Assembly: GCA_000004695.1 (NCBI GenBank)
Contig: CM000154.2
Span: 4,800,001 to 4,864,000 of the forward strand
Length of the DNA stretch: 64,000 nucleotides
Source of the DNA: Dictyostelium discoideum
Lineage: Eukaryota
Direction of reading: 5' to 3'
Shown here: positions 1 to 64,000 of the stretch, piece after piece
How the letters are laid out: each line of letters starts with the position of its first letter
How positions within the stretch are numbered: the first letter of the stretch is position 1
Translations under genes and position numbers: made by a program
Notes under the pieces: model-generated
The model's input: the letters and a program-made list of their open reading frames with translations, nothing else
What the model was told of the DNA's origin: nothing
Database searches by the model: none

Positions 1-232
1 TTTAAAATAATTTTTTAAGCAATTTTAAAGGTGATTTTAAAGGTGATTTTAAAGGTGATTTTTAAGGTAATTTTTAAGATAATTTTTAAGATATTTAAAA
101 ATACCTTTAAAATTTATTTTAAATTAATTTTAAATAGGATTTAAAGTAGATTTAAAGTAGATTTAAAGTGAATTTAAATTTCCTTTAAACATAAATTTAA
201 GGTTTTTAATAAAAAAGATCTAATTTTAGAAC
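1..232. repeat. Degenerate ~12-bp minisatellite (units such as ggtgattttaaa x3, gataatttttaa x2, agatttaaagt x2)
   Basis: Direct reading: consecutive near-identical 11-13 bp units from the window start to about 230. Confidence 0.6.
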
Positions 233-282
233 AAAAAAATGGGGATAAAATATTCTATCATTTTTAAATTTTCATCAAAGCA

Positions 283-353
283 ATCAAATGGTGTAATGGT
301 TGATGAGACTACCCTTTGATAGAGGGTCGGGGGATCGAATCCCTTTTGGTAAT
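283..353 (+). pseudogene. tRNA-like relic with pol III A-box-like (tggtgtaatgg, 289-299) and B-box-like (gggatcgaatcc, 331-342) motifs; acceptor stem does not close
   Basis: T-arm-like GGGGG/ATCGAAT/CCCTT (329-345) and anticodon-arm-like ACCCT/TTGATAG/AGGGT (311-327). A/B box spacing of ~30 nt is typical of tRNA genes. I could not fold a canonical cloverleaf: no 7-bp acceptor pairing and the variable loop is too short. A second tRNA-like T-loop motif (gagttcgaagcc, minus strand ~396-415) and two short hairpins (ccgttaaataacgg, cgcttttaaagcg) lie just before the gap. Confidence 0.3.
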
Positions 354-477
354 TTTTGAAAAATTAAAAAAAAAATTTTAAAAAATTTATCCGTTAAATA
401 ACGGCTTCGAACTCAGGACCTCGCTTTTAAAGCGATTAAAAAGGTAATTCTTAAAGGGCCCCCCCCCCCCCCCCCCC

Positions 478-577
478 NNNNNNNNNNNNNNNNNNNNNNN
501 NNNNNNNNNNNNNNNNNNNNNNNNNNNNNNNNNNNNNNNNNNNNNNNNNNNNNNNNNNNNNNNNNNNNNNNNNNNNN
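478..577. other. Assembly gap (100 N) flanked by a poly-C run (462-477) and a poly-A run (578-620)
   Basis: Literal N run; flanking homopolymers look like low-quality or artificial joins. Confidence 0.95.
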
Positions 578-623
<46 letters not shown>

Positions 624-1954
624 GCGCAAACTAAATTTTTTTGTTATAAAAAAATAAATAACAAGCAAATAACTGAATAAAATTGGTTTTTTATTGTTCT
701 GATTAAATAAATTGTTTTTTAATTTAATTATAAAAAAAAAAAAAATTTAGTGAATTTTTACACTATGTATAAACAGTGTATTTTAGTGTAAAAATTCACT
801 GCCGTTTAGAAAGCGAAATTTCAAAAAAAATTCCCTACAACAACAATGTCCAATAAATTTAGTTAGTAAAAATTCAGACAGATTAATATTGCCATTATGT
901 AAAAGTATAATATCAAATAATAATTAAATCAAAATAGCTTTAATATTAATTATTTCTTTTTTTAAAAAAATTAATAGACGTTCCATAATAATCAATTGAT
1001 TTTCAAGACCAGAGAAATCCAATGTAGCCTCGTCTGAATGCATGGCGAATACCCATTGTATCCTGTAAGACCAATTAATTCCAATGTGGCTTCATCTGTT
1101 GCAAATCGATTTTCATTTATTAACTCTAATAATAATCTATTAAAAATAAACAAAATTTCTTTTTTTTTAACATATTTTAAAATTATTTATTAATTTCTAA
1201 TAAATTTTATCAAAAAATATTTAGTGAATAATAATAATTTAATAATCATTTATTTATAATTTTAATATTAAAAAAATAATACTAATGATTAATTTTTATA
1301 ATAAATAAGGAATAAATTATTTAAAAAAAATAAAAATTCTTATATTTTAATATTTTTTATTTAAATATTTATTGTACACCCATTAATTTTTATCATTTTA
1401 TTATAGTTTTTAATAATATATAATATCATATATTAAACTATAGTTTTAAAAAATGAGAAATTACAATAGTATTATTTCCTATTAATTGTTGTATATTATT
1501 TAATTATAGGTTTATGTTTTAAAAAATGAGAAATTACAAAAGTATAATTTCTCACAATATGGTAAATCAATAAATTTTTTATAATTTAATGACAAATTAA
1601 TATTCAATTTTAATTAAATAATATTAGATTTTATCAATTTTTAATTTATATTAAAATATATTTTTATTATATCTATTAGATTCTTTTTTATTATTTTATA
1701 ATAATTTAATAATAAAATTTGATTAATTATTAATTGGAAATTGATATTAGTTTGTTATAAATTTTATTAAATTATAATATCGTTTCTTAAAATATGAGTT
1801 TTTGCGGTAGTTTAATTTTTCACAAAATAGTTAAATTTCTTAGTTTTTTTTTCTCCGGTGGAGATTCTTTAATTTAAAAAAATAATAATAATAAAAATAA
1901 TATAAAATTAATTTAAAAAAGTAAAATTAAAATTAATTGGGAACCAAAATTATA

Positions 1955-1997
<43 letters not shown>

Positions 1998-2104
1998 TTA
2001 AAAAAAAAGTGTTAAAAAAATTTTGAAAGGTAAACTCAATTTATAATTTTTTTTTAATTGTAAACATATTATTTTATTTTTTTTAAATATTATAATGAGA
2101 TTGA

Positions 2105-3917
2105 TTATGATTCAAGTGGTTTATTAACATTATTAAATATTTTTACCTTAAATTCAATTGTTAATTTATCATCTTTAGTTAGCCAACCATTCTCTTGGGT
2201 AATTAAATTTGAATCTATAATATATGATCTTCCCCAACTCCAATCCCATTCCAAATCATCTATGTCTTTTAACTCTATTTTCGATTTTTTTTTTAAAAAA
2301 AAAAAAAATATTAGTTATTTTTTTTAAAATAATTCTTTAATTTAAATTAGTGATATTACTTTGCGTTTTAAATTTTATTGAATTTGTTTCATCCAAAACA
2401 TTAACCAATTTACAAATGAACTCAACATTTGTTCCTTCAATACTTTTACCCATCAAAAATATTGCAATTTTGTTTATTCTTGATAAACCATTTTGATAAA
2501 AAGAAAGATGAAATATATTTTGCAGAATATTGCACAGTGATTGGGATTTTAAAAAATTATTTTGATTAACTTGGAAAGATGGAGAATTTAATAAACTACC
2601 CTTTGGATTTTTTTTAACAATTTTTGAATAGTCTGAAATGATCCATTCGTTTTTGTATTTAAGTGCATTTAATGATAAAAGTTGGTCATTTTGTTTTTGA
2701 AGTTTATCACAAATAATTCTTGATAGTTCAAATTGTTTATTAAGGTTTTCTTGAGTTTTCTCTAATTGTTCAATCTTTTTAACAAGTTTATCACAAATAA
2801 TCTTTGACCGTTCATATTCTTTATAAAGATTTTCTTGGTTTTTCTCTGATTTTTCAATCGTTTTAACTAGTTTATCACAAATAATCTTTGATCTATTCTC
2901 ACCAATAATTCTTGATAATTCAAATTGTTTATTAAGGTTTTCTTGAGTTTTCTCTAATTGTTCAATCTTTTTAACATGTTTATCACAAATAATCTTTGAT
3001 CGATTCTCACAGATAACCTTTGATTGATCATATTCTTTATTAAGGATTTCTTGGTTCTTCTCTGATTGTTCAATCTTTTTAACAAGTTCATCTTGGATAT
3101 TATGTGATTGAATTAATTTTGAAGATAGTTTATCAATTAATATACCCATGAAATATTGATGATTTACATTATTTAAATGATTTTGTAACTCTGATCTCTT
3201 CATTTCAACTTTACAACCATATTCATAATATTTACATTGTATTGTTGAATTATTACAATCATTATTTATATGTGATTGAGTTTGATCTCTTTCAACCATA
3301 ATTGAACAACTTTGTGGACAGCCAATTGGAAATTTTGGACATTCATTATTATGGTTCTCTAATTCCTTTTGAATGGTATCATCACAAGCACAATATTTAC
3401 ATTTAACTAATTTGTAACCACATTGATTTTCATGTTCTTTCAATGAATTTAATCTTAAAACAACATCACATCCATTATGTGAACATTCAACAAATTTAAA
3501 TTTACAATTTTGTATATGTCTATCTAATTGATCTATATTTATTATTTCTTTACAACCATTCTCTTTATCTTTAACCAATGTTATATTTTCATCTAGATTT
3601 GCATAATCAATAAAATGATCATTATTGAATGAATAAATACAATAACATTCTTTTTTACCAAAACCTTGTTCAATTACTAAACATCTTGATAAATCATTGA
3701 TTGAATTTACTTTTGATCTACAAATCATACATTCTTTTTTAATTTTTAATGATTTCTCCCAACATTCTTTACATGCAAAATGACCGGATTTACATTGAAA
3801 AATTGATTTTTTATAAATAAATTCAAAACAAATTGGACATGAATATTTATTTTTCTTTTGTAATGATTCTATATTTAATAAAACATCATTTATTGTAAAT
3901 TTTGAATTTATTGACAT
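2105..3917 (-). CDS. TRAF-like protein: RING finger + TRAF-type zinc fingers + coiled coil + MATH domain; 2 exons (2360-3917, 2105-2274)
   Basis: The N-terminus has a C3HC4 RING pattern ([24 protein letters not shown]) followed by Cys/His-rich TRAF zinc-finger spacing. The ORF stop at 2337 is intron read-through. The donor is caaa|gtaatatc (2358-2359) and the acceptor is atag| (2275-2276). The terminal exon encodes ..[55 protein letters not shown], which matches the C-termini of the paralogs here. Confidence 0.85.
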
Positions 3918-4218
3918 TCTTTGTTATAAAAAATTGAAAAAATAACCAATTAATTAAAAAAAAATTTAAAAATTAATAAAAAAATTAATTGGTAATTAAA
4001 ATAATAGTAACAATTCCAAAAAAAAAAAAAAAAATTTTAAAAAAAACAAACAAAAATATTAGAAATTTTCAATAAAAAAATATTAAAATAAAATATTAAT
4101 AAGTAATAAAAATAATAAAAATAATAATAATCAAAAATAATAATAATAATAAATAATAATAATTAAAAAAAAAAATAAAAAAAAAAAAGATGTGGTTGTG
4201 TAAAAAATGAATTTTGTG

Positions 4219-4470
4219 TGGGTTGTTCAATTTTTAACACAAAAAACCAAAAAAAAGCTATTTTTAGGGATTACTTAATTGTATGTGTTAAAAATATTTT
4301 TTCAATATTTCCAGTTATTATTTCTCTTAAGAGAAATTGTGGGTGTAAAAAATATTTTTTTTTCTGTGTTGTTCAATTTTTAACACAAAAAAGTTTAAAA
4401 AACTAAAAAAGCTATTTTTAGGGATTGCTTAAAATTTTAAGTGTGTTATAAATATTTTTTCAATACTTGA
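4219..4470. repeat. Two tandem copies of a ~110-bp segment, each with a GT-rich hairpin (tgtgtt..gttcaattttt..aacaca), then gctatttttagggatt and gtgtgtt motifs
   Basis: Copy 1 is ~4219-4315 and copy 2 is ~4365-4470, ~85% identical. They lie 300-550 bp upstream of the TRAF-like gene start at 3917. Confidence 0.5.
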
Positions 4471-4806
4471 ATTATTATTTTTTTTATTTAAAAAAAATCT
4501 ATTTTGGGATTTTAAAAATAGAATAAACCCAAAAAAAAAAAAGTTATTTATTCATTCCCTAAAAAAAAAAACAAAAAAATAAAAAATTAAAAAAATAAAT
4601 GATATGTTATATTGGAGTGGTAAAACAAAAATACAATAAAAAAAAAAAAATGAGATAATTAATTTTAAAATTATTTTATTTTGTTTTTTTTTTTTTTTTG
4701 TTCTGAAGAAATAAACTTTTTTAATAAAATTTAATATTTTTAACTTGTAAGATTTTTAAATGGAATTATACTGGAAATTATAGAAGGGATATTGTGATTT
4801 TAATTA

Positions 4807-4841
<35 letters not shown>

Positions 4842-5094
4842 ATTAAATTGAGTTTTTCAAAACAAATAATCATAATATATTATTTTTTGGGTATTGAACA
4901 CGAAAAAAGAAACACCATTTTTATCAGTCATTAAGTAAGATAAAACGAAAATAATTATAAAAAAAAAAATGAATAAATGTTATAGATAATTAATGTTAGC
5001 TTTTTAAACAACAACTTTAGTTTTTAAATATTACAGTAATAATTCAAAAGTGAACATTTTATTTTATTTATTATAACAATATGGTGAGATTGAT

Positions 5095-5795
5095 ATGGGT
5101 TACGATTCAAATGGGTTAATAACATTATTAATTAATTTAACCTTAAATTTAATTGTAAGTTTATCATCTTTACTAAGACAACCATTCCCTTTGGTAATTA
5201 ATTTTGATTCAATAAAGTCTATACATCCCCAATTCCAATCCCATTCAATATTACCTATATTTTGTGACTCTATTATTGATTTTAAAAAAAAAAACTATTA
5301 GTTAATTTAAGAAATTATTTTTGAATTTAAATTAATTAAATTACCTTTTTGGAATTTCAATATTCTACTTTGGAGTTTAAATTTTTTTATTGATTTTGTT
5401 TTATCCAAAACATTAACTAATTTACAAATGAATCCAACATTTGTTCCTTCAATTCTTTTACCATACAAAAATATTGACATTATGTCCGTTGGGCCTCTGA
5501 ACCATTTGGGGAAATAGTAATTATAAATTCATTTGACTGAGTTTTGTTTTGGGGTTTTAAAAAATTATTTGTATTAATTTGGAACGAGGGAGATTTTAAT
5601 TCACTACCCTTTGGAAATTTTTGTAAAATTTTTGAATATTCTGAAATAGTCCATTTGTTTTTATATTGTAGTGAATTTAAAATTCTAATGGACTTGTAAT
5701 GTTATTTTTTCTTAAACAAGTATCATTCATTTCAGTAATTAATGATGAAAGTTCATCATTTTGTTTTTGAATTTTATTATTAAAAAAACAAACTT
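5095..5795 (-). pseudogene. TRAF-like pseudogene: 3' fragment (MATH-domain exons only) with frameshifts and stops
   Basis: The minus strand at 5095-5280 and 5340-5790 is colinear with, and clearly similar to, the MATH-encoding part and terminal exon of gene 2105-3917 (for example ccaacatttgttccttcaat and the same QENGWL..KLTI..LNLIV terminal exon). It has no RING/zinc-finger part, has a GC-rich unrelated insert at ~5490-5515, and has multiple frame breaks. Confidence 0.6.
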
Positions 5796-6067
5796 TTAAT
5801 TTAAATAATACAATTAATTTTTTTTAATTAAAAAGAATTTAAAAAAATAAATAATTAAAAAAAAACAGTGGTATATCTGGAGATCCATATTTATATATTT
5901 GATTTTTTTTTTGTTTTTTTTTTTAATTTTTTTTTTTTTTTGTTTGGAAATAATAAAAACTAGTTTCCCTTTTACAAATTTACTTTTTAATTATTTTTTA
6001 TTACCAATTTCATATTTTAATTTTATTTATCCTTTTTTTTTATTAATTATTGTTAAGTAATCTATAA

Positions 6068-6116
<49 letters not shown>

Positions 6117-6119
6117 TAA

Positions 6120-7682
6120 TTAATAAAATTCTTCTGTATAATATTTTTTATAAAATAATGATAAAGCTAAATCAAAATTATTTGAATTATCAGAGATTAA
6201 TTTTTCAATAGTTTGTTCCATTTTAACATTTGGATTAATTTTACTAAATTTGTCATTTAAAATATCATGAAATTTACTGTAGGTTGCATTTTGCATTGTT
6301 GAAACTTGATAAATTGTTTTAATATCACCAATGATTGGAATTATATCATCAAAAGTTGGAGCATACTCTTTTTCCATCCATTTAATTGCTTCTTCAATTG
6401 AATCTTTAATTAATGGATTAATAGTATCGAAATAGTCTTTTTGAATTGACTGTTTAATAAAATCATTTAAACCAAGTTGATTTAACGATTCTTCCAATGT
6501 TGAATTAAATTCATGGAATCCTAATGAGTGATATTTTCTTTTGCTTAATTTCACAGAAGCAATCTCTGCAGCTACAGCTTTTAATGAACCAACTAAATAA
6601 GGAGACCCAGTTTGATCCTCATCGAATCTTCTTTGAACATTATGACTATTACAAATTGGTAAAATTAAGAATGTATCTCTAACTGAATCACCAAACTTTC
6701 TAATATGACCACCAACGATCGGAGTCACTGGATTATGAATATTTTCATGTACTGGTGACTCTGTTTGAATTCTACAAGTTCTACCACTATCACAATTATT
6801 TGTAACAGATTCCCAAAATTTAACCCAACTTGATTCTCTTTTATCACTTGAAGTTCCGACTAAATTTACCAATTTTTTACCTCCAACACTCACTAACCTC
6901 AATACATCAGTTGATGGTTCATAATCACCTGCTTTAGCTTTTGGTTTAACACCCATTAATGAACTATCATTTTCATCAATTATTGTTGTTGTTGTTAATG
7001 TTGAATATTTTGGATCTGATCCCATTATAGTCTCCATTGCTTGAAAAACTTCTTTTGAAGTATGAGGACTACTAATAAGTTTTTCCCATTCTTCCATTGG
7101 TATTAATAATGAACTAATTAATTTAGTTGTTAGAATTTTAGTATCAGTAATTTCTTTTCCTTCTTCTTCCTCTTCATAAATATATTTATTTAAAATAAAA
7201 GCAACAAATTCAATTACTAATGATGATGCATCAATAGCTTGTTCAAACTTTTTCAAGTATTTACAAACTTTTTCAGGATCTTGTGGTTGTTCTGGGTCAG
7301 ATGGTTTTTTATGAATATCATCAGCAAACTTTTTTAATTTTTTAAAATATTCATTATTGTACATTTCATTTGACTTTTCATCAATTCTTCTTTTTAATAA
7401 ATTTATTAAAATTTCTCTAGATTTATTTTCAATATCGAATAAATCTGCTTCAATTTTTCTAAATGCTCTATCACCTAATTTCGATTTTAATTCAATTGCA
7501 TTTTGATTATTAATATCGATTCTACCATTTCTCATTATTGATGATATTGCGCTACTTGAAAGTACATCTACTAATATACGAGTAATTGCTGATTTAATTG
7601 CTAATTTAAGACCATATTTAAATGCTTCAATTGCAATCTTATCTCCGACACCTGCTTCAACTCCTGGGAATGGATATGACAT
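6120..7682 (-). CDS. Hypothetical 520-aa protein; no family recognised from sequence
   Basis: Long uninterrupted ORF with non-repetitive, coding-like composition, an ATG in an A-rich context, and homopolymer flanks. Confidence 0.7.
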   Translation of the reverse strand: MSYPFPGVEAGVGDKIAIEAFKYGLKLAIKSAITRILVDVLSSSAISSIMRNGRIDINNQNAIELKSKLGDRAFRKIEADLFDIENKSREILINLLKRRIDEKSNEMYNNEYFKKLKKFADDIHKKPSDPEQPQDPEKVCKYLKKFEQAIDASSLVIEFVAFILNKYIYEEEEEGKEITDTKILTTKLISSLLIPMEEWEKLISSPHTSKEVFQAMETIMGSDPKYSTLTTTTIIDENDSSLMGVKPKAKAGDYEPSTDVLRLVSVGGKKLVNLVGTSSDKRESSWVKFWESVTNNCDSGRTCRIQTESPVHENIHNPVTPIVGGHIRKFGDSVRDTFLILPICNSHNVQRRFDEDQTGSPYLVGSLKAVAAEIASVKLSKRKYHSLGFHEFNSTLEESLNQLGLNDFIKQSIQKDYFDTINPLIKDSIEEAIKWMEKEYAPTFDDIIPIIGDIKTIYQVSTMQNATYSKFHDILNDKFSKINPNVKMEQTIEKLISDNSNNFDLALSLFYKKYYTEEFY

Positions 7683-8226
7683 TTTTTTTTTTTTATATTT
7701 AATTAAATTATTTAATTATTTATTTATTATTATTATTTTTTATTAATAAAATTATAAAAAAAATTTTTTTTTTTTTTTTTTTTTATGTAAAAAATAAAAA
7801 AAAATAAAATAAAAGAGACTTTGGGGGATTCATTTTTTTTTTTTTTTTTTTTAAAATATCTTCGACAGCAAAGATAAACCGTTATTATAATAAAAAAAAA
7901 AAACGAAAAGAAAAATTTAAAAATATCTACCCTTCTTTTCTGAAAAAAAAAAAAATTGTTCGCTGATTGGCTAATTAATTCATGATGTTGATAATATCTT
8001 TTTTTTATTAGTTTTTAATATTATAAAATGAATGGCGTTTAAGGTTCAATGTGTTTTGAAAAAAAAAAAAAAATTAAAAAAAAAAATATAAAAAAAATAA
8101 AAAAAAAAAATAAAATAAAAATAAAAAAAAATAAAGCAATCACTTCCTTATATAAAAATATCTTTTTTTTTTTTATTTTATTTAATTTTATTTTTTTTTT
8201 TTTTTTTTTTTTAAAAAAACTAAAGT

Positions 8227-9405
8227 TTAATTGTGATAATCACTAATAACTATTAATTTTTTACCTTTTAATATTGGTACCAAACAAGTTTTATCTAAAA
8301 TTAAATTTGATTCATCAATTATAACCCAATCAAAATCATTTTTATCTTTTAAAAATTTATCTAATGAATTTATATTTGATGATGATAATATAATTCTTGA
8401 TTCATTAATAGTTTTATTAATTAATGATTTTTCTAATTTATTTAAATCCTTTTTTAAAGAAGTAATTTTTGAAATTGATGAATTTATATCAGACTTTTTT
8501 GAATCCAATGTATTATTAGCCAATTCAATTATATCTTGTTTAATTTGTTTAATTGATTTACCACCTTCACTATGTTTGATTTTATACTCTAATGAAATAT
8601 TTTTAATTTCGCTTGGACTACCAATTTTTGTAATTAATTCATTATTATTATTGTTATTATTTTTATCATCATACAAACTATTACAAATGAAATCAATTGA
8701 CTCGTTTGAAGAACTATATACTAATATTTTATTTTTATCATTTGATTTAATTAAATGTTTAATTATATCAGTTATTGTTTTAACTTTACATGTATTATTT
8801 GAATTATTAATTTTTATAATATCTTGATTATTATTAATAATATTATTTTCTAAATCTTTTAAAATTATTTCACTATTTTTAAATTGATCTTTAGTTGTGC
8901 AAATATTATCATTATTATTATCATCTTCGAATAAACTTTTATATTTTTCATAACCATTTACACCATTTAACGATTCTAATGTTTCTTTTAAAATTTTATT
9001 TTGATTTTCATTGAAATTAATTTTATCAATTGAAAATTTAATAAATGAATAATCTTCTTGTACCCATTTATATGGTTGTCCAAATGAACTGAATAAAGTT
9101 GGATCATCACAATCAATTGAAATTATAATTTTATTTGATTTAATTTTATAAATTTCACCAAATAATTGATAATTTATCATTTTGTTTGGTTTTGAACTTT
9201 GAAATCTTACACCAACAGAATCACCAATTTGAAATTCACAATCATTTTCAAATTGTAAATCACCACCATTTTCCATTACAAATTTTAAAAAAACTCTACC
9301 TAATAATCCAGTTGATCTTCCATCAATTAATACATTATTAATTATCATTTGACTATTAATTATTTGATCTCCTTTTTCACCATCAATTGATTGTTCGTTT
9401 TTCAT
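8227..9405 (-). CDS. Degenerate, C-terminally truncated Upf1-like (SF1) helicase-related ORF; possible pseudogene
   Basis: Motif Ia-like KILVYSSSNESIDFI (cf. ILVCAPSNxAVD). Motif II-like FDWVIIDESNLILDKTCLVPILKGKKLIVISDYHN (cf. VIIDEAxQ..LIPL..KKLILVGDxxQL). The Walker A position has decayed: NSNNTCKVKT where GPPGTGKT is expected. The ORF stops immediately after the motif II/III boundary and no motifs III-VI follow. Confidence 0.55.
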   Translation of the reverse strand: MKNEQSIDGEKGDQIINSQMIINNVLIDGRSTGLLGRVFLKFVMENGGDLQFENDCEFQIGDSVGVRFQSSKPNKMINYQLFGEIYKIKSNKIIISIDCDDPTLFSSFGQPYKWVQEDYSFIKFSIDKINFNENQNKILKETLESLNGVNGYEKYKSLFEDDNNNDNICTTKDQFKNSEIILKDLENNIINNNQDIIKINNSNNTCKVKTITDIIKHLIKSNDKNKILVYSSSNESIDFICNSLYDDKNNNNNNNELITKIGSPSEIKNISLEYKIKHSEGGKSIKQIKQDIIELANNTLDSKKSDINSSISKITSLKKDLNKLEKSLINKTINESRIILSSSNINSLDKFLKDKNDFDWVIIDESNLILDKTCLVPILKGKKLIVISDYHN

Positions 9406-9426
9406 TTTTTATATTTTAATTTATTA

Positions 9427-9428
9427 AT

Positions 9429-9526
<98 letters not shown>

Positions 9527-9527
9527 C

Positions 9528-9617
<90 letters not shown>
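9427..9617. repeat. (ATTT)n microsatellite, ~45 units
   Basis: Direct reading. Track ORF 9391-9651 is its translation. Confidence 0.9.
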
Positions 9618-9619
<2 letters not shown>

Positions 9620-9807
9620 TTTGTTTATTTATATATTTTTTAATGTTTTGATTTATTTTTTTTTTTTTTAATGTTTTGATTTATTTTTTTTTTTTCAATG
9701 TTTTAATTTATAAATTTTTTAAAAAAATTTTTTTTTTTAATTCCTATGACGGTAACTCCATTTCATCCAAATACCATCGAAATTTAAATAGACAATACCC
9801 AAATAAT

Positions 9808-9843
<36 letters not shown>

Positions 9844-10277
9844 CCCACTTTTTTTTAACTTGTTTTTTTAAGATTTGTTTTTGCTTGAAATTTTATATAT
9901 CCTTATATTTGGTACATTTTCAATATTTTCTAATGATTTTCTTTTTTTTTTAAAAAAAAAATAAGAGAAAAATTTGCAGCTAAAGAGATATAGCTTTTTG
10001 AATAAATGAAACAATTAATATTATTTTTTAATTTTTTTTTTTTATTTTACAAGATCCCAAAAATAGGTTTATAAATTTTATTACTTACTTGCAAGGTTGA
10101 AAAAAAAAAAAAAAATAAAAAAAATGATTGAGAATTATTAAGAAAATAATTGAAAACTAGTTGAACATTTAAATAGTTTGGAAAGATTTTTTTATTTATT
10201 TTTATATTTTTTTATAAAGTTGTAAAAATAGGGAAATACATGATTTTATCAATTTATGGTTTACAGTTTTTTAAGAT

Positions 10278-10471
10278 TTAAGACTCCAATGGTTCATATT
10301 CTTCATTTAAAATTTTAATATAAATTTCTATTATTAATTTATCATCATTACTTAACCAACCATTTTCTTTATTAATTAAATCAGATAATAAGAATTTTCC
10401 CCATCCCCATCCTTCTGAACTTATAAAAACTAAAATAAAAAATAAAAAAAAAATAATTTATTAGTAATTAA

Positions 10472-10551
<80 letters not shown>

Positions 10552-11798
10552 TTTTTGTATAAATTACCTTTTTTATCTTCTTTTTTTGTAATTGATTTTG
10601 ATTTATCCAAAACATTGACTAATGTAAATGAATATTCTACTTTTAATGAGTTTGGTTCTTCAATGTTATTAACTCTTAAATATAATGAAATGTACTCTTT
10701 ATTTTCATCACCTTTAGGATAAACACAAACTTGAAAAAGGTGAGAGAGTATTGACAACATTGGAGAGGACAATGCTTGACAATTTAATTTTGATTTTGCT
10801 ACACTTGAATAGTTTGAAATGATCCATTTATTTCTATACCCATTTGAACAAATATCCAAAGCCTTTGGAAGAACTTGTTTCTTTAAACATGCATCACTGA
10901 ATTTGATAACTAATAATGACAAATCTTCAATCTTTTTCAAAAGTTCATCATGAGTTTTCTTTGATTGGCCAACTTGATTTGTTAATTTTTCAATTAGAAT
11001 GCCCATGTAATTTTGATGATTCACTCTCTCCAAATGATTTTGTAATTCTGATCTCTTCATCTCAACTTTACAACCTTGTTCAAAATATTTACATGGTATT
11101 TGAGTATTACAACAATCATTTTCAATATGATCGATAATTGATTTCCTTTCAATTTTCACTGAACAACCTTGTGAGCAATCAATTGGAACCATAGGACATG
11201 TCTTATAATGAGTTTCTAATTCCTTCTTTTTAATATCATCCCTTTTACAGAAATCACATGTAACCAATTTGAAACCACATTCATTTTGATGAGATTCTAA
11301 CGAATTCATTCTTAAAATCTTTTCACATCCTTTGAATGAACATGTAACAAATTTATATTGACAATTGATTAAATGAGAATCAATTTGATCAACTTCAATT
11401 TTTTCTTTACAACCATTTTCTTCATCTTTTATTAATTTTCTTTGATTTTGGTCTGAGGCACCATCTGGTGGTGAACAATTTGTTCCACCTTCAACGATTT
11501 GTTCATTGAAAGAGTAAATACAACAACATTCTTTTTTATCAAATGCACGCTCTACCATCAAACATCTTGATAAATCATTATATGAATTCACTACTGATTT
11601 ACAAGTCATACATTCTTTTTTTGTTTCTAATGATTTCTCCCAACATTCTTTACATGCATGATGACCTGATTTACATTGATAAATTTGTTTTTTATAAATA
11701 AATTCAAAACAAATTGGACATGTATATTTATTTTTCTTTTGTAATGATTCTTGATTAAATAAAATATCATTAATTGTAAATTTTATATCAATTGACAT
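10278..11798 (-). CDS. TRAF-like protein (RING + TRAF zinc fingers + MATH); 2 exons; intron carries an (AAT)n microsatellite
   Basis: Same architecture and about 60% identity to gene 2105-3917 at the N-terminus ([33 protein letters not shown]..). The donor is aaaaaag|gtaattta (10566-10567). The track ORF tail YYYYYY.. is read-through of the (ATT)n intron (10472-10549). The terminal exon encodes ..[44 protein letters not shown]. The acceptor is either ttttag| (exon start 10429) or ttcag| (10414); both are in frame. Confidence 0.8.
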
Positions 11799-12170
11799 TT
11801 TTTTACAAAAATTATTAATAAAAAAAAAAAAAAAAATAATAATTATAAAAAATAAAAAATAATAATTATAAAAATAAATAATAAAAGATAATAATAAAAG
11901 AAATTAAAATAAAGAAAATAAAGAAATTAATATAAATAAAATAATAATAAAGAGAATAAAAAAAAAAAAAAAAAAAAAAATTTAAAAATAAATAATTAAT
12001 AATTTTTTTAATTTTAATTTTAATTTTAATAAACCATAAATAATTCTTAAATTGAGATAGAATAAACCAAAAATAAATTTTGGGGGTATGGTGGAGTTGT
12101 TAATGTGGTAAATTATTATTTTTATACATACAAAAAATAAGAAAAACTGATTTTTTTAAATTTATTACTA

Positions 12171-12200
12171 TGTGTGTTCATGTGTGTTTGAGTGTGTTTG
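12171..12200. promoter_or_regulatory. GT-rich G-box-like element (tgtgtgttcatgtgtgtttgagtgtgtttg), ~760 bp upstream of the cysteine proteinase gene
   Basis: Unusual G/T-rich block in otherwise >85% A+T intergenic DNA. Resembles the (T/G)G(T/G)G(T/G)G half-sites bound by G-box binding factor in Dictyostelium developmental promoters (established knowledge). Assigning it to the cprotease promoter is inference. Confidence 0.3.
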
Positions 12201-12490
12201 TAAATTCAACATGTGGTTTATTGGAACTCACACCCTAAAAAAAGTGATTTGAAAAAAAATAAAAAAATAATAATAAAAATAATAAACCAAAATTTTATAA
12301 AATTAAAAGTGATTTAAAAAAAAAGAAAAAAAAAAAAAAAAAAGAAATTATATTTGAACTGATGTAACAATTGATTCATTAAATACAAATAATAGTGATT
12401 CCATTTTCTTTGGTATTATAAAAAATAATAAAAAATAAAAATATTAATAAAACTAACTCAGGTTAAAAAAAATAAAAGAAGAGAAAATAA

Positions 12491-12762
12491 ATTATTTTGT
12501 TTTTTTAACCACCAATGCTTTAATATAGATTCAATCAAAAAGGAATGGGGATTCTATTATGATAAAAAAAAAATAAAACAAAAGAAAATAAAAATATTTT
12601 GTTTTTTTAACCACCAATGCTTTAATATAGATTCAATCAAAAAGGAATGGGGGTTCTATTATGATAAAAAAAAAATTAACCCAAAGAAAATTAAAATATT
12701 TTGTTTTTTTAACCCCCAATGCTTTAATATAGATTCAATCAAAAAGGAATGGGGGTTTTTTT
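12491..12762. repeat. Tandem repeat, ~102-bp unit x ~2.7 copies (..tttgtttttttaaccaccaatgctttaatatagattcaatcaaaaaggaatgggg(a/g)ttctattatgat..)
   Basis: Direct reading: copies start at ~12491, ~12593 and ~12696, with >90% identity. Located 200-470 bp upstream of the cysteine proteinase ATG (12963). Confidence 0.7.
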
Positions 12763-12962
12763 TTGGTTAAAAAAAAAAAAAAAAAAAAAAAATTTTGAAG
12801 TGTTAAATTTTATTTATATTTTTATTTATTTTTATTTTTTTTTATTTTTATTATTTTTGTTTTTAATTTTTTTTTTTTTTAATTAATTTTTTTTTTTTTT
12901 TTCCTTTTTTAATAAATTAATTTTTTTTTTTCTCATTATATTATATATGAAACATTAAAAAA

Positions 12963-13057
12963 ATGAAAGTTATATTATTATTTGTTTTAGCTGTTTTTAC
13001 TGTTTTTGTTTCAAGTAGAGGAATTCCATTAGGTTTGTAATTAACTATTATTTTAGA

Positions 13058-13126
<69 letters not shown>

Positions 13127-14169
13127 TAAAAAATAATAAAAAAAATGTTTTTAACAATTTTTTTTTTTATTTTTTTTTATTTTTATTTTTATTTTTTTAA
13201 AATAATTAAAAGAAGAACAAAGTCAATTCCTTGAATTTCAAGATAAATTCAATAAAAAATATTCACATGAAGAATATTTGGAAAGATTTGAAATTTTTAA
13301 AAGCAATTTAGGAAAAATTGAAGAATTAAATCTAATAGCCATTAATCACAAAGCTGATACTAAATTTGGTGTAAACAAGTTTGCAGATCTTTCCAGTGAC
13401 GAATTTAAAAATTATTATTTAAATAATAAGGAAGCAATATTCACTGATGACCTTCCAGTTGCTGATTATCTTGATGATGAATTCATTAATTCAATTCCAA
13501 CTGCATTTGATTGGAGAACTAGAGGTGCTGTTACACCTGTAAAAAATCAAGGTCAATGTGGTAGTAAGTAATTTTTATATACTATTTTATATATATATTC
13601 TCTCTTATATTATATTAACTAATAAAAATTAATTTTTTAAAAATAATAATAATAATAATAATATCATTTGATAGGTTGTTGGTCATTTTCAACTACTGGT
13701 AATGTTGAGGGACAACATTTCATTAGTCAGAATAAATTAGTTTCATTATCAGAGCAAAACTTGGTAGATTGTGATCATGAGTGTATGGAATATGAAGGTG
13801 AACAAGCTTGTGATGAGGGTTGTAATGGTGGTCTTCAAGTATGTATAAAATAATAATAAAATAAACCAATATAACATACCAATAATTAAATACTGATACT
13901 GATACTAATTAAAAATTAATATTATTATTAGCCAAATGCATATAATTATATCATTAAAAATGGTGGAATTCAAACAGAATCTTCATATCCTTACACTGCT
14001 GAAACAGGTACACAATGTAACTTTAACTCTGCCAATATTGGTGCAAAGATTTCCAATTTTACAATGATCCCAAAGAATGAAACTGTAATGGCTGGGTACA
14101 TCGTTAGTACTGGACCACTCGCAATTGCTGCTGATGCTGTTGAGTAAGTTTTTAAAATTTTAACTTTGA

Positions 14170-14228
<59 letters not shown>

Positions 14229-14596
14229 TTTCAAATCTTCTAATAATTTCTTATTGTTATCTAAAAAAAAAAGGTGGCAATTTTATATTGGTGGTGTATT
14301 TGATATTCCATGTAATCCAAATTCACTTGATCATGGTATTTTAATTGTTGGTTACTCTGCTAAAAATACAATTTTCCGTAAAAATATGCCATATTGGATT
14401 GTAAAGAATTCTTGGGGTGCAGAGTAAGTATTTTAAATTTTAAAATAATAATAATAAAAAAAATAATAATTTAGTTTACTAATAATTAATTTTGTTAAAA
14501 AAAAAAAAAAGTTGGGGAGAACAAGGATACATTTATTTAAGAAGAGGAAAGAATACATGTGGTGTATCAAACTTTGTTTCAACTAGTATAATTTAA
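12963..14596 (+). CDS. Papain-family (C1A) cysteine proteinase, 6 exons
   Basis: Signal peptide [18 protein letters not shown]. An I29 propeptide region (..[17 protein letters not shown]..). The active-site motif QGQCGS|[12 protein letters not shown] is split by an intron (donor ggta|gtaagtaa ~13567, acceptor ..gatag| ~13675). There are His and Asn regions (..[10 protein letters not shown].., ..NSWGA) and a C-terminus [27 protein letters not shown]. Exon 1 is 12963-13032. Introns at 13033-13212 and 14146-14271 carry (AAT)n/(ATT)n. Several track ORFs (13278, 13668, 14170) are exon pieces. Confidence 0.9.
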
Positions 14597-14620
14597 ATTT
14601 ATACCAAATATTTAGTTTAG

Positions 14621-14654
<34 letters not shown>

Positions 14655-14824
14655 ATTTAAAAATAAATAAAATTTTTTATTAAATCTAAAAAAAAAAAAA
14701 AAAAAAAGAAATAGTGTTTGTATATATATGTATATATTATTATATTTATTGTTATTGTTACATTTATTTTAATTATTTAATATAAAAATAATTGGATTTG
14801 TTTTTTTTATTTTTTTTTTTTATT

Positions 14825-16027
14825 TTATGGTAAAACTTGAATTCTAAGACCAATAACTAATTTATCTTCATCAGTTAACCAACCATTTGCAGAATCAACA
14901 TCAACAGTTTTTAAAGTTTTTGGATAACCCCAACCAGAAGTTGCACCACCATTAAAAGTATACTCTTGAATTCTATAAGTTCTATTTTTACGAGAATCTT
15001 GATTATTAAATACAAATGTAAATGAAACTTTTACAGCTGGTTCATTGATACTAACTCTATAGAGGTAAGCAGAGATATTACCTTTATTAGATTCATCATA
15101 ACCATTTGGGTAAAGTGTTAATTTGAATTTATTATTACCAACATCCAAAGGGACTGTACTAATACCTTCATTCACTCTTTTTAATTTATGAGTTGAAAAT
15201 GTTGCGAAAATAATTGAATTTTTAAATCTTGGTAATAGTGATAATTTATTTGAAGCGTCCATTGATAATTGTTCCAATTTAATCACCCTTTCTAAAAGTT
15301 TTTCATATTTATTATTGATTTGGTAGATTTGGTTCTTACATTCAACCAATTCCAATTGTTGGTTATTTATAACTTTGTCCATCTCAAATGAGTGATTCAC
15401 CTTTTCATAATGGTCGGCCAATTCGAATCTTTTGAAATCAATAGACTCATTTTTACTATTATTTAGACAACAATATTTACATTTTACAATTGTAAATTTA
15501 CAATCTTGATCTATGTGCAGTCTTAATTGTTCCCTTGGGAATGATTTTTTACAAGACTCGGATTGAGTGCATTGTATTCTAACTTTTGGACAAACTAAAG
15601 CATGAGCATCCAATTGACCTGGTATCTCCTTATCACAATGTAAACAATACTTTGAACTGAATTTACAATCTATTTTATGTTCGGCAATTTGCTTTAATCT
15701 TAATATTTTATCACATCCTGTGAATGGACATTTTTCAAATCTAAATTGACATTCAACTTGATGTTTCTCTAATGCTTCAACTGTAATTATCTCTTTACAA
15801 CCATTTGATTCATCCCTTATCAATGCTTCATTCATTGATGAATCATCAACATTTACATTTTCAATAAAGAAAAATGAATTTGGACAATAAACTTTTTTTT
15901 TTAAAAACTCATTTTCAATAAATCTATTTCTTGATAATTCATTCATTGAATTAACTGGTGTTCTACAAATCATACATTCTTTTTTATTTAATAATGAATC
16001 TGACCAACATGATTTACATGCTAAATG

Positions 16028-16068
<41 letters not shown>

Positions 16069-16254
16069 TTTATCTTGTGTTATGTATATATATATATTTT
16101 TTTTTTTTTTCAATCCTTACCCATCTCTACATTGAAAAACTTCTTTTTTTGAAGAACTTGAATAATATAAATCAAAACAAATTGGGCATGTAAAATTATC
16201 TGATAGTGATTCATGATCTACTAAAAGTTCATTAATTGAATATTTTACTGTCAT
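14825..16254 (-). CDS. TRAF-like protein (RING + TRAF zinc fingers + MATH); 2 exons (16121-16254, 14825-16028)
   Basis: Exon 1 is MTVKYSINELLVDHESLSDNFTCPICFDLYYSSSSKKEVFQCRDG. The donor is gatgg|gtaagg (16119-16120), with a 92-bp intron, and the acceptor is ttttttag| (16029-16030). Translation continues [26 protein letters not shown].. into ORF 14825-15973. The C-terminal MATH domain ends GWLTDEDKLVIGLRIQVLP*. Confidence 0.85.
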
Positions 16255-16311
16255 TTTATGATTTTTTTTTTAATATATATTTATTTATTTGGAAAAAATT
16301 AGGATATGATG

Positions 16312-16346
<35 letters not shown>

Positions 16347-16557
16347 GTTTTAAAAAAAAAAAATTAAAAAAAAAATAAAAAAATAAAAAAAAACTGATTA
16401 AATTTTTAAGTTAATCTCTCGAAAATATCTTTTTTTTTTCAGTTTCCAAAACAATTATTTTATTTTATTTTTTATTTTTTTTTGCCCAAGTTTTCACACA
16501 CAACAATTTTTTTTTTTTTTTTTTATTTCTGTTCTATTTTTATTTTTATTTTTTTTT

Positions 16558-17206
16558 TTATTGCCCAAATAAAGATTGAAATAATTTTGGAAATAATGAT
16601 TTTTCATTAATTGATAATTGTGAAAACCAAATTTTCATTGAATTAATATCATTTTTATCAATTGGAAATTGTTGTAATGATAAAGCAGTATTCATTTTGA
16701 AATTGAATGAAAAATCAGTATTTTCAGTATCCAATAGAATATAATTTAACATATTATCCTTTAGGATTTGAATACCTTCTTTTTCAATTGAATCACTATA
16801 ACTATTTGAACACATTAAACCTATTGAATAGATTATTTGATTTTTTATAGTTTCATTTGTTAATACACCAATTAAAATCCATAATTTAGTAGCAATCAAT
16901 GTATTATGAGACCAAATCCAACCTAAATAAATTGATAATAATTCTAAACTTAATAATATTGTAAATATTTCTTGATATTCTTGTTTTTGTTCTTGTTGAT
17001 TATTATTACTATTATTTTCAACAATTTCAATTAATTCATCAAGTTTTAAAATTAATGCATTTGAATAATTCTCTAAATTAAATTCATTATTAATTGGTAA
17101 ATTTATACATTGAAAGAATTTTTTAAATTTCCTAGCCTATATATAAAAAATAAAAAATAAAAAATTAATTAGTACAAAGATGTTAAATATTTAAAAAATT
17201 TAAAAC

Positions 17207-17296
<90 letters not shown>

Positions 17297-20200
17297 TACA
17301 ATAATTGAATTATCTTTTAATGATAATAATTTAAAATTTAAAATTGCAATAAATGTTTTTATCAAATAATCACCATCTTTTGATTTAAAAAATAAAGGTA
17401 TAATTGATTGAACGATTAAGAATATATCGATTCTAATTGTTGAATATTCTTTTAATGATTCATAAAGTAATGTTTGAATCGGATAGAATTGTTGTAAAAT
17501 TTGACAAACTGAACATAAAACTTGACATAAAAATAATGATTGTGATTCTTTTATCATTGATAATGAATTTATTATTGAATTTGAAATTTTCGATTTCAAT
17601 AATATTGTACTTATCATTAATTTAAAGAAATTAGATTTAAAATTATCATTACTCTTTATAAATTTACAAATTAATGAAATCATTGAAAGAAAACTCTTAT
17701 GTAATGGTTGTGTTGTTGAGTTTGTTGTAGTTGTAGTACTAGTTGTTGTTGTAGTTGTTGATGTTGTAATAATTGAATGACTTAATAAAAGACGTTCAAC
17801 AATTGAATAAAATAATTTTTTCACCCAAATTGTTTCATTACCACCATTTTCTTTCCATGATTCTAATGATAATGATTTATATACAGGTTCAATTGAATTT
17901 GAATCAAATGATGATTGAATTTTTGATAATTGTTCATCAATAAATTTATATGTTAAATGTTGACTCTTATCAATTGGTTTTGATTTTGGTTTTGATTTTG
18001 GTTTTGGTTTTGGTAGTTGTGATTGTTTTTTTACTGTTGTTGTTTGTTGTGGTAGTTGTGGTGGTTGTGGTGGTTGTTTTTGTTGAGTAATAAGTGGTGG
18101 TAAAGAATCAAATAATTTATTTCTTTTTTCATTTGGTTGAGAAGTTTGTATTGCAGTACTACTCTTTTCAATTTCTGTATCTGATAATTTTCTTTTATTA
18201 TTTTTACTTGGTGATTGTATTGTTGATTTTGGTGGTGGTAAAGTTGTAGTGATGGTTGTAGGTGTAGGTGTGGGTATTGGTGTTGGTATTGGTGTTGGTA
18301 TTGGTGTTGGTATTGGTTTAGCAGCTTTTATCTTATTTTCTAAATTCTTTTCAGCCAATTTTTGCTGAAGAGGTTGTTTTTTATTCTTTTCTGGTGATGG
18401 ACTATTAATTGTTGTTTCAAATATACCAGGTGAAATTGGTGAAAATACTGAAAAATCTGATGAAACTGCATTCAACACTGAGTAAGGATCACGTGTTATT
18501 TGGTTATTTAATGATGATGATGATGATGATGATGATGACGATGGTGGTGTAAGTATAATTGGTGTTGTTTCAAAATTAGTTGGGGTTGTAACTATATCTG
18601 TTGCCTTGTTTGTTGTTGGCGTTGTTGTAGTTGAATTAGAAATTATTTCTGATGTTGGTGTTGCTGGAATTGATATTGATATTGGTATTGGTGTTGGTGT
18701 TGTTGTTGGATTTGGTGTTGTTGGTGTTGTTGTTGGTGTTGTTGGTGTTGTTGGTGTTGGATTTGAAATTGTTTCAGTTGATATTGGTGTAGGTGTTGAA
18801 GTGGTGGTAGCATTAGGTATTTTAGTAGTATTGTTTGTTGGTAAATTTAATGTTTTAGTAGTTTTAGAAATTGTTGATTTTTTAGGTATTGTTTTTTTAG
18901 CAGCACTAGGTTGAGGTTTAGTAATTGGTGGTGGTGGTGTAAATACCTCAAGTTCAATTGATTTAATTTCTTTAATTTCTTTATCAATTTCCTTATCAAT
19001 TTCCTTTTCAAATACTTGATCCTCTTTTAATTTTCTCTCATTTTCCAATTTCTCTTTTTCCTTTTGTTTTTCATTCTCTAATTGTTTTTGAATTTCAATA
19101 TCTCTTTCTTTTTCAATATCTCTCTCTTTTTCAATCAATCTTTCTTTTTCTTTTTGTTGTTCTAGCTTTTCTTTTTCCAATCTCTCTTTATCTAATTTTT
19201 CTTTTTCTAATCTTTCTTTTTGTTGTTCTTTTTCCAACTTTTCTTTTTCTTTTTGAAACCTTTCTCTCTCTAATCTTTCTTTTTCTAATCTTTCTTTTTC
19301 TAATCTTTCTTTCTCTAATCTTTCTTTTTGTAATCTTTCTTTTTCAAATCTTTCTTTTTCAATTCTTTCTTTTTCCTTTTGTAACCTTTCTCTCTCTAAC
19401 TTTTCTTTTTCTAACTTTTCTTTTTCTAACCTCTCTTTTTCTAATTTTTCTTTTTCCTTTTGTGATCTTTCTCTCTCTAACCTTTCTTTTTCTAATCTTT
19501 CTTTTTCTAATCTTTCTTTTTCTAATCTTTCTTTTTCTAATCTTTCTTTTTCTAATCTTTCTTTTTCTAATCTTTCTTTTTCTAGTCTTTCTTTTTCTAA
19601 TTTTTCTTTTTCAAATTGTTCTTGTTTTGTTTTTTCAATTATTTCCATTTGTTTTTGTTTGATAGTTAACATTTCATCAATTTCAAATAAATTACTACCT
19701 ATATCATCATCCTCACTACCAAATCCTGGAATATCGTTATCATCTGATTCTGTTTCTGTTTCTGGTTCAGACTCTGAATCCGAATCATCGCTTTCTTCAT
19801 CAGATTCTTTTTCACTTTTATCATTATCCTTCATTAAAATATCTTTTGTAGTATCATTTTCTAAAATTGATATTTGTTGTTGTGGTGATGTTATAGTTGT
19901 TGTTGCTGCTGTTATTGTTGGTGACGGTGGTAAAATTGTTTTTGTGGTTGTTGTTGTTATGGTTGGGGGTGAGGTGGTTTTAAAAATTGGTGCATTTATA
20001 GTGGTGTTTTTCTTTTGTGGTTGTATTGTTTGAATAATTGGTGTTAGTGGTGATGTTGTTGTTGTTAAAATTGGTGGTGATGTTGTTTTTGTTGTTATAA
20101 TTGGTGGTGGTGGTGTTGTTGTTATTGTTGTTGTTGTTGTTGTTGTTTTTATAATTGGTGGTGGTGTTGTTTTTATAATTGGTGGTGGTAGTGATGGTGT

Positions 20201-21569
20201 TGTTGTTATAATTGGTGGTGGTGGTGATGTTGTTGTTATAGCTGGTGGTGATGTTGTTTTTGTTGTTGCTATAATTGGTGGTGGTAGTGATGGTGTTGTT
20301 GTTTTTATAGTTGGTGGCAGTGGTGATGTTGTTGTTGCTGCTATAATTGGCGGTGATGATGTTGTTGTTTTTGTGGTTGTTGTTGCTGCTGCTATAATTG
20401 GTGGTGTTGTTGTTGTTATAATTGGTGGTGTTGTTGTTGCTACTATAATTGGAGGTGATGTTGTTTTTGTTATAATTGGTGGTAATGTTGTTTTTGCTGC
20501 TATAATTGGTGGTGATGTTGTTTTTGTTGTTGCTGTTGTTGTTGCTGCTGCAATAGTTTCAAGTACTTTGGTTCCATCCTCCCAAAAATCTTCTTCATAT
20601 TCTTCATTAATTTTATTTACATTTTCATTTACATTTACATTTACATTTACATCTACATCTCTATTTTCAAACAAATCACTATTAATTTGCTCAAATTCTA
20701 TATCACCTTCCAATTCTTTTTCTTTTTCTCTTTCCCTTTTTAATTCTTTCTCTAATTCTTTTTCTTTTTCTAATTGTTTTTCTTTTTCTAATAACTGCTT
20801 TTGATTTTCTTCAAATTGAGAGATTGTCATATTATCATTATCATCATCGTAACTTAATCCAATATCATTATTATTATTATTATTATTATGTTCCTTATTA
20901 TTATTGATTTCATTATCTTCATTATTAATATCATTTTCTAAATCTCCATTATCATTAAATGATGGTATATTATTTAATTGATTAGCTAAATCATCATGAT
21001 CATCTTGTTCATTTACTTTTTTTCTACGTCTAGTTAATGTTTTTAATTGTGTTTCATTATTATTATTATTATCATCATTATTATCATTATTATTATTATT
21101 ATCATTATCATTATTTTTGTTATCATTAAATTTACCACAACCAGGACAAGAGAAAGAGAAAATCTTTTTTTTTAAACTTGTGTTATCTTTTTCTAATTTC
21201 TCAGATTTCTTTTTAAATTCTATATATTTTTTTTTATATTCGTCAAATAATTCCAATTTCTTATTGGCTTTATCCATATTTTCTAATAACATACTATAAC
21301 TTTCAACCTTTGCACGAATTTGAACGTTTAAAGAATTCATTGATATAACTTCAGCATCTTTTGATGCCAATTCTTTATTAATTCTTTCAATTGTTTCTTC
21401 TAATTTTGAAATCTTTGTTCTTAATGGTAAATGACTATTAATTTCAGTATCTAATTGAAACTTTAAATTTTTAGTTTCTTTTTGTTCATTTACATATAAT
21501 TTTTCAAAATGTTTTTCATTATTATTATTATTATTATTACTACTATTACAATTATTTTCAAAATGTTTT

Positions 21570-21631
<62 letters not shown>

Positions 21632-22036
21632 GTTATTATTATTGTTCCTATTATTATTAATAATTTGAATTTGATTATTTAATTTATTATTTAAATTTTC
21701 TATATTTATATTTTTTTGTTCCAATTGAAATTGTTGATTATTTAAAATTAATTTTAATTTATCATTCTCTTGTGTTATAAATTGGTTTTGTGTTTGAAGT
21801 TCTTTAAATCTTGAAACTAATGAACTAGTAGCTATAATTTTGGATTTCATTATCATTAAATTATTATTTACAATATCATTATTATTATTATTGGTGGTAT
21901 TGTTATTATTTACATTTTGGGTTGACATTGGTGTTGAGTTTATTTCAACAATTTTATTTTCATTATTTTTATTATTATTATTGTTATTATCATTATTATT
22001 GTTATTATCTGTATTTGTAAAATTATCCATTGTCAA
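16558..22036 (-). CDS. Very large (~1750 aa) low-complexity protein with ERLEK heptad repeats, Thr/Pro-rich TTSPPII repeats and a poly-Asn N-terminus; 2 exons (17300-22036, 16558-17136)
   Basis: Long ORF 17183-22036. Its last residues (IIIII..) are read-through of an (AAT)n-containing intron. The donor is att|gtaatt (17298-17299) and the acceptor is atatag| (17137-17138). The last exon continues in frame as [19 protein letters not shown].. and ends ..LFQSLFGQ* (this overlaps track ORF 16558-16899). The function is unknown. Confidence 0.75.
17201..17297. repeat. (AAT)n/(ATT)n microsatellite within the intron of gene 16558-22036
   Basis: Direct reading. Confidence 0.9.
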
Positions 22037-22682
22037 AAATTTTATTTGTCTCTGGAAATTTTAAAAATAAAATTAAAAAAAAAAAATTAAAAAAATAAAA
22101 AAACGAAAAAAAAAAAAATAAAAAATAAAAAAAAATATTTTTTTTATTTTTTTTTTTAATTTAATTTTTTTTTTTTTTAATTTTTTCCTATTAAACCACT
22201 ATCAGAAATTTCTTTATTATTTATTTATTGTTTTTTTATACCATTCTTTATGATCAAATAATAATTTATTTAAAAAAATAAAATATCAAAATTAGAAAAA
22301 AAAAAAAAAAAAACTAAAAAATTTAATTAAAAAAAATAAAAATAAAAAATATTTTAAGCGTCAGATATTTATTTTTCAAATGGAAATTTGATTTTAATTT
22401 TTAAATTAATTAATTTTAAATTTTTTTTTTTTTTTTTTTTTGTATCAAAATACAATTGCTTTTTTTATTTAAAATTTTTTTTTTTTTTTTTTTTGAAAAA
22501 GAAAAAAAAAAAAAAATCTATTCAAAGTTTTTTCATATTAAAATTCAATTAACATAATATTTATTGTTATATTATATAAATATAATTATTGAAAAATAAA
22601 AATAAAAATAAGTAAATAAAATAAAAAAAAAATAAAAAATAAAAAATAAAAAATAATTATTTAAGACGGATAAATAAATTAA

Positions 22683-22721
<39 letters not shown>

Positions 22722-22799
22722 AGAAAGAAAGAAAGAAAGAAAAAAAGAAATAAATAAATAAATAAATTTAAAAATAATAGTAATAATAATAATAAGAAA

Positions 22800-27065
<4,266 letters not shown>

Positions 27066-27306
27066 TCAAAATAATTTGTATAATCAAAAAATTATAAAAA
27101 TAAAAATAAAAATAAATATATTACATATATATAAAAAATAAAAAAGAATAAATTAATTTAAAAAATAAAAAATAAATAATTAAATTAACAATATCCCATT
27201 CCTATTTTTGTTTATTGTTTTTTATTTTTAATACATATATTCTTTTTTTTTTTTTATTCTTTTTTTATTGGTATTTGTATATCTTTTTTTTATTTTTTTT
27301 TTTTAA

Positions 27307-27853
27307 TTTTAACCTAAGAAATTGAATACAACAAGGTGAAGAATTAAATTGCATAAAAGATAATCAGTGAATGCTCTTTCAATTGAAATGGTTTTACCAA
27401 AATTGTTAATTGGATTAATTTGAATTCTTAAACATACTATAATTGATAATTTTAAATATTGAATAAAATTGATTGTTTTTTAAAATATAAAAAAAAGGGT
27501 ATTAATATTTGGTATTATCATTATTATAATTCATTATTAATTATTAATTATTTATAATATTAGGGGTGAGTGGTGGAGGAGGAGGGAAATTATTTTTTTT
27601 AAAAAAAAAAAACTTTACCTGTTAAAACAAAACAACCAACAGTTGAAATGAAAGCAGCTAAAAATGAATTGAATGGGTAGGTACCAACCAAACAACAATA
27701 TGTGAATACAATTACACCAGTAATGAAAGTATATATAAGGAAAAGATCAATAATCTTTAATTTTTGTGGAGTCTTTGAATAACTCTCAAAAAATGATTTA
27801 ACAATTGATGTAAATGTAAGATTATTTGATGATGTTGATGCTGTTGTTGACAT
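27307..27853 (-). CDS. dad1: DAD1/OST2 (oligosaccharyltransferase subunit, defender against cell death 1); 2 exons (27619-27853, 27307-27435)
   Basis: Exon 1 ..[59 protein letters not shown] matches the DAD1 core (..[58 protein letters not shown]). The donor is acag|gtaaag and the intron is 27436-27618. Exon 2 encodes [42 protein letters not shown], the conserved DAD1 C-terminus. It is convergent with xdh, with stops 241 bp apart. Confidence 0.9.
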
Positions 27854-27919
27854 TTTTTATTTTTTTTTCTTTCTCTGTGGTCTAAATAAAATTATATCTT
27901 GATGATCACAAATTAATTT

Positions 27920-27953
<34 letters not shown>

Positions 27954-28283
27954 AAAAAAAAAAAAAAAAATTAAAAAAAAAATTTTTTGAAAAAAAAAAA
28001 AAAAAAATGAAAATGGAATTGATTAGCAAAACGATTGAATATCTTTACTTTTTATTTTTTATTTTCTGGGCTTTTTTTTTTTTTTCTAAAAATTTGTTTC
28101 CAATTCAAAAAAAGTATCCTAATAAATAATAATAATAATAATAATAATAATTTTTTTTTTTTTTAATTTAAATTTGTAATTGTTTTATTTGTTTTGTGAT
28201 ACAATATTTATTTATTTAGTTTCTTTTTGTTCCTTTCCAACTTTCTTGAATGAATTTCTATATTGGTCATATTTTTCTGTTCA

Positions 28284-28459
28284 ATTTAGTACCATCAATA
28301 TCTCACCTTCACTTTTAGTTGGTTGCAACCAACTAAAAGTGAACTACAGATTATTCTACCAATACCTCACCTTCCTTTTTAGTTGGTTGGTATTGGCAGA
28401 ATAATATGATGTTAACGCACCAACTAAAAATGAAGGTGAGATGTTGATGGTACTAATTT
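28284..28459. repeat. Nested inverted-repeat / foldback element (~176 bp) with ~38-bp terminal inverted repeats and three copies of the ctcaccttc(a/c)ctttttagttgg motif in alternating orientation; MITE- or thug-like
   Basis: Left arm 28288-28322 (agtaccatcaatatctcaccttcacttttagttgg) and right arm 28421-28455 (ccaactaaaaatgaaggtgagatgttgatggtact) are reverse complements with 2 mismatches. There is an internal perfect hairpin cacttttagttgg-ttgcaa-ccaactaaaagtg. A second internal pair is attctaccaata/tattggcagaat. Confidence 0.55.
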
Positions 28460-28737
28460 GAGGGGGGTTTATTTTTGAAATTATTATTCTTTTTTAATTG
28501 GGCAATTATTTATTTTTTGTTTTTTATTTTCTATTATTTATTATTTTTTATTTTTTTATTTTTTATTATTTATTATTTTTTTATTTTTTTTTTTGAATTA
28601 TTATTCTTTATTTAATTAGTAACTGTTTGCTTATATTTTTTAATTTTTAATTTAATTATTTAGTGTTTCTTGTTTAAATTCTTTTCTTTTTTTTATTTTT
28701 TAATCTTTTTTAATTATAGAGGGTTTTTTTTTTTTCT

Positions 28738-28803
28738 GTAGTGATTCTTGATTTAATAAAACATCATTGGTTGAAAATTCAAAATTATTGACTGACAACA
28801 TAT
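28738..28803 (-). pseudogene. 5' relic of a TRAF-like gene (first 22 codons: [22 protein letters not shown]) truncated into a poly-A run
   Basis: The minus-strand translation matches the conserved N-terminus of the TRAF-like paralogs (MSI..[20 protein letters not shown]). No downstream RING-encoding sequence is present. Confidence 0.5.
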
Positions 28804-29080
28804 TTAATAATATTTTTGATTTTAAAGATTATTCTAATTAAATAAATAATGAAAAAAGTAGGTATTTTTTTTTTATTAAATTGAATAGGTGTAGAGATAT
28901 GAAAAATAAATTATAATTAAATTTCCAAAAAAAAACCATCATTTATTCTTCATGATGGTTTAAAAAAATAGGGATAAGACACAAATAAATGGGAAAATTT
29001 TTTAAAAAAAAACTTAAAAAAAATCAGAAAAAAAATATTTAAATAAAAAAAATTGAAGTTCTTTAGATAACTTGGAAGTT

Positions 29081-29284
29081 ATGGGAATTCAAAATACTGA
29101 ACAAGCAAATACTCAAAATAATGTTTCAAAACGTTTAGAATTTCAAAATCGTGAATTAATCATTGAACAATTAAATCAAGCAATTCGTCTTTTATCGAAA
29201 GATCAACGTGCTCTTAATGTTTTAAAAACTGAAGTTGAACATCAAATTAAAGAAAAAGAAGAAAGAATTAAACAATATATATAA
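29081..29284 (+). CDS. Small (67 aa) coiled-coil protein, hypothetical
   Basis: Compact ORF with coding-like composition between homopolymer-rich intergenic DNA. The track start at 29072 is TTG and the first ATG is at 29081. No family recognised. Confidence 0.4.
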   Translation: MGIQNTEQANTQNNVSKRLEFQNRELIIEQLNQAIRLLSKDQRALNVLKTEVEHQIKEKEERIKQYI

Positions 29285-29415
29285 ATTAATTAATTATTAA
29301 AAAAAAAATAAAGAAAAAAATATATTTATTTTTATTTTTTAGATTTTTTTTTTTTTTTTTTTTTTAATTATATTTGTTTCAAATAAAAAAATAAAAAAAA
29401 AAAAAAAAAAAAAAA

Positions 29416-29494
29416 ATTAAAAGATGCCTTTTCAATATTGCAAAGAAAAAAAAAATTAAAAGATGCCTTTTCAATATTGCAAAGAAAAAAAAAA
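29416..29494. repeat. Perfect 2x tandem duplication of a 39-bp unit (attaaaagatgccttttcaatattgcaaagaaaaaaaaa)
   Basis: Direct reading. It lies ~280-360 bp upstream of the esterase gene ATG (29775). Confidence 0.7.
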
Positions 29495-29774
29495 ATTAAA
29501 AATTAAATTTGGAAATAAAAACTTTTTTTTTTTTTGGAATTTTCGACTTTTAGAGTAAGTGATTTTTTTTTTTTTTTTTTAAGCAAAATGATTGGATCTT
29601 TTATTTTCTATTAAAATTAACAAAATAAACAATTTAATTTTGTTAAAATTATTAGAAAAAATTGCTTATAATAAGGTTGTAAGTTTTTTTTTTTTTTTTG
29701 GTTTTGGTCGCCTAAAAAAAAAAAGTATAAATAAATAAAAAAAAAAATTAAAAATTTAAAAAAAACAAAAAAGA

Positions 29775-30788
29775 ATGGATCCAGAATCATTTGGTTTAGA
29801 TAAAACAGCTATTGAAATTTGTAATAGCTATATGCCAGTATTAGATATTGAACCAAGATTAATTAGAGAAGGTTTTAAATCATTATATGATAATCAAAAG
29901 AAACATATTAGTAAAACCAAACAATATCAATTAAATAAAGAGAATGGTGATAGTTTAATGGATGTTCATTTCTTTTATCCAAATGGTTATGAACAAAATC
30001 CAGTCGACCATAAATATAAAGCAATATTTTATATTCACGGTGGTGGTTTTATGGTTGACGGTATTAAAAAATTACCAAGAGAAATTAGTGATAGAACAAA
30101 TTCAATTTTAATTTATCCAGATTATGGATTAACACCAGAGTTTAAATATCCATTAGGTTTAAAACAATGCTACCAATTATTCACAGATATAATGAATGGC
30201 AATTTCAACCCATTCAATGATTTAATCAATGATTCAATTTCAATAGTTGGTGAGAGTTCAGGTGGAAATTTCGCACTTTCTCTACCATTAATGTTAAAAT
30301 TAAATAATTCAACATTTTTTAAGAAAATTTCAAAAGTTTTAGTATACTATCCAATTACCGATTGCAATTTTGAAACACCATCCTATAATAGATTCTCAGA
30401 GAAATTCTATTTAACAAAGGAAGGTATGAAATGGTGTTGGAATCATTATACAAATAATGATTCCGATAGGGATGAAATCACTTGTTGTCCATTGAAAGCC
30501 ACAATCGATCAACTAAAAGATTTTCCAGAAACTTTGGTTATCACTGCTGAAACCGATGTCTTAAGTTCTGAAGGTGAACAATTTGGTTTAAAATTATCAA
30601 ATGCAAATGTTAAAGTTTCAGTTTTAAGAATTTTAAAAACAATTCATGGTTTCGTTTCACTTGACCAAACAAATGATAGTATCGCTTGTAGAGTTGGTAT
30701 GGATTTATCGATGAACTTTTTAAATAATATCTCAAATAATTCAATTATTAATGAAAATAATAATAAAACTTTATTAAAATTACTTTAA
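29775..30788 (+). CDS. Alpha/beta-hydrolase fold-3 esterase/lipase (arylacetamide deacetylase / hormone-sensitive-lipase-like)
   Basis: The HGGGF oxyanion-hole motif (..IFYIHGGGFMV..) and the GxSxG nucleophile elbow (..IVGESSGGNFA..) are at the spacing typical of Abhydrolase_3. It is a single exon. Confidence 0.85.
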   Translation: MDPESFGLDKTAIEICNSYMPVLDIEPRLIREGFKSLYDNQKKHISKTKQYQLNKENGDSLMDVHFFYPNGYEQNPVDHKYKAIFYIHGGGFMVDGIKKLPREISDRTNSILIYPDYGLTPEFKYPLGLKQCYQLFTDIMNGNFNPFNDLINDSISIVGESSGGNFALSLPLMLKLNNSTFFKKISKVLVYYPITDCNFETPSYNRFSEKFYLTKEGMKWCWNHYTNNDSDRDEITCCPLKATIDQLKDFPETLVITAETDVLSSEGEQFGLKLSNANVKVSVLRILKTIHGFVSLDQTNDSIACRVGMDLSMNFLNNISNNSIINENNNKTLLKLL

Positions 30789-30914
30789 AAAATAAATAAA
30801 TAAATAAAAATATATATTTTAAAATAAATAAATTTTTATATATAATACAATGATATTACTTGTTTATTTAAATAAAAGTGATAATATTTTAAATAATTAT
30901 AATAATTATTATTA

Positions 30915-31640
30915 TTTAATTTGTTATTGTACCAGTTCTCCATTCATTATTAATACATGGACTACCACCACGATCTCTGCCATAATAGTCATAAGTGTTT
31001 CTATTGCATTGAGAATCAGTACTACATGGTACTTTAACTGAGCATTCGATTGGTTTATGATAACAACCATATAACATTGAGCAAAAATCAGCTGTACAAG
31101 GGTCTTTATTTAAAATTAAATTTTAATGTTAGAAAAAATAATTTAAAATATTAAATTTAAAATTCTTAATTAAAAATTCTTACTATTATCATCACAATTC
31201 ATTGGAGTTATATTCACATCCTTTTTCACCACAAGTATCAAGTGTACATGCATCATAATCTGAACAACGAGTTTCATAATGATAACAATATCCACGGAAA
31301 TCACAAAAATCAACTGTACAAGATCTGGTTTTGTTTTTTTAAATTTATTTTTATTTTTATAAATAATTAATAAATAATTAATAATTTAGAAAAAAAATTT
31401 TAAATTTTAATAATAAAAATAAATTTACATACTATTATCGTTTCATTTTTGTTCACATGATTGAGTTGGTTCTGGTGGATTTACTGGTGCGTTGACACAA
31501 CCATATGGACCACAACTACAATTGTATTATTATTTCCATCATTACAAGTATCAGCAATTTGATAACAACTTCTAGTATTTTCATCACAATGATTGGTATG
31601 ACAAATATCAACATTACTTTTTGGGCATATATATATTTAC
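30915..31640 (-). CDS. Cys-rich repeat (CxxDFC..GCYH..C) extracellular-type protein gene; several small exons; frame disruptions suggest a pseudogene or an unresolved model
   Basis: Minus-strand translations give ..CPKSNVDICHTNHCDENTRSCYQIADTCNDGNNNT(frameshift)NCSCGPYGCVNAPVNPPEPTQSCEQK (31440-31640), ..RSCTVDFCDFRGYCYHYETRCSDYDACTLDTCGEKGCEYNSNEL* (31195-31325), and a terminal ..DPCTADFCSMLYGCYHKPIECSVKVPCSTDSQCNRNTYDYYGRDRGGSPCINNEWRTGTITN* ending at 30915. The repeats resemble Dictyostelium extracellular Cys-rich modules. I could not splice the exons into one clean frame. Confidence 0.35.
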
Positions 31641-31989
31641 TCGTTTCAAAACAACTAAACATTGGAGAACAAACAAAAATTTTACAATTTGTATTCTTAA
31701 ACTCTTTTTTCTTTTAATTTTTTGAAAATTTTAAATTATCTTTATTGATAATCAAAAAATAAAAAATTAACAAATTATTTTTTTTCTTGGATTTTTATTC
31801 TTATTTTTTTTTAAGTCTTTTCCCTTGTGTTTTTTTTTTTTTCTTTTGGAGATTTAAAAAAATAAGAGTATTATTATGCATTTTAAAATTATTATTGATT
31901 ATCATTAAAAAATTACTTAATTGTTTTTTTTATTGAATTTTTTTTTTTTTTTAAAAAAAGTTAAATTTTATTTTTTAGGATGTCAATGG

Positions 31990-32721
31990 TTGAATTTGAT
32001 TTATAATTTTAACATAAATTTCAGTTGCTAATTAATTTACATGATTTGAATATATTGACAATCGTTATCTATATGTTTTTCGATATCTTCCCTTTTAATT
32101 TTCATTTGACAACCTTTTAACAATCAATTTCATATTTTGGGCATTCAGTAAGATGATTTTTTACTTGATTCTTTGTGATAGATTTCATACAAAATGAACA
32201 TACTTTCAATTTATAACCATTGATATTCATGTTCTTGTAATGATTTTAATCTAACAATTTTATCACACCCTTTATATGAACATGGCACAAGTTTAAATTT
32301 ACAATTTTGTATATGACTATCTAATAGATCTACAGTTTTAATATCTTTACAGCCATTAATTTGATCTTATACTAATTTTTTTTTTAGATTTTCATCAAAA
32401 ACAATTTCCACTTAAAGTTGTGTAAGTGTAAGAATAAATACAAAAACATTCTTCTTTACTAAAAAACTGTTCAATTACTAAACATCTTGATAAATCATTG
32501 ATTAAATTTACTTTAATTCTACAAATCATACATTCTTTTTTATTTTTTAATGATGTTTCCCAACATCCTTGACATGCGAAATGGCCAGATTTACATTGAT
32601 AAATTGATTTCTTGTAAATAAATTCACAACAAATTGGACATGAATATTTATTATTATTTTGTAATGATTCTTGATTTAATAAAAAATCATTGATTGTAAA
32701 TTTGATATCAATTATTGACAT
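31990..32721 (-). pseudogene. TRAF-like pseudogene (RING + zinc-finger region present, multiple frameshifts, no MATH domain)
   Basis: ORF 32395-32721 encodes [85 protein letters not shown].. and then breaks frame. Recognisable zinc-finger homology continues in other frames to ~31990 (for example ..[20 protein letters not shown]..) with stops. Confidence 0.65.
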
Positions 32722-32818
32722 ACTCAGAGAGAATATATATATTTTTTTTAAAAAAAAATAGGAATTAAAATAAAATAAATAAATAAGAAATGATTTAATG
32801 AATTGGTGAGCACATATA

Positions 32819-32885
<67 letters not shown>

Positions 32886-33191
32886 TATGTAAGTAAATTT
32901 GAATTTTTGAAAAAATAAAACTGTTATTATAATAAATTAAATTCTATAAATAAAATTTTTGGTTATATAATAATATTTTGGCACACTTGAAAAAAAAAAA
33001 AAAAAAAAAAAAAAAGACTTAAAAAAATAAGAAAAAAAATTGTAATATGGTGACTCAATCAAAAAACACACAAATAATTTTCAAAATTGGCTTAAAAAAA
33101 TAAGAAAAAAATTAAAAAATATTTGAAAATGAAGTAACTACCATTTTCACAATGACAAATTACAAAAAAAAAAAAAAAAAATATTTAAATC

Positions 33192-33223
<32 letters not shown>

Positions 33224-33258
33224 CATTCACAATATAACAATAATAATAATTATTTAAA

Positions 33259-33448
33259 ATGGGTAATTTATTATCTCATACTTATGGAGTCCCTTCAATA
33301 ATTTCAATAATAATTATAGTATCCTCATCAATTTTTTTAATAATTTTAAAAAAAGATAAACAAAAATATATAAATAATCAAATTAATAATCAAATTAATA
33401 ATCAAATTGTTCCTGAAATATCCAATAATAATAGTTATAATAATAGTG

Positions 33449-33543
<95 letters not shown>

Positions 33544-35306
33544 GATGATTCATCTGTTAATCTTGGCAATAATTTAAAAACTACAGATTATGATATTGTA
33601 ATTGATTTACAAAGTGTTGATACATTTGTAATTAAAGATGCTTGTTGGACAGTATATGTCAATAAAGATTTACTTAAAAATGTTAAAGAAGATTCACCAA
33701 ATCCACTAGACTGTCTTTTAGAAGGTTCAAATAAATTTAGAACTGCAACCATTATTGGTTATTTTAAAAGAGGTAAATATTAAATCAATCAATCAATCAA
33801 TTAATCAATCAATCTACATATTTATTAACATTTGTATATTAATTTTCATAATTTTTTTTAATAGGCAAAACCTTTACAGCAAATTTAATAAATAATATTA
33901 ATTTACCATCTGGTAGTAAAACTAAAACAAAAGGTTTATCAATTTATATTTCTCATACAAATGATACTTTATTTATTGATACTCAAGGTAGTAATACTCC
34001 TCTACCATTTTTTGTAGATGAAAATGAAAATGAAGAACTTAAAAAAGCTTATAATATCAATCAAGCTGATGGAAGTATTAAATTGAATAATCTTCATCTT
34101 GCACGTAAGAAAGCAACTGAATCATTCATTCAAGAGACTGCTATTAGTTTATCAAATGTTGTAATTTTCGTTGTTAATGAAATGACATGGCACGATCAAC
34201 AAAATATAATGGCCATTCAAAAGAAGATTAAAACTCAAAATCCAATTGAAAAACAAAAAATCAGAGAACTCTATGTGTTTCATAATTATATGAATATTTC
34301 AAATATGGTTGATCTAATGGCAATGATTAAAACCTATGTAACAACTCCATTCAAAGGTTATTTTCATACTGAATTCAGCCTTCATTCTGATAATGAATAT
34401 ATAATTTATTATACAGATGCCGAGAATTTTACAACTCATTTCTTTTTATGTAATCATGGTAGTGAGTTTGGCAAAAAGTGGAATGAATTAGTGGGTAAAT
34501 TTGTCAAGACTAAAATTAAAAATGTTACAAATCAAAACTATGCATTTGATACAATACTATTAGAAACTTTAAAAGAGAAAATGAAAACCAATATTAAAAA
34601 TCCAACAGATTTAAAAATTGTACCATATTATAATTCTCAAACTCAAGTTGTGGAAATTGAAAATAAATCATCGAGTACAAGATCAAACACATTTGTATAT
34701 AAGAGACAGACTGGTATACCATTAAAGGATCAAAAAACATTGGAAGATTTAGAAGAAATGTTCAATCAAGTTAAAGCACATACTATTGATATTAACCAAG
34801 TTCCAATGTATTCGATTGTACCTGCTATTAAAAATAATGAATATGAGCAATGGAAATATGCATTAAATAACAAGGATATCATTTTCATTGATAATCTATT
34901 GATTGTAACTGGAAGTTTCAATCCAACCTATGACAGTCTTGAATGTGAGAATCGTACATTAATATTCACATTTGATTTACCAGATATTCCAGAATCTCAT
35001 TTCTCTCATTCAATCTACTATGATCCAAGTGACAAAGTTAGATACTTAAAAGTCTCGGGTAATAGAAAATTAAGTTATAGAGCATTAACTGGTACACGTG
35101 GTGGTGAGAGTACAATTAATGAATATCCATCAGCTGGTGTTAAAATTGGTAATAGTTTAAATCTTAGAAAAGATGGAGAATTTGATCTGAGAATTCCAAT
35201 TGAAGCAAATTATAGTAAAAATTATTCAAATCATTTTGAAAATGGTGTTTTAACATTAACATTTAAAGAAGAAATTGAAGGTCTTCCAGATGAAAGTTGC
35301 AAATAA
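33259..35306 (+). CDS. GBP/atlastin-like dynamin-superfamily GTPase with an N-terminal transmembrane anchor; 2 exons (33259-33772, 33865-35306)
   Basis: N-terminal hydrophobic segment VPSIISIIIIVSSSIFLIIL, then a poly-Asn tract. The P-loop TIIGYFKRGKTFTANLIN (GxxxxGKT/S as in GBP VGLYRTGKSYLMNKL) is split by an intron (donor aaaagag|gtaaat 33773, acceptor aatag| 33864). The G3 motif LFIDTQGS resembles atlastin DTQG. The downstream ..VVIFVVNEMTWHDQQ.. region matches the GBP layout. Confidence 0.75.
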
Positions 35307-35829
35307 AAAAAATATTAAAAAAATAAAAAATAATAAATAAATAATAATCTAAAAAAATAAATCAAAAAAATTAATTTTTTATTACTTTAAGATTATCAAT
35401 CAAAACCCTAAAGTGTTTTGTTTTGTTTTTTTTTTTAATTTTTTTTTTTTATTTTTATTTTTATTTTTTATCTTTTCCCCCCTCGATTTAGGATATTTTT
35501 TTATTTTTATTTTAATTTTTATTTTATTTTTTTTTTATTTTTTATTTTTTTCGTGTGTTTGTGCGCTTATGTGGTTTTATTAAAAAAAAAAAAAAAATTT
35601 CAATTTTTTTGAATTTTTAAGATAAACAAAAATAAAATAACCAATATAAACCATTAATTAAAAAAAAAAAAAGAAGAAAGAAAAGAAAAGGAATAGGGAT
35701 ATTAATAATAAAAACACATAATATAATAAACAATACATAACATATACATATATACACCTCATCCCATATACATATATACATATATACCTACATACACACA
35801 CACACAATAAAATAAATATAAATTAAAGA

Positions 35830-36413
35830 ATGGACTCAATTAAAAGTTTATTAGGAGATAAAGAACCAGAGAAAGAACCATCAATGTGGGATGATTTAAA
35901 TAATCAATGTTCATTAACATTTACACAACGTGTTATTGGTTTTGCAGTATGTGCTGCATTAGGTTTATTATTTGCATTCTTATCATTAATGTTTTTTATA
36001 TCACCAACAACATTTGCACTTTTATTTACATTAGGTGATATATTAATGGTTATGGCGTATGTGTATTTCAAATATTATTATAATTATTATAATTATAATC
36101 ATAAAACACAAACACTAATAATAATAATAATTTTACTTTATTTTATTTTATTTTATTTTTCAGTACTGGTTTTATAGTTGGACCAATTAAACAAATTAAA
36201 AATATGGCAGAACCACATAGAATTATTTGTGCAATCGTATTTGTAGCATCAATGATTCTTACTTTAGTTGCAGTTTTCTTAGATTGGGGTATCATTCTCG
36301 TCATTTTCTTCATTTTATTCCAAGTTGCTTCATTATTATATTACACTTTTTCATATATCCCATATGGTAGACAATGTTTAAGAGGAATGTGTTCTTCTGT
36401 TGTCTCTGTGTAA
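35830..36413 (+). CDS. Vesicle transport protein SFT2 homolog (Got1/Sft2 family, 4 TM); 2 exons (35830-36056, 36164-36413)
   Basis: ..SLTFTQRVIGFAVCAALGLLFAF..TLGDILMVMA|TGFIVGPIKQIKNMAEPHRIICAIVFVASMILTLVAVF..YYTFSYIPYGRQ aligns with human SFT2D (..[76 protein letters not shown]). The donor is ggc|gtatgt (36057) and the acceptor is tttttcag| (36163). Confidence 0.85.
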
Positions 36414-36533
36414 AAAAAAAAAAAACAACAACAACAACCAACAATAAAAAAAAAAAAAAGAAATAAATCGACAAAAAATTAATATATTATTATTATTATT
36501 TATAAATAAAATAAAATAAAATAAAATAAATAT

Positions 36534-37652
36534 TTATTTGTTTTCTTTTTCTTTTTCTTTTTCAGCTTCTTTTTCTTTTTCAGCTTCTTCTTTTTCAATT
36601 TGTGATTTTACTTCTTGTAATTTTTTATCAATTGATTCAATTTCTAAATCTAATAAATGTTTTGTATTTTCTAAATCTTCATTTGTAGTTGACTCATTTT
36701 CAAAATATTTTTTATATTCATCTTGTTCTAATTTTTTCATTTTCTTTGAATATTCTTCACCAGAAAGTATGTAAGAGAATTCATCAGCATTTAATAATTC
36801 ACCAGATTTTTCAAAAAAGAATAATGAACCATTCTCTAATAGAATATAAGGTGATCCGTTTTCAGAGAATTTCGATGACTGAATATCTGAAATTGGGATT
36901 TTTAAAACTTGCATCCCTGGATTAATATGACATAATTTTATAAATTTCGAATTTGGTTCTCTATAAATTCTAATACCAAAAACACTTATCATCTTTTGAC
37001 CAATTAATTGGAATGATAATGCCCAAAATGAAAATACTGATAAAAATAAAACAGTTTTCATCTTTTTTGTATTTAAAAAAATTAAAAATTAGAAAATAAA
37101 TAAAAATATATATAATTATGTATATATATATATATGCACACATACATCTAAATGATTAATATAAGCAATGATTGGTGAGGAAATACCAAGTAATGATTGA
37201 GCAGTTAAAAATAATTTACCAGCATTAAATAGATTTTCTTTATTTGATTGGTAAATTAAGTAATCTGGATTTTGATCTTCAATAGTTTCATTAGTTTTAT
37301 ATTTTTCTAAATCTAAACCAAATGGTTTCTTTTTTTTTGGTTTTTCATTTTCAAATGGGTCTGTATAAATTTCTTCTTTTTCTTCTTTTTCTACTTTTTC
37401 TAATTTTTCTACTTTTTTTTCAACATCAATATCTTTTTTATTATTATTATTATTATCATTTAATATTGTTGAAAATGATCTAAAAAAAGTTTTATTAAAA
37501 TCTTTAATTTCTTTAAATGATGATAATGATGATGATTGATTCTTTAAAATTGATTTATTTGTATTTAAAAATAATCTTTGATTACTTCTATTACAATTTA
37601 CAATTGATTTAATTAATGTTGAATTTAAATTTAATTTATTAAATTTATTCAT
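36534..37652 (-). CDS. TIM21/COA1-like mitochondrial inner-membrane protein (presequence + single TM + IMS domain); 2 exons (37146-37652, 36534-37061)
   Basis: Track ORFs 37116-37652 and 36534-37061 join in frame across a 84-bp intron (donor ttagat|gtatgt, acceptor aaaaaag|atgaaa). The N-terminus is Arg/Ser/Asn/Lys-rich and presequence-like. A hydrophobic span straddles the junction (..SPIIAYINHLD|MKTVLFLSVFSFWALSFQLIG). The downstream ISVFGIRIYREPNS..CHINPGMQVLKIPISD..GSPYILLENG..DEFSYIL loosely resembles the TIM21 IMS domain. Confidence 0.6.
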
Positions 37653-38043
37653 TTTTTTTTTTACAGTTTACAATGAAAATAAAAAAAAAAAAAATTGATT
37701 GTGGTTTATGAAAAAAAAAAAATAAAAAAAAATTAATGAAAGTGTGGAAAAAAAAAAAAAAAAACGAAAAAAATGACACACAATAATCGTGAAACTTTTT
37801 TTTTTTAATACAATCAATTAATTTTAAATATCAATTGAGTTTTGCTTTTTTTATTTTATTTTATTTCTTTTTTTTAAATTTCTTTTCTTTATTATTTCAA
37901 ATGGGTTGAAATTCGCTTTTTTTTTTTTTTTTTTTTTTTGATTTGGTTTAATTATAATGCATAAATATGTAATATTAATTTGAGATTTTTTTTTTTTTTT
38001 GTTGGTTTTTGTAGTTTTTTAAGTGTGTATTTATATATTTAAT

Positions 38044-38564
38044 TTAAATTGAAAGTTCATCTACACTCCAATCTTCGTACATTCCATTTGGAAGGAATCT
38101 AAATAATGTTGAAAAAAAAAATAAAAAAAAAATAAAAAAAAAAATAAAAAAATAATAATAATAATAGATTAGAATATGTGTGATTTATATTATATATATA
38201 TATATTTTATATATTACCTTCTAATAATTAATGGAATTTTCTTTGCTCTTAATTCTTTCCAAGCAATTTGTAATGGATCAGTTTCACCTTCTAATTCTAC
38301 CATGATTGGTGCATTCATACTAATTTGTAATGCTCTTGAACCAAGTAATCTAGCTCTTTCGTATTTTGTCATGTATCTTGTTGTTTTTCTAAGGTGATTT
38401 GGAATTCTACCTGCTTCTGCTGTATTTGCATCTGCTGAAGGATCAATAATATCTGTATATGCCTCTGTTGTTTCTGTTTCTTCAACATATTCCTCTTCAA
38501 AACCACCTCCCTCATCAAACTCTTCATAACCACCATCATCACCACCACCTTCAAAATCTGCCAT
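38044..38564 (-). CDS. rpb6: DNA-directed RNA polymerases I/II/III common subunit Rpb6 (RPABC2); 2 exons (38218-38564, 38044-38098)
   Basis: Acidic N-terminus, then ..[56 protein letters not shown]|[17 protein letters not shown], which matches the conserved Rpb6 core. The donor is agaag|gtaata and the intron is 38099-38217. Confidence 0.9.
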
Positions 38565-38870
38565 TTTTTATTTAATTTATTATATATTTATACAAAAAAA
38601 AAAAAAAATAAAAATAAAAATAAAAATAAAAAATAATAAATGAAAATAAAAAAATTAAAAAAAAAAAAAAAAAAAAAATAAAATAAATGCTCAAAAAAAA
38701 AAAAATGAGAAAAGAAAAACAACGAAAAAAAAAAAAAAAAAAAATTTGAAAAAAATAAAAAAAATAAAAAAAAAAAAAAAAATTTAAAAAATTTAAAAAA
38801 AAAAAAAAAAAAAAACTAAAACAGAATATTTGTTATATATATAATAATAAAAAAAAAAAACCAGGGGAAA

Positions 38871-39012
38871 ATATCCAACTTAAATTTTTTTTAATGGGTT
38901 TTTATTATAATAATAATAATAATAATTTTTTTTTTAATTTTTTTTAAATCCCTTTTTCCAATTTTAAATTTTAAAAAACCCCGGGGGGGTGTGGAAAAAA
39001 AAAAAAACCCAT
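38871..39012. other. Patch of atypical G/C homopolymers (ccagggg, ccccggggggg, aaacccatgg) in a divergent promoter; likely low-quality sequence
   Basis: Homopolymer G/C runs of this kind are otherwise seen only next to the N gap at 462-477. Confidence 0.35.
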
Positions 39013-39560
39013 GGTTTTTTTTTTTTTTTTTTTTTAAAATTTTTTTAAAATTTGAAGCCATGAATTTTTTTTTTAAAAAATTGATGAATCGCATTTTTTT
39101 GTTTTGGTTTTAAAAAAAAATTTTTTTTTTTTTTTTTTTTTTTTTAACCAAACACTCTTTGTACTTTACATAAACCCCCACTCACTCACACTATTCAGTT
39201 TTTTTTTTTTTCTTTTTTTGGAACACAATTTAAATTTTTTTAGATAAATTGGTTTTTTTTTTTTTTTTTAATATATTAATATAATCACACACCCACATAT
39301 ATATATATAACATATTTATTTTTTTTTATTATTAATTTTTTTATTTAAATTTTCTCATCATTCACATTAAATTTAAATAAATAAAAAAAAAAAAAAAAAA
39401 TTTATATAATAAAAAAAAAAAAAAAAAAATATTAACATACATTTTTTTTTTTATTTAAACGCCTCATTTTGATAATAATAAAACTCTTTACTCTTTGTAT
39501 TATTTTTCAAAAATATTAATTTAAATAGTTTTCTATAAAAAAAAAAAATAAAAAAATAAA

Positions 39561-40749
39561 ATGGATACTACTGAACAAATTACCTCTACCACTGTTACTT
39601 CCTCCATTCCAGAAGAAAATAATACTACTACTACTACCACTACTACTACCACTACAACTACAAATACCAACAGTAATAATAATATTGATGAAGCATCAAA
39701 TATGAATAAAGAAAAAGCAATTGAAAATGGTGGATTATTAAAAGCATATGCTGAACAAGGTAATTTAGAAAAAGTAAAACATTTAATTGAAGTTGAAAAA
39801 GTTTCACCAAATCAACCAGATTTATTTGGTGATTCAGCTCTTCATGGTGCTTCTGCAAATGGTAGAATTTGTAAGTTTATTATTATTATTATTTAATTTT
39901 ATAATAAATAATAAAGAAAATAAATACTAAATAATAAATAATAATATTAATAATTTTTTTTATTTTTTTATTTTATTTTATTTATTTATTTTAAAAAATA
40001 AAACAGCTGTTATTGAATATTTACTTGGAAAGAAATCAAATCCAAATATTAAGAATAAAGTTGGATCAACACCATTACATAAAGCAGTTACAATTGATCA
40101 TAGTTCAATTGGATTGGGAGTTCAAATGAATTTGATAAGATTATTATTAAAGTTTGGAGCTGATCCAACCATTGTTAATATGGCAGGATTGATACCAGAG
40201 CAATTGGCAACTAGTATTCGTGTGAAGGAGATGCTACAAGGTGACCAGGCCGTGACTATCCTCTTGCCAATTCCAAAGGTTCATCATGGCAAAATCATTG
40301 GTCGTGGTGGCAAGAACTTAAAAGAGTTGAGAGAGCTCACCAATACTCAAATCCAATTGCCAGAATCCAACGTTACCGATAACAAAATCACAATTAAAGG
40401 TAGAAAAGATGATGTAGAGAAAGCTCGTCAAATGATATTGGATATCGTTAATCCACCAAAAACTCCAGAAGAGATTGAAGCTGAAGAAAAGAAAAGAAAG
40501 GAAGAAGAGGAAGCCGATATTGAAATACTTAATCTCACCTCGATCGCCAAAGAAAAGCATAGTTTAATCATTGGTTCTCAAGGTAAAAATATCAAATACT
40601 TGCGTTCTCATTTCAATGTTAAAATTACAATTCCACCAACAAATTCATCTGAAAATAATATCTCAATTCAAGGTAAATCTGAAGATATTGATAATGCAAT
40701 GAAATATATTAATGAAATTTTAAAAAAAAATAATGAAATTAAAAATAGA

Positions 40750-40782
<33 letters not shown>

Positions 40783-40851
40783 ACTAATAATAGTAATAAT
40801 AATAGCGGTAATAATAATTTTTCAAGACCAAAACCAAAAATTGTTAAATAA
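39561..40851 (+). CDS. Ankyrin-repeat + tandem KH-domain protein; 2 exons (39561-39871, 40007-40851)
   Basis: The ANK repeat is ..GDSALHGASANGRI|SVIEYLLGKKSNPNIKNKVGSTPLHKAV... Two KH cores follow (..GKIIGRGGKNLKELRELTNTQIQL.. and ..SLIIGSQGKNIKYLRSHFNVKITI..). The donor is att t|gtaagt and the acceptor is aaaacag|. The track start at 40114 is a TTG within exon 2. Confidence 0.8.
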
Positions 40852-41152
40852 TAATATAATTTTTTTTTTTTTTTATTAGATTAATAAATTTTTTTTAAAA
40901 AAAATATATTTCTTTTCTTTTTTAAATAAGATAAATATAAAATTTTTATTTTTATTTTATTTTTTTATTTTTTTTTTTTGTTTTTTTTCATTTTTTATTT
41001 TTTTTTCTTAAAAAATAAAAAAAAAAATAAAAAAAAAAAATCCCAATAATTTAAAATTTTAATTCTAATTTAGTGTGTTTATTTTATTTGTATTTGAATA
41101 AATGTGTTATAATTAAGTGTACTATAGAAAAATAAAAAAAAAAAAAATAATA

Positions 41153-42751
41153 ATGGATAAAGAAAGAGGAGGAGGGGAATTAAATAAAAGCCCAGATAAA
41201 AAAGATAATGATATTCAAAATATAGTTATTATTAATGATCATTCCGATATTAATGACCATCAAAATAACAATGATAAAGAACCACTCTTAAAAAAACAAC
41301 AAAATTTAAAAAAACAAATAGATGAAAATAATTATATAAATGGATATAATATAAATAGTAAACGATTAACTACAACAACTACAACAACGACCCAAAGTAA
41401 TAAAGATACAATGATTAATATTGAAAATTCACAACAAATTTGTAATAATAGTAATAATAATAATATAGATAATAGCAATAATAATAATAATATTAATAAT
41501 AATAATAATAATAATAATTTAAAAAAGAAAAATGATATGGTTAGATCATATGAAAATAATATAATTTATAAAACAGAAGGACCATTTAATGAAACTATAC
41601 CAATTATGATAAAGGATGATGAAACTGGGCCATTAAATTTACCATTTACATTTTTAAGAGGATTATGGGTGATCATATTGGTAGCTATATTTTTATTATT
41701 GGCAACAAGTTATTTTATAGAATATAGATTTTTAGATTTACACCCAAATAATAATGGAGAAAGAGCAATTCATTACACATTCATTGCTACAAGACCAGTA
41801 GTATTGGTGCCTTTGATTTTCATAATTCCATTATATGGTTTAAACGATAGAAAAACAAGTAAATATAGTTTTTTCATTGGTATCGCCTTGGTATTAAATA
41901 TTATAGGTGATTGTATATATTCAATTCAAATTAATGATCAACTTGAAAATGTTGCAAATAGTAGTGGTGGTGGTGGTACAGATGGAGATACAAATTCTCG
42001 TCAAGAAAATCAAAATTTATTATTAAATGAAATGATGTATTTATTCTCATTAATATTTTATATGTGTTCAAGATTAATGTATACAATTGCATTCTTAATT
42101 GGTATTGGAAAAAATATAAAACCAAGATTATTTCACTCAATACCATTTTATGTTTATTCAGCTACTTTAATTTTATTAATTGTATTTTCAAAATCAATTT
42201 CACCATATATGAGTAGAAATACTTTTCAACCATTACCAGATTTAGAACCAAATAGTAATAATAATAATTATAATTATAATAATAATAATGGTACAGTTAG
42301 TGGTGGTGGTGATTCCGATAGTTCATCAGATTTAACAGATGTTGATCCAGCTCATTTCTCTTTAATTTGTATTTATGGATTTATTGAAGCAACTATGGTT
42401 TGGAGGGCAATTTCATTGACATCATCATTCCCTGGTACATCACCTTCGAAAATGTTACTTTGGTTGGGTGTTTTAGGTGCTACTACATTTGGTATTGTCG
42501 ATACTTTATTAGTTATCAATTCTTATTATCATCCAATCAATGCTATTTTCTATTTATCAACTGGTGGTATTTGGTTAGGAACTTCATTAATAGTTTTTAG
42601 TATTCCTCGAAGACCTGATGTCAAAGATTATATTTTTAAAGTATTTAGATTAAATAAACGTGGTATTAAAATCATTTCAAAATCAAGAGCATTTGAAAAT
42701 ACATTAGTTAAAGAAAATAGTATAAATAGAAAATCGAGTATAAATAATTAA
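41153..42751 (+). CDS. Multi-pass transmembrane protein with poly-Asn/Thr N-terminal region, hypothetical
   Basis: Long ORF with >=8 hydrophobic helices (for example GLWVIILVAIFLLLATSYFI, PVVLVPLIFIIPLYGL, LLWLGVLGATTFGIVDTLLVI). The first ATG is at 41153; the track start at 41117 is GTG. It is followed by an (AAT)n at 42781-42859. Confidence 0.7.
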   Translation: MDKERGGGELNKSPDKKDNDIQNIVIINDHSDINDHQNNNDKEPLLKKQQNLKKQIDENNYINGYNINSKRLTTTTTTTTQSNKDTMINIENSQQICNNSNNNNIDNSNNNNNINNNNNNNNLKKKNDMVRSYENNIIYKTEGPFNETIPIMIKDDETGPLNLPFTFLRGLWVIILVAIFLLLATSYFIEYRFLDLHPNNNGERAIHYTFIATRPVVLVPLIFIIPLYGLNDRKTSKYSFFIGIALVLNIIGDCIYSIQINDQLENVANSSGGGGTDGDTNSRQENQNLLLNEMMYLFSLIFYMCSRLMYTIAFLIGIGKNIKPRLFHSIPFYVYSATLILLIVFSKSISPYMSRNTFQPLPDLEPNSNNNNYNYNNNNGTVSGGGDSDSSSDLTDVDPAHFSLICIYGFIEATMVWRAISLTSSFPGTSPSKMLLWLGVLGATTFGIVDTLLVINSYYHPINAIFYLSTGGIWLGTSLIVFSIPRRPDVKDYIFKVFRLNKRGIKIISKSRAFENTLVKENSINRKSSINN

Positions 42752-42778
42752 AAAATTAAAAAATTAAAAATTAATAAA

Positions 42779-42780
<2 letters not shown>

Positions 42781-42859
<79 letters not shown>
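42781..42859. repeat. (AAT)n microsatellite
   Basis: Direct reading. Confidence 0.9.
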
Positions 42860-42860
<1 letters not shown>

Positions 42861-43231
42861 GTAAGATCAGGTTTAAAAAAATCCAATTTCAATAAAATTA
42901 ATTTTTACATAATTCGCTTTAGTTTTTTTTTTTTTATTTTTTTTTCTATTTTTTTTATTTATTTTAATTTTAGTAAATATTAAGTGTACTGAATTATATT
43001 GGTTTTTCGACATATATATATTTATTTTTTTGAATGGAGATGATTTATAATACTTAATGATAATAAAACCACCAATATCTTTTTAAAATAATTATCTTAT
43101 TTTTTTACAAACCCCCAATTTTTAATTTAATTTTATTTATTTATTTAAATTTTTAAATTATTATTTTTTAATTGTTATTTTATATTTATATTTTAAAAAA
43201 TTAATTATTATCTTTTAAAAATAAATAAAAA

Positions 43232-44587
43232 ATGAATTTTTTAATAATATTAATTAATATTATAATAGTTTTAACAACAATTATTTTCTTAAAAAATAAT
43301 AAAAAAAAAAAATAAATATATACCTGGTCCTATTGGGTTACCAATTTTAGGAAATTTATTATCATTAAAAGGTTAATCTCATTTCAAGAATTTTATAAAC
43401 AATATGGACCAATTTATAGAATTAGAATGGGTTCTATAGAAACTATAGTTTTAACAGAATCCTCTACTTTAAAGGAGGCATTTATTGGAAATTCTTATAT
43501 TTTTGAAAATAGATTTCAAAAAGAAAGAAATAATTGTGAGAATGTGTTATTGGCAAATGGAGAATTGTTTAAAATTATTCAAAGAATTAGATAACCTTGC
43601 TGAAATTGGTGAACCAATAATTTTAAATAGATATAAAATTGATTTCATCGAATGTCATGCTAACTTTTACATATGGTGATAAATTATTATATAAATATAA
43701 TGAAATTGAAACTTTTGAAGAATATTTAAAAAATTTATCAAATTATTTAAAAGTTACAGGTCGACCAATTTTATCAGATTTTATTCCATTTTTAAAACCA
43801 TTTTCAAAAAATGTGAATATTGATGATTGTAATGATTTTTTTTACATCCAATTCAAATAAATATATTGAGAAATTTAAATCTGGAAAAAATTCAAAACAA
43901 TCTAAAACAGAAAATAAACCAATAATTTCAAAACTATTATCATTATATGAAAATGGTGAAATATCATGGGCATCTGTTATTGGATCTTGCATTGATATGC
44001 AAGCTTCTAGTACTGATACAATTATGTTTTGTTTAATAGAATTAACAAATTTAAAAAATATTCAAAATAAAGTTTACAATGAAATAAAACAAGAAATTAA
44101 AAAACAAAATATTAATAATAATAACAATGAAGATGAAGTTTTAATCCAGTATAATAAATATCGTAATTCCCTACCATACTTTTCAATGGTAATAAAAGAA
44201 ACATTTAGAAAACATCCAGTAACAGCTCATGAAACTTCAAATGATGTTGAATTTAGAGGTTATAAAATTTCAAAAGGTACCCAAATCATTAAAAATATTT
44301 GGGCAACTCATAGAAATGAAAAAATATTTCAATCACCAAACTCATTTATTCCTGAAAGATTCTTGGAAGAATTACCAAATTCTAATTTAGTTCATTTTGG
44401 AGTTGGTGTAAGAGATTGTATGGGTAAATCATTAGCTGAATCACAAATATTTACAATATTGGCAAGTTTTATTAACAGATATGAATTTTTAAATCCTAAT
44501 CCATCAATACCATTAAATGATGTTGGTAAATTTGGTCTTGCCTTTTCTTGTCCTCAAAATAAAATAATTATTAAAAAGAGAATTTAA
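43232..44587 (+). pseudogene. Cytochrome P450 gene with >=4 frameshifts/stops in the 5' half (pseudogene, or sequence errors at homopolymers); 3' half intact
   Basis: The membrane anchor is MNFLIILINIIIVLTTIIF. PGPIGLPILGNLLSLKG is in a different frame after an A-run. ..YKQYGPIYRIRMGS..EAFIGNSYIFENRF.. appears in a third frame. Stops occur at 43381 and 43590-43680. The intact ORF 43820-44587 carries the ETFR-type K-helix region and the heme-binding FGVGVRDCMGKSLA (FxxGxRxCxG). Confidence 0.6.
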
Positions 44588-44884
44588 TAACACACACACA
44601 CCACAACAAACTTTATCAAAATTTAAATAAAAAAAACAGAATAAATAAATTTTAAGGTAATCACAATTAGTGATTGAAATTAATATTTTATTAATTAATT
44701 TTTCATTAAACTCATATGAAATAATGTAAACAATTAAGTTCAGTATTTAAAAAAGAGAGAAATAAATTTTTTAATAAATTATTATTGATTATTATTGATT
44801 ATTATTATTGATTATTATTGATTATTATTATTGTCTATTTTTGATTATAATTATTATTATTATTATTATTTAAAAATATTTTAT

Positions 44885-45499
44885 TTAATTTAAAATTAAA
44901 TTTTCAATATCATAATAATAAAAATCTAAAATTATACTACCACCAACATCATCTCTAATCATTAAAAAGGAATGCAAACCAGGTATAGGATGACCAAGAT
45001 AAGTGTTTACCCATTTTTGAATTGCTTTTGGTTGTAATGATAAATGGATTGAAACAGTGCCATCATGAGATTCCAAATCATCCATTATTACAGTTGATAA
45101 TTTACCACTTTGTTGAGTTGTCAATTGTGGAGAGATTGAAAGTAAATTACAAAGATCATGAATTATTGATGGTTTTTGATTTAATGCTTCAATTTTAATA
45201 CTTGAAATTGAACGAGTCTTTGAAAATTCTAATAATAATTTAAATTTATTATCAAAATTAAATGAAACACCATCCTTATTAAATAAATATTTAGTTGCAG
45301 TTAAAGTTAACTCTACTAATAAATTACCACTTGATGGTAAAATATTCATTGTATAACGTGGTTTAAATGATTCTTCTAATAATAAATTTCTAATCCATTC
45401 TTTTAAATCACTATAATGTACCCAAAGTGATTTAAAATCTTTATTACAATTTAAAAACCAATTACTATTTAATAATATTTGATAAATTATTTGTTGTTG

Positions 45500-45558
<59 letters not shown>

Positions 45559-47573
45559 CATTATTTTCAGATGAATTTGAAATTAATAAAGAATGATCAA
45601 ATGAAGATTTTAAAAATTTAGTTTTCCAAAATATTTGATCAGAACAAACTCTATAAAAACTTGATGAAACTTGACTGCAATTATTTAAATCTCTAATATC
45701 ATTTAATTGATTTAATATATTTTGAATAATTTCTTGTGGTAAATTATTAATTGATAATGGTATTATTGGTAAAGTAAATTGTAATGATGAAGATGATGAA
45801 GATGATGATGATAATGAAAATTGTGGTGATATTATATTATTATTATTTGATAAAATTGAAGAAAATAATTGATTTTGTTGTTGCTGTTGTGGTTGTTGTT
45901 GATAATTATTATATTGAGGACGATATGGATTAATTGTTTTCTTTAATAATAAATAATATAATAAATTATCAATTTGAATTGAATTTAAAATTGATTTTGT
46001 AAATGTTAAATTTGGAATTGTACAATGAGGTAAATGAAGTAATGAATTATCTTGAACAATTGAAATATCTTGAAAATCTGAATTAAATTGTGATTTGAAA
46101 CTATCAAAACCATTTGAATTAAATCCAAATGAATTACAAATTGAACATTGTTGAATAAATGTATTAAAATTTGATGATGATGATTGTTGATGTTGATGTG
46201 GTTGTTGTTGTTGATGATGATATTGTTGATAAATATTAATTAATTCAAAATTTGAAATGAAACCAATTTTTTCATCATTAGCATCTTTTAAAGTTTTATT
46301 ACAAGATAAACAGAATAAAGTTGGTTTACATCTACAATTACCATTACCAACACGTAATGATTTAATAACATTTTCAAAACAAATTGGAAAATCAATGAAA
46401 CCACAATTTGAACAATGATTGAATTTAATTTGATAGAATCTATTCTCTAGTGAAGTTTGTAAGAATTCTTTCATTTCCCAAGAATTACAAAGTGTGAATG
46501 CAGAATCTGCACCATTTTTACTCTTAATTTTTGGATCGGCTCCATATTCCAAGAGTAACTTTATTATTGGGAAATTGTTTGAAACTGGTTGAAATACACC
46601 ATCATATTGTATACATTTCATTAATGGTGAAAATCCTTCACTATCAGTTTGATTAATTGAACAACCCAATTCTAATAATTGTTTAACCACTCTTTGATTA
46701 CCTTGTTTACATGCTTTTGTCAATATGGTTGGACATTCAAATTCTGAATGTTTCTCTTTAAACGTTGAATCTAAATTTAATGATTTCATCCTCAACAATG
46801 AATCATTTAAATATCTATCACCTGCGCATAATGATAGAAATAATAATTCTGATGCTTCTGATGGTGAAAGATAACCTGTTTCATATTTTAATAATATATG
46901 AATTTTACATTGATTATTATTATTTAAATTATTTAAATTATTTAAATTATTATTACTATTAAATCTAGATTGTTGTGATTCTAATATTGTTACAGGTATC
47001 CAAAGTTCTAATATCTTTTCTCTTTCAATTTCAAATAAATCAAATTCTTTTGATTCCGCTATAATTATACTTGTTGGAGTTTGTTGTTGTTGCTGATCAG
47101 CACCATTGTTATTATTATTATTTAAACTATAATCATGAAAATAAAAAATTAAATTTTGAGTATTTAATGAAAATCTTTGCATTGGATTTGTTAACGGAAT
47201 TTCAAAATATTGTTTCCAATATAATTGATTCGAACTCTTTAATTGGGTTTCTTTTTTTGTATCTTGTAAACCAACTTTAACTTTACAACCAATTGTAACT
47301 GGTGGTGGTGGTGGTGAAGTACCATCATTATTTTGAAAACCTGTGCATTCAACTACAACCAAATGTAATTTATCAACTATTGATTGTTGTTGATGTTGAT
47401 GATAATGGTGTTGTTGTAAATTATTATATGAATTTTTATATTGTTCTCTGATTAAAAAATTATTAAATTCTTGTACCAATACTGATTTTTCTTGATTTGA
47501 TGGTTTTTGTTTTTGTAATAATTGTTCTTCTTGGCGTATTCTTTGTTGATTAATATTAATATTATTATTATTA

Positions 47574-47614
<41 letters not shown>

Positions 47615-47821
47615 ATTATTACTATTTTCATTGTTTATATAATAAAAATCATTATCTTTTCCATTATCAATTGATAATAATGGTGATGATAATAATGGTG
47701 GACTATTTGGTAATCTAATTGAATAATGTTCATTTGATTGATGCTGTATATTATTATTATTATTATTATTACTGTTACTACTACTATTGTTGTTGTTATT
47801 ATTATTATTACTGTTACTATT

Positions 47822-47852
<31 letters not shown>

Positions 47853-48368
47853 CTATTATTATTACTTAAAAAAGGATTAGTATTTGTGTTGTCAACTTGA
47901 TTTTGAAATATATTTGAATTTTTAATTGACTTTATAACATCTCTAAGTTTTTGAGAATTTCTAACTAATGAATTCTTTCTTTTAGGTTGTGCTGATTGTG
48001 TATTGTTATTTAAATTATTTATACTAGAAGTTGTTGTGGTTGTTGTGGTTGTTGTGGTAGTAGTTGTTGTTGTTGGTGGTACATTGTTATTATTAAGATA
48101 ATCATAAGTAGTGTTATCATTTGTTATGTTATCATTATTATTACTATCAAAATCACTATCAACTTGCATTGGTTCAAAATCTTTTTGGTTTATATTTTCA
48201 GAAGATGAATCTGAGTAAATTGATTTCTTTTTATATACAATATGTAAATGAACTTCACCATAATAAGTAGTTGAACTAAAAATATTATTATTGTTATTAT
48301 TATTATTATTATTATTTTGAACTGGAAATGGATTATAGAATTCTTTTGGTGTTTTATTTGTTATTGTA

Positions 48369-48399
<31 letters not shown>

Positions 48400-49083
48400 T
48401 ATTATTATTACTATTGATACTTATATTATTATTAGTATTATTATAATTATTACTATTGTAATTATTATTATTATAATTATAATTATTATAATTATAAAGT
48501 GGAATTAAAGTTGAAGGAATAATGGGAATACATAAATGATGACTTGTTGAAAATTGTAATTGATTTTGAATTGGTGGTTGTTTCTCTAAATAATTATTGA
48601 TTTGATTATATAGATTCGAAAGATCAACTTTACATTCACCCATTATTTCACCTAAAAATCCATCTTCAATTATTTTAATGATTAAACTTGGATATTTGGG
48701 TTTATATTTAATGTTTACTTGACAATTAATTGCAACTGTTCCATTATTATTATAAGTTTTTGAATTTGTTTTAACCCAATTTCCAATTCTACCATTTCCA
48801 ATCTTTAATTTAATATTTTTAGGAATATATCCATTTCCTAATTTTTTATTAAATTTAAAAAAATAAATAAATAAGAAAATAAAAAAATTATAAAAAAAAA
48901 AAATAAAAAAAAAATAAAAAAAAAATTAATGAATAAAAAAAAATAAAAAAATAAAAAAATAAATAATTAATATTATTGATAATTTATGAGAAAAAAAAAA
49001 ATTAAATTAAAAGAAAAAATAATATTACCATTTTTAATTGATAAATTTTTAATTTCAATAATTTTAACTTCAAAAGTACCCAT
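44885..49083 (-). CDS. C2-domain + ankyrin-repeat + F-box protein with extensive poly-Asn/Gln tracts; 2 exons (49029-49083, 44885-48837)
   Basis: Exon 1 is MGTFEVKIIEIKNLSIKN, with donor aatg|gtaatatt. Exon 2 begins GNGYIPKNIKLKIGNGRIGNWVKT..INCQVNIKYKPKYPSLIIKIIEDGFLGEIMGECKVDLSNL, a C2-like beta-sandwich pattern. The ANK repeats are ..GNQRVVKQLLELGCSINQTDSEGFSPLMKC..IIKLLLEYGADPKIKSKNG... The F-box is LPQEIIQNILNQLNDIRDLNNCSQVSSSFYRVCSDQIFW. Confidence 0.75.
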
Positions 49084-49502
49084 CAATATTAAAATCTATA
49101 GTAATACCCCACCTATTTTTTAAAAAATAAAGAAAAAGAATATTAATATTTTTATTTATATTTATATGTAAATAGAAATAAATAAATAAATAAATGGAAA
49201 AATAAAAAAAAAAAAAAAAAAAAAAAAAAAATGTTTGATGATTGTGATGGTTTTGTTTAAGAAGGAAAAAAAAAATGTTTTGATGTGATAAAAAAAGAGA
49301 AAGGGAGAAAAAAATAAAAAAAAATAATTAAATTTAAAAAAAAAAAAATAAAAAAAATAATTAAAAAAAAACAATAAACGGCAATGTTTTGATGTATTTA
49401 TAAATAGATTTTTTTATTTTATTTTTTTTATTTATTTTCGGGTGCTGATGAATTCAATAACCACACAATGGGGTGTTGTGTAAATATATATATTTTTTGT
49501 GT

Positions 49503-49533
<31 letters not shown>

Positions 49534-49583
49534 TATTTTGATTTAATTTAATTTTATATTATTAATTATGATTGTTACAAATT

Positions 49584-49588
<5 letters not shown>

Positions 49589-49632
<44 letters not shown>
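49589..49632. repeat. (TA)n microsatellite
   Basis: Direct reading. Confidence 0.9.
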
Positions 49633-49635
<3 letters not shown>

Positions 49636-50006
49636 TTGAACACTCAATTATTCAGATTTGCACAAATAATAACTATTTGAATGATTATTTTATGATTTTT
49701 TTTTTTTTTATGATTTTTTTTTTTTTTTTTCTTGGTTTTTTTTTTTTTTTGGGTTTTTTTTTTTTTTTATACAACTTACCAATTTTGTTTAAAAGAGATT
49801 TACTAAATTAGATAATGGTTTTTTTTTTTTATTATTTTAACTAAATTTGTATTTTGACTTGAATTATAATATATGAGGTTTTATTTTTGTTTTTTTTTAA
49901 TAAATGTGTGAAGATGTGTAATGATACAAAAAAATATAATAATAATAAAAATCAAAAATAGATAAATATACCTCAAATTTGCATAAAATAAATAAAAGGA
50001 ATTACA

Positions 50007-50044
<38 letters not shown>

Positions 50045-50944
50045 GGGCTTAAGCAACCTAACAAAAAAAGAGTGAATCAGTGTCAGTTGATCAAAAATAA
50101 AAAAAAAAAATAAAAAAAAAAAAAAAATAAAAAATAAATAAATAAGGTTGGAGTCCAAGTCTAACCGCTTTTAAAAGTAGTTGACCGAAAGTTTTTTTTT
50201 TTTTTTTATTATTTTTTTTTTTATTGTTTTTGTTTTTGTTTTTGTTTTTTTTTTTTTTTTATAATGATGTAAAAAATTAACCAAAAAAAAAAAAAACTTA
50301 AAAACCTAAAAAAAAAAAAAAAAAAAAAAAAAAGGCTATTACTTAAAAGGTTTTATGTTTTTTTTATAAAAACTTTTTATTTATATATGAAAAAAAAAAA
50401 ATATTAAAAAAATAAGAAAAAAAAAAAAACAGATAAAAAAGAATATAAATATCTTACCGTCCCACAAGCAGACTTTTTATTATTTTCTTTTTTTTTCCAG
50501 ATATTTTTTATTATTTTTATATTTTTTTATTTTTTTTTTTTATTTTTTTTTTTTTTCTGAAATTAATTTTTGTGGTTGGCGAAATGCGACTTTTTTTTAA
50601 ACCATGAAGATAAAAAAAAAAAAAAAAAAAAAAAAAAACTTTTTTATTTTATTTTAACCATTAATTTTGCAAAAAACCAAGAGGTTATACTCGAAAAGTG
50701 GAATTTACTTTTTATTATCAGAGTAACCAACTATATTCTTAATTTTAATAGTTTCCAAAAAAAAAAATTTTAAAAAAAAAAAAATAAAAAAATAAAAATA
50801 AAAAATATTAATAAAAAATCTGGAAAATTATATTATTATTATTTCTATTTATATATAAATAAATAAATTAATAAATAAATAAAATAATAATTTTATTTTT
50901 AAAATTTTTTAATTTTTTTTTTTAAATTTTTTTAATTTTTTTTT

Positions 50945-53002
50945 TTAATACATAACTTCATATTCTTGGATTTTTGATTTTAATGAAGTATTTTCAGAAT
51001 CAATTTGTTTAAATTTTAATAAAATATCACGTAATTTAGATTCTAAAGAACTAATTTTCTCATCTTTATGAGAGAGTAAAGTTTGAAGACGAGTTGATTC
51101 TCTTTGATATAAACCCAAATCCATATCACGTTGTACCAATTCACCTTCTAATTGTTTAATTTTCTCTAATGCACTATCTTGATTAAATGATGTTAGGAAA
51201 TCAATCTTTTTATTCTTTTCTTCAAGTTCTAATTCTAATTTTGCCATTTTACTTTGAATTTGAATGAGTTCATTACTTTCAAAACCATTGCCACTACCAC
51301 CACCAATTGTTAAAGAACTTGTCGATTGTGATAATGGTGAAATATGTGAATTGTTGTTGTTATTTTGACTTGGTGATTGAAGTAATAAATTACTAAATGA
51401 ATTTGGTGTAATACTACCTAAATCTCCATGATGATGATGACTATTTTGACTTGGTGAAACAAATGTTGATCTACTACCATTACCATTACCACTACCACTA
51501 CCACCTTTTGAAGCTGAATTATTAACAGAAGTTGAAACTAAAATTAATTTATTTAAATTATTAATCTTTGATTCTAATAATGATCTATGTTTTTCAGCAT
51601 CAACTAATTTATGTAACAATTCTTGATTGGTTATTTTCATTTTTTCTTTTTCAGTTAGAGTCTCTTGTAATTCTTTTTCAGTTGATAATGCATCTGATAA
51701 TTTTGATTTTAATTCAGCAATTTCATTTCTATATTGTTTTAATAATGCTTTATCATCAAGAATTTCATTAACCTTGGCATTGTTTGATATCTTTTTAGCT
51801 CTACTTGCAAATTTTAATGTATTGTGAGACTCTTCGAAATTGTTTGATGCTAATGTGATCGTACATATGATTGCAACTCTAGAATTACCACTTAATGAAT
51901 TTTGCAAGACTCTAGTTAATTTAGAATCACGATACGGTATATAACCAGTATCTTTCTCTGATAACTTTGAAATCACAGTACCAAGTGTCAATAATGATTT
52001 ATTAATATATGAACCTTCTTTATTTCTAATTGCGCTAATTGTTGACTCTGATGCTTTCTCTGAACCTGCTAAATCTATTAAATTCAATGTACTATATCTA
52101 ACGGGTGATTCTAGACCACCACTACCACTCCCCTCTGGTAAAACCTCTTTACTTTCAATGATCATTTTGAAAATGGTATGACTACGTGATGATTGTAAAT
52201 TGTATGATGTACTACCGACATGTCTATGTGCTTCACCTGCTGATATTAATGAGAGTACATGTTCAACCGATAAAACGATCTCTTCTTTTAAACCGGCGAC
52301 GTAAACACCTGTGACTGGATGTTCGTGTATTTTTAAATTGAAATTCTCTTGATTCACACCCAACAAATCGTTTACAGTCTCATTGTAAATCTCTAAATAG
52401 GATACTCTGAGAAGGAATTCACGCTCTTTGCACTCTTGAATATACGTGAAAATATCCTGAATTGATAGAGGAATAATACCAGGATTCTTCTTACCGCTAC
52501 CTGTCATTGTAAAGGTTTTACCACTACTAGTGATACCATATGCCATAATCGATGCATTATAACCCTCCATTGCACTCTTTACTAATTCTCTTGCAACCGT
52601 ATCATACACTTCATAATTATCACATGTTGGTGGAAAAAGATGATCATATGTATATGAATTTGATACAAATTTTGATGTTAATGAAGATGTTGGTGCTGGT
52701 GATGCTGGTACTGTTGTATTGGTAGTGGTGCTATTTGTTTTTAATGGTGTTTTTAATGGTGTTTTTAATGGTGTTTTTAATGGTGTTTTTAATGATCCTG
52801 CTGATGTTGATGTTGATGATGATGATGATGATTTTATTGGTGTTGAAATTGGTGGTAAAGAAGAAACTGGCTGTGTAATTGGTGGTGGTAATGATGTAAT
52901 TGTATTATTATTTCCAAATTGCCAAAGGCAATGTTCTTTATCTTTAACTTCTTTCTCATTAAATGGTCTAGCTCTTACGCTAACCGATATATTCTCGTTC
53001 AT
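50945..53002 (-). CDS. Kinesin motor protein (685 aa; N-terminal motor, kinesin-7/CENP-E-like, coiled-coil tail); possibly the short Dictyostelium kinesin Kif11 (not verified)
   Basis: MNENISVSVRARPFNEKE.. is a kinesin N-terminus. The P-loop is AYGITSSGKTFTMTG. Switch I is NLQSSRSHTIF and switch II is LIDLAGSEKAS. A ~75-aa Ser/Thr/Pro insertion with (KTPL)x4-5 (12-bp repeat at 52735-52795) lies between beta1 and the P-loop region. There is a C-terminal coiled coil. Confidence 0.88.
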   Translation of the reverse strand: MNENISVSVRARPFNEKEVKDKEHCLWQFGNNNTITSLPPPITQPVSSLPPISTPIKSSSSSSTSTSAGSLKTPLKTPLKTPLKTPLKTNSTTTNTTVPASPAPTSSLTSKFVSNSYTYDHLFPPTCDNYEVYDTVARELVKSAMEGYNASIMAYGITSSGKTFTMTGSGKKNPGIIPLSIQDIFTYIQECKEREFLLRVSYLEIYNETVNDLLGVNQENFNLKIHEHPVTGVYVAGLKEEIVLSVEHVLSLISAGEAHRHVGSTSYNLQSSRSHTIFKMIIESKEVLPEGSGSGGLESPVRYSTLNLIDLAGSEKASESTISAIRNKEGSYINKSLLTLGTVISKLSEKDTGYIPYRDSKLTRVLQNSLSGNSRVAIICTITLASNNFEESHNTLKFASRAKKISNNAKVNEILDDKALLKQYRNEIAELKSKLSDALSTEKELQETLTEKEKMKITNQELLHKLVDAEKHRSLLESKINNLNKLILVSTSVNNSASKGGSGSGNGNGSRSTFVSPSQNSHHHHGDLGSITPNSFSNLLLQSPSQNNNNNSHISPLSQSTSSLTIGGGSGNGFESNELIQIQSKMAKLELELEEKNKKIDFLTSFNQDSALEKIKQLEGELVQRDMDLGLYQRESTRLQTLLSHKDEKISSLESKLRDILLKFKQIDSENTSLKSKIQEYEVMY

Positions 53003-53189
53003 TCTATATAAATAAATAAATTGTCTTTTTTTTTTTTTTATTACAAATTTTTTCTACAAAAATAAATAATCTTTTTTTTTTTTTTTTTTTCATAAATTAA
53101 TTTTTTTTTTTTTTTTTGTGGCGCCATTGAAAAAAAAAAAAAAAAAAAAATTAAATAAATAAAATAAAAAAAAATAAAATAAAATGAAA

Positions 53190-53310
53190 TAAAATAAAAT
53201 AAAATCAAATAATGATAATTCAAATAAAAATGAAAATTTGGTAATAAAATAAAATAAAATCAAATAATGATAATTCAAATAAAAATGAAAACTTGGTAAT
53301 GAAAAATAAA
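53190..53310. repeat. Direct ~60-bp duplication (aaataaaataaaatcaaataatgataattcaaataaaaatgaaaa(t/c)ttggtaat) upstream of the kinesin gene
   Basis: Direct reading. The two copies are adjacent. Confidence 0.6.
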
Positions 53311-54166
53311 ATTTAAAAAAAAAAAAAAAAAAATGAAATAGAGTCTGTGTGGAAAATAAAATAAATTTAAAAATAAAAAAAATTAATTAAAAAAAATCGA
53401 ATCTGTCTTTAATTTTAAACAACTATAAAAAAAAAAAAAGAAAAAAAAAAAAAAAAAAAAAAATAGAAAAATAAAAGGAAAAATAAAAAAAAATGATAAG
53501 GTTAATTAAAACAGATTCGTACTACGCTCGTTATTATGTGGAGTCGATTTTAAATATTGTTTGGGAAAAACAATGGTTTAAAAAATCTAAAGTTAATTGT
53601 GGTGATTTTTTTTAACTGAAAAATGGTACCCCTCACCCATATTATAGCCACGAAAAAAAAGTTTTTTTTTTTTTTTTTTTAATTAAGTTTTTTTTTTCAA
53701 GATTTTTTTTTTTTTTTTTTATTTAAGTTTTTTTTTTTTTTTTTTTTCTTTATTTATATTTCCTCTATTTTTTTCTTTTTTATATTTATATAATATTTAT
53801 TTTACTTTTTTTTTTTTTTTTTGTTAACATTTTTTAGATTGTTTTTAAAAGTTTTTGTTATTTTTAAATATTTAAATTTTTTTTTTTTTTTTTTTGGAGG
53901 TGGTACAATCTTAATTGATTTTTTTTTTTTCGTGGTTTGTGTGTATTAAATAAAAATCTTTGGGAAAAAAAAAAAAAAAAAAAAAAAAATCAAAATTTTT
54001 TGAAAATTTTTTCAATTTTTTTTTTTTTTCCACCATTCAAATAATATCACAATCATATCAAAAAAAAAAAAAAAATAACAAAAGGAATAATACTACATTA
54101 AAAAAAAAAAAAAAAAGTTCATAACAATAACAAATAAGTGTCCCATTGCACTAATTAATAAAAATA

Positions 54167-54338
54167 ATGTCAATGACAATGGATTCGGATGAAGAAAACT
54201 TAACAAAGGTAATATAATATAAATACCACCTCAATTTTTTTAATTTTTTTAAAGACACACCCCTTCTCACAAATCGGTTGGTTTTAAAAAAAAAAAAAAA
54301 AAAAAAAAAAGTTGACAAAAAAAAAAAATAAAAAATAA

Positions 54339-54382
<44 letters not shown>

Positions 54383-55001
54383 TAATAAATTATTAATCAT
54401 AAAATAATAAAAAATTGTATTAATTAATTAATTAATTTTTTTTATTTATTTTTTTTTTTTTTTTTTAAATTCTTAATTTTATAGCTTTTACAAGCTTTTA
54501 GTAATTGCAATTATATTGAATTTGTAAAAGTATTTTCAGTAGTTCATGGATTTGATGCAACATTGGAATTTTGTAAAAATTGTTTTGTTTCATTACCATT
54601 TATGGCATTAAAAAGAAAGTTTGGAATATATGATGATGAAAAAGAGGTCCAACCACAACAACAATTAGAACCTCCTCCCAAAAGGCAAGGAATAAGATCA
54701 ACATGGGAAGATGATTCAAGACAAGAATATTGGAAACCAAAAATTTTATATGATAGTGATGATTATTTCCAAAAATATAAAGAAAATAATAATAATAATA
54801 ATAATAATAATATTAATGATAATAATATTAATAATAATATTAATAAAAATATTATAAATAATAGTAACAATATTATTAATAGTAATAGTAATAATAGAAT
54901 TAATACTTTAAGTCAAATAAATAATAATATGAATAGTAATATAAATAATATAAATAATATAAATAATATAAATAATAATATAAATAGTATAAATAGTATA
55001 A

Positions 55002-55032
<31 letters not shown>

Positions 55033-56907
55033 TCATAATAATATAAATATTGTAAATAGTAATAATAGTATAATAAATAATAATTTTAATTTTAATCAAC
55101 AACCACCTCAAAGAAGGTCAAGTAAAAAAAGATTAAAACCGGCTTCTTCTTATACAACTTGGTAAATATATATATATATTTATATTTTTTTTTTTTAAAA
55201 ATATTAAATTTAAAATTATTTATTAACTATTTATTTTTTCATTTTTTTTTTTTTAGTATTGAAGATTTACCATTTGAAGTTTTAATTCATATATTTAGTT
55301 TTTTAAAATATTCAGATATTTTAATAGTATCATTAGTTTGTAAAGAATGGAATTCGCATAGTTTAGTTGCAACTACAGAATTAACAATTGAAAATAGAAA
55401 AGCATTAAGTGTTGATCTTGTAAATAGAAGAATTTATAAACATAGTAATTATCTTAAAAAGATTAGATGTTGTCAATGTAAATTATTTAATTCACAATCA
55501 ATTCGTATGATCATTGATAATTGTGTATCGTTATGTGAATTACAACTATTCAATTGTCAATTGATAAAGGATGCAGAGATTGAATTGGTTTGTAGTAAAT
55601 TACCAAAACTAACAAAGATGGTAATTCATTCAGAGAATTTAACTCACAAATCCATTGAATCTCTATCGAGGGCACCAAAATTACAAGAGATTGAATTGGG
55701 TGGATTTTCACGTGTACCCATCGAGGCATTTGGTAAATTATCAGAGATTCAAACATTACGTAAATTGGATGTAAGTGCACTCTTGGGTAAAAATGCCAAT
55801 CAATTAACCTTTGAACTTGGTAAATGTACAAATCTAACCTCACTCAGATTAGGTAGCGCCACTGAATCCTCCTTGGCCAATTTACCATTCTTGGGCAACC
55901 TAACATTACTATCGATTGGTGAATGGCGTTTAGAGGATGTCGAACATACAACTACCAATCAAGAGACAATGTCAACCGTTACAACCATCTCCTCAAGCTC
56001 AAGTGATGGTGGTTGTCTAAGATTCTTGGATCAATGTAAAAAGATTGAAAAACTTGAAATCACCGGATCTGAGGATTTCATACTAAGAGATTTATCTTAC
56101 ATTCACGGCATTGCCGATACCTTGAAAGTGTTAGACTTGGATTTCTCCTATTGCAATGAATTGGATGGCCCAGCATTTAAAAAGGTTTTCTCATCATTGG
56201 TTCGTTTGGAGAGTCTTTTCATTAGTAAATTCAATCTAAGTGGTGAATGTTGGGATGCTTTCTCAAAGATGCCAAACCTCTACGCCCTAAGTATCTGTTG
56301 TGTTAAAATGAACACCAATTGGGTTAATCGTGGTCTTGAACATTTGGGACATTGTAGAAATCTTCAAAAACTTTCAATCATAAACTCAACCGAACATTGG
56401 ATTGACATTAGTGATAAATCATTCTCAAATCTCTTACAACCACGTGGTGGAACCTCATTCAACCATGGATCTTTCCAAAAGAATTTACTCGAACTTAGAT
56501 TAGGTGGTTCAAGAGGTGGTGGTTGGGTACTTAATGAAGGTGTTTTCCGTTCAATTGGCCAATTGAAATCTTTACAATCTTTGGATCTTTCAAATTCACG
56601 TGGTATCAGTGAGCAATGTTTCATTCATCTTTCAAATTGTCCAGATTTAGAAACATTAGAAGGTTCAATTAGAGTTGAAGAAAATATTGTTAGAAATACC
56701 ATCGCAGAATGGTGCGGAACTGGAACTTTAATAAATTGTCCTTCCCTTAGAAAAGTTTCAATCGATGTAAAATTACCACATTTTATAAACTCTGAAATTA
56801 GATCACCAAATAATTTACCAATTCAACAACAACAAACTAAAACTAATAATGGTTTCAATTTAATGGCTAAAATTTCAAAAGATCATAATAATAATTATTT
56901 AAATTAA
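54167..56907 (+). CDS. F-box / leucine-rich-repeat protein; 3 exons (54167-54208, 54485-55161, 55257-56907)
   Basis: Exon 3 starts with the F-box [36 protein letters not shown], followed by LRR-like segments (..[19 protein letters not shown].., ..[14 protein letters not shown].., ..[12 protein letters not shown]..). Exon 2 ends acaacttg|gtaaat and joins in frame at ttttag|tattgaag. Exon 1 ([14 protein letters not shown], donor aag|gtaata) is tentative. Confidence 0.7.
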
Positions 56908-57042
56908 ATAATATCTTAAAATTTAAAAAAAAAAATAAAAATAAAAAAAAAAATAAAAAAAAAAAAAAATAAATAAAATAAAAATTAGTAATAAACAAAA
57001 AAAAAAAGTAATTAGTAATAATAAGTATTTATATATAATTTG

Positions 57043-57074
<32 letters not shown>

Positions 57075-57086
57075 TAAAATAATATT

Positions 57087-59177
<2,091 letters not shown>

Positions 59178-59391
59178 TTTTTAATTGTCTAAAAAGTAGG
59201 TCTTTTGAAATAAATGAAAATGAAAATGAAAAAAAAAAAAAAAAAAAAAAAAATGAAACGAAAATTTGGAAAATTATAAAAAAAAAAAATTAAAAAAAAA
59301 AAAATTAAAACTCTTTACTTTAAAAAAAACGAACGAAAAATAAAAAATGGGATATTTTTAGAATTGGAAATGGATTTATTTGGGACACTTC

Positions 59392-59422
<31 letters not shown>

Positions 59423-59469
59423 TAATTATTAATGAAAATAATATCAATTTTTTATTTTCCAAATAATCT

Positions 59470-59617
59470 TTATTTATTTTCTTTTCTTTTTACAATAATT
59501 TCAAAACCTCCCTCTTGAATCACAGAAGTGCAAGAATAATCTGCCAATAAAATTGGTATTGTTTTTTTTACATTTGTTCCACTTGAACTTGTTAAACTAA
59601 ATGAAAAATTTAAAACT

Positions 59618-59688
<71 letters not shown>

Positions 59689-60080
59689 TTTATTTTCTTT
59701 TTGTTCTTCTTTTTGTTCTTCTTTTTCCTGTTTTAAGCCATCATCGCTATTATCGCTGTTATCACTATTGTAATTATTATTATTTTTATGAATACCACTA
59801 TTATTGTTGGTGGTGGTGGTGGTGGTGTTATTTATTTCATTATTGTTGTTGTTGTTGACGACATTTTCATTATTAATAGGTGATTTTGGTAATTGATTTC
59901 CAGTAAATATTTTGGATTGTTGCGCTTCATCAGTTTTTGTAGTACTTGAAAAATTAGTGTCAACAATTGGATTGCTATTTTTAAATATATTATTATTATT
60001 AATATTGTTGTTGCTATGGTTACTATGGTTGCTATTATTTACAGTTGTATTTTTATTTCCAATATTATTAATATTATTAA

Positions 60081-60114
<34 letters not shown>

Positions 60115-60870
60115 TAGCGATTTGATTAACGATGGTTTAGTTGGTAAAGTTGGTCGTATTGAATAAGATGAAATACTTGGCTTTATTGCATATGGTTGTT
60201 TTGGAATTTCAGTTATCTTTGGTGAGGCACTGGTTGTAGTTACAGTTGTGGTTATAGGATTATTTGAAGGTATAGGATTTTCAAATTTAATAAAAGAAAG
60301 ACTATTCTTTTTTTCATCTTCATTATGAGTTTTAATTGTTTCGCTTCTTTCTTTTTCTTTGGTGGTGATACTATCATTTTGATCATTATTATTATTATTA
60401 TTACTACCACCACTACTGGCTATAATACTATAGTTTAAACCATCAAAAAAATCCTCATCTAATTGATTGTCATCTTCTATAGTTTTAGTGCCACTGTCAA
60501 TACCACTATTATTATTATTGTTATTATTATTGGTATTGGTAGTAGTAGTTGTGGTAGTAGTTGTAGTGGTTAACTTTTTCGTTTGTTGATCTTCGCTATC
60601 AACTCTTAGTTTTTTATTTTCATCGACGCCTTTGACTTGATGTCCAGCAAAAGTATTACTTTCTAATAAATCATAAATATCGTCAGGGTCACTTTCAAAT
60701 TCATTTAATCTTTTTCTTTTAGAAGTTTGATTATTATTATTATTATTATTATTATCATTATTGTTGTTATTGTCATCACTCTTTTGAACCTCTTCCATTA
60801 AATTTTGAATATTTTCAAAGTCTGACATTTCTTCATCTTGTTGTTTCTCTTGTTGTTGTTTCTCTTTCTC

Positions 60871-60906
<36 letters not shown>

Positions 60907-61836
60907 TAATTTTTGAATAATCTGTTGTTTCTTTACTTGTGATTGATGCTCTTCTCTATACTTTTCATATAGTTGTCTCATTTGAATATTTTCTCCTTCT
61001 TCTTCTTTTTCAAAATTTTTTTGATTCTTTTCTTCTTCTTCCTCTTCTTCATATTCTTGACTACTACCATCATTTGTTGAATCTAACATTGATAAATTTC
61101 CTTCAGTGAGATCTTGTAATGATAATTGTTTAGTTATTTGAGTTGGTAAATTCCATAACTCTAATGAATTTAAAATCTCCAATTGATCACTCGAAATTAA
61201 AGATTCTGAATAAATTATATTATTTCCTATATTATTACTTGCATTTTTATTCATATCTTTTTTTCTATTCAATAATAAAAGGTTAGTATATAGTGATATA
61301 TTAATATATTAATATTAAAATGTTTTAAATTTTCTAAATACATACATTCTTAATAATGATATAACCCTTGGATGTTTTGAAATTGGAGTTGGTGATATTG
61401 GTGAATGTTTATTTTTATTTAAAATGACAAATTTATTAATATTTAACACAAATTTTGAAAAATCTTGATCTGGTTTTATTGTATAATCTAAAATTTCAAT
61501 AACACATCCAAATAAAAAACCAAAATTAAATACATTTTTTTTATTTCTATTATTATAATTTAATTTTTAATAGTTATTATTAATATGATATACATATCAT
61601 TAGATTTGTTTATACTACTAATAATATTAATATTAATAACTTACTCTAAGGCCTCTCTAACTGTATTCTCTGAAACAATGATTTGAATATAACAAATATT
61701 ATCAGATAAATATAATGATATGTTTTTCTTTTTATGTGAATCTTCTGGTAATGAAACAATTTGACCACAAGGATTGAGTGGAAATGAATTTGATAAAATT
61801 GCTTTCTCTAGCCATCCTGGCATAATCTCTTTTTTA

Positions 61837-61910
<74 letters not shown>

Positions 61911-63110
61911 ATTGTTTAATTGAAGACTGTTGATTATCTTTTTTGGAGTTGGTTGTTGTTTTTGTTGCTGCTTCTGTTGTTGTTGTGGCTGTTGTTGTGG
62001 TTGTTGTTGTGGTTGTTGTTGTGGTTGTTGTTGTGGTTGTTGTTGTGGTTGTTGTTGTGGTTGTTGAAGTTGTTGCTTTTGTGGTTTAATTTGTTGTTGT
62101 TGCTGTAATTTATGTTCATGTATTTTTTGTTGTTCGAGTAACTCCTCTTCAAATGCATCAAAGTGTTTTGATTGTTTCTGTTGTTGTTGTTGTTGTTGTT
62201 GTTGTTGGAGTTTCAATTTTTGTGGTGATTTATTATCTTTAATTTTTCGTTGAAATTCGTCAAAGCTTTGTTGTTGTTTTTTAGGTAATTGAGGTTTTTG
62301 TGTTAAAGAATGAGCATGTGTGAATAAATGAATTTGATCCTCCTCTTCTTCATTGTGTTCCTCTATGTCTTCTAATTTATCATCATCATTATTGCTATTA
62401 TTATTATTATTATTATTATTATCTATATCATCATAATTATCATCAACTTCATCAACTACTAATGGTTGGGTTGATTCAAAATCTTCAATTTCATCAATCT
62501 CTTCAATTTCTTTTTTCTTTTTCAATTCTATATCATCAATTTGTTTTTTATTGTGTGGTTGTTGTTGATGTGGCTGTGGTTGTGGTTGAGGTAGTGGTGG
62601 TGGTAGTTGTTTAATAGTGGTATTTGTTGATTTATCAAATGTTAAGAGAGATGCATTATAATTTCTTTGAAGTGATTGTAAAAGAAGTGATAATGAATTA
62701 AAATTTTTAGATAAACCTTTTAAAGGTTGATCATTGTTGATGTGTTTATTGGTAATATTTAAATTATGTGATTTTTCTAATTCTGTATCTAAAAAAAGTG
62801 TAATTTCACCTTCTTTATTACTATTATTAAAATATCCAAATATTATTCTAACTTTTTTTGAAGGGAAATTAATAGTTTCTTTTTGTTTATCTTCTAAATG
62901 AATCATTGGAAGAATGTAATGTTTTGTTGATAATAATAATCTTGTATTTTGTGGAATTTTCAAATCTTTCATTTCACCAATTATAAAAAAAAACACTAAT
63001 TTCGATGATACATTATTTATAGACGATGATGAATCTTCTACTCTATTTATCGATCTTTCATACCACTCATATGACGGAATAATTGATGGTTTAGATTGAT
63101 TATCCATCAT
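59470..63110 (-). CDS. Large poly-Gln/Asn-rich low-complexity protein (~1150 aa), hypothetical; 3 exons (61645-63110, 61346-61546, 59470-61264)
   Basis: Exon A (MMDNQSKPSIIPSYEWYER..) ends ..TVREAL+ga, with donor ttaga|gtaagt. Exon B is ENKKNVFNFGFLFGCVIEILDYTIKPDQDFSKFVLNINKFVILNKNKHSPISPTPISKHPRVISLLR, with donor agaat|gtatgt. The 82-bp intron has a tatactaac branch-point-like motif and acceptor aatag|. Exon C continues in frame (IKKDMNKNASNNIGNN..) to the stop at 59470. The track start at 61272 is TTG. Confidence 0.65.
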
Positions 63111-63211
63111 ATTATAATTATTATTATTATTATATGTATTAATTCTAAATCAAATAATTTATCTTTTTATTCATAAGAAAAAAAATAAAAAAATAAAAAA
63201 ATAAATAATAT

Positions 63212-63245
<34 letters not shown>

Positions 63246-63476
63246 GAAAAAATGAACGAATTTAGGTTTTTACAAGAAAAAAAAAAAAAAAACAAATAAA
63301 ATTTTTAAAATAAATCATAAAAAATAACAAAAATAGAATATTTAAAAAATATAAATAAACATTATTGGTTTATATTTTAAAAAAATAATATATATTTTTA
63401 TTTGTTACTTTGTTATCATATGACATCAAATTATTAATTTATTATTAATTATTAATTTGAATTTTTTTTTTTTCCA

Positions 63477-63507
<31 letters not shown>

Positions 63508-63620
63508 GTAAAAACCTAAGGGAACTACACATCATTATTCTCTTATGAAAATGAGCGGTCCCTTAAAATTATTATTATTTTTTTTTTTTTTTCTTCCGTC
63601 TTTAATTAACTATTATTTTT

Positions 63621-64000
63621 TTAAAATTTGATATTGATTAAAATTATTATTATCATAATGATTGGTGTACTAAATTTTATAACTGATGAACTATTTATTA
63701 AATTTTCATCATCACCAAAGCTGTCATTTATATTTGATGTTGTTGTTATTTTTGATGTTGTTGTTGTTGCCATTGTTGTTGCTGTTGTTGTTGATGATGA
63801 TGATGATGATGATGATGATGTTGTTGATGTTGTTGATGATGATGTTCCATAATTATTAATATCCTTACTACAAATAGGTAAAAGTTTAATTAAAAACATT
63901 GTTTTATCATCGCTACTACCACTATTTAAAAGATTACCATTAACGCTATTTTTGGTAATATACTCTTTTATATAACCACTATTACCAGTTTTAATATAAT
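63621..64000 (-). CDS. Partial gene (Ser/Thr-rich low-complexity protein); its 5' end lies beyond the window end
   Basis: The minus-strand ORF continues without a stop to position 64000 (..YIKTGNSGYIKEYITKNSVNGNLLNSGSSDDKTMFLIKLLPICSKD..SSSTTSTT..). Confidence 0.35.
   Translation of the reverse strand, partial: YIKTGNSGYIKEYITKNSVNGNLLNSGSSDDKTMFLIKLLPICSKDINNYGTSSSTTSTTSSSSSSSSSTTTATTMATTTTSKITTTSNINDSFGDDENLINSSSVIKFSTPIIMIIIILINIKF

Follow-up and report, generated by a model that had tools for sequence, protein, structure and literature searches.

The open reading frame at positions 8227–9405 (minus strand) of the window, the 64,000-nucleotide stretch of Dictyostelium discoideum DNA analysed here, is a complete single-exon coding sequence of 392 codons plus TAA, DDB_G0290969, and encodes a truncated, catalytically degenerate paralogue of the helicase IGHMBP2 (SMUBP-2). 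The frame is under purifying selection in related species, which argues for a repurposed non-enzymatic protein and not a dead relic. DDB_G0290969 is probably a functional, lineage-restricted gene that arose by partial duplication of IGHMBP2 and whose product works without catalysis, perhaps by binding or as a scaffold.

Parentage and domain organisation

The frame, present exactly as the first-pass annotation had described it, has a translation with 100% identity over 392 amino acids to the DDB_G0290969 protein of D. discoideum AX4, annotated as hypothetical and uncharacterised. That annotation had also proposed an Upf1-like superfamily 1 (SF1) helicase ancestry, and the family assignment is borne out: a profile search with the translation matches Pfam AAA_11 far beyond chance (64.5 bits against a cutoff of 27, E 1.6e-17), residues 194–389 covering positions 17–246 of the 257 in the profile. 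The parent, by both sequence and structure matches, is IGHMBP2/SMUBP-2 and not Upf1 itself. The best PDB match by sequence (phmmer) and by structure (Foldseek) is the same IGHMBP2 entry, 4b3f: residues 196–390 align with it at E 2e-9, the alignment ending in ‘GDH’ at the start of motif III, and the AF2 model matches it with full-length coverage (E 2.9e-17, TM 0.66 (TMq), 393 columns). Confidence in the model is moderate (pLDDT 71, pTM 0.71), and is aided by full-length homologues in the input alignment.

DDB_G0290969 is an additional paralogue, and full-length IGHMBP2 is intact alongside it in D. discoideum and D. citrinum, the full-length gene being intronless in each. Identity to the full-length D. 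discoideum protein is 33% (E 4e-35), and identity to full-length relatives drops with phylogenetic distance. In an NJ tree the fragment clusters with dictyostelid IGHMBP2 at 88% bootstrap; its basal placement within Dictyostelia probably reflects a long-branch effect. Shared derived residues give only a weak date for the duplication (4 versus 2 sites by strict count). An exhaustive search for relatives recovered seven short proteins (P0026, P0027, P0028, P0077, P0078, P0087 and P0139), all with an intact GPPGTGKT; these matches run beyond motif III or look cut short, and none resembles DDB_G0290969 as a recurrent form with the N-terminal half alone.

The protein begins with a fast-evolving, low-confidence tail (residues 1–24; 9334–9405, minus strand, as for all features here), with an NG86 omega of 0.55–0.86 against D. 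citrinum and a pLDDT below 50 over residues 1–18. The position of the start codon varies among orthologues, and in D. citrinum the tail still carries F(I/V)EK(S/T)L..LD.E, the signature of the N-terminal helix of IGHMBP2. A domain-1B-like β-barrel follows (residues 25–130; 9016–9333; omega 0.22–0.32), with AF2 strands at 21–128; the dedicated Pfam 1B model PF21138 gives no match at E<=1, and alignment to Acytostelium IGHMBP2 begins at residue ~23 (phmmer/tblastn). Residues 131–190 (8836–9015) form the second stalk helix and an Asn-rich linker that is near-neutral (omega 0.54–0.96), with a pLDDT below 50 at residues 162–175 and the pre-motif-I ‘LNxSQ’ (human Q196) lost. The N-terminal region of ~150 residues that had been described as intact is not novel sequence, corresponding to the 1B β-barrel and stalk of IGHMBP2.

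The first part of RecA1 (domain 1A) occupies residues 191–262 (8620–8835; omega 0.33–0.49) and its second part, supported by AAA_11, alignments and AF2, residues 336–392 up to the strand of motif III (8230–8400; omega 0.32–0.45). Within RecA1, AF2 and Foldseek predict a helical insert like domain 1C (residues 263–335; 8401–8619), with helices at 280–335. This insert is the most constrained part of the protein (omega 0.15–0.18); its identity to the D. discoideum parent is 41%, against 21–23% to Acytostelium or mammal, and its ‘SEGG’ and ‘EKSLI’ are shared solely with group-4 Dictyostelium IGHMBP2. Because RecA1 is incomplete, autonomous folding of the protein is not assured.

Catalytic motifs and RNA contacts

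The degenerate Walker A motif (residues 201–208; 8782–8805) reads NSNNTCKV, opposite the GPPGTGKT found in all full-length relatives. The decay reported earlier is real, with one correction: Lys207 is retained and invariant, and the losses are those of three glycines and of the Thr that coordinates Mg, replaced here by Val; GxxxxGK[ST] is not intact in any of the five orthologues, and the K-V-K-T stretch at the site is invariant in them. Motif Ia (SSSNESIDF, residues 231–239; 8689–8715) and motif II/Walker B (VIIDESN, residues 361–367; 8305–8325) had both been read correctly: the former, as (S/P/L)SNESIDF, aligns with PSNxxVDN of the full-length proteins, with which it shares invariant S233, N234 and D238, and the latter aligns with VIIDE(C/A)AQ of IGHMBP2, with D364-E365 invariant and the Gln of DExxQ replaced (DESNL). 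The protein terminates in LIVISDYHN (residues 384–392, 8227–8256 with the TAA), a β-strand and the start of motif III, so that, as already recognised, the frame ends inside this motif, SDYHN standing opposite GDHQQLPP of the parent. Since half of the ATP cleft is gone and other residues stand in place of the P-loop glycines and the Thr that binds Mg, the protein would have no ATPase or translocase activity. The residue roles used for mapping the ATP site and the RNA contacts come from PMC3505976, and the losses at both are identical across all orthologues.

What survives of the helicase could in principle still hold RNA. In IGHMBP2 it is the retained parts of 1A, 1B and 1C that hold ssRNA at its 3′ end; the fragment could therefore act as an ATP-independent decoy or clamp, binding or sequestering the substrates of IGHMBP2 (tRNA, rRNA precursors, mRNA 3′ segments) without translocation. 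Domains 1B and 1C touch the RNA 3′ end in IGHMBP2-RNA, and deletion of 1C abolishes nucleic-acid binding by Upf1 (PMC3505976); the pseudohelicase MUT-15 retains RNA binding (bioRxiv 10.64898/2026.09.04.749402). In the fragment itself, the strong constraint on 1C, the invariant Asn of motif Ia (N234, equivalent to the human RNA-contact Asn245) and the conservative change of Thr351 to Ser in motif Ic point the same way. However, only one of the nine RNA-contact residues mapped from IGHMBP2 is strictly kept and five lie in the deleted part. The 1C-like insert opens with GSPSE, and RNA-contacting Arg270 is replaced by Glu or Asp in all orthologues; in motif Ic, Thr353 has become Asn and the length varies between orthologues. 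The net charge is acidic, with a pI of 5.2–5.8 against 8.1 for the corresponding parent region. The deleted contacts, the charge reversal at Arg270 and the acidity together make canonical binding in the ssRNA channel unlikely, and a decoy or clamp a rather doubtful role for the gene.

Selection on the frame and its truncated end

The frame is conserved in five genomes, those of the D. discoideum group (AX4, FIR, FIY and FIZ) and D. citrinum, at a dS of ~0.4. It is open in AX4, FIR, FIY and D. citrinum, none carries a frameshift, and all indels are in-frame; in isolate FIZ a nonsense mutation turns codon 53 from GAA into TAA, and the gene may therefore be dispensable, or only residues 76/80–392 may matter. 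Estimates of dN/dS are 0.29–0.40 by NG86, with bootstrap upper bounds all <=0.68, and 0.07–0.16 under the GY94 codon model, in which omega=1 is rejected in 7/7 pairs (LRT p = 5e-7 to 1e-27); the two methods lie five-fold apart in this gene of 19% GC, and the GY94 fit for the 59-codon linker alone was disregarded (t -> infinity). Constraint tracks the predicted folded domains, and the linkers are near neutral. At the composition of DDB_G0290969, ~6.6% of point mutations create a stop and a random codon is a stop with a probability of ~0.11, yet over the ~186 substitutions between AX4 and D. citrinum 4/5 frames have stayed open. DDB_G0290969 does not evolve neutrally and is retained by purifying selection. 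Its protein evolves ~3.7 times faster than the parent (dN 0.143 versus 0.039), and its range is narrow: no orthologue was seen beyond D. citrinum, the gene is missing from the syntenic interval of D. dimigraforme, and the synteny anchor gene has no detectable orthologue beyond D. dimigraforme.

These comparisons bear on the choice, already posed in the first-pass annotation, between a pseudogene and an unusual short helicase-derived protein. A partial IGHMBP2 duplicate that lost its function on truncation and has been decaying since, with its open frame a leftover and its gene model an artefact, would fit the end inside motif III, the destroyed P-loop and the absent RecA2, as well as the nonsense codon in FIZ, the gap at the D. 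dimigraforme locus, the parent identity of just 33% and the literature, in which no mention of the gene identifier was found. Such a history has a slim chance of being right. Across this dS, four lineages would not all have kept a neutral frame of 392 codons open and ending at one stop position; the selection tests disfavour decay, as do the in-frame indels and the distribution of constraint between domains and linkers, and even the degenerate motifs do not vary between orthologues. The short-protein alternative is thus favoured, and the word ‘relic’, under which the locus had been filed, is contradicted. Truncation and motif decay are insufficient for a pseudogene call, and for DDB_G0290969 the comparative data reverse it.

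The truncation itself is genuine and of long standing. All five genomes share the stop position, D. citrinum having CAA at the stop codon and ending 6 codons later. Beyond it lies a spacer (7683–8226, minus strand) rich in A/T homopolymers, in which conservation collapses in 5/5 genomes and which holds no coding remnant of motifs III–VI, R3H or zf-AN1; the next gene, DDB_G0290967, has no Pfam match, and the earlier description of homopolymer DNA followed by an unrelated gene holds. Searches by tblastn with five full-length IGHMBP2 proteins gave no match past their residue ~428–438, in any frame, in the 64-kb window or in the four orthologous loci. The protein has no match to Pfam AAA_12 (the second RecA-like domain, motifs IV–VI), and R3H and zf-AN1, found in the full-length parents (P0162, P0161 and P0006), are absent from it by Pfam and tblastn. 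A weak double match at window positions 20264–20359 falls in a Thr/Pro-rich stretch of a low-complexity frame of 1617 aa and was rejected. The parent genes consist of one exon each, which rules out an exon boundary as the point of truncation.

An incomplete gene model, with downstream exons, a frameshifted continuation or a RecA2 half encoded separately in trans (a split helicase), is highly improbable: the +1 frame at the stop reads ‘QL’, resembling GDxxQL, and short AT-rich introns are frequent in Dictyostelium genes, but the parent gene has no introns, tblastn found no similarity to motifs III–VI, R3H or AN1 in the window or within 5 kb at the four orthologous loci, the poly-A/T downstream of the conserved stop is unconserved, and, the P-loop being apparently dead, a RecA2 supplied in trans could not restore ATPase activity.

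DDB_G0290969 lies in a fast-evolving TRAF/MATH gene neighbourhood. A functional link to DDB_G0290967 was also considered; this neighbour has no PDB sequence match and an AF2 pLDDT of 30, and the domain, PDB and AF2 checks gave nothing informative.

Proposed role and known helicase-derived proteins

The favoured reading, a functional non-catalytic gene, would begin with partial duplication of the intronless Dictyostelium IGHMBP2 gene. The copy would span the 5′ ~40% of its parent as far as the opening residues of motif III, and so carry a partial first stalk helix, the barrel of 1B, the other stalk helix and RecA1 with 1C; gone from it would be ~40 residues at the end of 1A and the whole of RecA2, R3H and zf-AN1. 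As the folded domains are under purifying selection, non-catalytic action is most likely: the 1B/1A/1C module may serve as a binding or scaffold surface, like known pseudohelicases, and might bridge one of the partners of full-length IGHMBP2 or compete for it. Such a role, in protein binding or as a scaffold, is speculative, as is any named partner. The binding site of ABT1, a known partner of IGHMBP2, could not be placed on the fragment, its position on IGHMBP2 not being mapped in PMC9977310.

More tentatively, DDB_G0290969 may be a neofunctionalised ‘half-helicase’, in which a module of 1B, the incomplete RecA1 and 1C, with no RecA2 and with neither an ATP site nor a canonical RNA site in working order, would function autonomously by binding, within the clade of D. 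discoideum and D. citrinum. Such a protein might titrate a shared partner and so modulate an IGHMBP2-dependent ribosome or translation pathway, or might alternatively have acquired a new partner from the TRAF/MATH neighbourhood. If true, this would be, as far as found, the first selected single-RecA pseudohelicase in the Upf1-like family, and the accessory domains 1B and 1C would carry a function separable from the motor. The accessory domains of IGHMBP2 harbour several human SMARD1/CMT2S mutations. A selected 1B/1A/1C half would be a natural deletion experiment and would imply accessory-domain binding independent of ATP hydrolysis, and DDB_G0290969 could point to IGHMBP2 partners in an organism amenable to genetics. 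These implications are of modest scope: the clade is narrow, evolution is fast, and the gene is interrupted in one isolate.

Compared with IGHMBP2/SMUBP-2 (yeast Hcs1; SF1B, Upf1-like; 4b3f, 4b3g), the fragment has its 1B barrel, stalk, RecA1 and 1C insert arranged in the same order, and keeps the S-N...D of motif Ia, the lysine of Walker A, the D-E of Walker B and the Asp of motif III. It differs in lacking the equivalent of human ~400–440 in 1A, all of 2A (motifs IV–VI), R3H and zf-AN1, and in occurring only in the D. discoideum/D. citrinum clade, beside intact IGHMBP2. With an ordinary partial-duplication pseudogene it shares its origin, the loss of the parent's 3′ part and a nonsense codon in one isolate; unlike such a pseudogene it is non-neutral, and its frame, stop position and in-frame indels are conserved across species.

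Helicase folds stripped of activity are known elsewhere. In RecC and AddB, SF1 helicase folds have lost their ATPase motifs and been repurposed for binding and recognition inside a complex; these proteins are bacterial, have two RecA-like domains and belong to a well-defined complex, whereas the fragment has an incomplete RecA1. Helicase-derived pseudoenzymes such as Utp25 and MUT-15 have been recognised only recently, and to our knowledge all those described keep both RecA domains. In concept the fragment most likely resembles these two, Utp25/Def of the SSU processome and C. elegans MUT-15, a scaffold of the CPUG. Utp25 is a precedent for a scaffold pseudohelicase (PMC9539457), and a scaffold or licensing role has been demonstrated for MUT-15 (bioRxiv 10.64898/2026.09.04.749402). 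Both are DEAD-box-like SF2 proteins with two RecA-like domains and experimentally established functions, whereas DDB_G0290969 is an SF1B protein consisting of an incomplete RecA1 with accessory domains, its role a proposed one. It shows two traits of a pseudohelicase: a predicted helicase fold with degenerate catalytic motifs, and retention under purifying selection.

Half of an IGHMBP2 helicase core

DDB_G0290969, of D. discoideum AX4, is a conserved protein-coding gene whose product amounts to half of an IGHMBP2 helicase core. Its 392-aa ORF lies on the minus strand at 8227-9405, exactly where the first-pass annotation had placed it, and is 100% identical to the annotated 'hypothetical protein DDB_G0290969', which UniRef names 'DNA2/NAM7 helicase helicase domain-containing protein'; a literature search found no paper naming the gene. 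The window around it is very AT-rich (about 15-35% GC), with poly-Asn tracts and homopolymer spacers. The helicase assignment made from the sequence is borne out by Pfam AAA_11, which matches residues 194-389 (64.5 bits against a cutoff of 27, E 1.6e-17, profile positions 17-246 of 257); the Pfam scan gave no AAA_12 match. The proposed Upf1-like affinity needs refining: in a search of PDB sequences, human IGHMBP2/SMUBP-2 (4b3f, E 2e-9) is the top match, above Upf1/Nam7, and its alignment breaks off at 'GDH', where motif III begins.

When 1.84 billion representative sequences were scanned exhaustively with phmmer, the sole match below 1e-30 was DDB_G0290969 itself. Second came P0006, the 989-aa IGHMBP2 ortholog of Acytostelium (E 1.6e-19), which aligns to fragment residues 23-390; the intact N-terminal region noted earlier is therefore homologous to IGHMBP2 too. 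An AlphaFold2 model built from orthologs and full-length relatives, and leaning on the latter, has a pLDDT of 71 and a pTM of 0.71, and shows a beta-barrel (21-128), helices and an alpha/beta domain (196-388) with a long helical hairpin (280-335). Its top Foldseek match is the IGHMBP2 crystal structure (E 2.9e-17, query-normalised TM 0.66, 393 aligned columns), with UPF1, SETX/Sen1 and DNA2 ranking next. The incomplete RecA1 may need a partner for folding.

In human IGHMBP2 the stalk spans residues 3-33 and 142-158, domain 1B 34-141, 1A (RecA1) 159-270 and 347-440, 1C 271-346 and 2A (RecA2) 441-648 (Lim et al. 2012, PMC3505976). Homology to the fragment stops at human residue ∼401. What survives is therefore 1B, 1C, the second helix of the stalk and the greater part of 1A; the final ∼40 residues of 1A are missing, as are the whole of 2A with its motifs IV-VI and the two further domains of the dictyostelid parents, R3H and zf-AN1. 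Five full-length IGHMBP2 proteins, used as tblastn queries with sensitive settings and the low-complexity filter off on the entire window and on four orthologous loci, aligned only up to IGHMBP2 residue ∼428-438, with no helicase continuation, in keeping with the earlier view that motifs III-VI are not completed nearby. A weak double match at ∼20.3 kb, in a Thr/Pro-rich tract of a 1617-aa ORF (17183-22036, minus strand), was rejected; this ORF is mostly low-complexity (poly-N, Thr/Pro-rich 'TTSPPII' repeats, '(EKERL)n' repeats) and gives spurious matches to helicase motif III ('QLPPTIK'). Truncation at a parental exon boundary is ruled out because the parental genes are single-exon (3063 nt, 1020 aa). 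In four genomes of the D. discoideum group the frame closes with TAA at one shared codon; D. citrinum reads CAA at that position, and its frame ends six codons further on. The homopolymer DNA reported downstream is found in all five fragment-bearing sequences as A/T runs without conservation.

Selective constraint on the fragment

Three further assemblies of the D. discoideum group (FIR, FIY and FIZ) each contain an ortholog, and so does D. citrinum, where the protein has 405 aa and 71% identity. Pairwise NG86 dN/dS is 0.29-0.40, with bootstrap upper limits ≤0.68 in all 10 pairs, and GY94/F3x4 likelihood-ratio tests reject omega=1 in all seven tested pairs (p 4.8e-7 to 1.6e-27; omega 0.07-0.16). 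On the same alignment (CDS 19% GC) the two methods lie about five-fold apart (0.37 vs 0.07), so both sets are quoted, and absolute omega in such AT-biased genomes should be given together with its method. Neutrality fails under both alike. By segment, omega is 0.15-0.18 in 1C, 0.22-0.32 in the barrel, 0.32-0.49 in the RecA1 parts and 0.5-0.96 in the N-terminal tail and Asn-rich linker; the unconstrained segments are also those of low pLDDT.

At the composition of the fragment the probability of a random codon being a stop is 0.11, and 6.6% of CDS point substitutions would make one. The frame is nevertheless open in four of five lineages despite ∼186 substitutions between AX4 and D. citrinum, and all indels among orthologs are in frame. 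The fragment is not decaying: of the earlier alternatives, the short helicase-derived protein stands, and the 'relic' or pseudogene gives way to the rejection of omega=1 and the conserved frame and stop.

The FIZ ('D. cf. discoideum') ortholog (L004 ∼4863-5000) carries a single GAA>TAA nonsense change at codon 53, with an extra in-frame Gly codon just upstream, and is annotated from Met80 (316 aa). Its branch has 6 synonymous and 8 nonsynonymous private changes, with no obvious relaxation. The TAA could reflect recent loss, a genuine lineage-specific loss of the first half of the barrel, a start at Met76/Met80, or an assembly or sequencing error.

Origin and genomic setting

The fragment is 33% identical to D. 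discoideum full-length IGHMBP2 (E 4e-35), and identity falls with phylogenetic distance: 33% for D. discoideum and D. citrinum, 31-32% for D. firmibasis and D. dimigraforme, 27-28% for other dictyostelids, and 18-24% for Planoprotostelium and animals. 'SEGG' and 'EKSLI' in 1C are common only to the fragment and group-4 Dictyostelium IGHMBP2. A neighbour-joining tree joins the fragment to dictyostelid IGHMBP2 with 88% bootstrap; the branch of the fragment is very long, and its basal position is probably long-branch attraction. A strict tally of derived sites in common is weak (4 vs 2). Over the homologous region in the D. discoideum-D. citrinum pair, NG86 omega is 0.37 (dN 0.143) for the fragment vs 0.13 (dN 0.039) for the parent, whereas the GY94 values (0.074 vs 0.049) do not differ significantly (p = 0.25). 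The robust result is that the fragment protein evolves ∼3.7 times faster than its parent and is still constrained.

The order TRAF/MATH gene, fragment, DDB_G0290967 is conserved in FIR, FIY, FIZ and D. citrinum. In D. dimigraforme the interval between the orthologs of the two flanking genes (L005 8889-10000), their orthology confirmed by BLASTN and by the anchor gene, is 1.1 kb of low-complexity DNA with no helicase-fragment trace. The fragment is a presence/absence polymorphism between close species, and either originated in the discoideum/citrinum ancestor with a burst of divergence, or predates that ancestor and has been lost from, or relocated in, D. dimigraforme. RING/zf-TRAF/MATH genes (2337-3917, 10461-11798 and 14825-15973, all minus strand) surround the fragment and DDB_G0290967; their number and arrangement vary across the six genomes compared (the window and L001-L005). 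The variation suggests that the region turns over fast, and such turnover may have favoured the partial duplication behind the fragment.

One TRAF/MATH ORF ends (10461-10560, minus strand) in ∼30 consecutive Tyr residues translated from a (TAT)n tract, and its MATH match is truncated. Here the mechanical ORF probably reads an unspliced intron and not real coding sequence; the annotated orthologs have 446-460 aa and a longer gene span. Directly upstream of the DDB_G0290969 ATG, a long (TAAA)n/(AAAT)n microsatellite (∼9420-9650) yields a spurious 86-aa 'LFIYLFIY' ORF on the plus strand. Downstream of the fragment lies the orphan-like DDB_G0290967 (6120-7682, minus strand, 520 aa), with no Pfam match, no PDB sequence match with a six-sequence profile and an AF2 pLDDT of 30. 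The D. discoideum group, D. citrinum and D. dimigraforme are the only places where its orthologs were detected (NG86 omega 0.13-0.56), and an invariant block at residues ∼322-348, 'IVGGH.R.F.D..RDTFLILPICN.HN', has the look of a motif for catalysis or metal binding. A xanthine dehydrogenase/aldehyde oxidase-type gene (22800-27065, plus strand), an ordinary housekeeping gene of contrasting composition (GC up to 35%), is spread over at least two ORFs, one of 228 aa whose Cys pattern looks 2Fe-2S-like by eye, then one of 1128 aa with FAD- and MoCo-binding domains.

Motif loss and a probable non-catalytic role

RecA2 of SF1 helicases supplies motifs IV-VI. In the part that remains, the pre-motif-I LNxSQ (human Q196) is absent. 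The Walker A decay seen at first reading is confirmed: GPPGTGKT of relatives is NSN(N/T)(T/S)CKV in the fragment orthologs, with the Lys retained, all three Gly gone and the Mg-coordinating Thr replaced by Val. Motifs Ia and II, described as retained, keep S-N...D and D-E, respectively, but motif II has lost its Gln. TNTGA of motif Ic has become SSNINS, varying in length by one residue among orthologs, and the helicase does end around the start of motif III, as SDYH(N/H) followed by the stop codon. The degenerate motifs are invariant among the orthologs. Five of the nine IGHMBP2 RNA-contact residues (PMC3505976) fall in the deleted part; the equivalent of Arg270 is Glu or Asp in all orthologs, Thr353 is Asn and Thr351 is Ser, leaving Asn245 (N234 in the fragment) as the sole strictly retained contact. 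The fragment is acidic (pI 5.2-5.8 in four full-length orthologs vs 8.1 for the corresponding part of the D. discoideum parent).

Lacking RecA2, and with a Gly-less P-loop devoid of the Mg-binding Thr, the fragment should, on the established SF1 mechanism, be incapable of ATP hydrolysis or translocation; less firmly, the canonical ssRNA channel would seem to be lost too. Lys207 and Asp364-Glu365, which have been kept, may do no more than stabilise the RecA1 core. Judged by its sequence, the fragment appears to be an SF1B/IGHMBP2-derived half-pseudohelicase of narrow distribution. Speculatively, it might compete for, or bridge, a partner of full-length IGHMBP2; the known IGHMBP2 activator ABT1 (PMC9977310) could conceivably be shared in this way. 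The remaining role of the 1B/1A/1C module would most likely be non-catalytic and exerted by binding, like that of the pseudohelicases Utp25 (PMC9539457) and MUT-15, the latter a scaffold and licensing factor of a nuclease complex (bioRxiv 10.64898/2026.09.04.749402).

Follow-up and report, generated by a model that had tools for sequence, protein, structure and literature searches.

That cAMP-inducible genes of Dictyostelium have G-rich elements upstream is textbook knowledge, and the G-box binding factor (GBF) is said, in work by Hjorth and colleagues from 1990 and by Schnitzler and colleagues from 1994, to require two half-sites lying close together. The published GBF half-site reads (T/G)G(T/G)G(T/G)G(T/G) (PMC2257962). 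The factor, GbfA, was isolated on the G-rich motifs of the cysteine proteinase gene cprB (CP2, or pst-cathepsin) and is needed for the induction of cprB by cAMP (PMC6598861). The initial annotation of the locus described here took as its premise that GBF sites were first defined on a Dictyostelium cysteine proteinase promoter, and this premise holds, with cprB/CP2 and not cprA as the gene concerned (PMC6598861). Like cprA, cprB is a cAMP-inducible, prestalk-enriched cysteine proteinase gene of equal developmental timing, and the G-boxes of cprB, like the candidate G-boxes of cprA, take the form of half-site heptamers in several copies a few hundred bp upstream of the gene. The identity between the two proteins we take to be about 42–46%. 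Unlike the GbfA-bound promoter of cprB, the cprA promoter has putative sites, and its proximal core combines one half-site with conserved motifs that are not G-boxes. We found no paper in the accessible literature linking cprA to GBF dependence. A second described system, the divergent sigN genes of D. discoideum, resembles the present locus in that close pairs of GBF-type sites lie in a short spacer and are proposed to serve both genes (PMC2257962). The gene families differ from those discussed here, however, and the modules described below are asymmetric, with one near each gene.

The CP1–DG17 gene pair was cloned and analysed in 1985–87 and is among the first developmentally regulated Dictyostelium gene pairs to have been cloned; the papers of Pears (1985) and of Driscoll and Williams (1987) reportedly noted short G-rich elements upstream of CP1. 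The locus of the present study is the same one (Pears et al., 1985, NAR 13:8853; Driscoll & Williams, 1987, MCB 7:4482), whereas the footprint across species and the copy-number variation that we describe draw on later assemblies. We analysed a 64-kb stretch of D. discoideum DNA (the window), to which all positions refer. The gene cprA, encoding the 343-residue cysteine proteinase 1 (CP1), occupies 12963–14596 on the plus strand in six exons (12963–13032, 13213–13563, 13675–13838, 13932–14143, 14274–14423, and 14512–14596), and its spliced translation matches P04988 / XP_635417 (D. discoideum AX4) exactly. The downstream gene had been annotated correctly as a cysteine proteinase, and the accompanying proposal to compare the locus with cprA is circular since the gene here is cprA itself. 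DG17 (zfaA), a RING/TRAF/MATH protein of 460 residues, lies on the minus strand at 10278–11798 (exons 10568–11798 and 10278–10429), and joining its two exons gives a translation that agrees exactly with P11467, "RING finger protein DG17". This divergent gene on the other side of the spacer was missing from the initial annotation. Among the GenBank entries from the 1980s, CAA26255 (CP1) matches at 99%, and AAA33192 (DG17) falls into the same 90% cluster.

The start codons at 11798 (DG17, minus strand) and 12963 (cprA) face away from each other across a spacer of 1164 bp (11799–12962) with 14% G+C. It had been described as about 90% A+T; it is indeed A+T-rich, the figure being 86%. This is the arrangement of a divergent promoter, with co-regulation of the two genes taken from the title of Driscoll & Williams (1987), which speaks of CP1 and DG17 as co-regulated, as cited in a review (PMC5122030). 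The stretch 11799–12962 is the CP1–DG17 intergenic region, shared by two developmental genes. According to the same review, growing cells do not express cprA, extracellular cAMP induces it, its transcript peaks by 10–12 h at about 1% of cellular mRNA, and the gene is prestalk-enriched (PMC5122030). The developmental regulation that the initial annotation presupposed for the proteinase gene is on record as strong and cAMP-inducible, and the elements of the spacer sit upstream of a cAMP-induced gene, as expected of GBF-responsive elements. We consider it probable, at roughly 70%, that the spacer is a shared control region of cprA and DG17 made of two conserved cis-regulatory modules read by GbfA and a second factor, in which the tandem repeat represents an amplification of the second module.

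For comparison, nine assemblies with the orthologous locus were fetched by exact-protein look-up. They comprise a D. discoideum assembly of the same lineage (L001), two divergent D. discoideum isolates (L004 and L006), two strains of D. cf. discoideum (L003 and L005), and one assembly each of D. firmibasis (L002), D. citrinum (L007), D. dimigraforme (L008), and D. purpureum (L009).

We scanned the window for the half-site consensus KGKGKGK, merging overlapping matches into blocks and using shuffled sequences as the null. The 64 kb contain 66 overlapping matches against 31 ± 5.7 in the shuffles, and these merge into 37 blocks, six of which fall within the spacer, compared with 0.67 predicted from the average over the window. 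The spacer is the only stretch in the window with at least four merged blocks per 1164 bp; with the tandem repeat collapsed to one copy it still holds three to four blocks, and the rest of the window nowhere has four. The half-site scan proposed with the initial annotation accordingly places the highest match density of the 64 kb in the spacer. Perfect half-sites start at 12081, 12171, 12181, 12648, 12712 (minus strand), and 12750. Neither the first repeat copy, which reads TGGGGAT, nor the G/T-rich block at 35550 contains a strict match. As for close pairs, the second GT block carries half-sites at 12171 and 12181, 3 bp apart, and the ancestral single-copy core has one strict half-site. A scan for G/T composition by itself returned 86 overlapping intervals; almost all are runs with a triplet period, such as GTT or GGT repeats, of coding-like character. 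We dropped composition as a criterion, as such triplet runs dominate and it does not discriminate. The suspicion that elements of this kind might be scattered broadly and randomly over intergenic DNA is correct for G/T-richness, which is common, but not for the strict half-sites, whose density peaks in the spacer. What makes the GT blocks notable is the strict half-site match and their conservation, not their composition.

The module nearer DG17 is rich in GT and CA and spans 12078–12235, where it carries three perfect G-box half-sites. Both GT blocks were found where they had been annotated, the first at 12082–12108 (GGGGGTATGGTGGAGTTGTTAATGTGG; 14 G, 9 T, 4 A, and no C) and the second at 12171–12200 (TGTGTGTTCATGTGTGTTTGAGTGTGTTTG). 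In its slightly larger extent on the plus strand (12078–12109, TTTTGGGGGTATGGTGGAGTTGTTAATGTGGT), the first block holds the half-site TGGGGGT at 12081–12087. The second block (12170–12200, plus strand) contains TGTGTGT twice (12171–12177 and 12181–12187), separated by 3 bp, together with a partial third copy. A further element, CATGTGGTTTATTGGAACTCACACCC at 12210–12235, is an inverted GT/CA pair of the form TGTGG...CACACC and was missing from the initial annotation. The two GT blocks lie 280–400 bp from the ATG of DG17 and 760–880 bp from that of cprA.

The first GT block is kept in the D. discoideum complex, although 6 bp are deleted from it in L004 and L006, and L003 has lost most of it; its counterpart in D. 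dimigraforme reads TTCGGGGTATAG...TTTTGGTGGTTA. Of the second block, L004 and L006 have an identical copy, L005 a shortened one, and L003 a diverged one, and D. dimigraforme has the equivalent TGTGGGTTGTGGGTGTGT at 384 bp from the ATG of its DG17 orthologue, compared with 373 bp in AX4. The inverted pair CATGTGGTTTATTGGAACTCACACCC is identical in L004–L006, near-identical in L003, and takes the form TTGTGGTGTATTTGATCACACATC in D. dimigraforme. At the cprA locus of D. firmibasis there is no DG17, the intergenic region measures 404 bp, and the distal module is absent. D. firmibasis thus lacks both DG17 and the distal module and keeps cprA, which indicates that cprA persists with the proximal module alone. 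In D. citrinum, DG17 is a truncated relic beside cprA; a distal GT stretch is present there (3496–3535 of L007), but given the relic state of DG17 it may or may not be homologous to the AX4 blocks. A distal cluster occurs at the loci with an intact DG17, which gives a comparative hint that it belongs with this gene and not with cprA. In a search for a relocated DG17 in D. firmibasis, the best homologue (P0134, 59% identity) was found beside a Got1/Sft2-family gene; it probably corresponds to a different TRAF paralogue and so does not bear on whether the GT blocks travel with DG17.

The module nearer cprA is a core of about 60 bp in which TAACCAC...GATTCAATCAA...GGAATGGGGGTT is followed by TGAAGTGTTAAA. 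In all loci except that of D. purpureum the layout is TAACCAC, a gap of 0–6 nt, TTTAATATAGATTCAATCAA, a gap of 4 nt, GGAATGGGGGTTCTATTAT, an A-run, and TGAAGTGTTAAA. The last of these elements (12796–12807, plus strand) is followed closely by the T-rich run in front of cprA and is invariant among the loci with the footprint; in D. firmibasis and D. dimigraforme this element, as TGAAGTGTT, forms the right arm of the palindrome AACACTTTGAAGTGTT. The core is present in the wild strains of D. discoideum, in D. cf. discoideum, and in D. firmibasis, D. citrinum, and D. dimigraforme, and the columns TAACC-C, GATT-AA-CA, and GGA are invariant across ten aligned sequences. The G-run of the repeat unit, also picked out in the initial annotation, is conserved across species as well. 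Wherever the strict match survives, the G-run is found 203–250 bp ahead of the cprA start codon; in D. citrinum a G-to-T change falls on a degenerate position (TGTGGGT) and the KGKGKGK match is retained, and in D. dimigraforme there is a near-match only (GTGGGGTT).

BLASTN between the intergenic regions gave E-values inflated by A+T richness and was replaced by counts of 9-mers with at least three G/C shared between AX4 and another species, evaluated against a block-shuffled null. D. firmibasis shares 12 such 9-mers with AX4, D. citrinum nine, and D. dimigraforme four, against null means of 0.07, 0.94, and 0.53, respectively. The shared 9-mers of the proximal module are GATTCAATC, TGGGGGTTCTATT, TTTAACCAC, and TTGAAGTGTTA, and the sole one outside it is CCATTTTCT at 12401–12409, shared with D. 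citrinum. The core hence behaves as a conserved footprint, kept between species at a comparable distance from the gene in non-coding DNA that is otherwise unalignable. In D. purpureum, where the orthology of the proteinase is unclear, the footprint was not detectable.

The window carries this core three times, within the tandem repeat of about 102 bp that the initial annotation had pointed out. Tandem Repeats Finder places the array at 12465–12794 on the plus strand, as 3.2 copies of a 102-bp unit that match at 90% and carry 0% indels; with a score of 534 it ranks above all other tandem arrays in the window. Three units stand in register at 12472–12573, 12574–12675, and 12676–12777 (plus strand) and differ pairwise at 10–16 of 102 positions without indels. 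The motif ggaatgggg had been ascribed to each copy, and it does occur in all of them, as GGAATGGGG at 12542, 12644, and 12746. The first core copy (12506–12561, TAACCACCAATGCTTTAATATAGATTCAATCAAAAAGGAATGGGGATTCTATTATG) has a half-site broken by the G-run TGGGGAT. The second (12608–12663), with the half-site TGGGGGT at 12648–12654, is nearest to the single copy of the wild strains. The third (12710–12765) carries TGGGGGT at 12750–12756 and has a diverged 3′ end that reads GTTTTTTTTTGG; an A-to-C change turns part of this copy into AACCCCC, which makes a second, inverted half-site at 12712–12718, 31 bp from TGGGGGT. All three copies are on the plus strand. A 24-nt stretch of the repeat core occurs at three sites in the window, all within the array, with none expected in shuffles. 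A dispersed repeat or transposon was rejected as an explanation, the core being limited to the array in the window and to the orthologous position in the relatives.

The suggestion that copy number might be polymorphic proved apt, with three core copies in the window, two in L001, and one in each of L002–L008, although the step from three to two could be an assembly issue. Being head-to-tail copies whose number differs between strains, the array is a variable-number tandem repeat. Over 9.7 kb, L001 (GCA_054883475.1) shows zero substitutions relative to the window and differs in the lengths of three A-runs and in the exact lack of 12676–12777. The initial annotation suggested that the arrangement with the threefold repeat may be a developmental enhancer. 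This does not hold for the ancestral state, because only one copy is present in the remaining strains and species, and the repeats are consequently not part of the ancestral design but an expansion in the AX4 lineage. Judged from the assemblies compared, the repeat is a laboratory-lineage amplification of a conserved single-copy element. The boundaries of the units fall in the A-runs that flank the core, and slippage or unequal exchange between these A-runs is the most likely origin. Nor is the array brand new, since its units differ at 10–16 of 102 positions; either the L001 stock has recently lost a unit or one of the two assemblies is wrong. Promoter minisatellites and duplicated enhancers are similar to the array in their head-to-tail, motif-bearing units, in their variability between close stocks, and in breakpoints within A-runs. 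In contrast to them, the cprA array is very short (two to three units) and has no known consequence for expression.

Elsewhere in the window, a DG17 paralogue (2337–3917, minus strand) has half-sites at 4215–4223 and 4338–4346, 300–430 bp upstream of its ATG, which lie inside a direct repeat of about 125 bp. The upstream region of this paralogue resembles the distal module in composition only, the comparison scoring 33 where the null gave 24 ± 3.3 and reached 35 at most. A similar GT-rich block had been noted upstream of the SFT2 homologue; it is present at 35550–35574 and is conserved in D. firmibasis, but it does not contain a strict half-site in AX4. A search of the whole window against Rfam gave nothing at the gathering score, and a tRNA search found none. 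We discarded an ncRNA gene in the spacer, for which MIR319 hits on both strands reached 21 bits compared with a gathering score of 54; they reflect a chance hairpin in which the G-run pairs with the AACCCCC variant. Likewise, AACCATAA at 12033 bears only a loose likeness to the upstream element of Dictyostelium ncRNAs, with CC instead of CCC, and the site reads TCCATAA or TTCATAA in other strains.

In what we see as the most likely mechanism for the shared control region, extracellular cAMP would activate GbfA once aggregation is over, and GbfA would bind the G/T-rich half-sites of the spacer. At least one additional factor would read the invariant TAACCAC and GATTCAATCAA motifs alongside GbfA, and the two together would switch on both cprA and DG17. 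Extra copies of the core may supply more putative binding sites, presumably without being required. Several observations run against a GBF model: the first GT block tolerates a 6-bp deletion in wild strains, both blocks have diverged in L003, the single-copy core has one strict half-site, and D. dimigraforme has the near-match only.

These observations bear on how the labour is divided between the two genes and between the two factors. The distal blocks (12078–12235) might serve DG17 and contribute little or nothing to cprA, which would then be driven by the proximal core alone, and the initial annotation would have credited the blocks to the wrong gene; we regard this as a serious possibility, though one that falls short of an even chance. 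The cluster lies 280–440 bp from the DG17 ATG compared with 730–880 bp from that of cprA, and wherever a DG17 gene is present a GT/CA-rich cluster is retained at nearly the same distance from this ATG, even though the blocks of L003 have diverged. D. firmibasis, without DG17 or the GT blocks, has the proximal core and an intact cprA; D. citrinum retains only the truncated relic; and the DG17 paralogue likewise has G-box half-sites 300–430 bp upstream of its ATG. On the other hand, D. firmibasis may have lost the blocks incidentally, in the very rearrangement that removed DG17, enhancers work at 0.8 kb without difficulty, and the co-regulation of CP1 and DG17 reported in the title of Driscoll & Williams (1987) fits shared elements. 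The proximal core, for its part, may have another factor as its main reader, because the invariant TAACCAC and GATTCAATCAA are not G-boxes. A stronger version of this idea, in which a non-GBF factor reads the core mainly through TAACCAC and/or the odd-centred palindrome GATTCAATC and the G-run is a secondary contact, appears doubtful to us. It would account for the invariance of TAACC-C and GATT-AA-CA in ten sequences beside a G-run that varies in length and loses its strict match in D. dimigraforme, for the single half-site per core, and for the presence of TTTAACCAC and GATTCAATC among the shared 9-mers. The minus strand of GATTCAATC reads TTGATTGAATC, with two adjacent TTGA motifs. TTGA presumably resembles STAT sites and AACC Myb sites, but no known Dictyostelium factor was matched to TAACCAC or GATTCAATC, and the position of the G-run is conserved, with G/T substitutions that obey the K-degenerate consensus.

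The remaining doubts concern the repeat and the nature of the sequence as such. That the difference between three and two copies is an assembly error, with an extra unit (12676–12777) in the 2005 reference or a collapse in the newer assembly, seems unlikely. It is true that L001 matches the window over 9.7 kb except for the three A-run lengths and exactly one 102-bp unit, that the unusual variants AACCCCC, TTAACCC, and GTTTTTTTTTGG all fall within the missing unit, and that a divergence of about 10% is odd for a duplication younger than a lineage free of SNPs. However, the third unit is in perfect register and without indels, which is not how poor-quality read ends look; a single Sanger read can span an array of 300 bp; and the first two units are equally diverged from each other (11 of 102), as expected if the array of three copies is old and the L001 stock recently lost a unit by deletion between A-runs. 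Even if one assembly were wrong, two copies would still stand against the single copy of wild strains and sister species. Finally, the GT blocks and the repeat could lack any regulatory role and be neutral DNA of low complexity, the former as tracts akin to TG microsatellites and the latter as a minisatellite. The second GT block is (TG)n-like, the first has indels in wild strains, stocks differ in copy number without a known phenotype, and G/T-rich stretches are common across the window. Purely neutral DNA is nevertheless very improbable because of the cross-species footprint: the distal blocks and the core stay alignable between species amid unalignable intergenic DNA, the half-site density of the spacer is the maximum of the window, and both flanking genes, cprA and DG17, are strongly regulated. 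We therefore keep the shared control region with two modules as the preferred reading. On this reading the spacer is a genuine developmental promoter of a known kind, a G-box type promoter of a divergent gene pair with a short promoter minisatellite.

The locus was cloned long ago and G-rich promoter elements are familiar in this organism, and in this respect the finding is real but ordinary, with little importance beyond annotation. New are the footprint that the proximal promoter of cprA shows across species (TAACCAC, GATTCAATCAA, the G-run, and TGAAGTGTTAAA), which could guide a study of the minimal promoter or of motifs and their factors, the laboratory-lineage repeat with its variable copy number (3, 2, or 1), and the apparent association of the distal cluster with DG17. 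The difference in copy number between near-identical assemblies is relevant to users of the cprA promoter and to comparisons of expression between strains. As a long shot, the two- to threefold amplification of the core may be a real cis-regulatory mutation of the NC4/AX lineage, still variable between laboratory stocks, that raises or advances the expression of cprA, already at about 1% of mRNA by 10–12 h in laboratory strains, relative to wild isolates. If so, the locus would be a compact natural case of enhancer dosage evolving by slippage, and there would be a hidden difference in cprA expression between commonly used strains.

DG17 is not a stable neighbour of cprA across species. At the D. 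firmibasis cprA locus, its place is taken by an unrelated gene of 422 aa (L002 2229-3596), for which no Pfam match was found, and at the D. citrinum locus only fragments matching DG17 residues 265-460 are left (L007 2826-3317), apparently a truncated pseudogene. One D. cf. discoideum assembly carries an extra cysteine proteinase gene in tandem, directly downstream of cprA (L003 5834-7130). Its predicted product (P0028) comprises 246 aa, is shorter than CprA and shares 69% identity with it; this second gene is absent from AX4 and the remaining fetched loci. Within the spacer shared by cprA and DG17, the element AAAGTGATTT(G/A)AAAAAAA occurs twice between the distal and proximal modules (12241-12258 and 12306-12323), spaced by 65 bp, and the first copy is kept in every locus of the D. 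discoideum complex.

The window also contains a TRAF/DG17-like paralogue of DG17 on the minus strand (2337-3917). Upstream of its ORF lies a direct repeat of ~125 bp (4195-4280 and 4340-4432, spanning 4195-4432), both copies of which include GT-rich elements, with matches to the GBF half-site at 4215-4223 and 4338-4346. This repeat region shares only composition, and no sequence, with the distal module of DG17. The coding ORF itself contains tandem repeats with units of 84 and 108 bp (2700-3092; 2.3-2.8 copies, 82-87% matches), implying that the predicted protein would contain a repeated segment.

The SFT2 homologue (ATG at ~35830) is preceded by a GT-rich block (35550-35574) that is kept in D. 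firmibasis, where the counterpart (L010 2290-2312), reading GTGTGTTTG..CTTATGTGG, resides ~270 bp upstream of a Got1/Sft2-family gene at the same distance and in the same orientation as in AX4. The nearby TCGATTTAGGATATTTTTTT is likewise conserved between the two. A strict GBF half-site is missing from the AX4 block; the D. firmibasis counterpart has one (ACACACA).

As for the assemblies themselves, a run of 19 C in the AX4 reference is immediately followed by 100 N (459-577), the latter being an assembly gap. Two isolates labelled D. discoideum (L004 and L006) show just ~86-95% identity to AX4 over 8600-18700, coding parts included. This divergence is larger than we would expect for a single species, a hint of cryptic lineages.

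Follow-up and report, generated by a model that had tools for sequence, protein, structure and literature searches.

The window, by which we mean the whole 64-kb stretch of Dictyostelium discoideum DNA analysed here (AX4 in the strain comparisons below), holds the open reading frame of xanthine dehydrogenase (xdh; 23679-27065, plus strand), which flanks dad1. The dad1 gene lies on the minus strand with its ATG at 27853, and an esterase-like gene follows on the plus strand (29775-30788). These two genes are divergently oriented and bound a spacer of 1.9 kb, and inside it lies an inverted-repeat unit at 28281-28461 that can fold into a long hairpin. The dad1 ATG is 428 nt away, and the first-pass annotation was correct in placing the unit upstream of dad1. 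The unit is 181 nt long and has 34% GC, compared with 14.5% in both of its intergenic flanks. In an independent D. discoideum assembly (L001), where the chromosome is 5.29 Mb long, the locus is at about 4.96 Mb, and the element there is identical. On the far side of the spacer, the reference region 29775-32721 contains the esterase-like gene, a CTDC-domain gene and a Sina_RING fragment.

The unit begins and ends with two outer arms of 43 nt each (left, 28281-28323; right, 28419-28461), which are 93% complementary with three mismatches. Terminal inverted repeats, which are a feature of MITEs and foldback elements, are therefore present; they had been described as about 38 bp with two mismatches, and while the arms are real, their actual extent is longer. 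Inside the left half is a perfect palindrome of 36 nt (28308-28343), 18 nt on either side of a centre between TTG and CAA, with no spacer. It had been seen as a 15-bp hairpin around a ttgcaa loop, which recognised the hairpin and missed its full length. A second nested pair, also noticed before, is found as an inner stem of two 28-nt arms (28339-28366 and 28389-28416), which are 82% complementary in the window and nearly perfect in two other strains, L007 and L008. Both the nested inverted-repeat anatomy and the potential to form a cruciform or hairpin thus hold.

A 21-nt motif with the consensus CTCACCTTCNNTTTTAGTTGG is repeated along the unit. It occurs exactly three times in the 64-kb window, where no occurrence is expected by chance. 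Copy 1 is at 28302-28322 (plus strand, CTCACCTTCACTTTTAGTTGG), copy 2 at 28366-28386 (plus strand, CTCACCTTCCTTTTTAGTTGG), where it makes up the apical loop of the long hairpin, and copy 3 at 28420-28440 (minus strand, as reverse complement, CTCACCTTCATTTTTAGTTGG). A partial minus-strand copy is found at 28328-28343, so the real order is plus, partial minus, plus, minus. The earlier count of three copies stands; their orientation, given there as alternating, does not alternate strictly, and the motif string as typed there has one extra T and no match. Why is there a third copy in the loop of the hairpin? Segments 28296-28325 and 28360-28389 form a direct repeat with 90% identity, and this repeat explains it. 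Around the loop, an apical block of 41 nt (28355-28395) has 39/41 positions invariant in AX4, L008 and the D. cf. discoideum genome L005.

How stable is this structure? RNA folding of both strands, which had been recommended as a check, gives very stable structures of about -92 kcal/mol. The minimum free energy is -92.5 kcal/mol for the plus strand and -91.7 kcal/mol for the minus strand, compared with about -38 kcal/mol for shuffled sequences (z about -14). As DNA the unit folds at -53 kcal/mol (z = -11.6). Among 1596 sliding 200-nt windows over the 64 kb, the hairpin ranks first with -87 kcal/mol, and the next independent fold has -57 kcal/mol. This second fold, at 60361-60600, comes from complementary trinucleotide-repeat runs (ATT/ACC versus GGT/AGT) in a region that is apparently coding, and not from a discrete hairpin gene.

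Is the hairpin also present in related genomes? Syntenic loci were collected through the DAD1 protein cluster. Besides L001, they come from D. discoideum strains (L006-L008), D. cf. discoideum (L005), D. citrinum (L004 and L010), D. firmibasis (L003), D. dimigraforme (L009) and D. purpureum (L002). Four of these loci have the hairpin at an unchanged position upstream of dad1. It is 100% identical in L001 and about 84% identical in L007 and L008; L005 has it in a partial, more altered form. The orthologous hairpins of L007/L008 fold at -94 and -99.5 kcal/mol, and that of L005 at -72.5 kcal/mol. Per nucleotide, the window hairpin has an energy of -0.46 kcal/mol/nt, and those of L007/L008 have -0.49 to -0.54 kcal/mol/nt. 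The hairpin is missing along with all of its spacer in L006, D. citrinum, D. firmibasis, D. dimigraforme and D. purpureum. All that L003, L004, L006 and L010 have in common with the window here is the dad1-proximal part of the promoter, about 125-160 nt, and similarity of this promoter is not detectable in L009 and L002. In the hairpin-free genomes, TRAF/MATH-type or other genes stand in place of the spacer. Logan contigs that contain dad1 exon 1 stop short of the hairpin.

The third-position distance in xdh gives a scale for these comparisons. Measured from AX4, it is 5.8-6.3% for L008/L007, 7.9% for L005, 9.0% for L006, about 20% for D. citrinum and about 28% for D. firmibasis. These distances put L005 outside the group of AX4 and L007/L008. 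The hairpin thus predates the split between AX4 and L005. Note that L006 is without the hairpin although it is about as distant as L005.

Some further observations concern the neighbourhood of dad1. In the loci L003-L010, the region about 1-5 kb upstream of dad1 is rearranged among very close relatives, and dad1 and xdh remain syntenic. Its contents vary and include TRAF/MATH genes, kinase-like genes and, in L009, other unannotated genes. In the window, 28698-28792 (minus strand) is what remains of a decayed TRAF-type gene at its 5' end, and the translation resembles the beginning of the TRAF genes that L006, D. citrinum and D. firmibasis have directly upstream of dad1. The hairpin occupies the place of the TRAF gene body yet shares no similarity with the TRAF gene. 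The DAD1 protein itself has 117 aa in D. cf. discoideum, where exon 1 has a 9-nt gap (L005:5001-5547), 173 aa in the D. dimigraforme annotation (L009:5001-6215) and 120 aa elsewhere.

The orthologues differ in structure as well as in sequence. In L007/L008 the unit forms a single uninterrupted stem of about 73 bp, and its apical region contains the middle motif copy. When the window is compared with L008, the changes are strongly clustered: the left half has 0/13, 1/27 and 1/21 substitutions, and the right half has 7/19 and 7/26 together with a 3-nt indel. The left outer arm is nearly unchanged between AX4 and L007/L008 (1/27 in the motif and 1/21 in the distal part). The distal part of the right arm (28441-28461) has 7 substitutions and the 3-nt indel relative to L007/L008, and L005 differs from the window there at 10/19 positions. 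This part is a near-exact reverse complement of 28281-28301, from which we infer that it probably arose by a template switch or by copying from arm to arm. Since it matches the L008-type state of the left arm, the copy is older than one later point change.

The same type of change is found at two other places. The segment GCAACCAACTAAAAG (28325-28339) is specific to the window lineage, being found in none of L005, L007 and L008; it replaces an ACA of L007/L008 with a net gain of 12 nt. It is the exact reverse complement of the adjoining 28312-28326 and creates the perfect palindrome. In L007, an insertion of GG makes an arm the exact complement of the other, by which ten base pairs are perfected and the fold becomes better by 5.5 kcal/mol. 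L005 is without the window-specific events, and this fixes their polarity. It has changes of its own. One is a 28-nt insertion that includes a partial copy of the motif, the fourth in the unit; besides this, two base pairs have changed on both sides of the stem (UA to AU and AU to GC), and pairing is kept there. In all three mapped events (GCAACCAACTAAAAG, the right distal arm and the GG of L007), a lineage-specific cluster is the reverse complement of nearby sequence, L005 serves as outgroup for the polarity, and pairing is raised. The events were read from four genomes by comparison. Read in this manner, the reverse-complement changes look like the signature of replication template switching or of arm-to-arm conversion. 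Template-switch mutations in replication have been reported to create and maintain RNA hairpins and to give rise to new miRNAs (Monttinen & Loytynoja PMC8794818; Monttinen et al. PMC10710096), and template-switch expansion of inverted repeats has been described in yeast promoters, as in the GRE2 case (PMC13100816).

Could the unit be a mobile element? It had been labelled a MITE-like or foldback element of the thug type. MITEs and foldback elements are shorter than 200 bp, with long terminal inverted repeats and no coding capacity, and the hairpin unit is like them in all these respects. The scenario would be that a non-autonomous DNA transposon (MITE or foldback, possibly related to thug) was inserted in the ancestor of the D. 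discoideum complex and then decayed in place. Its small size and long terminal inverted repeats agree with this, and so do the compositionally foreign island of 34% GC in 14.5% GC DNA and the fact that no similarity is detectable to the surroundings or to the relatives' TRAF genes at the site. However, the flanks TTTTCTGT and GGGGGGTT exclude a target-site duplication, as no direct repeat of 2-10 nt is seen at or near the ends. No second copy exists in the 64-kb window or in the ten related loci of 9-12.5 kb (about 100 kb), and multicopy status appears unlikely from these sequences. The first-pass annotation had itself said that a unique occurrence with no target-site duplication and no transcription would leave just a local palindrome; the duplication is indeed missing, and uniqueness holds within the 64 kb and about 100 kb only. 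Nor is there a precise empty site in any strain, for the genomes without the hairpin (L003, L004, L006, L009 and L010) are without the whole spacer. In four genomes the element has been passed on at a single syntenic position and has changed its structure there, and local duplications explain its internal architecture.

Comparison with described families points in the same direction. MITEs are not among the D. discoideum DNA transposon families listed (PMC5633606), and the dad1-locus hairpin differs from MITEs and foldback elements in having no target-site duplication, no copy family found and an orthologous evolution in place. The thug-S repeat (Avesson 2012; Meier 2016, PMC4894637) is similar in being a Dictyostelium sequence with a hairpin able to yield small RNAs. 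It differs in having an intron and in being multicopy, with six mapped miRNA copies on chromosomes 2, 3 and 5 (PMC4894637), compared with a single copy of the dad1-locus element in the 64 kb and about 100 kb. The thug-S miRNA pair (miRNA_can_D3 5p/3p, PMC4894637), the only thug segment compared, is not in the window at up to 3 mismatches. Thus the mobile-element label is not supported, and we regard the insertion scenario as very improbable; that the hairpin is home-grown and non-mobile is reasonably probable in our judgement. Wider scans with the 21-mer gave 16 single matches in metagenomes and 9 in prokaryote genomes, none beyond 24 nt, and these matches of 21-24 nt are due to chance. Three metagenome contigs of about 33% GC have the same 24-nt match to the motif region (L018:3761-3784, L019:579-602 and L029:2145-2168), which may be one conserved gene of an unrelated organism; the match has no extension and no hairpin.

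Then how did the hairpin come into being? Our preferred reading, with a rough probability of 0.55, is that it is a young, single-locus long inverted repeat that was grown and re-homogenised in place, and that may now be a proto-miRNA or hairpin-RNA locus. First, a unit of about 35 nt would have been directly duplicated (28296-28325 and 28360-28389). Second, the downstream part would have been copied in inverted orientation, giving one long hairpin with the middle motif in its loop, the form that L007 and L008 have kept. Third, each lineage would have remodelled the hairpin by short template switches or arm-to-arm copying during replication, in which one arm is overwritten with the reverse complement of the other and the stem is extended or repaired. 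The perfect 36-nt palindrome and the nearly perfect right arm tip would be due to two such events in the window lineage.

There is a further question, whether such a hairpin gives rise to small RNAs. The first-pass annotation had allowed equally for a structured RNA, which is the more interesting option. Were the spacer transcribed, its RNA would form a stem of about -92 kcal/mol (-0.46 kcal/mol/nt), comparable in size and energy with known Dictyostelium pre-miRNAs. It might then be a substrate for the DrnB/RbdB Dicer complex and be cut into 21-nt RNAs, most likely from the conserved motif arms, and an output of this kind would make the locus a proto-miRNA or hairpin-RNA locus. [quoted passage not shown] A DrnB-dependent miRNA gene would further show at least 10 reads for each of mir-5p and mir-3p, with precise 5' ends and a 3' overhang, and loss in drnB-/rbdB- cells. 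Accepted Dictyostelium miRNAs have -0.51 to -0.73 kcal/mol/nt and precursors of 105-179 nt (PMC6161686 Table S1). For example, ddi-mir-1183 has 129-179 nt and -88.5 kcal/mol, and dfi-mir-1191 has 169 nt and -95.3 kcal/mol. Nearly all amoebozoan miRNAs are reported to be recent innovations (PMC11014262).

A candidate start site is also present. About 100 nt upstream of the hairpin on the plus strand, a T15 tract is followed by AATTTAAATTTG (28150-28177). This T-rich tract, which ends in TTTG, resembles the start-site motif (a T-rich tract ending in G) tabulated for 14 pri-miRNAs (PMC6161686 Table S3), and it is a possible promoter or start site of the Dictyostelium pri-miRNA type. Tracts of this kind are very common in the genome. 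The T-tract region at 28154-28176 is perfectly conserved in AX4, L008 and L005. As to the strand, the G:U pairs (10 vs 5) and the energies, 3-6 kcal/mol apart, lean slightly to the dad1 strand, and the T-tract leans to the other. Another type of promoter signal is the DUSE of Dictyostelium Class I RNAs and snRNAs, which we take to have the consensus [AT]CCCA[CT]AA about 60 nt upstream of the start. No DUSE was found near the hairpin; the closest match is at 29079-29086 (minus strand), about 620 nt off, and the total in the window is below chance expectation. That DUSE-like sequence, TCCCATAA, lies about 120 nt upstream of a different feature, a small perfect hairpin at 28933-28965 (AAACCATCAT...ATGATGGTTT) that is followed by a T run on the minus strand and resembles an intrinsic terminator.

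Is the hairpin a known RNA? Rfam 15 gives no match in the window at the gathering score, and at relaxed thresholds it gives only generic miRNA-hairpin matches of 21-25 bits, compared with thresholds of 75-100. The arm sequences are not in the miRNA tables of Liao 2018 (PMC6161686, S1 and S3) and Meier 2016 (PMC4894637, Table 2 and S4), nor in the supplements of Edelbroek 2024 (PMC11014262), nor in the published full texts searched. The remaining ddi-miRNAs are in Avesson 2012, which leaves a small chance that the hairpin is a known miRNA. Among individual candidates, miRNA_can_D2, which is also located near the right end of chromosome 5, and miRNA_can_D3 of thug-S were rejected, neither being in the window. 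A coding origin of the arms was rejected as well. The motif copies read ...QPTK[SKN]EGE[IVM]L.. and then a stop in one frame, and this frame is preceded by a stop codon; no source gene was found in the window or the loci, and there is no similarity to the relatives' TRAF genes. The hairpin is covered by a 74-aa ORF, and no protein is on record for this ORF or for versions of it with other start sites. Elsewhere, a tRNA scan found no tRNA or tmRNA gene in the whole 64-kb window, and a weak SNORD24-like Rfam match at 27800-27861 (plus strand; 22 bits vs a gathering score of 41, E = 1.3) overlaps the dad1 coding start and is probably due to chance. Taken on the sequences, real production of small RNAs from the hairpin is a tentative proposal that we hold to be rather doubtful.

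Instead of an RNA gene in the making, the hairpin might be a functionless local palindrome, a by-product of template switching and duplication in a fast-rearranging AT-rich spacer, which is young, kept matched by conversion and makes no processed transcript. We take this to be a serious possibility of lower probability than the preferred reading. It would agree with the absence of the hairpin from Rfam and the miRNA lists compared, and with a spacer upstream of dad1 that is wholly different in close relatives. It would also agree with the erosion seen in L005, where the fold has come to -72.5 kcal/mol with the 28-nt insertion. Covariation is not significant either: 93% of the cells are paired, with 2 double-sided changes, a level reached by 65/500 shuffles. 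As regards conservation, identity of the spacer with its relatives is about 65-70%, and the apical block 28355-28395 is as conserved as the dad1 core promoter. When this block was considered as a sign of constraint, it had 2 variable sites compared with 4-5 expected at a neutral rate of 6-9%, which is not significant and stays within neutral expectation. With a neutral divergence of only 6-9%, no selection is needed for the stem and the apical block to have been retained. On the other side, the three motif copies and the T-tract flank are among the best-conserved complex sequence of the spacer, which speaks against a functionless origin. The same is true of the three mapped events, all of which improve pairing, though conversion alone could do so; the arms of a palindrome can stay matched by conversion alone.

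The hairpin lies between divergent genes, in a promoter spacer of 1.9 kb and at 428 nt from the dad1 ATG, and this position brings up regulation in cis. In such a module, the thrice-repeated motif would consist of binding sites of a dimeric factor for dad1 and/or the esterase-like gene, and the palindrome would come from template-switch expansion of inverted repeats, for which yeast promoters give a precedent (PMC13100816). The motif copies being the best-conserved parts would suit binding sites. But L006, D. citrinum and D. firmibasis do not have the element at all, and yet their dad1 is conserved and presumably expressed; no known Dictyostelium factor motif was identified, and a stem of more than 70 pairs far exceeds what a binding site needs. 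We consider both the module and this route to it highly improbable.

We return to the preferred reading of an inverted repeat grown and re-homogenised in place. In its boldest form, a hairpin-RNA or miRNA gene would be in the course of being born: a palindrome built by template switching, transcribed from the conserved T-tract promoter and diced by DrnB to 21-nt RNAs that stem from the thrice-repeated motif. The natural strains would then represent successive stages, with the long stem in L007/L008, the split stem and palindrome in AX4, and an eroding form in L005. We put forward this birth, and this ordering of the strains, as an unlikely though attractive extension of what the genomes contain. 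Why would it matter? To our knowledge, the mechanism by which amoebozoan miRNA hairpins originate is not known. If the hairpin is expressed, it would offer a dated, strain-resolved series in which a Dicer substrate is built by template switching, and this in a genetically tractable organism; strains with different versions of the hairpin could be directly compared. If it is silent, it would show clearly how palindromes can grow and mend themselves where the genome is very AT-rich, and would warn against classing small inverted-repeat units as MITEs from structure alone.

Finally, the hairpin can be set beside known systems. It resembles the Dictyostelium pre-miRNA hairpins processed by DrnB/RbdB, such as ddi-mir-1183 and dfi-mir-1191, in being intergenic, about 180 nt long and folded at -0.46 kcal/mol/nt, in being limited to very close relatives, and in having upstream a T-rich tract ending in G, of a kind that is very common in the genome. 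It differs in that those hairpins are known by reads and by their dependence on DrnB, while this one is known from sequence and is not in the lists compared. Its loop holds a third copy of the arm motif, unlike theirs, and in L007/L008 the stem exceeds typical miRNA stems in both length and perfection and comes closer to a siRNA-type hairpin. The yeast GRE2 case (PMC13100816) is alike in that a promoter spacer holds an imperfect inverted repeat and that the arms of this repeat become longer and are homogenised; the arms at the dad1 locus are much longer and are not known to be linked to a transcription factor. The template-switch hairpins of PMC8794818 and PMC10710096 are from rRNA and from primate miRNAs with expression data, whereas the present case is amoebozoan and comes from four genome sequences. 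What they have in common is that lineage-specific changes and an insertion are exact reverse complements of their neighbours, that pairing is gained in a single step, and that an outgroup gives the polarity.

Follow-up and report, generated by a model that had tools for sequence, protein, structure and literature searches.

A two-exon gene of Dictyostelium discoideum encodes a 651-residue protein in which, as judged from family profiles and a predicted structure, an N-terminal transmembrane (TM) signal-anchor, a variable Asn-rich linker, an enlarged P-loop NTPase domain, a middle region and a C-terminal alpha-crystallin domain (ACD) follow one another. By its motifs and profile matches, the protein belongs to a large, unnamed and mostly protist family that extends across eukaryotes, here called the "G-ACD" family. 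Taken as a whole, we think it fairly probable that the gene specifies a membrane-anchored, nucleotide-gated dimerising switch carrying an ACD, with its parts ordered as above and its coding sequence divided over two exons. The features are located in Table 1 within the window, i.e., the whole 64-kb stretch of DNA that was analysed, in which no second copy of the gene was found.

Table 1. Positions in the window of the gene and of the observed and predicted features of its protein
Feature	Positions	Strand	Basis or detail
Exon 1	33259-33772	+	ATG at 33259; codons 1-171 plus base 1 of Gly172
Predicted TM signal-anchor, residues 11-30, VPSIISIIIIVSSSIFLIIL	33289..33348	+	Kyte-Doolittle
Lys-rich juxtamembrane flank KKDKQK, residues 31-36	33349..33366	+	Read from sequence
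(AAT)n microsatellite, most of poly-Asn linker	33424-33542	+	TRF: period 3, 39.7 copies
Pure Asn run, residues 65-95	33451-33543	+	31 residues
N-terminal extension of NTPase domain, YDIVIDL...W...PLDCLLEG, residues 111-166	33589..33756	+	Conserved
P-loop / G1, GYFKRGKT, residues 167-174	33757..33872, spanning intron	+	Family alignment
Intron	33773-33864	+	92 nt, GT..AG, phase 1; within Gly172 codon of P-loop
Exon 2	33865-35306	+	Rest of Gly172 to Lys651, then TAA
Switch I / G2, TKGLS, residues 193-197	33927..33941	+	Aligned to GBP TKGIW
G3 / Walker B, DTQG, residues 210-213	33978..33989	+	Aligned to GBP DTEG
Family signature KKATESFIQE...VVNEMTWHDQ, alpha2 + beta4, residues 253-283	34107..34199	+	Aligned to GBP NDSWIFALAVLLSSTFVYNSMGTINQQ
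His311-Asn312, end of beta5, putative G4 topological position	34281..34286	+	Fold order
Beta6 and next loop, HFFLCNHGSEFGKKWN, residues 363-378, putative G5 position	34437..34484	+	AF2 and alignment
Middle region, ~residues 396-521	34536..34913	+	AF2 secondary structure, pLDDT
Predicted C-terminal alpha-crystallin (small-HSP, HSP20-like) domain, ~residues 522-641	34914..35273	+	SFNPTYD...FDLPDI...SGNRKL...RKDGEFDLRIPI...ENGVLTLTFKEE

The NTPase domain and its kinship with GBPs

Both domain assignments, NTPase and ACD, derive from profiles of the family together with a structure prediction, not from single-sequence matches. Scanned against Pfam by itself (hmmscan, E <= 10), the 651-residue protein gave no G-domain, GBP (PF02263), PF02841 or HSP20 match, which is also the outcome of the PF02263 search suggested with the original prediction. 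The only Pfam matches obtained were noise over the TM and poly-Asn region, and endonuclease 1byr, the sole phmmer match of the single protein in the PDB (E = 0.33), was set aside as chance level. When the family profile was searched against the PDB, GBP5 (7.6e-12), GBP2 (2.2e-11) and GBP1 (1.2e-10) led the best 60 of 191 matches at E <= 1, with Arl6 (2.3e-7) and Sey1 (2.3e-5) as the best non-GBP matches, and hhalign joined the family to a GBP alignment over 195 columns (98.0% probability, E = 2.8e-13). Among 80 relatives, 48 matched the Pfam GBP model PF02263 (E <= 0.01, best 1.6e-8) and 68 the generic MMR_HSR1 model. The nearest folds to the AF2 model (pLDDT 87.8, pTM 0.84) were those of SMG9 (the top structural match), GBP1/2, RNF112 and the atlastins, and Foldseek agreed. 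At the sequence level, homology to GBPs can be trusted only over the stretch that begins with the helix before beta1 and ends with alpha3 (G1 to alpha3).

The N-terminal extension of the domain carries a YD.V..I...GW consensus seen in 88-97 relatives, and its last helix aligns with the helix before beta1 in GBPs, which is where the GBP2 and GBP5 alignments begin. Conservation across the family alignment is nearly complete in the P-loop (G167 92/92; G172, K173 and T/S174 each 93/93), in switch I (T193 94/95, G195 93/95, S197 92/95) and in G3 (D210 and G213 both 94/95), whose DTQG motif had already been picked out in the original prediction. At P-loop position 4, the catalytic arginine of GBPs and atlastins (R48 in hGBP1, R77 in atlastin-1) is replaced by Lys in this protein and mostly by Asn or Asp in its relatives (N 52, D 25 and K 7 of 92), and the family has a basic residue at position 5 instead.

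The base-recognition motif of G4 is NKxD, or RD in GBPs, and neither RD nor [NT]KxD occurs anywhere in the 651-residue protein. The end of beta5 (trimmed residues 211-217 in the AF2 model) is occupied by His311-Asn312, a pair that is nearly invariant in the family alignment (H 96/97, N 97/97) and that we infer, by predicted strand order only, to be equivalent to the RD of G4; hhalign never paired the two in local, global or alternative modes, and the alignment past alpha3 is unreliable. Near-invariant residues also mark the G5 position (His363, Ser371, Gly374 and Asn378 in the family alignment).

These results could be read as describing a bona fide GBP/atlastin/Sey1 member, i.e., a large GTPase, specific for guanine and anchored by its N-terminus, that would act on membranes as those proteins do, by tethering, fusing or attacking them. 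GBPs, atlastins and Sey1 are indeed among the top profile and fold matches, there is a likeness to GBP and atlastin motifs in TKG, in DTQG and in the context of the P-loop (G-x-F-x-R/K-G-K-T-F-x-x-N), and a membrane anchor is likewise present in atlastin, Sey1 and RNF112. We nevertheless consider this reading unlikely: the protein lacks any PF02263 or PF02841 match, the arginine-finger position of the P-loop is Lys, Asn or Asp, an invariant His-Asn stands where RD or NKxD would be expected, the C-terminus is a predicted ACD beta-sandwich with neither a helical stalk match nor a C-terminal TM hairpin, the top structural match (SMG9) is no membrane remodeller, and the one D. discoideum GBP homologue listed in a review (gnbp, DDB_G0281639) has another architecture (PMC8565484). 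The placement in the GBP/atlastin/Sey1 clade made in the original prediction thus holds at the superfamily level, where GBPs are the best profile matches and hhalign reaches 98% probability, and gives way at the level of the family, for which PF02263, RD, the P-loop Arg, GBP_C and a C-terminal TM are all missing. The evidence therefore partly supports that placement: the NTPase domain is a distant relative of the immune GBP proteins, with homology at the superfamily level and family membership unsupported.

The structural match could also point to an SMG9-like scaffold, in which a constitutive structural nucleotide (possibly ATP) would be held by a static membrane adaptor that recruits via its ACD and runs through no GTPase cycle. 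In SMG9, which binds ATP, G4 and G5 are rearranged (PMC7334022), and the G-ACD family likewise has a non-canonical G4 and G5. However, SMG9 is absent among the best 60 of the 191 PDB profile matches at E <= 1 (these 60 reach ~5e-4), in which GBPs reach ~1e-11, and the gamma-phosphate-sensing switch I Thr and DxxG Gly are near-invariant in >90 diverse relatives, which argues for a working triphosphate/diphosphate switch. A static scaffold accordingly strikes us as improbable, and a nucleotide-gated switch as the better description of this domain.

The G-ACD family and its alpha-crystallin domain

In an exhaustive HMMER scan of sequences clustered at 50% identity, the profile built on this protein retrieved 1,522 cluster representatives at a cut-off of E <= 1e-3 and, at the stricter cut-off of E <= 1e-10, 854; the size of the latter set indicates that the features of the protein are not due to chance. 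Word-indexed protein search, with either the single sequence or the profile, found only seven relatives. Full-length matches to relatives ranged from E 1e-118 to 1e-60, and the family spreads over amoebozoans, euglenids, ciliates, rhizarians and nucleariids, with named members from D. firmibasis, Acytostelium, Synstelium, Ploeotia (euglenid), Lithocolla (nucleariid), Gymnochlora (rhizarian), Furgasonia (ciliate) and an MMETSP transcriptome. Its motifs are G-x-[FY]-[ND]-[KR]-G-K-T, T-K-G-L-S, D-[TS]-A-G, K-K-x-T-E-x-F-x-Q, V-V-N-E-L-T-x-x-D-Q, V-V-H-N and H-x-x-L-x(4)-S-x-x-G-x(3)-N, all of which were counted as intact in the 651-residue protein. Every family-invariant position is present as well (the P-loop G/G/K/T, T193, D210/G213, V274-V275, Q283, H311-N312, H363 and N378), in addition to the C-terminal ACD. 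A literature search found no relevant paper on this gene or on a GTPase plus alpha-crystallin architecture, and the family appears to be unstudied.

Between the NTPase domain and the ACD, the AF2 model of the middle region contains helices, short strands and one disordered loop, and this region had no Pfam or PDB match and no recognisable family. The C-terminal ~120 residues are, on the evidence of family profiles and the predicted structure, an alpha-crystallin domain with both the ACD beta-sandwich and the ACD signature (DLPG-like, G-x-R, R-x-x-G-x-F and NGVL-x-[IL] in this protein). This domain, in the C-terminal third, was overlooked in the original prediction. The I-x-I/V motif builds the large oligomers of small HSPs and is absent from the tail that follows the ACD here (FKEEIEGLPDESCK), so that small-HSP-like assemblies are not implied. 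The C-terminal end of the protein, ...DESCK, does not form a CaaX box.

The presence of an ACD raises the question of whether the protein is foremost a membrane-resident holdase of small-HSP type, with the ACD as effector on unfolded membrane-proximal proteins under stress and the NTPase tuning its availability. An ACD is found in 44 of the 130 complete relatives even with a narrow HMM, and one paralogue is named 'SHSP domain-containing protein' in UniProt. Against this stand the C-terminal tail without I-x-I/V and the many relatives in which no ACD was detectable, whereas the NTPase motifs are invariant, which makes the NTPase look like the core of the family. We regard a holdase of this kind as a distinctly poor candidate, and keep to the nucleotide-gated switch with the ACD as its appended partner.

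Gene model, membrane anchor and linker

The 651-residue, two-exon Dictyostelium gene is real, and the features named in the original prediction were all found in the sequence at the coordinates given there. Splicing and translation give one open reading frame, in which exon 1 codes for the N-terminal anchor, the Asn-rich linker, the extension before the P-loop and the first five P-loop residues, and exon 2 for the remaining NTPase domain, the middle region and the ACD. As noted in the original prediction, the intron divides the P-loop (G167-YFKR-G172-K-T174, split as GYFKR|GKT); it contains an (AATC)8 repeat, and read-through of an unspliced transcript leads to a stop after 'GKY*'. The exon junction is independently supported: GYFKRGKT is contiguous in annotated orthologue proteins, and an intron of 75 nt interrupts the D. 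purpureum orthologue at the identical position and phase. Three independent annotations make the same exon join. That exon 1 (TM and poly-Asn) belongs to another transcript was the doubt raised with the original prediction. Such a reading, with the true start inside exon 2, could draw on a 407-aa ORF fragment in a public assembly that begins downstream of the intron (P0009) and on the low-complexity sequence in which exon 1 is rich, but we find it scarcely credible, as the protein minus exon 1 would lose half its P-loop and the conserved YDIVIDL...W extension. In relatives known from transcriptomes (e.g., P0007) this extension runs on directly into the G domain, quite apart from the conserved intron and the concordant annotations.

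Residues 11-30 are the sole segment of the 651-residue protein with a 19-residue Kyte-Doolittle mean >=1.6 (maximum 2.63), which bears out the earlier view that its only hydrophobic anchor is N-terminal, and equivalent hydrophobic segments are present in D. purpureum and other family members. A cleavable signal peptide was rejected by signal-peptide rules, the 20-residue hydrophobic core lying directly before KKDKQK and having no small-residue cleavage region. The Lys-rich flank, also found after the TM segment in P0005, P0013 and P0021, would by the positive-inside rule place the C-terminal bulk of the protein, NTPase and ACD included, in the cytosol (N-out/C-in), in agreement with relatives that have a myristoylation-like N-terminus instead of a TM helix. 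This topology is predicted from charge rules only, and the protein's own MGNLLS start also looks like a site for myristoylation; a myristate on Gly2 would be at odds with the N-out arrangement. In the 130 relatives with complete N-termini, 21 N-termini are TM-like and 14 myristoylation-like, and none of these relatives has a C-terminal TM-like segment; the topology called unusual in the original prediction is thus unusual relative to GBPs and atlastins, and recurrent within the protein's own family.

The Asn run before the G domain, first put at ~35 residues, is there, and its uninterrupted length is 31. It is a polymorphic, strain-variable microsatellite and not a designed spacer: two other D. 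discoideum isolates (P0001, P0008) have a far shorter tract, and a functional spacer was rejected because of this variation in length.

Proposed mechanism and comparison with known systems

The Lys and Thr of the P-loop, the Thr of switch I and the DxxG motif are all intact, so that binding and hydrolysis of a nucleoside triphosphate is the most likely activity of the NTPase domain. By analogy with GBPs and atlastins, the triphosphate state probably drives dimerisation via the nucleotide-binding face. The ACD of small HSPs dimerises and binds clients, and the ACD of this protein could, on the same model, provide a second site at which the protein associates with itself or binds clients. As the nucleotide cycles, a layer of protein would be built up and taken down at the cytosolic side of the membrane, or targets that are non-native or foreign would be captured there. 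The preferred nucleotide may not be GTP, since in G4 the Asp that reads guanine has given way to an invariant His-Asn and the top structural match, SMG9, is an ATP-binding G-fold; the hydrolysis mechanism may also differ from that of GBPs and atlastins, since the position of their P-loop catalytic arginine is not Arg.

It is tempting, if distinctly speculative, to go further and to see in the G-ACD family a previously unrecognised, ancient branch of GBP/atlastin/SMG9-like NTPases across eukaryotic supergroups, in which an N-terminally anchored (TM or myristate), non-guanine His-Asn switch would drive an ACD and act as a nucleotide-gated membrane-bound chaperone or a cell-autonomous defence module without a characterised counterpart. 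The pairing of a GBP/SMG9-like NTPase with an ACD would be a new domain combination, for which we found no describing paper, and it would connect nucleotide-driven membrane self-assembly with ATP-independent holdase chaperones. At the N-termini of the family, a TM helix and a myristoylation-like start appear to have been swapped repeatedly, and the invariant His-Asn at the guanine-specificity site offers a natural test case for a change of nucleotide preference in the G-fold. The function can be tested directly in Dictyostelium, which is amenable to genetics and serves as an infection model.

Among known systems, GBP1/2/5 (PF02263, GB1/RHD3-type) share with this protein an enlarged G domain, the N-terminal helix before beta1, the P-loop context G-L-[FY]-x-x-G-K-[ST]-[FY]-L-x-N, the T-K-G of switch I, D-T-x-G and the alpha2/beta4 pattern. 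They differ in their catalytic P-loop Arg (position 4 of G-x-x-R-x-G-K-S), in a G4 of the form (T/A)(L/V)RD where His-Asn stands here, and in a C-terminal helical domain (PF02841), with or without a CaaX box, whereas this protein has neither and instead combines a predicted N-terminal TM anchor with a C-terminal ACD. Atlastin, Sey1-RHD3 and RNF112 are alike in holding a GBP-like G domain permanently on a membrane, and the G3 of atlastin is DTQG, as here; their anchors, however, are C-terminal TM segments after a helical bundle, and not a lone N-terminal TM helix, no helical-bundle or stalk match was found for this protein, their RD motif is missing here, and the ACD is unique to the G-ACD family.

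SMG9 shares the G-fold and non-canonical base-recognition motifs, but is a soluble subunit of a kinase complex (SMG1-SMG8-SMG9), paired with SMG8 and without TM helix or ACD. The likeness to small HSPs (PF00011) lies in the ACD beta-sandwich and signature of the C-terminal ~120 residues; these are soluble oligomers of 12-43 kDa, whereas here the ACD is appended to an NTPase in a 651-residue multidomain, predicted membrane protein without I-x-I/V.

In D. discoideum itself, a published list of dynamin-superfamily and GBP-like proteins names one GBP homologue and one atlastin/Sey1 (PMC8565484). Neither this gene nor its family is in it, so that the inventory for Dictyostelium has a gap. The homologue in that list, Gnbp (DDB_G0281639), described there as the organism's 'single GBP homolog', resembles the protein studied here in its host, its GBP-like G domain and its predicted permanent membrane insertion (PMC8565484). 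Its architecture is different: the G-ACD protein is predicted to join an N-terminal TM anchor, a divergent G domain and a C-terminal ACD.

Gene structure and genomic surroundings

The gene consists of two exons whose splicing yields an uninterrupted ORF of 651 codons ending in TAA, and reading through the intron leads to a stop after GKY. As originally predicted, the intron splits the P-loop (G167-Y-F-K-R-G172-K-T174), falling within the Gly172 codon; the D. purpureum orthologue carries a 75-nt intron at the identical codon position and phase. Three independently annotated Dictyostelium orthologues contain a contiguous GYFKRGKTF, and transcriptome-derived relatives join the exon-1 motif YD-x-V-x-x-I...GW directly to the G domain. 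Overall, the two-exon model is well supported, and a gene-model artefact, with exon 1 taken from a different transcript, is effectively excluded, the intron being conserved in D. purpureum.

Features of the gene and its neighbourhood (window coordinates)
Feature	Position	Strand	Remarks
ORF, 1,617 codons	17183-22036	-	0 Pfam matches at E ≤ 0.001; probably a low-complexity-rich Dictyostelium protein; most extreme AT skew of the window (-0.47, -0.37)
Xanthine dehydrogenase/aldehyde oxidase-type gene	23679-27065	+	MoCoBD_1/2, FAD_binding_5, CO_deh_flav_C; GC maximum of the window (0.355)
Sina/TRAF-type RING finger at ORF start	32395-32721	-	PF21362, E 1.8e-7; probably a larger gene, with this ORF as just its first exon
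Exon 1	33259-33772	+	splice and translation
12-nt repeat AATAATCAAATT x3	33373-33408		encodes NNQI x3
(AAT)~40 microsatellite	33424-33542	+	encodes the poly-Asn run
Intron	33773-33864	+	92 nt, GT..AG, phase 1
(AATC)8 tetranucleotide repeat	33783-33814		within the P-loop-splitting intron
Exon 2	33865-35306	+	splice and translation

The window is strongly AT-rich (GC 0.15-0.36), contains no second copy of the gene in its 64 kb, and otherwise holds ordinary, unrelated eukaryotic genes (Abhydrolase_3, Sina/TRAF-type RING, Got1/Sft2, Rpb6, xanthine dehydrogenase, kinesin and F-box/ankyrin families). The RING gene lies ~540 bp upstream and is transcribed divergently; the intergenic region between the two contains long tracts of poly(T), poly(A) and (TA)n. 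Because the D. purpureum orthologue (GL871402.1, 3001-4869) neighbours Exo_endo_phos, saposin, SAC3_GANP and tubulin genes rather than RING, Sft2 and Rpb6, local synteny is not conserved; the intron position is.

Family membership and domain composition

Searched alone, the protein gave no G-domain, GBP or HSP20 match in Pfam (PF02263, the GBP model named as a check on the original prediction, included) and nothing meaningful in the PDB. A word-indexed protein search retrieved seven relatives, and a profile built from these, scanned exhaustively against 1.84 billion cluster representatives, recovered 1,522 proteins at E ≤ 1e-3, of which 854 reached E ≤ 1e-10. Named members include dictyostelids (a D. 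firmibasis trio, Acytostelium, Synstelium), Ploeotia (euglenid), Lithocolla (nucleariid), Gymnochlora (chlorarachniophyte), Furgasonia (ciliate) and an MMETSP transcriptome, all titled “hypothetical”, “G domain-containing” or “SHSP domain-containing”. The family signature comprises a P-loop (G-x-[FY]-[ND]-[KR]-G-K-[TS]-F-x-L-N), T-K-G-L-S, D-[TS]-A-G-x-x-[ST]-P, K-K-x-T-E-x-F-[LI]-Q, V-V-N-E-L-T-x-x-[DE]-Q, [VI]-[VI]-H-N (H in 96/97, N in 97/97) and H-x-x-L-x(4)-S-x-x-G-x(3)-N, and every position is intact here.

The last ~120 residues (~522-641) form an alpha-crystallin domain (ACD) that the original prediction overlooked, matching solved small HSPs at E 8.6e-6 (narrow profile) and 1e-16 (broad profile). 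Pfam HSP20 matched 19 of 80 relatives, and a dictyostelid-built HMM found the ACD in 44 of 130 complete ones.

The D. firmibasis proteins, a second dictyostelid subfamily (~33-34% identity to the present protein), are encoded by consecutively numbered genes (RB653_001336, 001335 and 001334), which suggests a local tandem expansion; one of them carries a TM helix at its N-terminus and is called “SHSP domain-containing” in UniProt. Two D. cf. discoideum paralogues (P0003, P0004) share one 2.9-Mb contig, and P0004 (431 aa), which has no TM anchor and whose annotated sequence has no P-loop (...KFSTVKLTINLINN...), either is a duplicate undergoing decay or had its splicing at the conserved P-loop intron predicted wrongly. 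For D. discoideum, the only entries for the protein (KAM9957273, KAM9970879) come from recent assemblies and are titled “hypothetical protein”; the protein-search matches included no UniProt/RefSeq entry from this species, which may explain the gene's absence from published GTPase inventories.

Relation to GBPs, atlastins and Sey1

Against the PDB, a narrow profile matched GBP2 (8e-5) and GBP5 (2e-4), and an 88-sequence profile matched GBP5, GBP2 and GBP1 (7.6e-12 to 1.2e-10), four orders of magnitude ahead of the next GTPases (Arl6 2.3e-7, Der 3.8e-7, Sey1 2.3e-5). A GBP set was retrieved with a human GBP1 query (100% identical over its full length to the database entry P0164, “Chain A”), and twelve of its members were aligned; hhalign paired the family with this alignment at 98.0% probability (E 2.8e-13, 195 columns). 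Among 80 relatives, Pfam matched GBP in 48 (weakly), MMR_HSR1 in 68 and Dynamin_N in 18. The AF2 model from 97 sequences is confident (pLDDT 87.8, pTM 0.84), and Foldseek results were consistent with a GBP-type relationship, with GIMAPs also near the top. These profile and structural matches support a GBP superfamily relationship.

The narrower placement within the GBP/atlastin/Sey1 clade did not hold: by sequence and predicted structure, the protein would be none of the three. Where GBPs and atlastins have their catalytic P-loop arginine, this protein has Lys, and 77 of 92 relatives have Asn or Asp. Neither RD nor [NT]KxD occurs anywhere in the protein; hydrophobic-hydrophobic-His-Asn is found in 132 of 136 family members, and any [NT]KxD in only 7 of the same set. 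In the AF2 model His311-Asn312 ends strand beta5, the canonical G4 position; we infer its equivalence to the GBP RD motif from fold order only, since hhalign, unreliable past alpha3, did not pair the two. Unlike GBPs and atlastins, the protein matches no GBP_C/helical bundle, and the C-terminal TM of atlastins is absent. A true GBP/atlastin-like membrane remodeller, to which the superfamily relationship points, is thus unlikely given P-loop, G4 and C-terminus.

Membrane anchoring, proposed function and known systems

The sole hydrophobic segment is N-terminal (VPSIISIIIIVSSSIFLIIL, residues 11-30), as originally predicted. This topology is unusual beside GBPs and atlastins, but not within the family: of the 130 relatives whose N-termini are complete, 21 carry a TM-like segment at the N-terminus (often, as here, with a Lys/Arg cluster after it), 25 an MG start, 14 a myristoylation-like MGxxx[STAGCN] start and none a C-terminal TM. 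N-terminal anchoring is a family trait. Since KKDKQK directly follows the helix and no basic residue precedes it, the positive-inside rule predicts an N-out/C-in orientation with cytosolic NTPase and ACD, which would agree with the myristoylation-like starts. The proposed ~35-residue Asn spacer exists as a 31-residue run (65-95); because two other D. discoideum isolates have few Asn there and a much shorter tract, it is a within-species polymorphic microsatellite typical of this genome, not a conserved spacer.

Phosphate-binding and gamma-phosphate-sensing residues are conserved in the family. GBPs and atlastins dimerise in a triphosphate-dependent manner and, by analogy, the protein is probably a triphosphate-dependent dimerising switch at the cytosolic membrane face. 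Its ACD, as in small HSPs, could offer a second surface for self-association or client binding, and nucleotide cycling might then govern either the assembly of a protein layer on the membrane or the capture of targets.

The closest fold to the NTPase domain in the AF2 model is SMG9, which binds ATP via rearranged G4 and G5 motifs (PMC7334022). Given this, and as the guanine-reading Asp is replaced by Asn (97/97) with His before it (96/97), GTP specificity should not be assumed. An SMG9-like static nucleotide-loaded scaffold fits that fold, and the conserved gamma-phosphate-sensing residues sit poorly with it; we consider it improbable. A primarily chaperone role, suggested by the ACD, is very unlikely; the tail after the ACD contains no I-x-I/V motif in our translation.

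A review of the Dictyostelium dynamin superfamily (PMC8565484) gives Gnbp (DDB_G0281639; signal peptide, G domain, C-terminal TM) as the only GBP homologue, along with one Sey1/atlastin; the present gene is missing from its list, and within the searchable library no paper turned up that describes a family of NTPase-ACD fusions. We rate the family as a distinct, widespread branch, so far uncharacterised, that lies close to the G-folds of GBPs and SMG9, new in its ACD partner and its non-canonical base-recognition motif.
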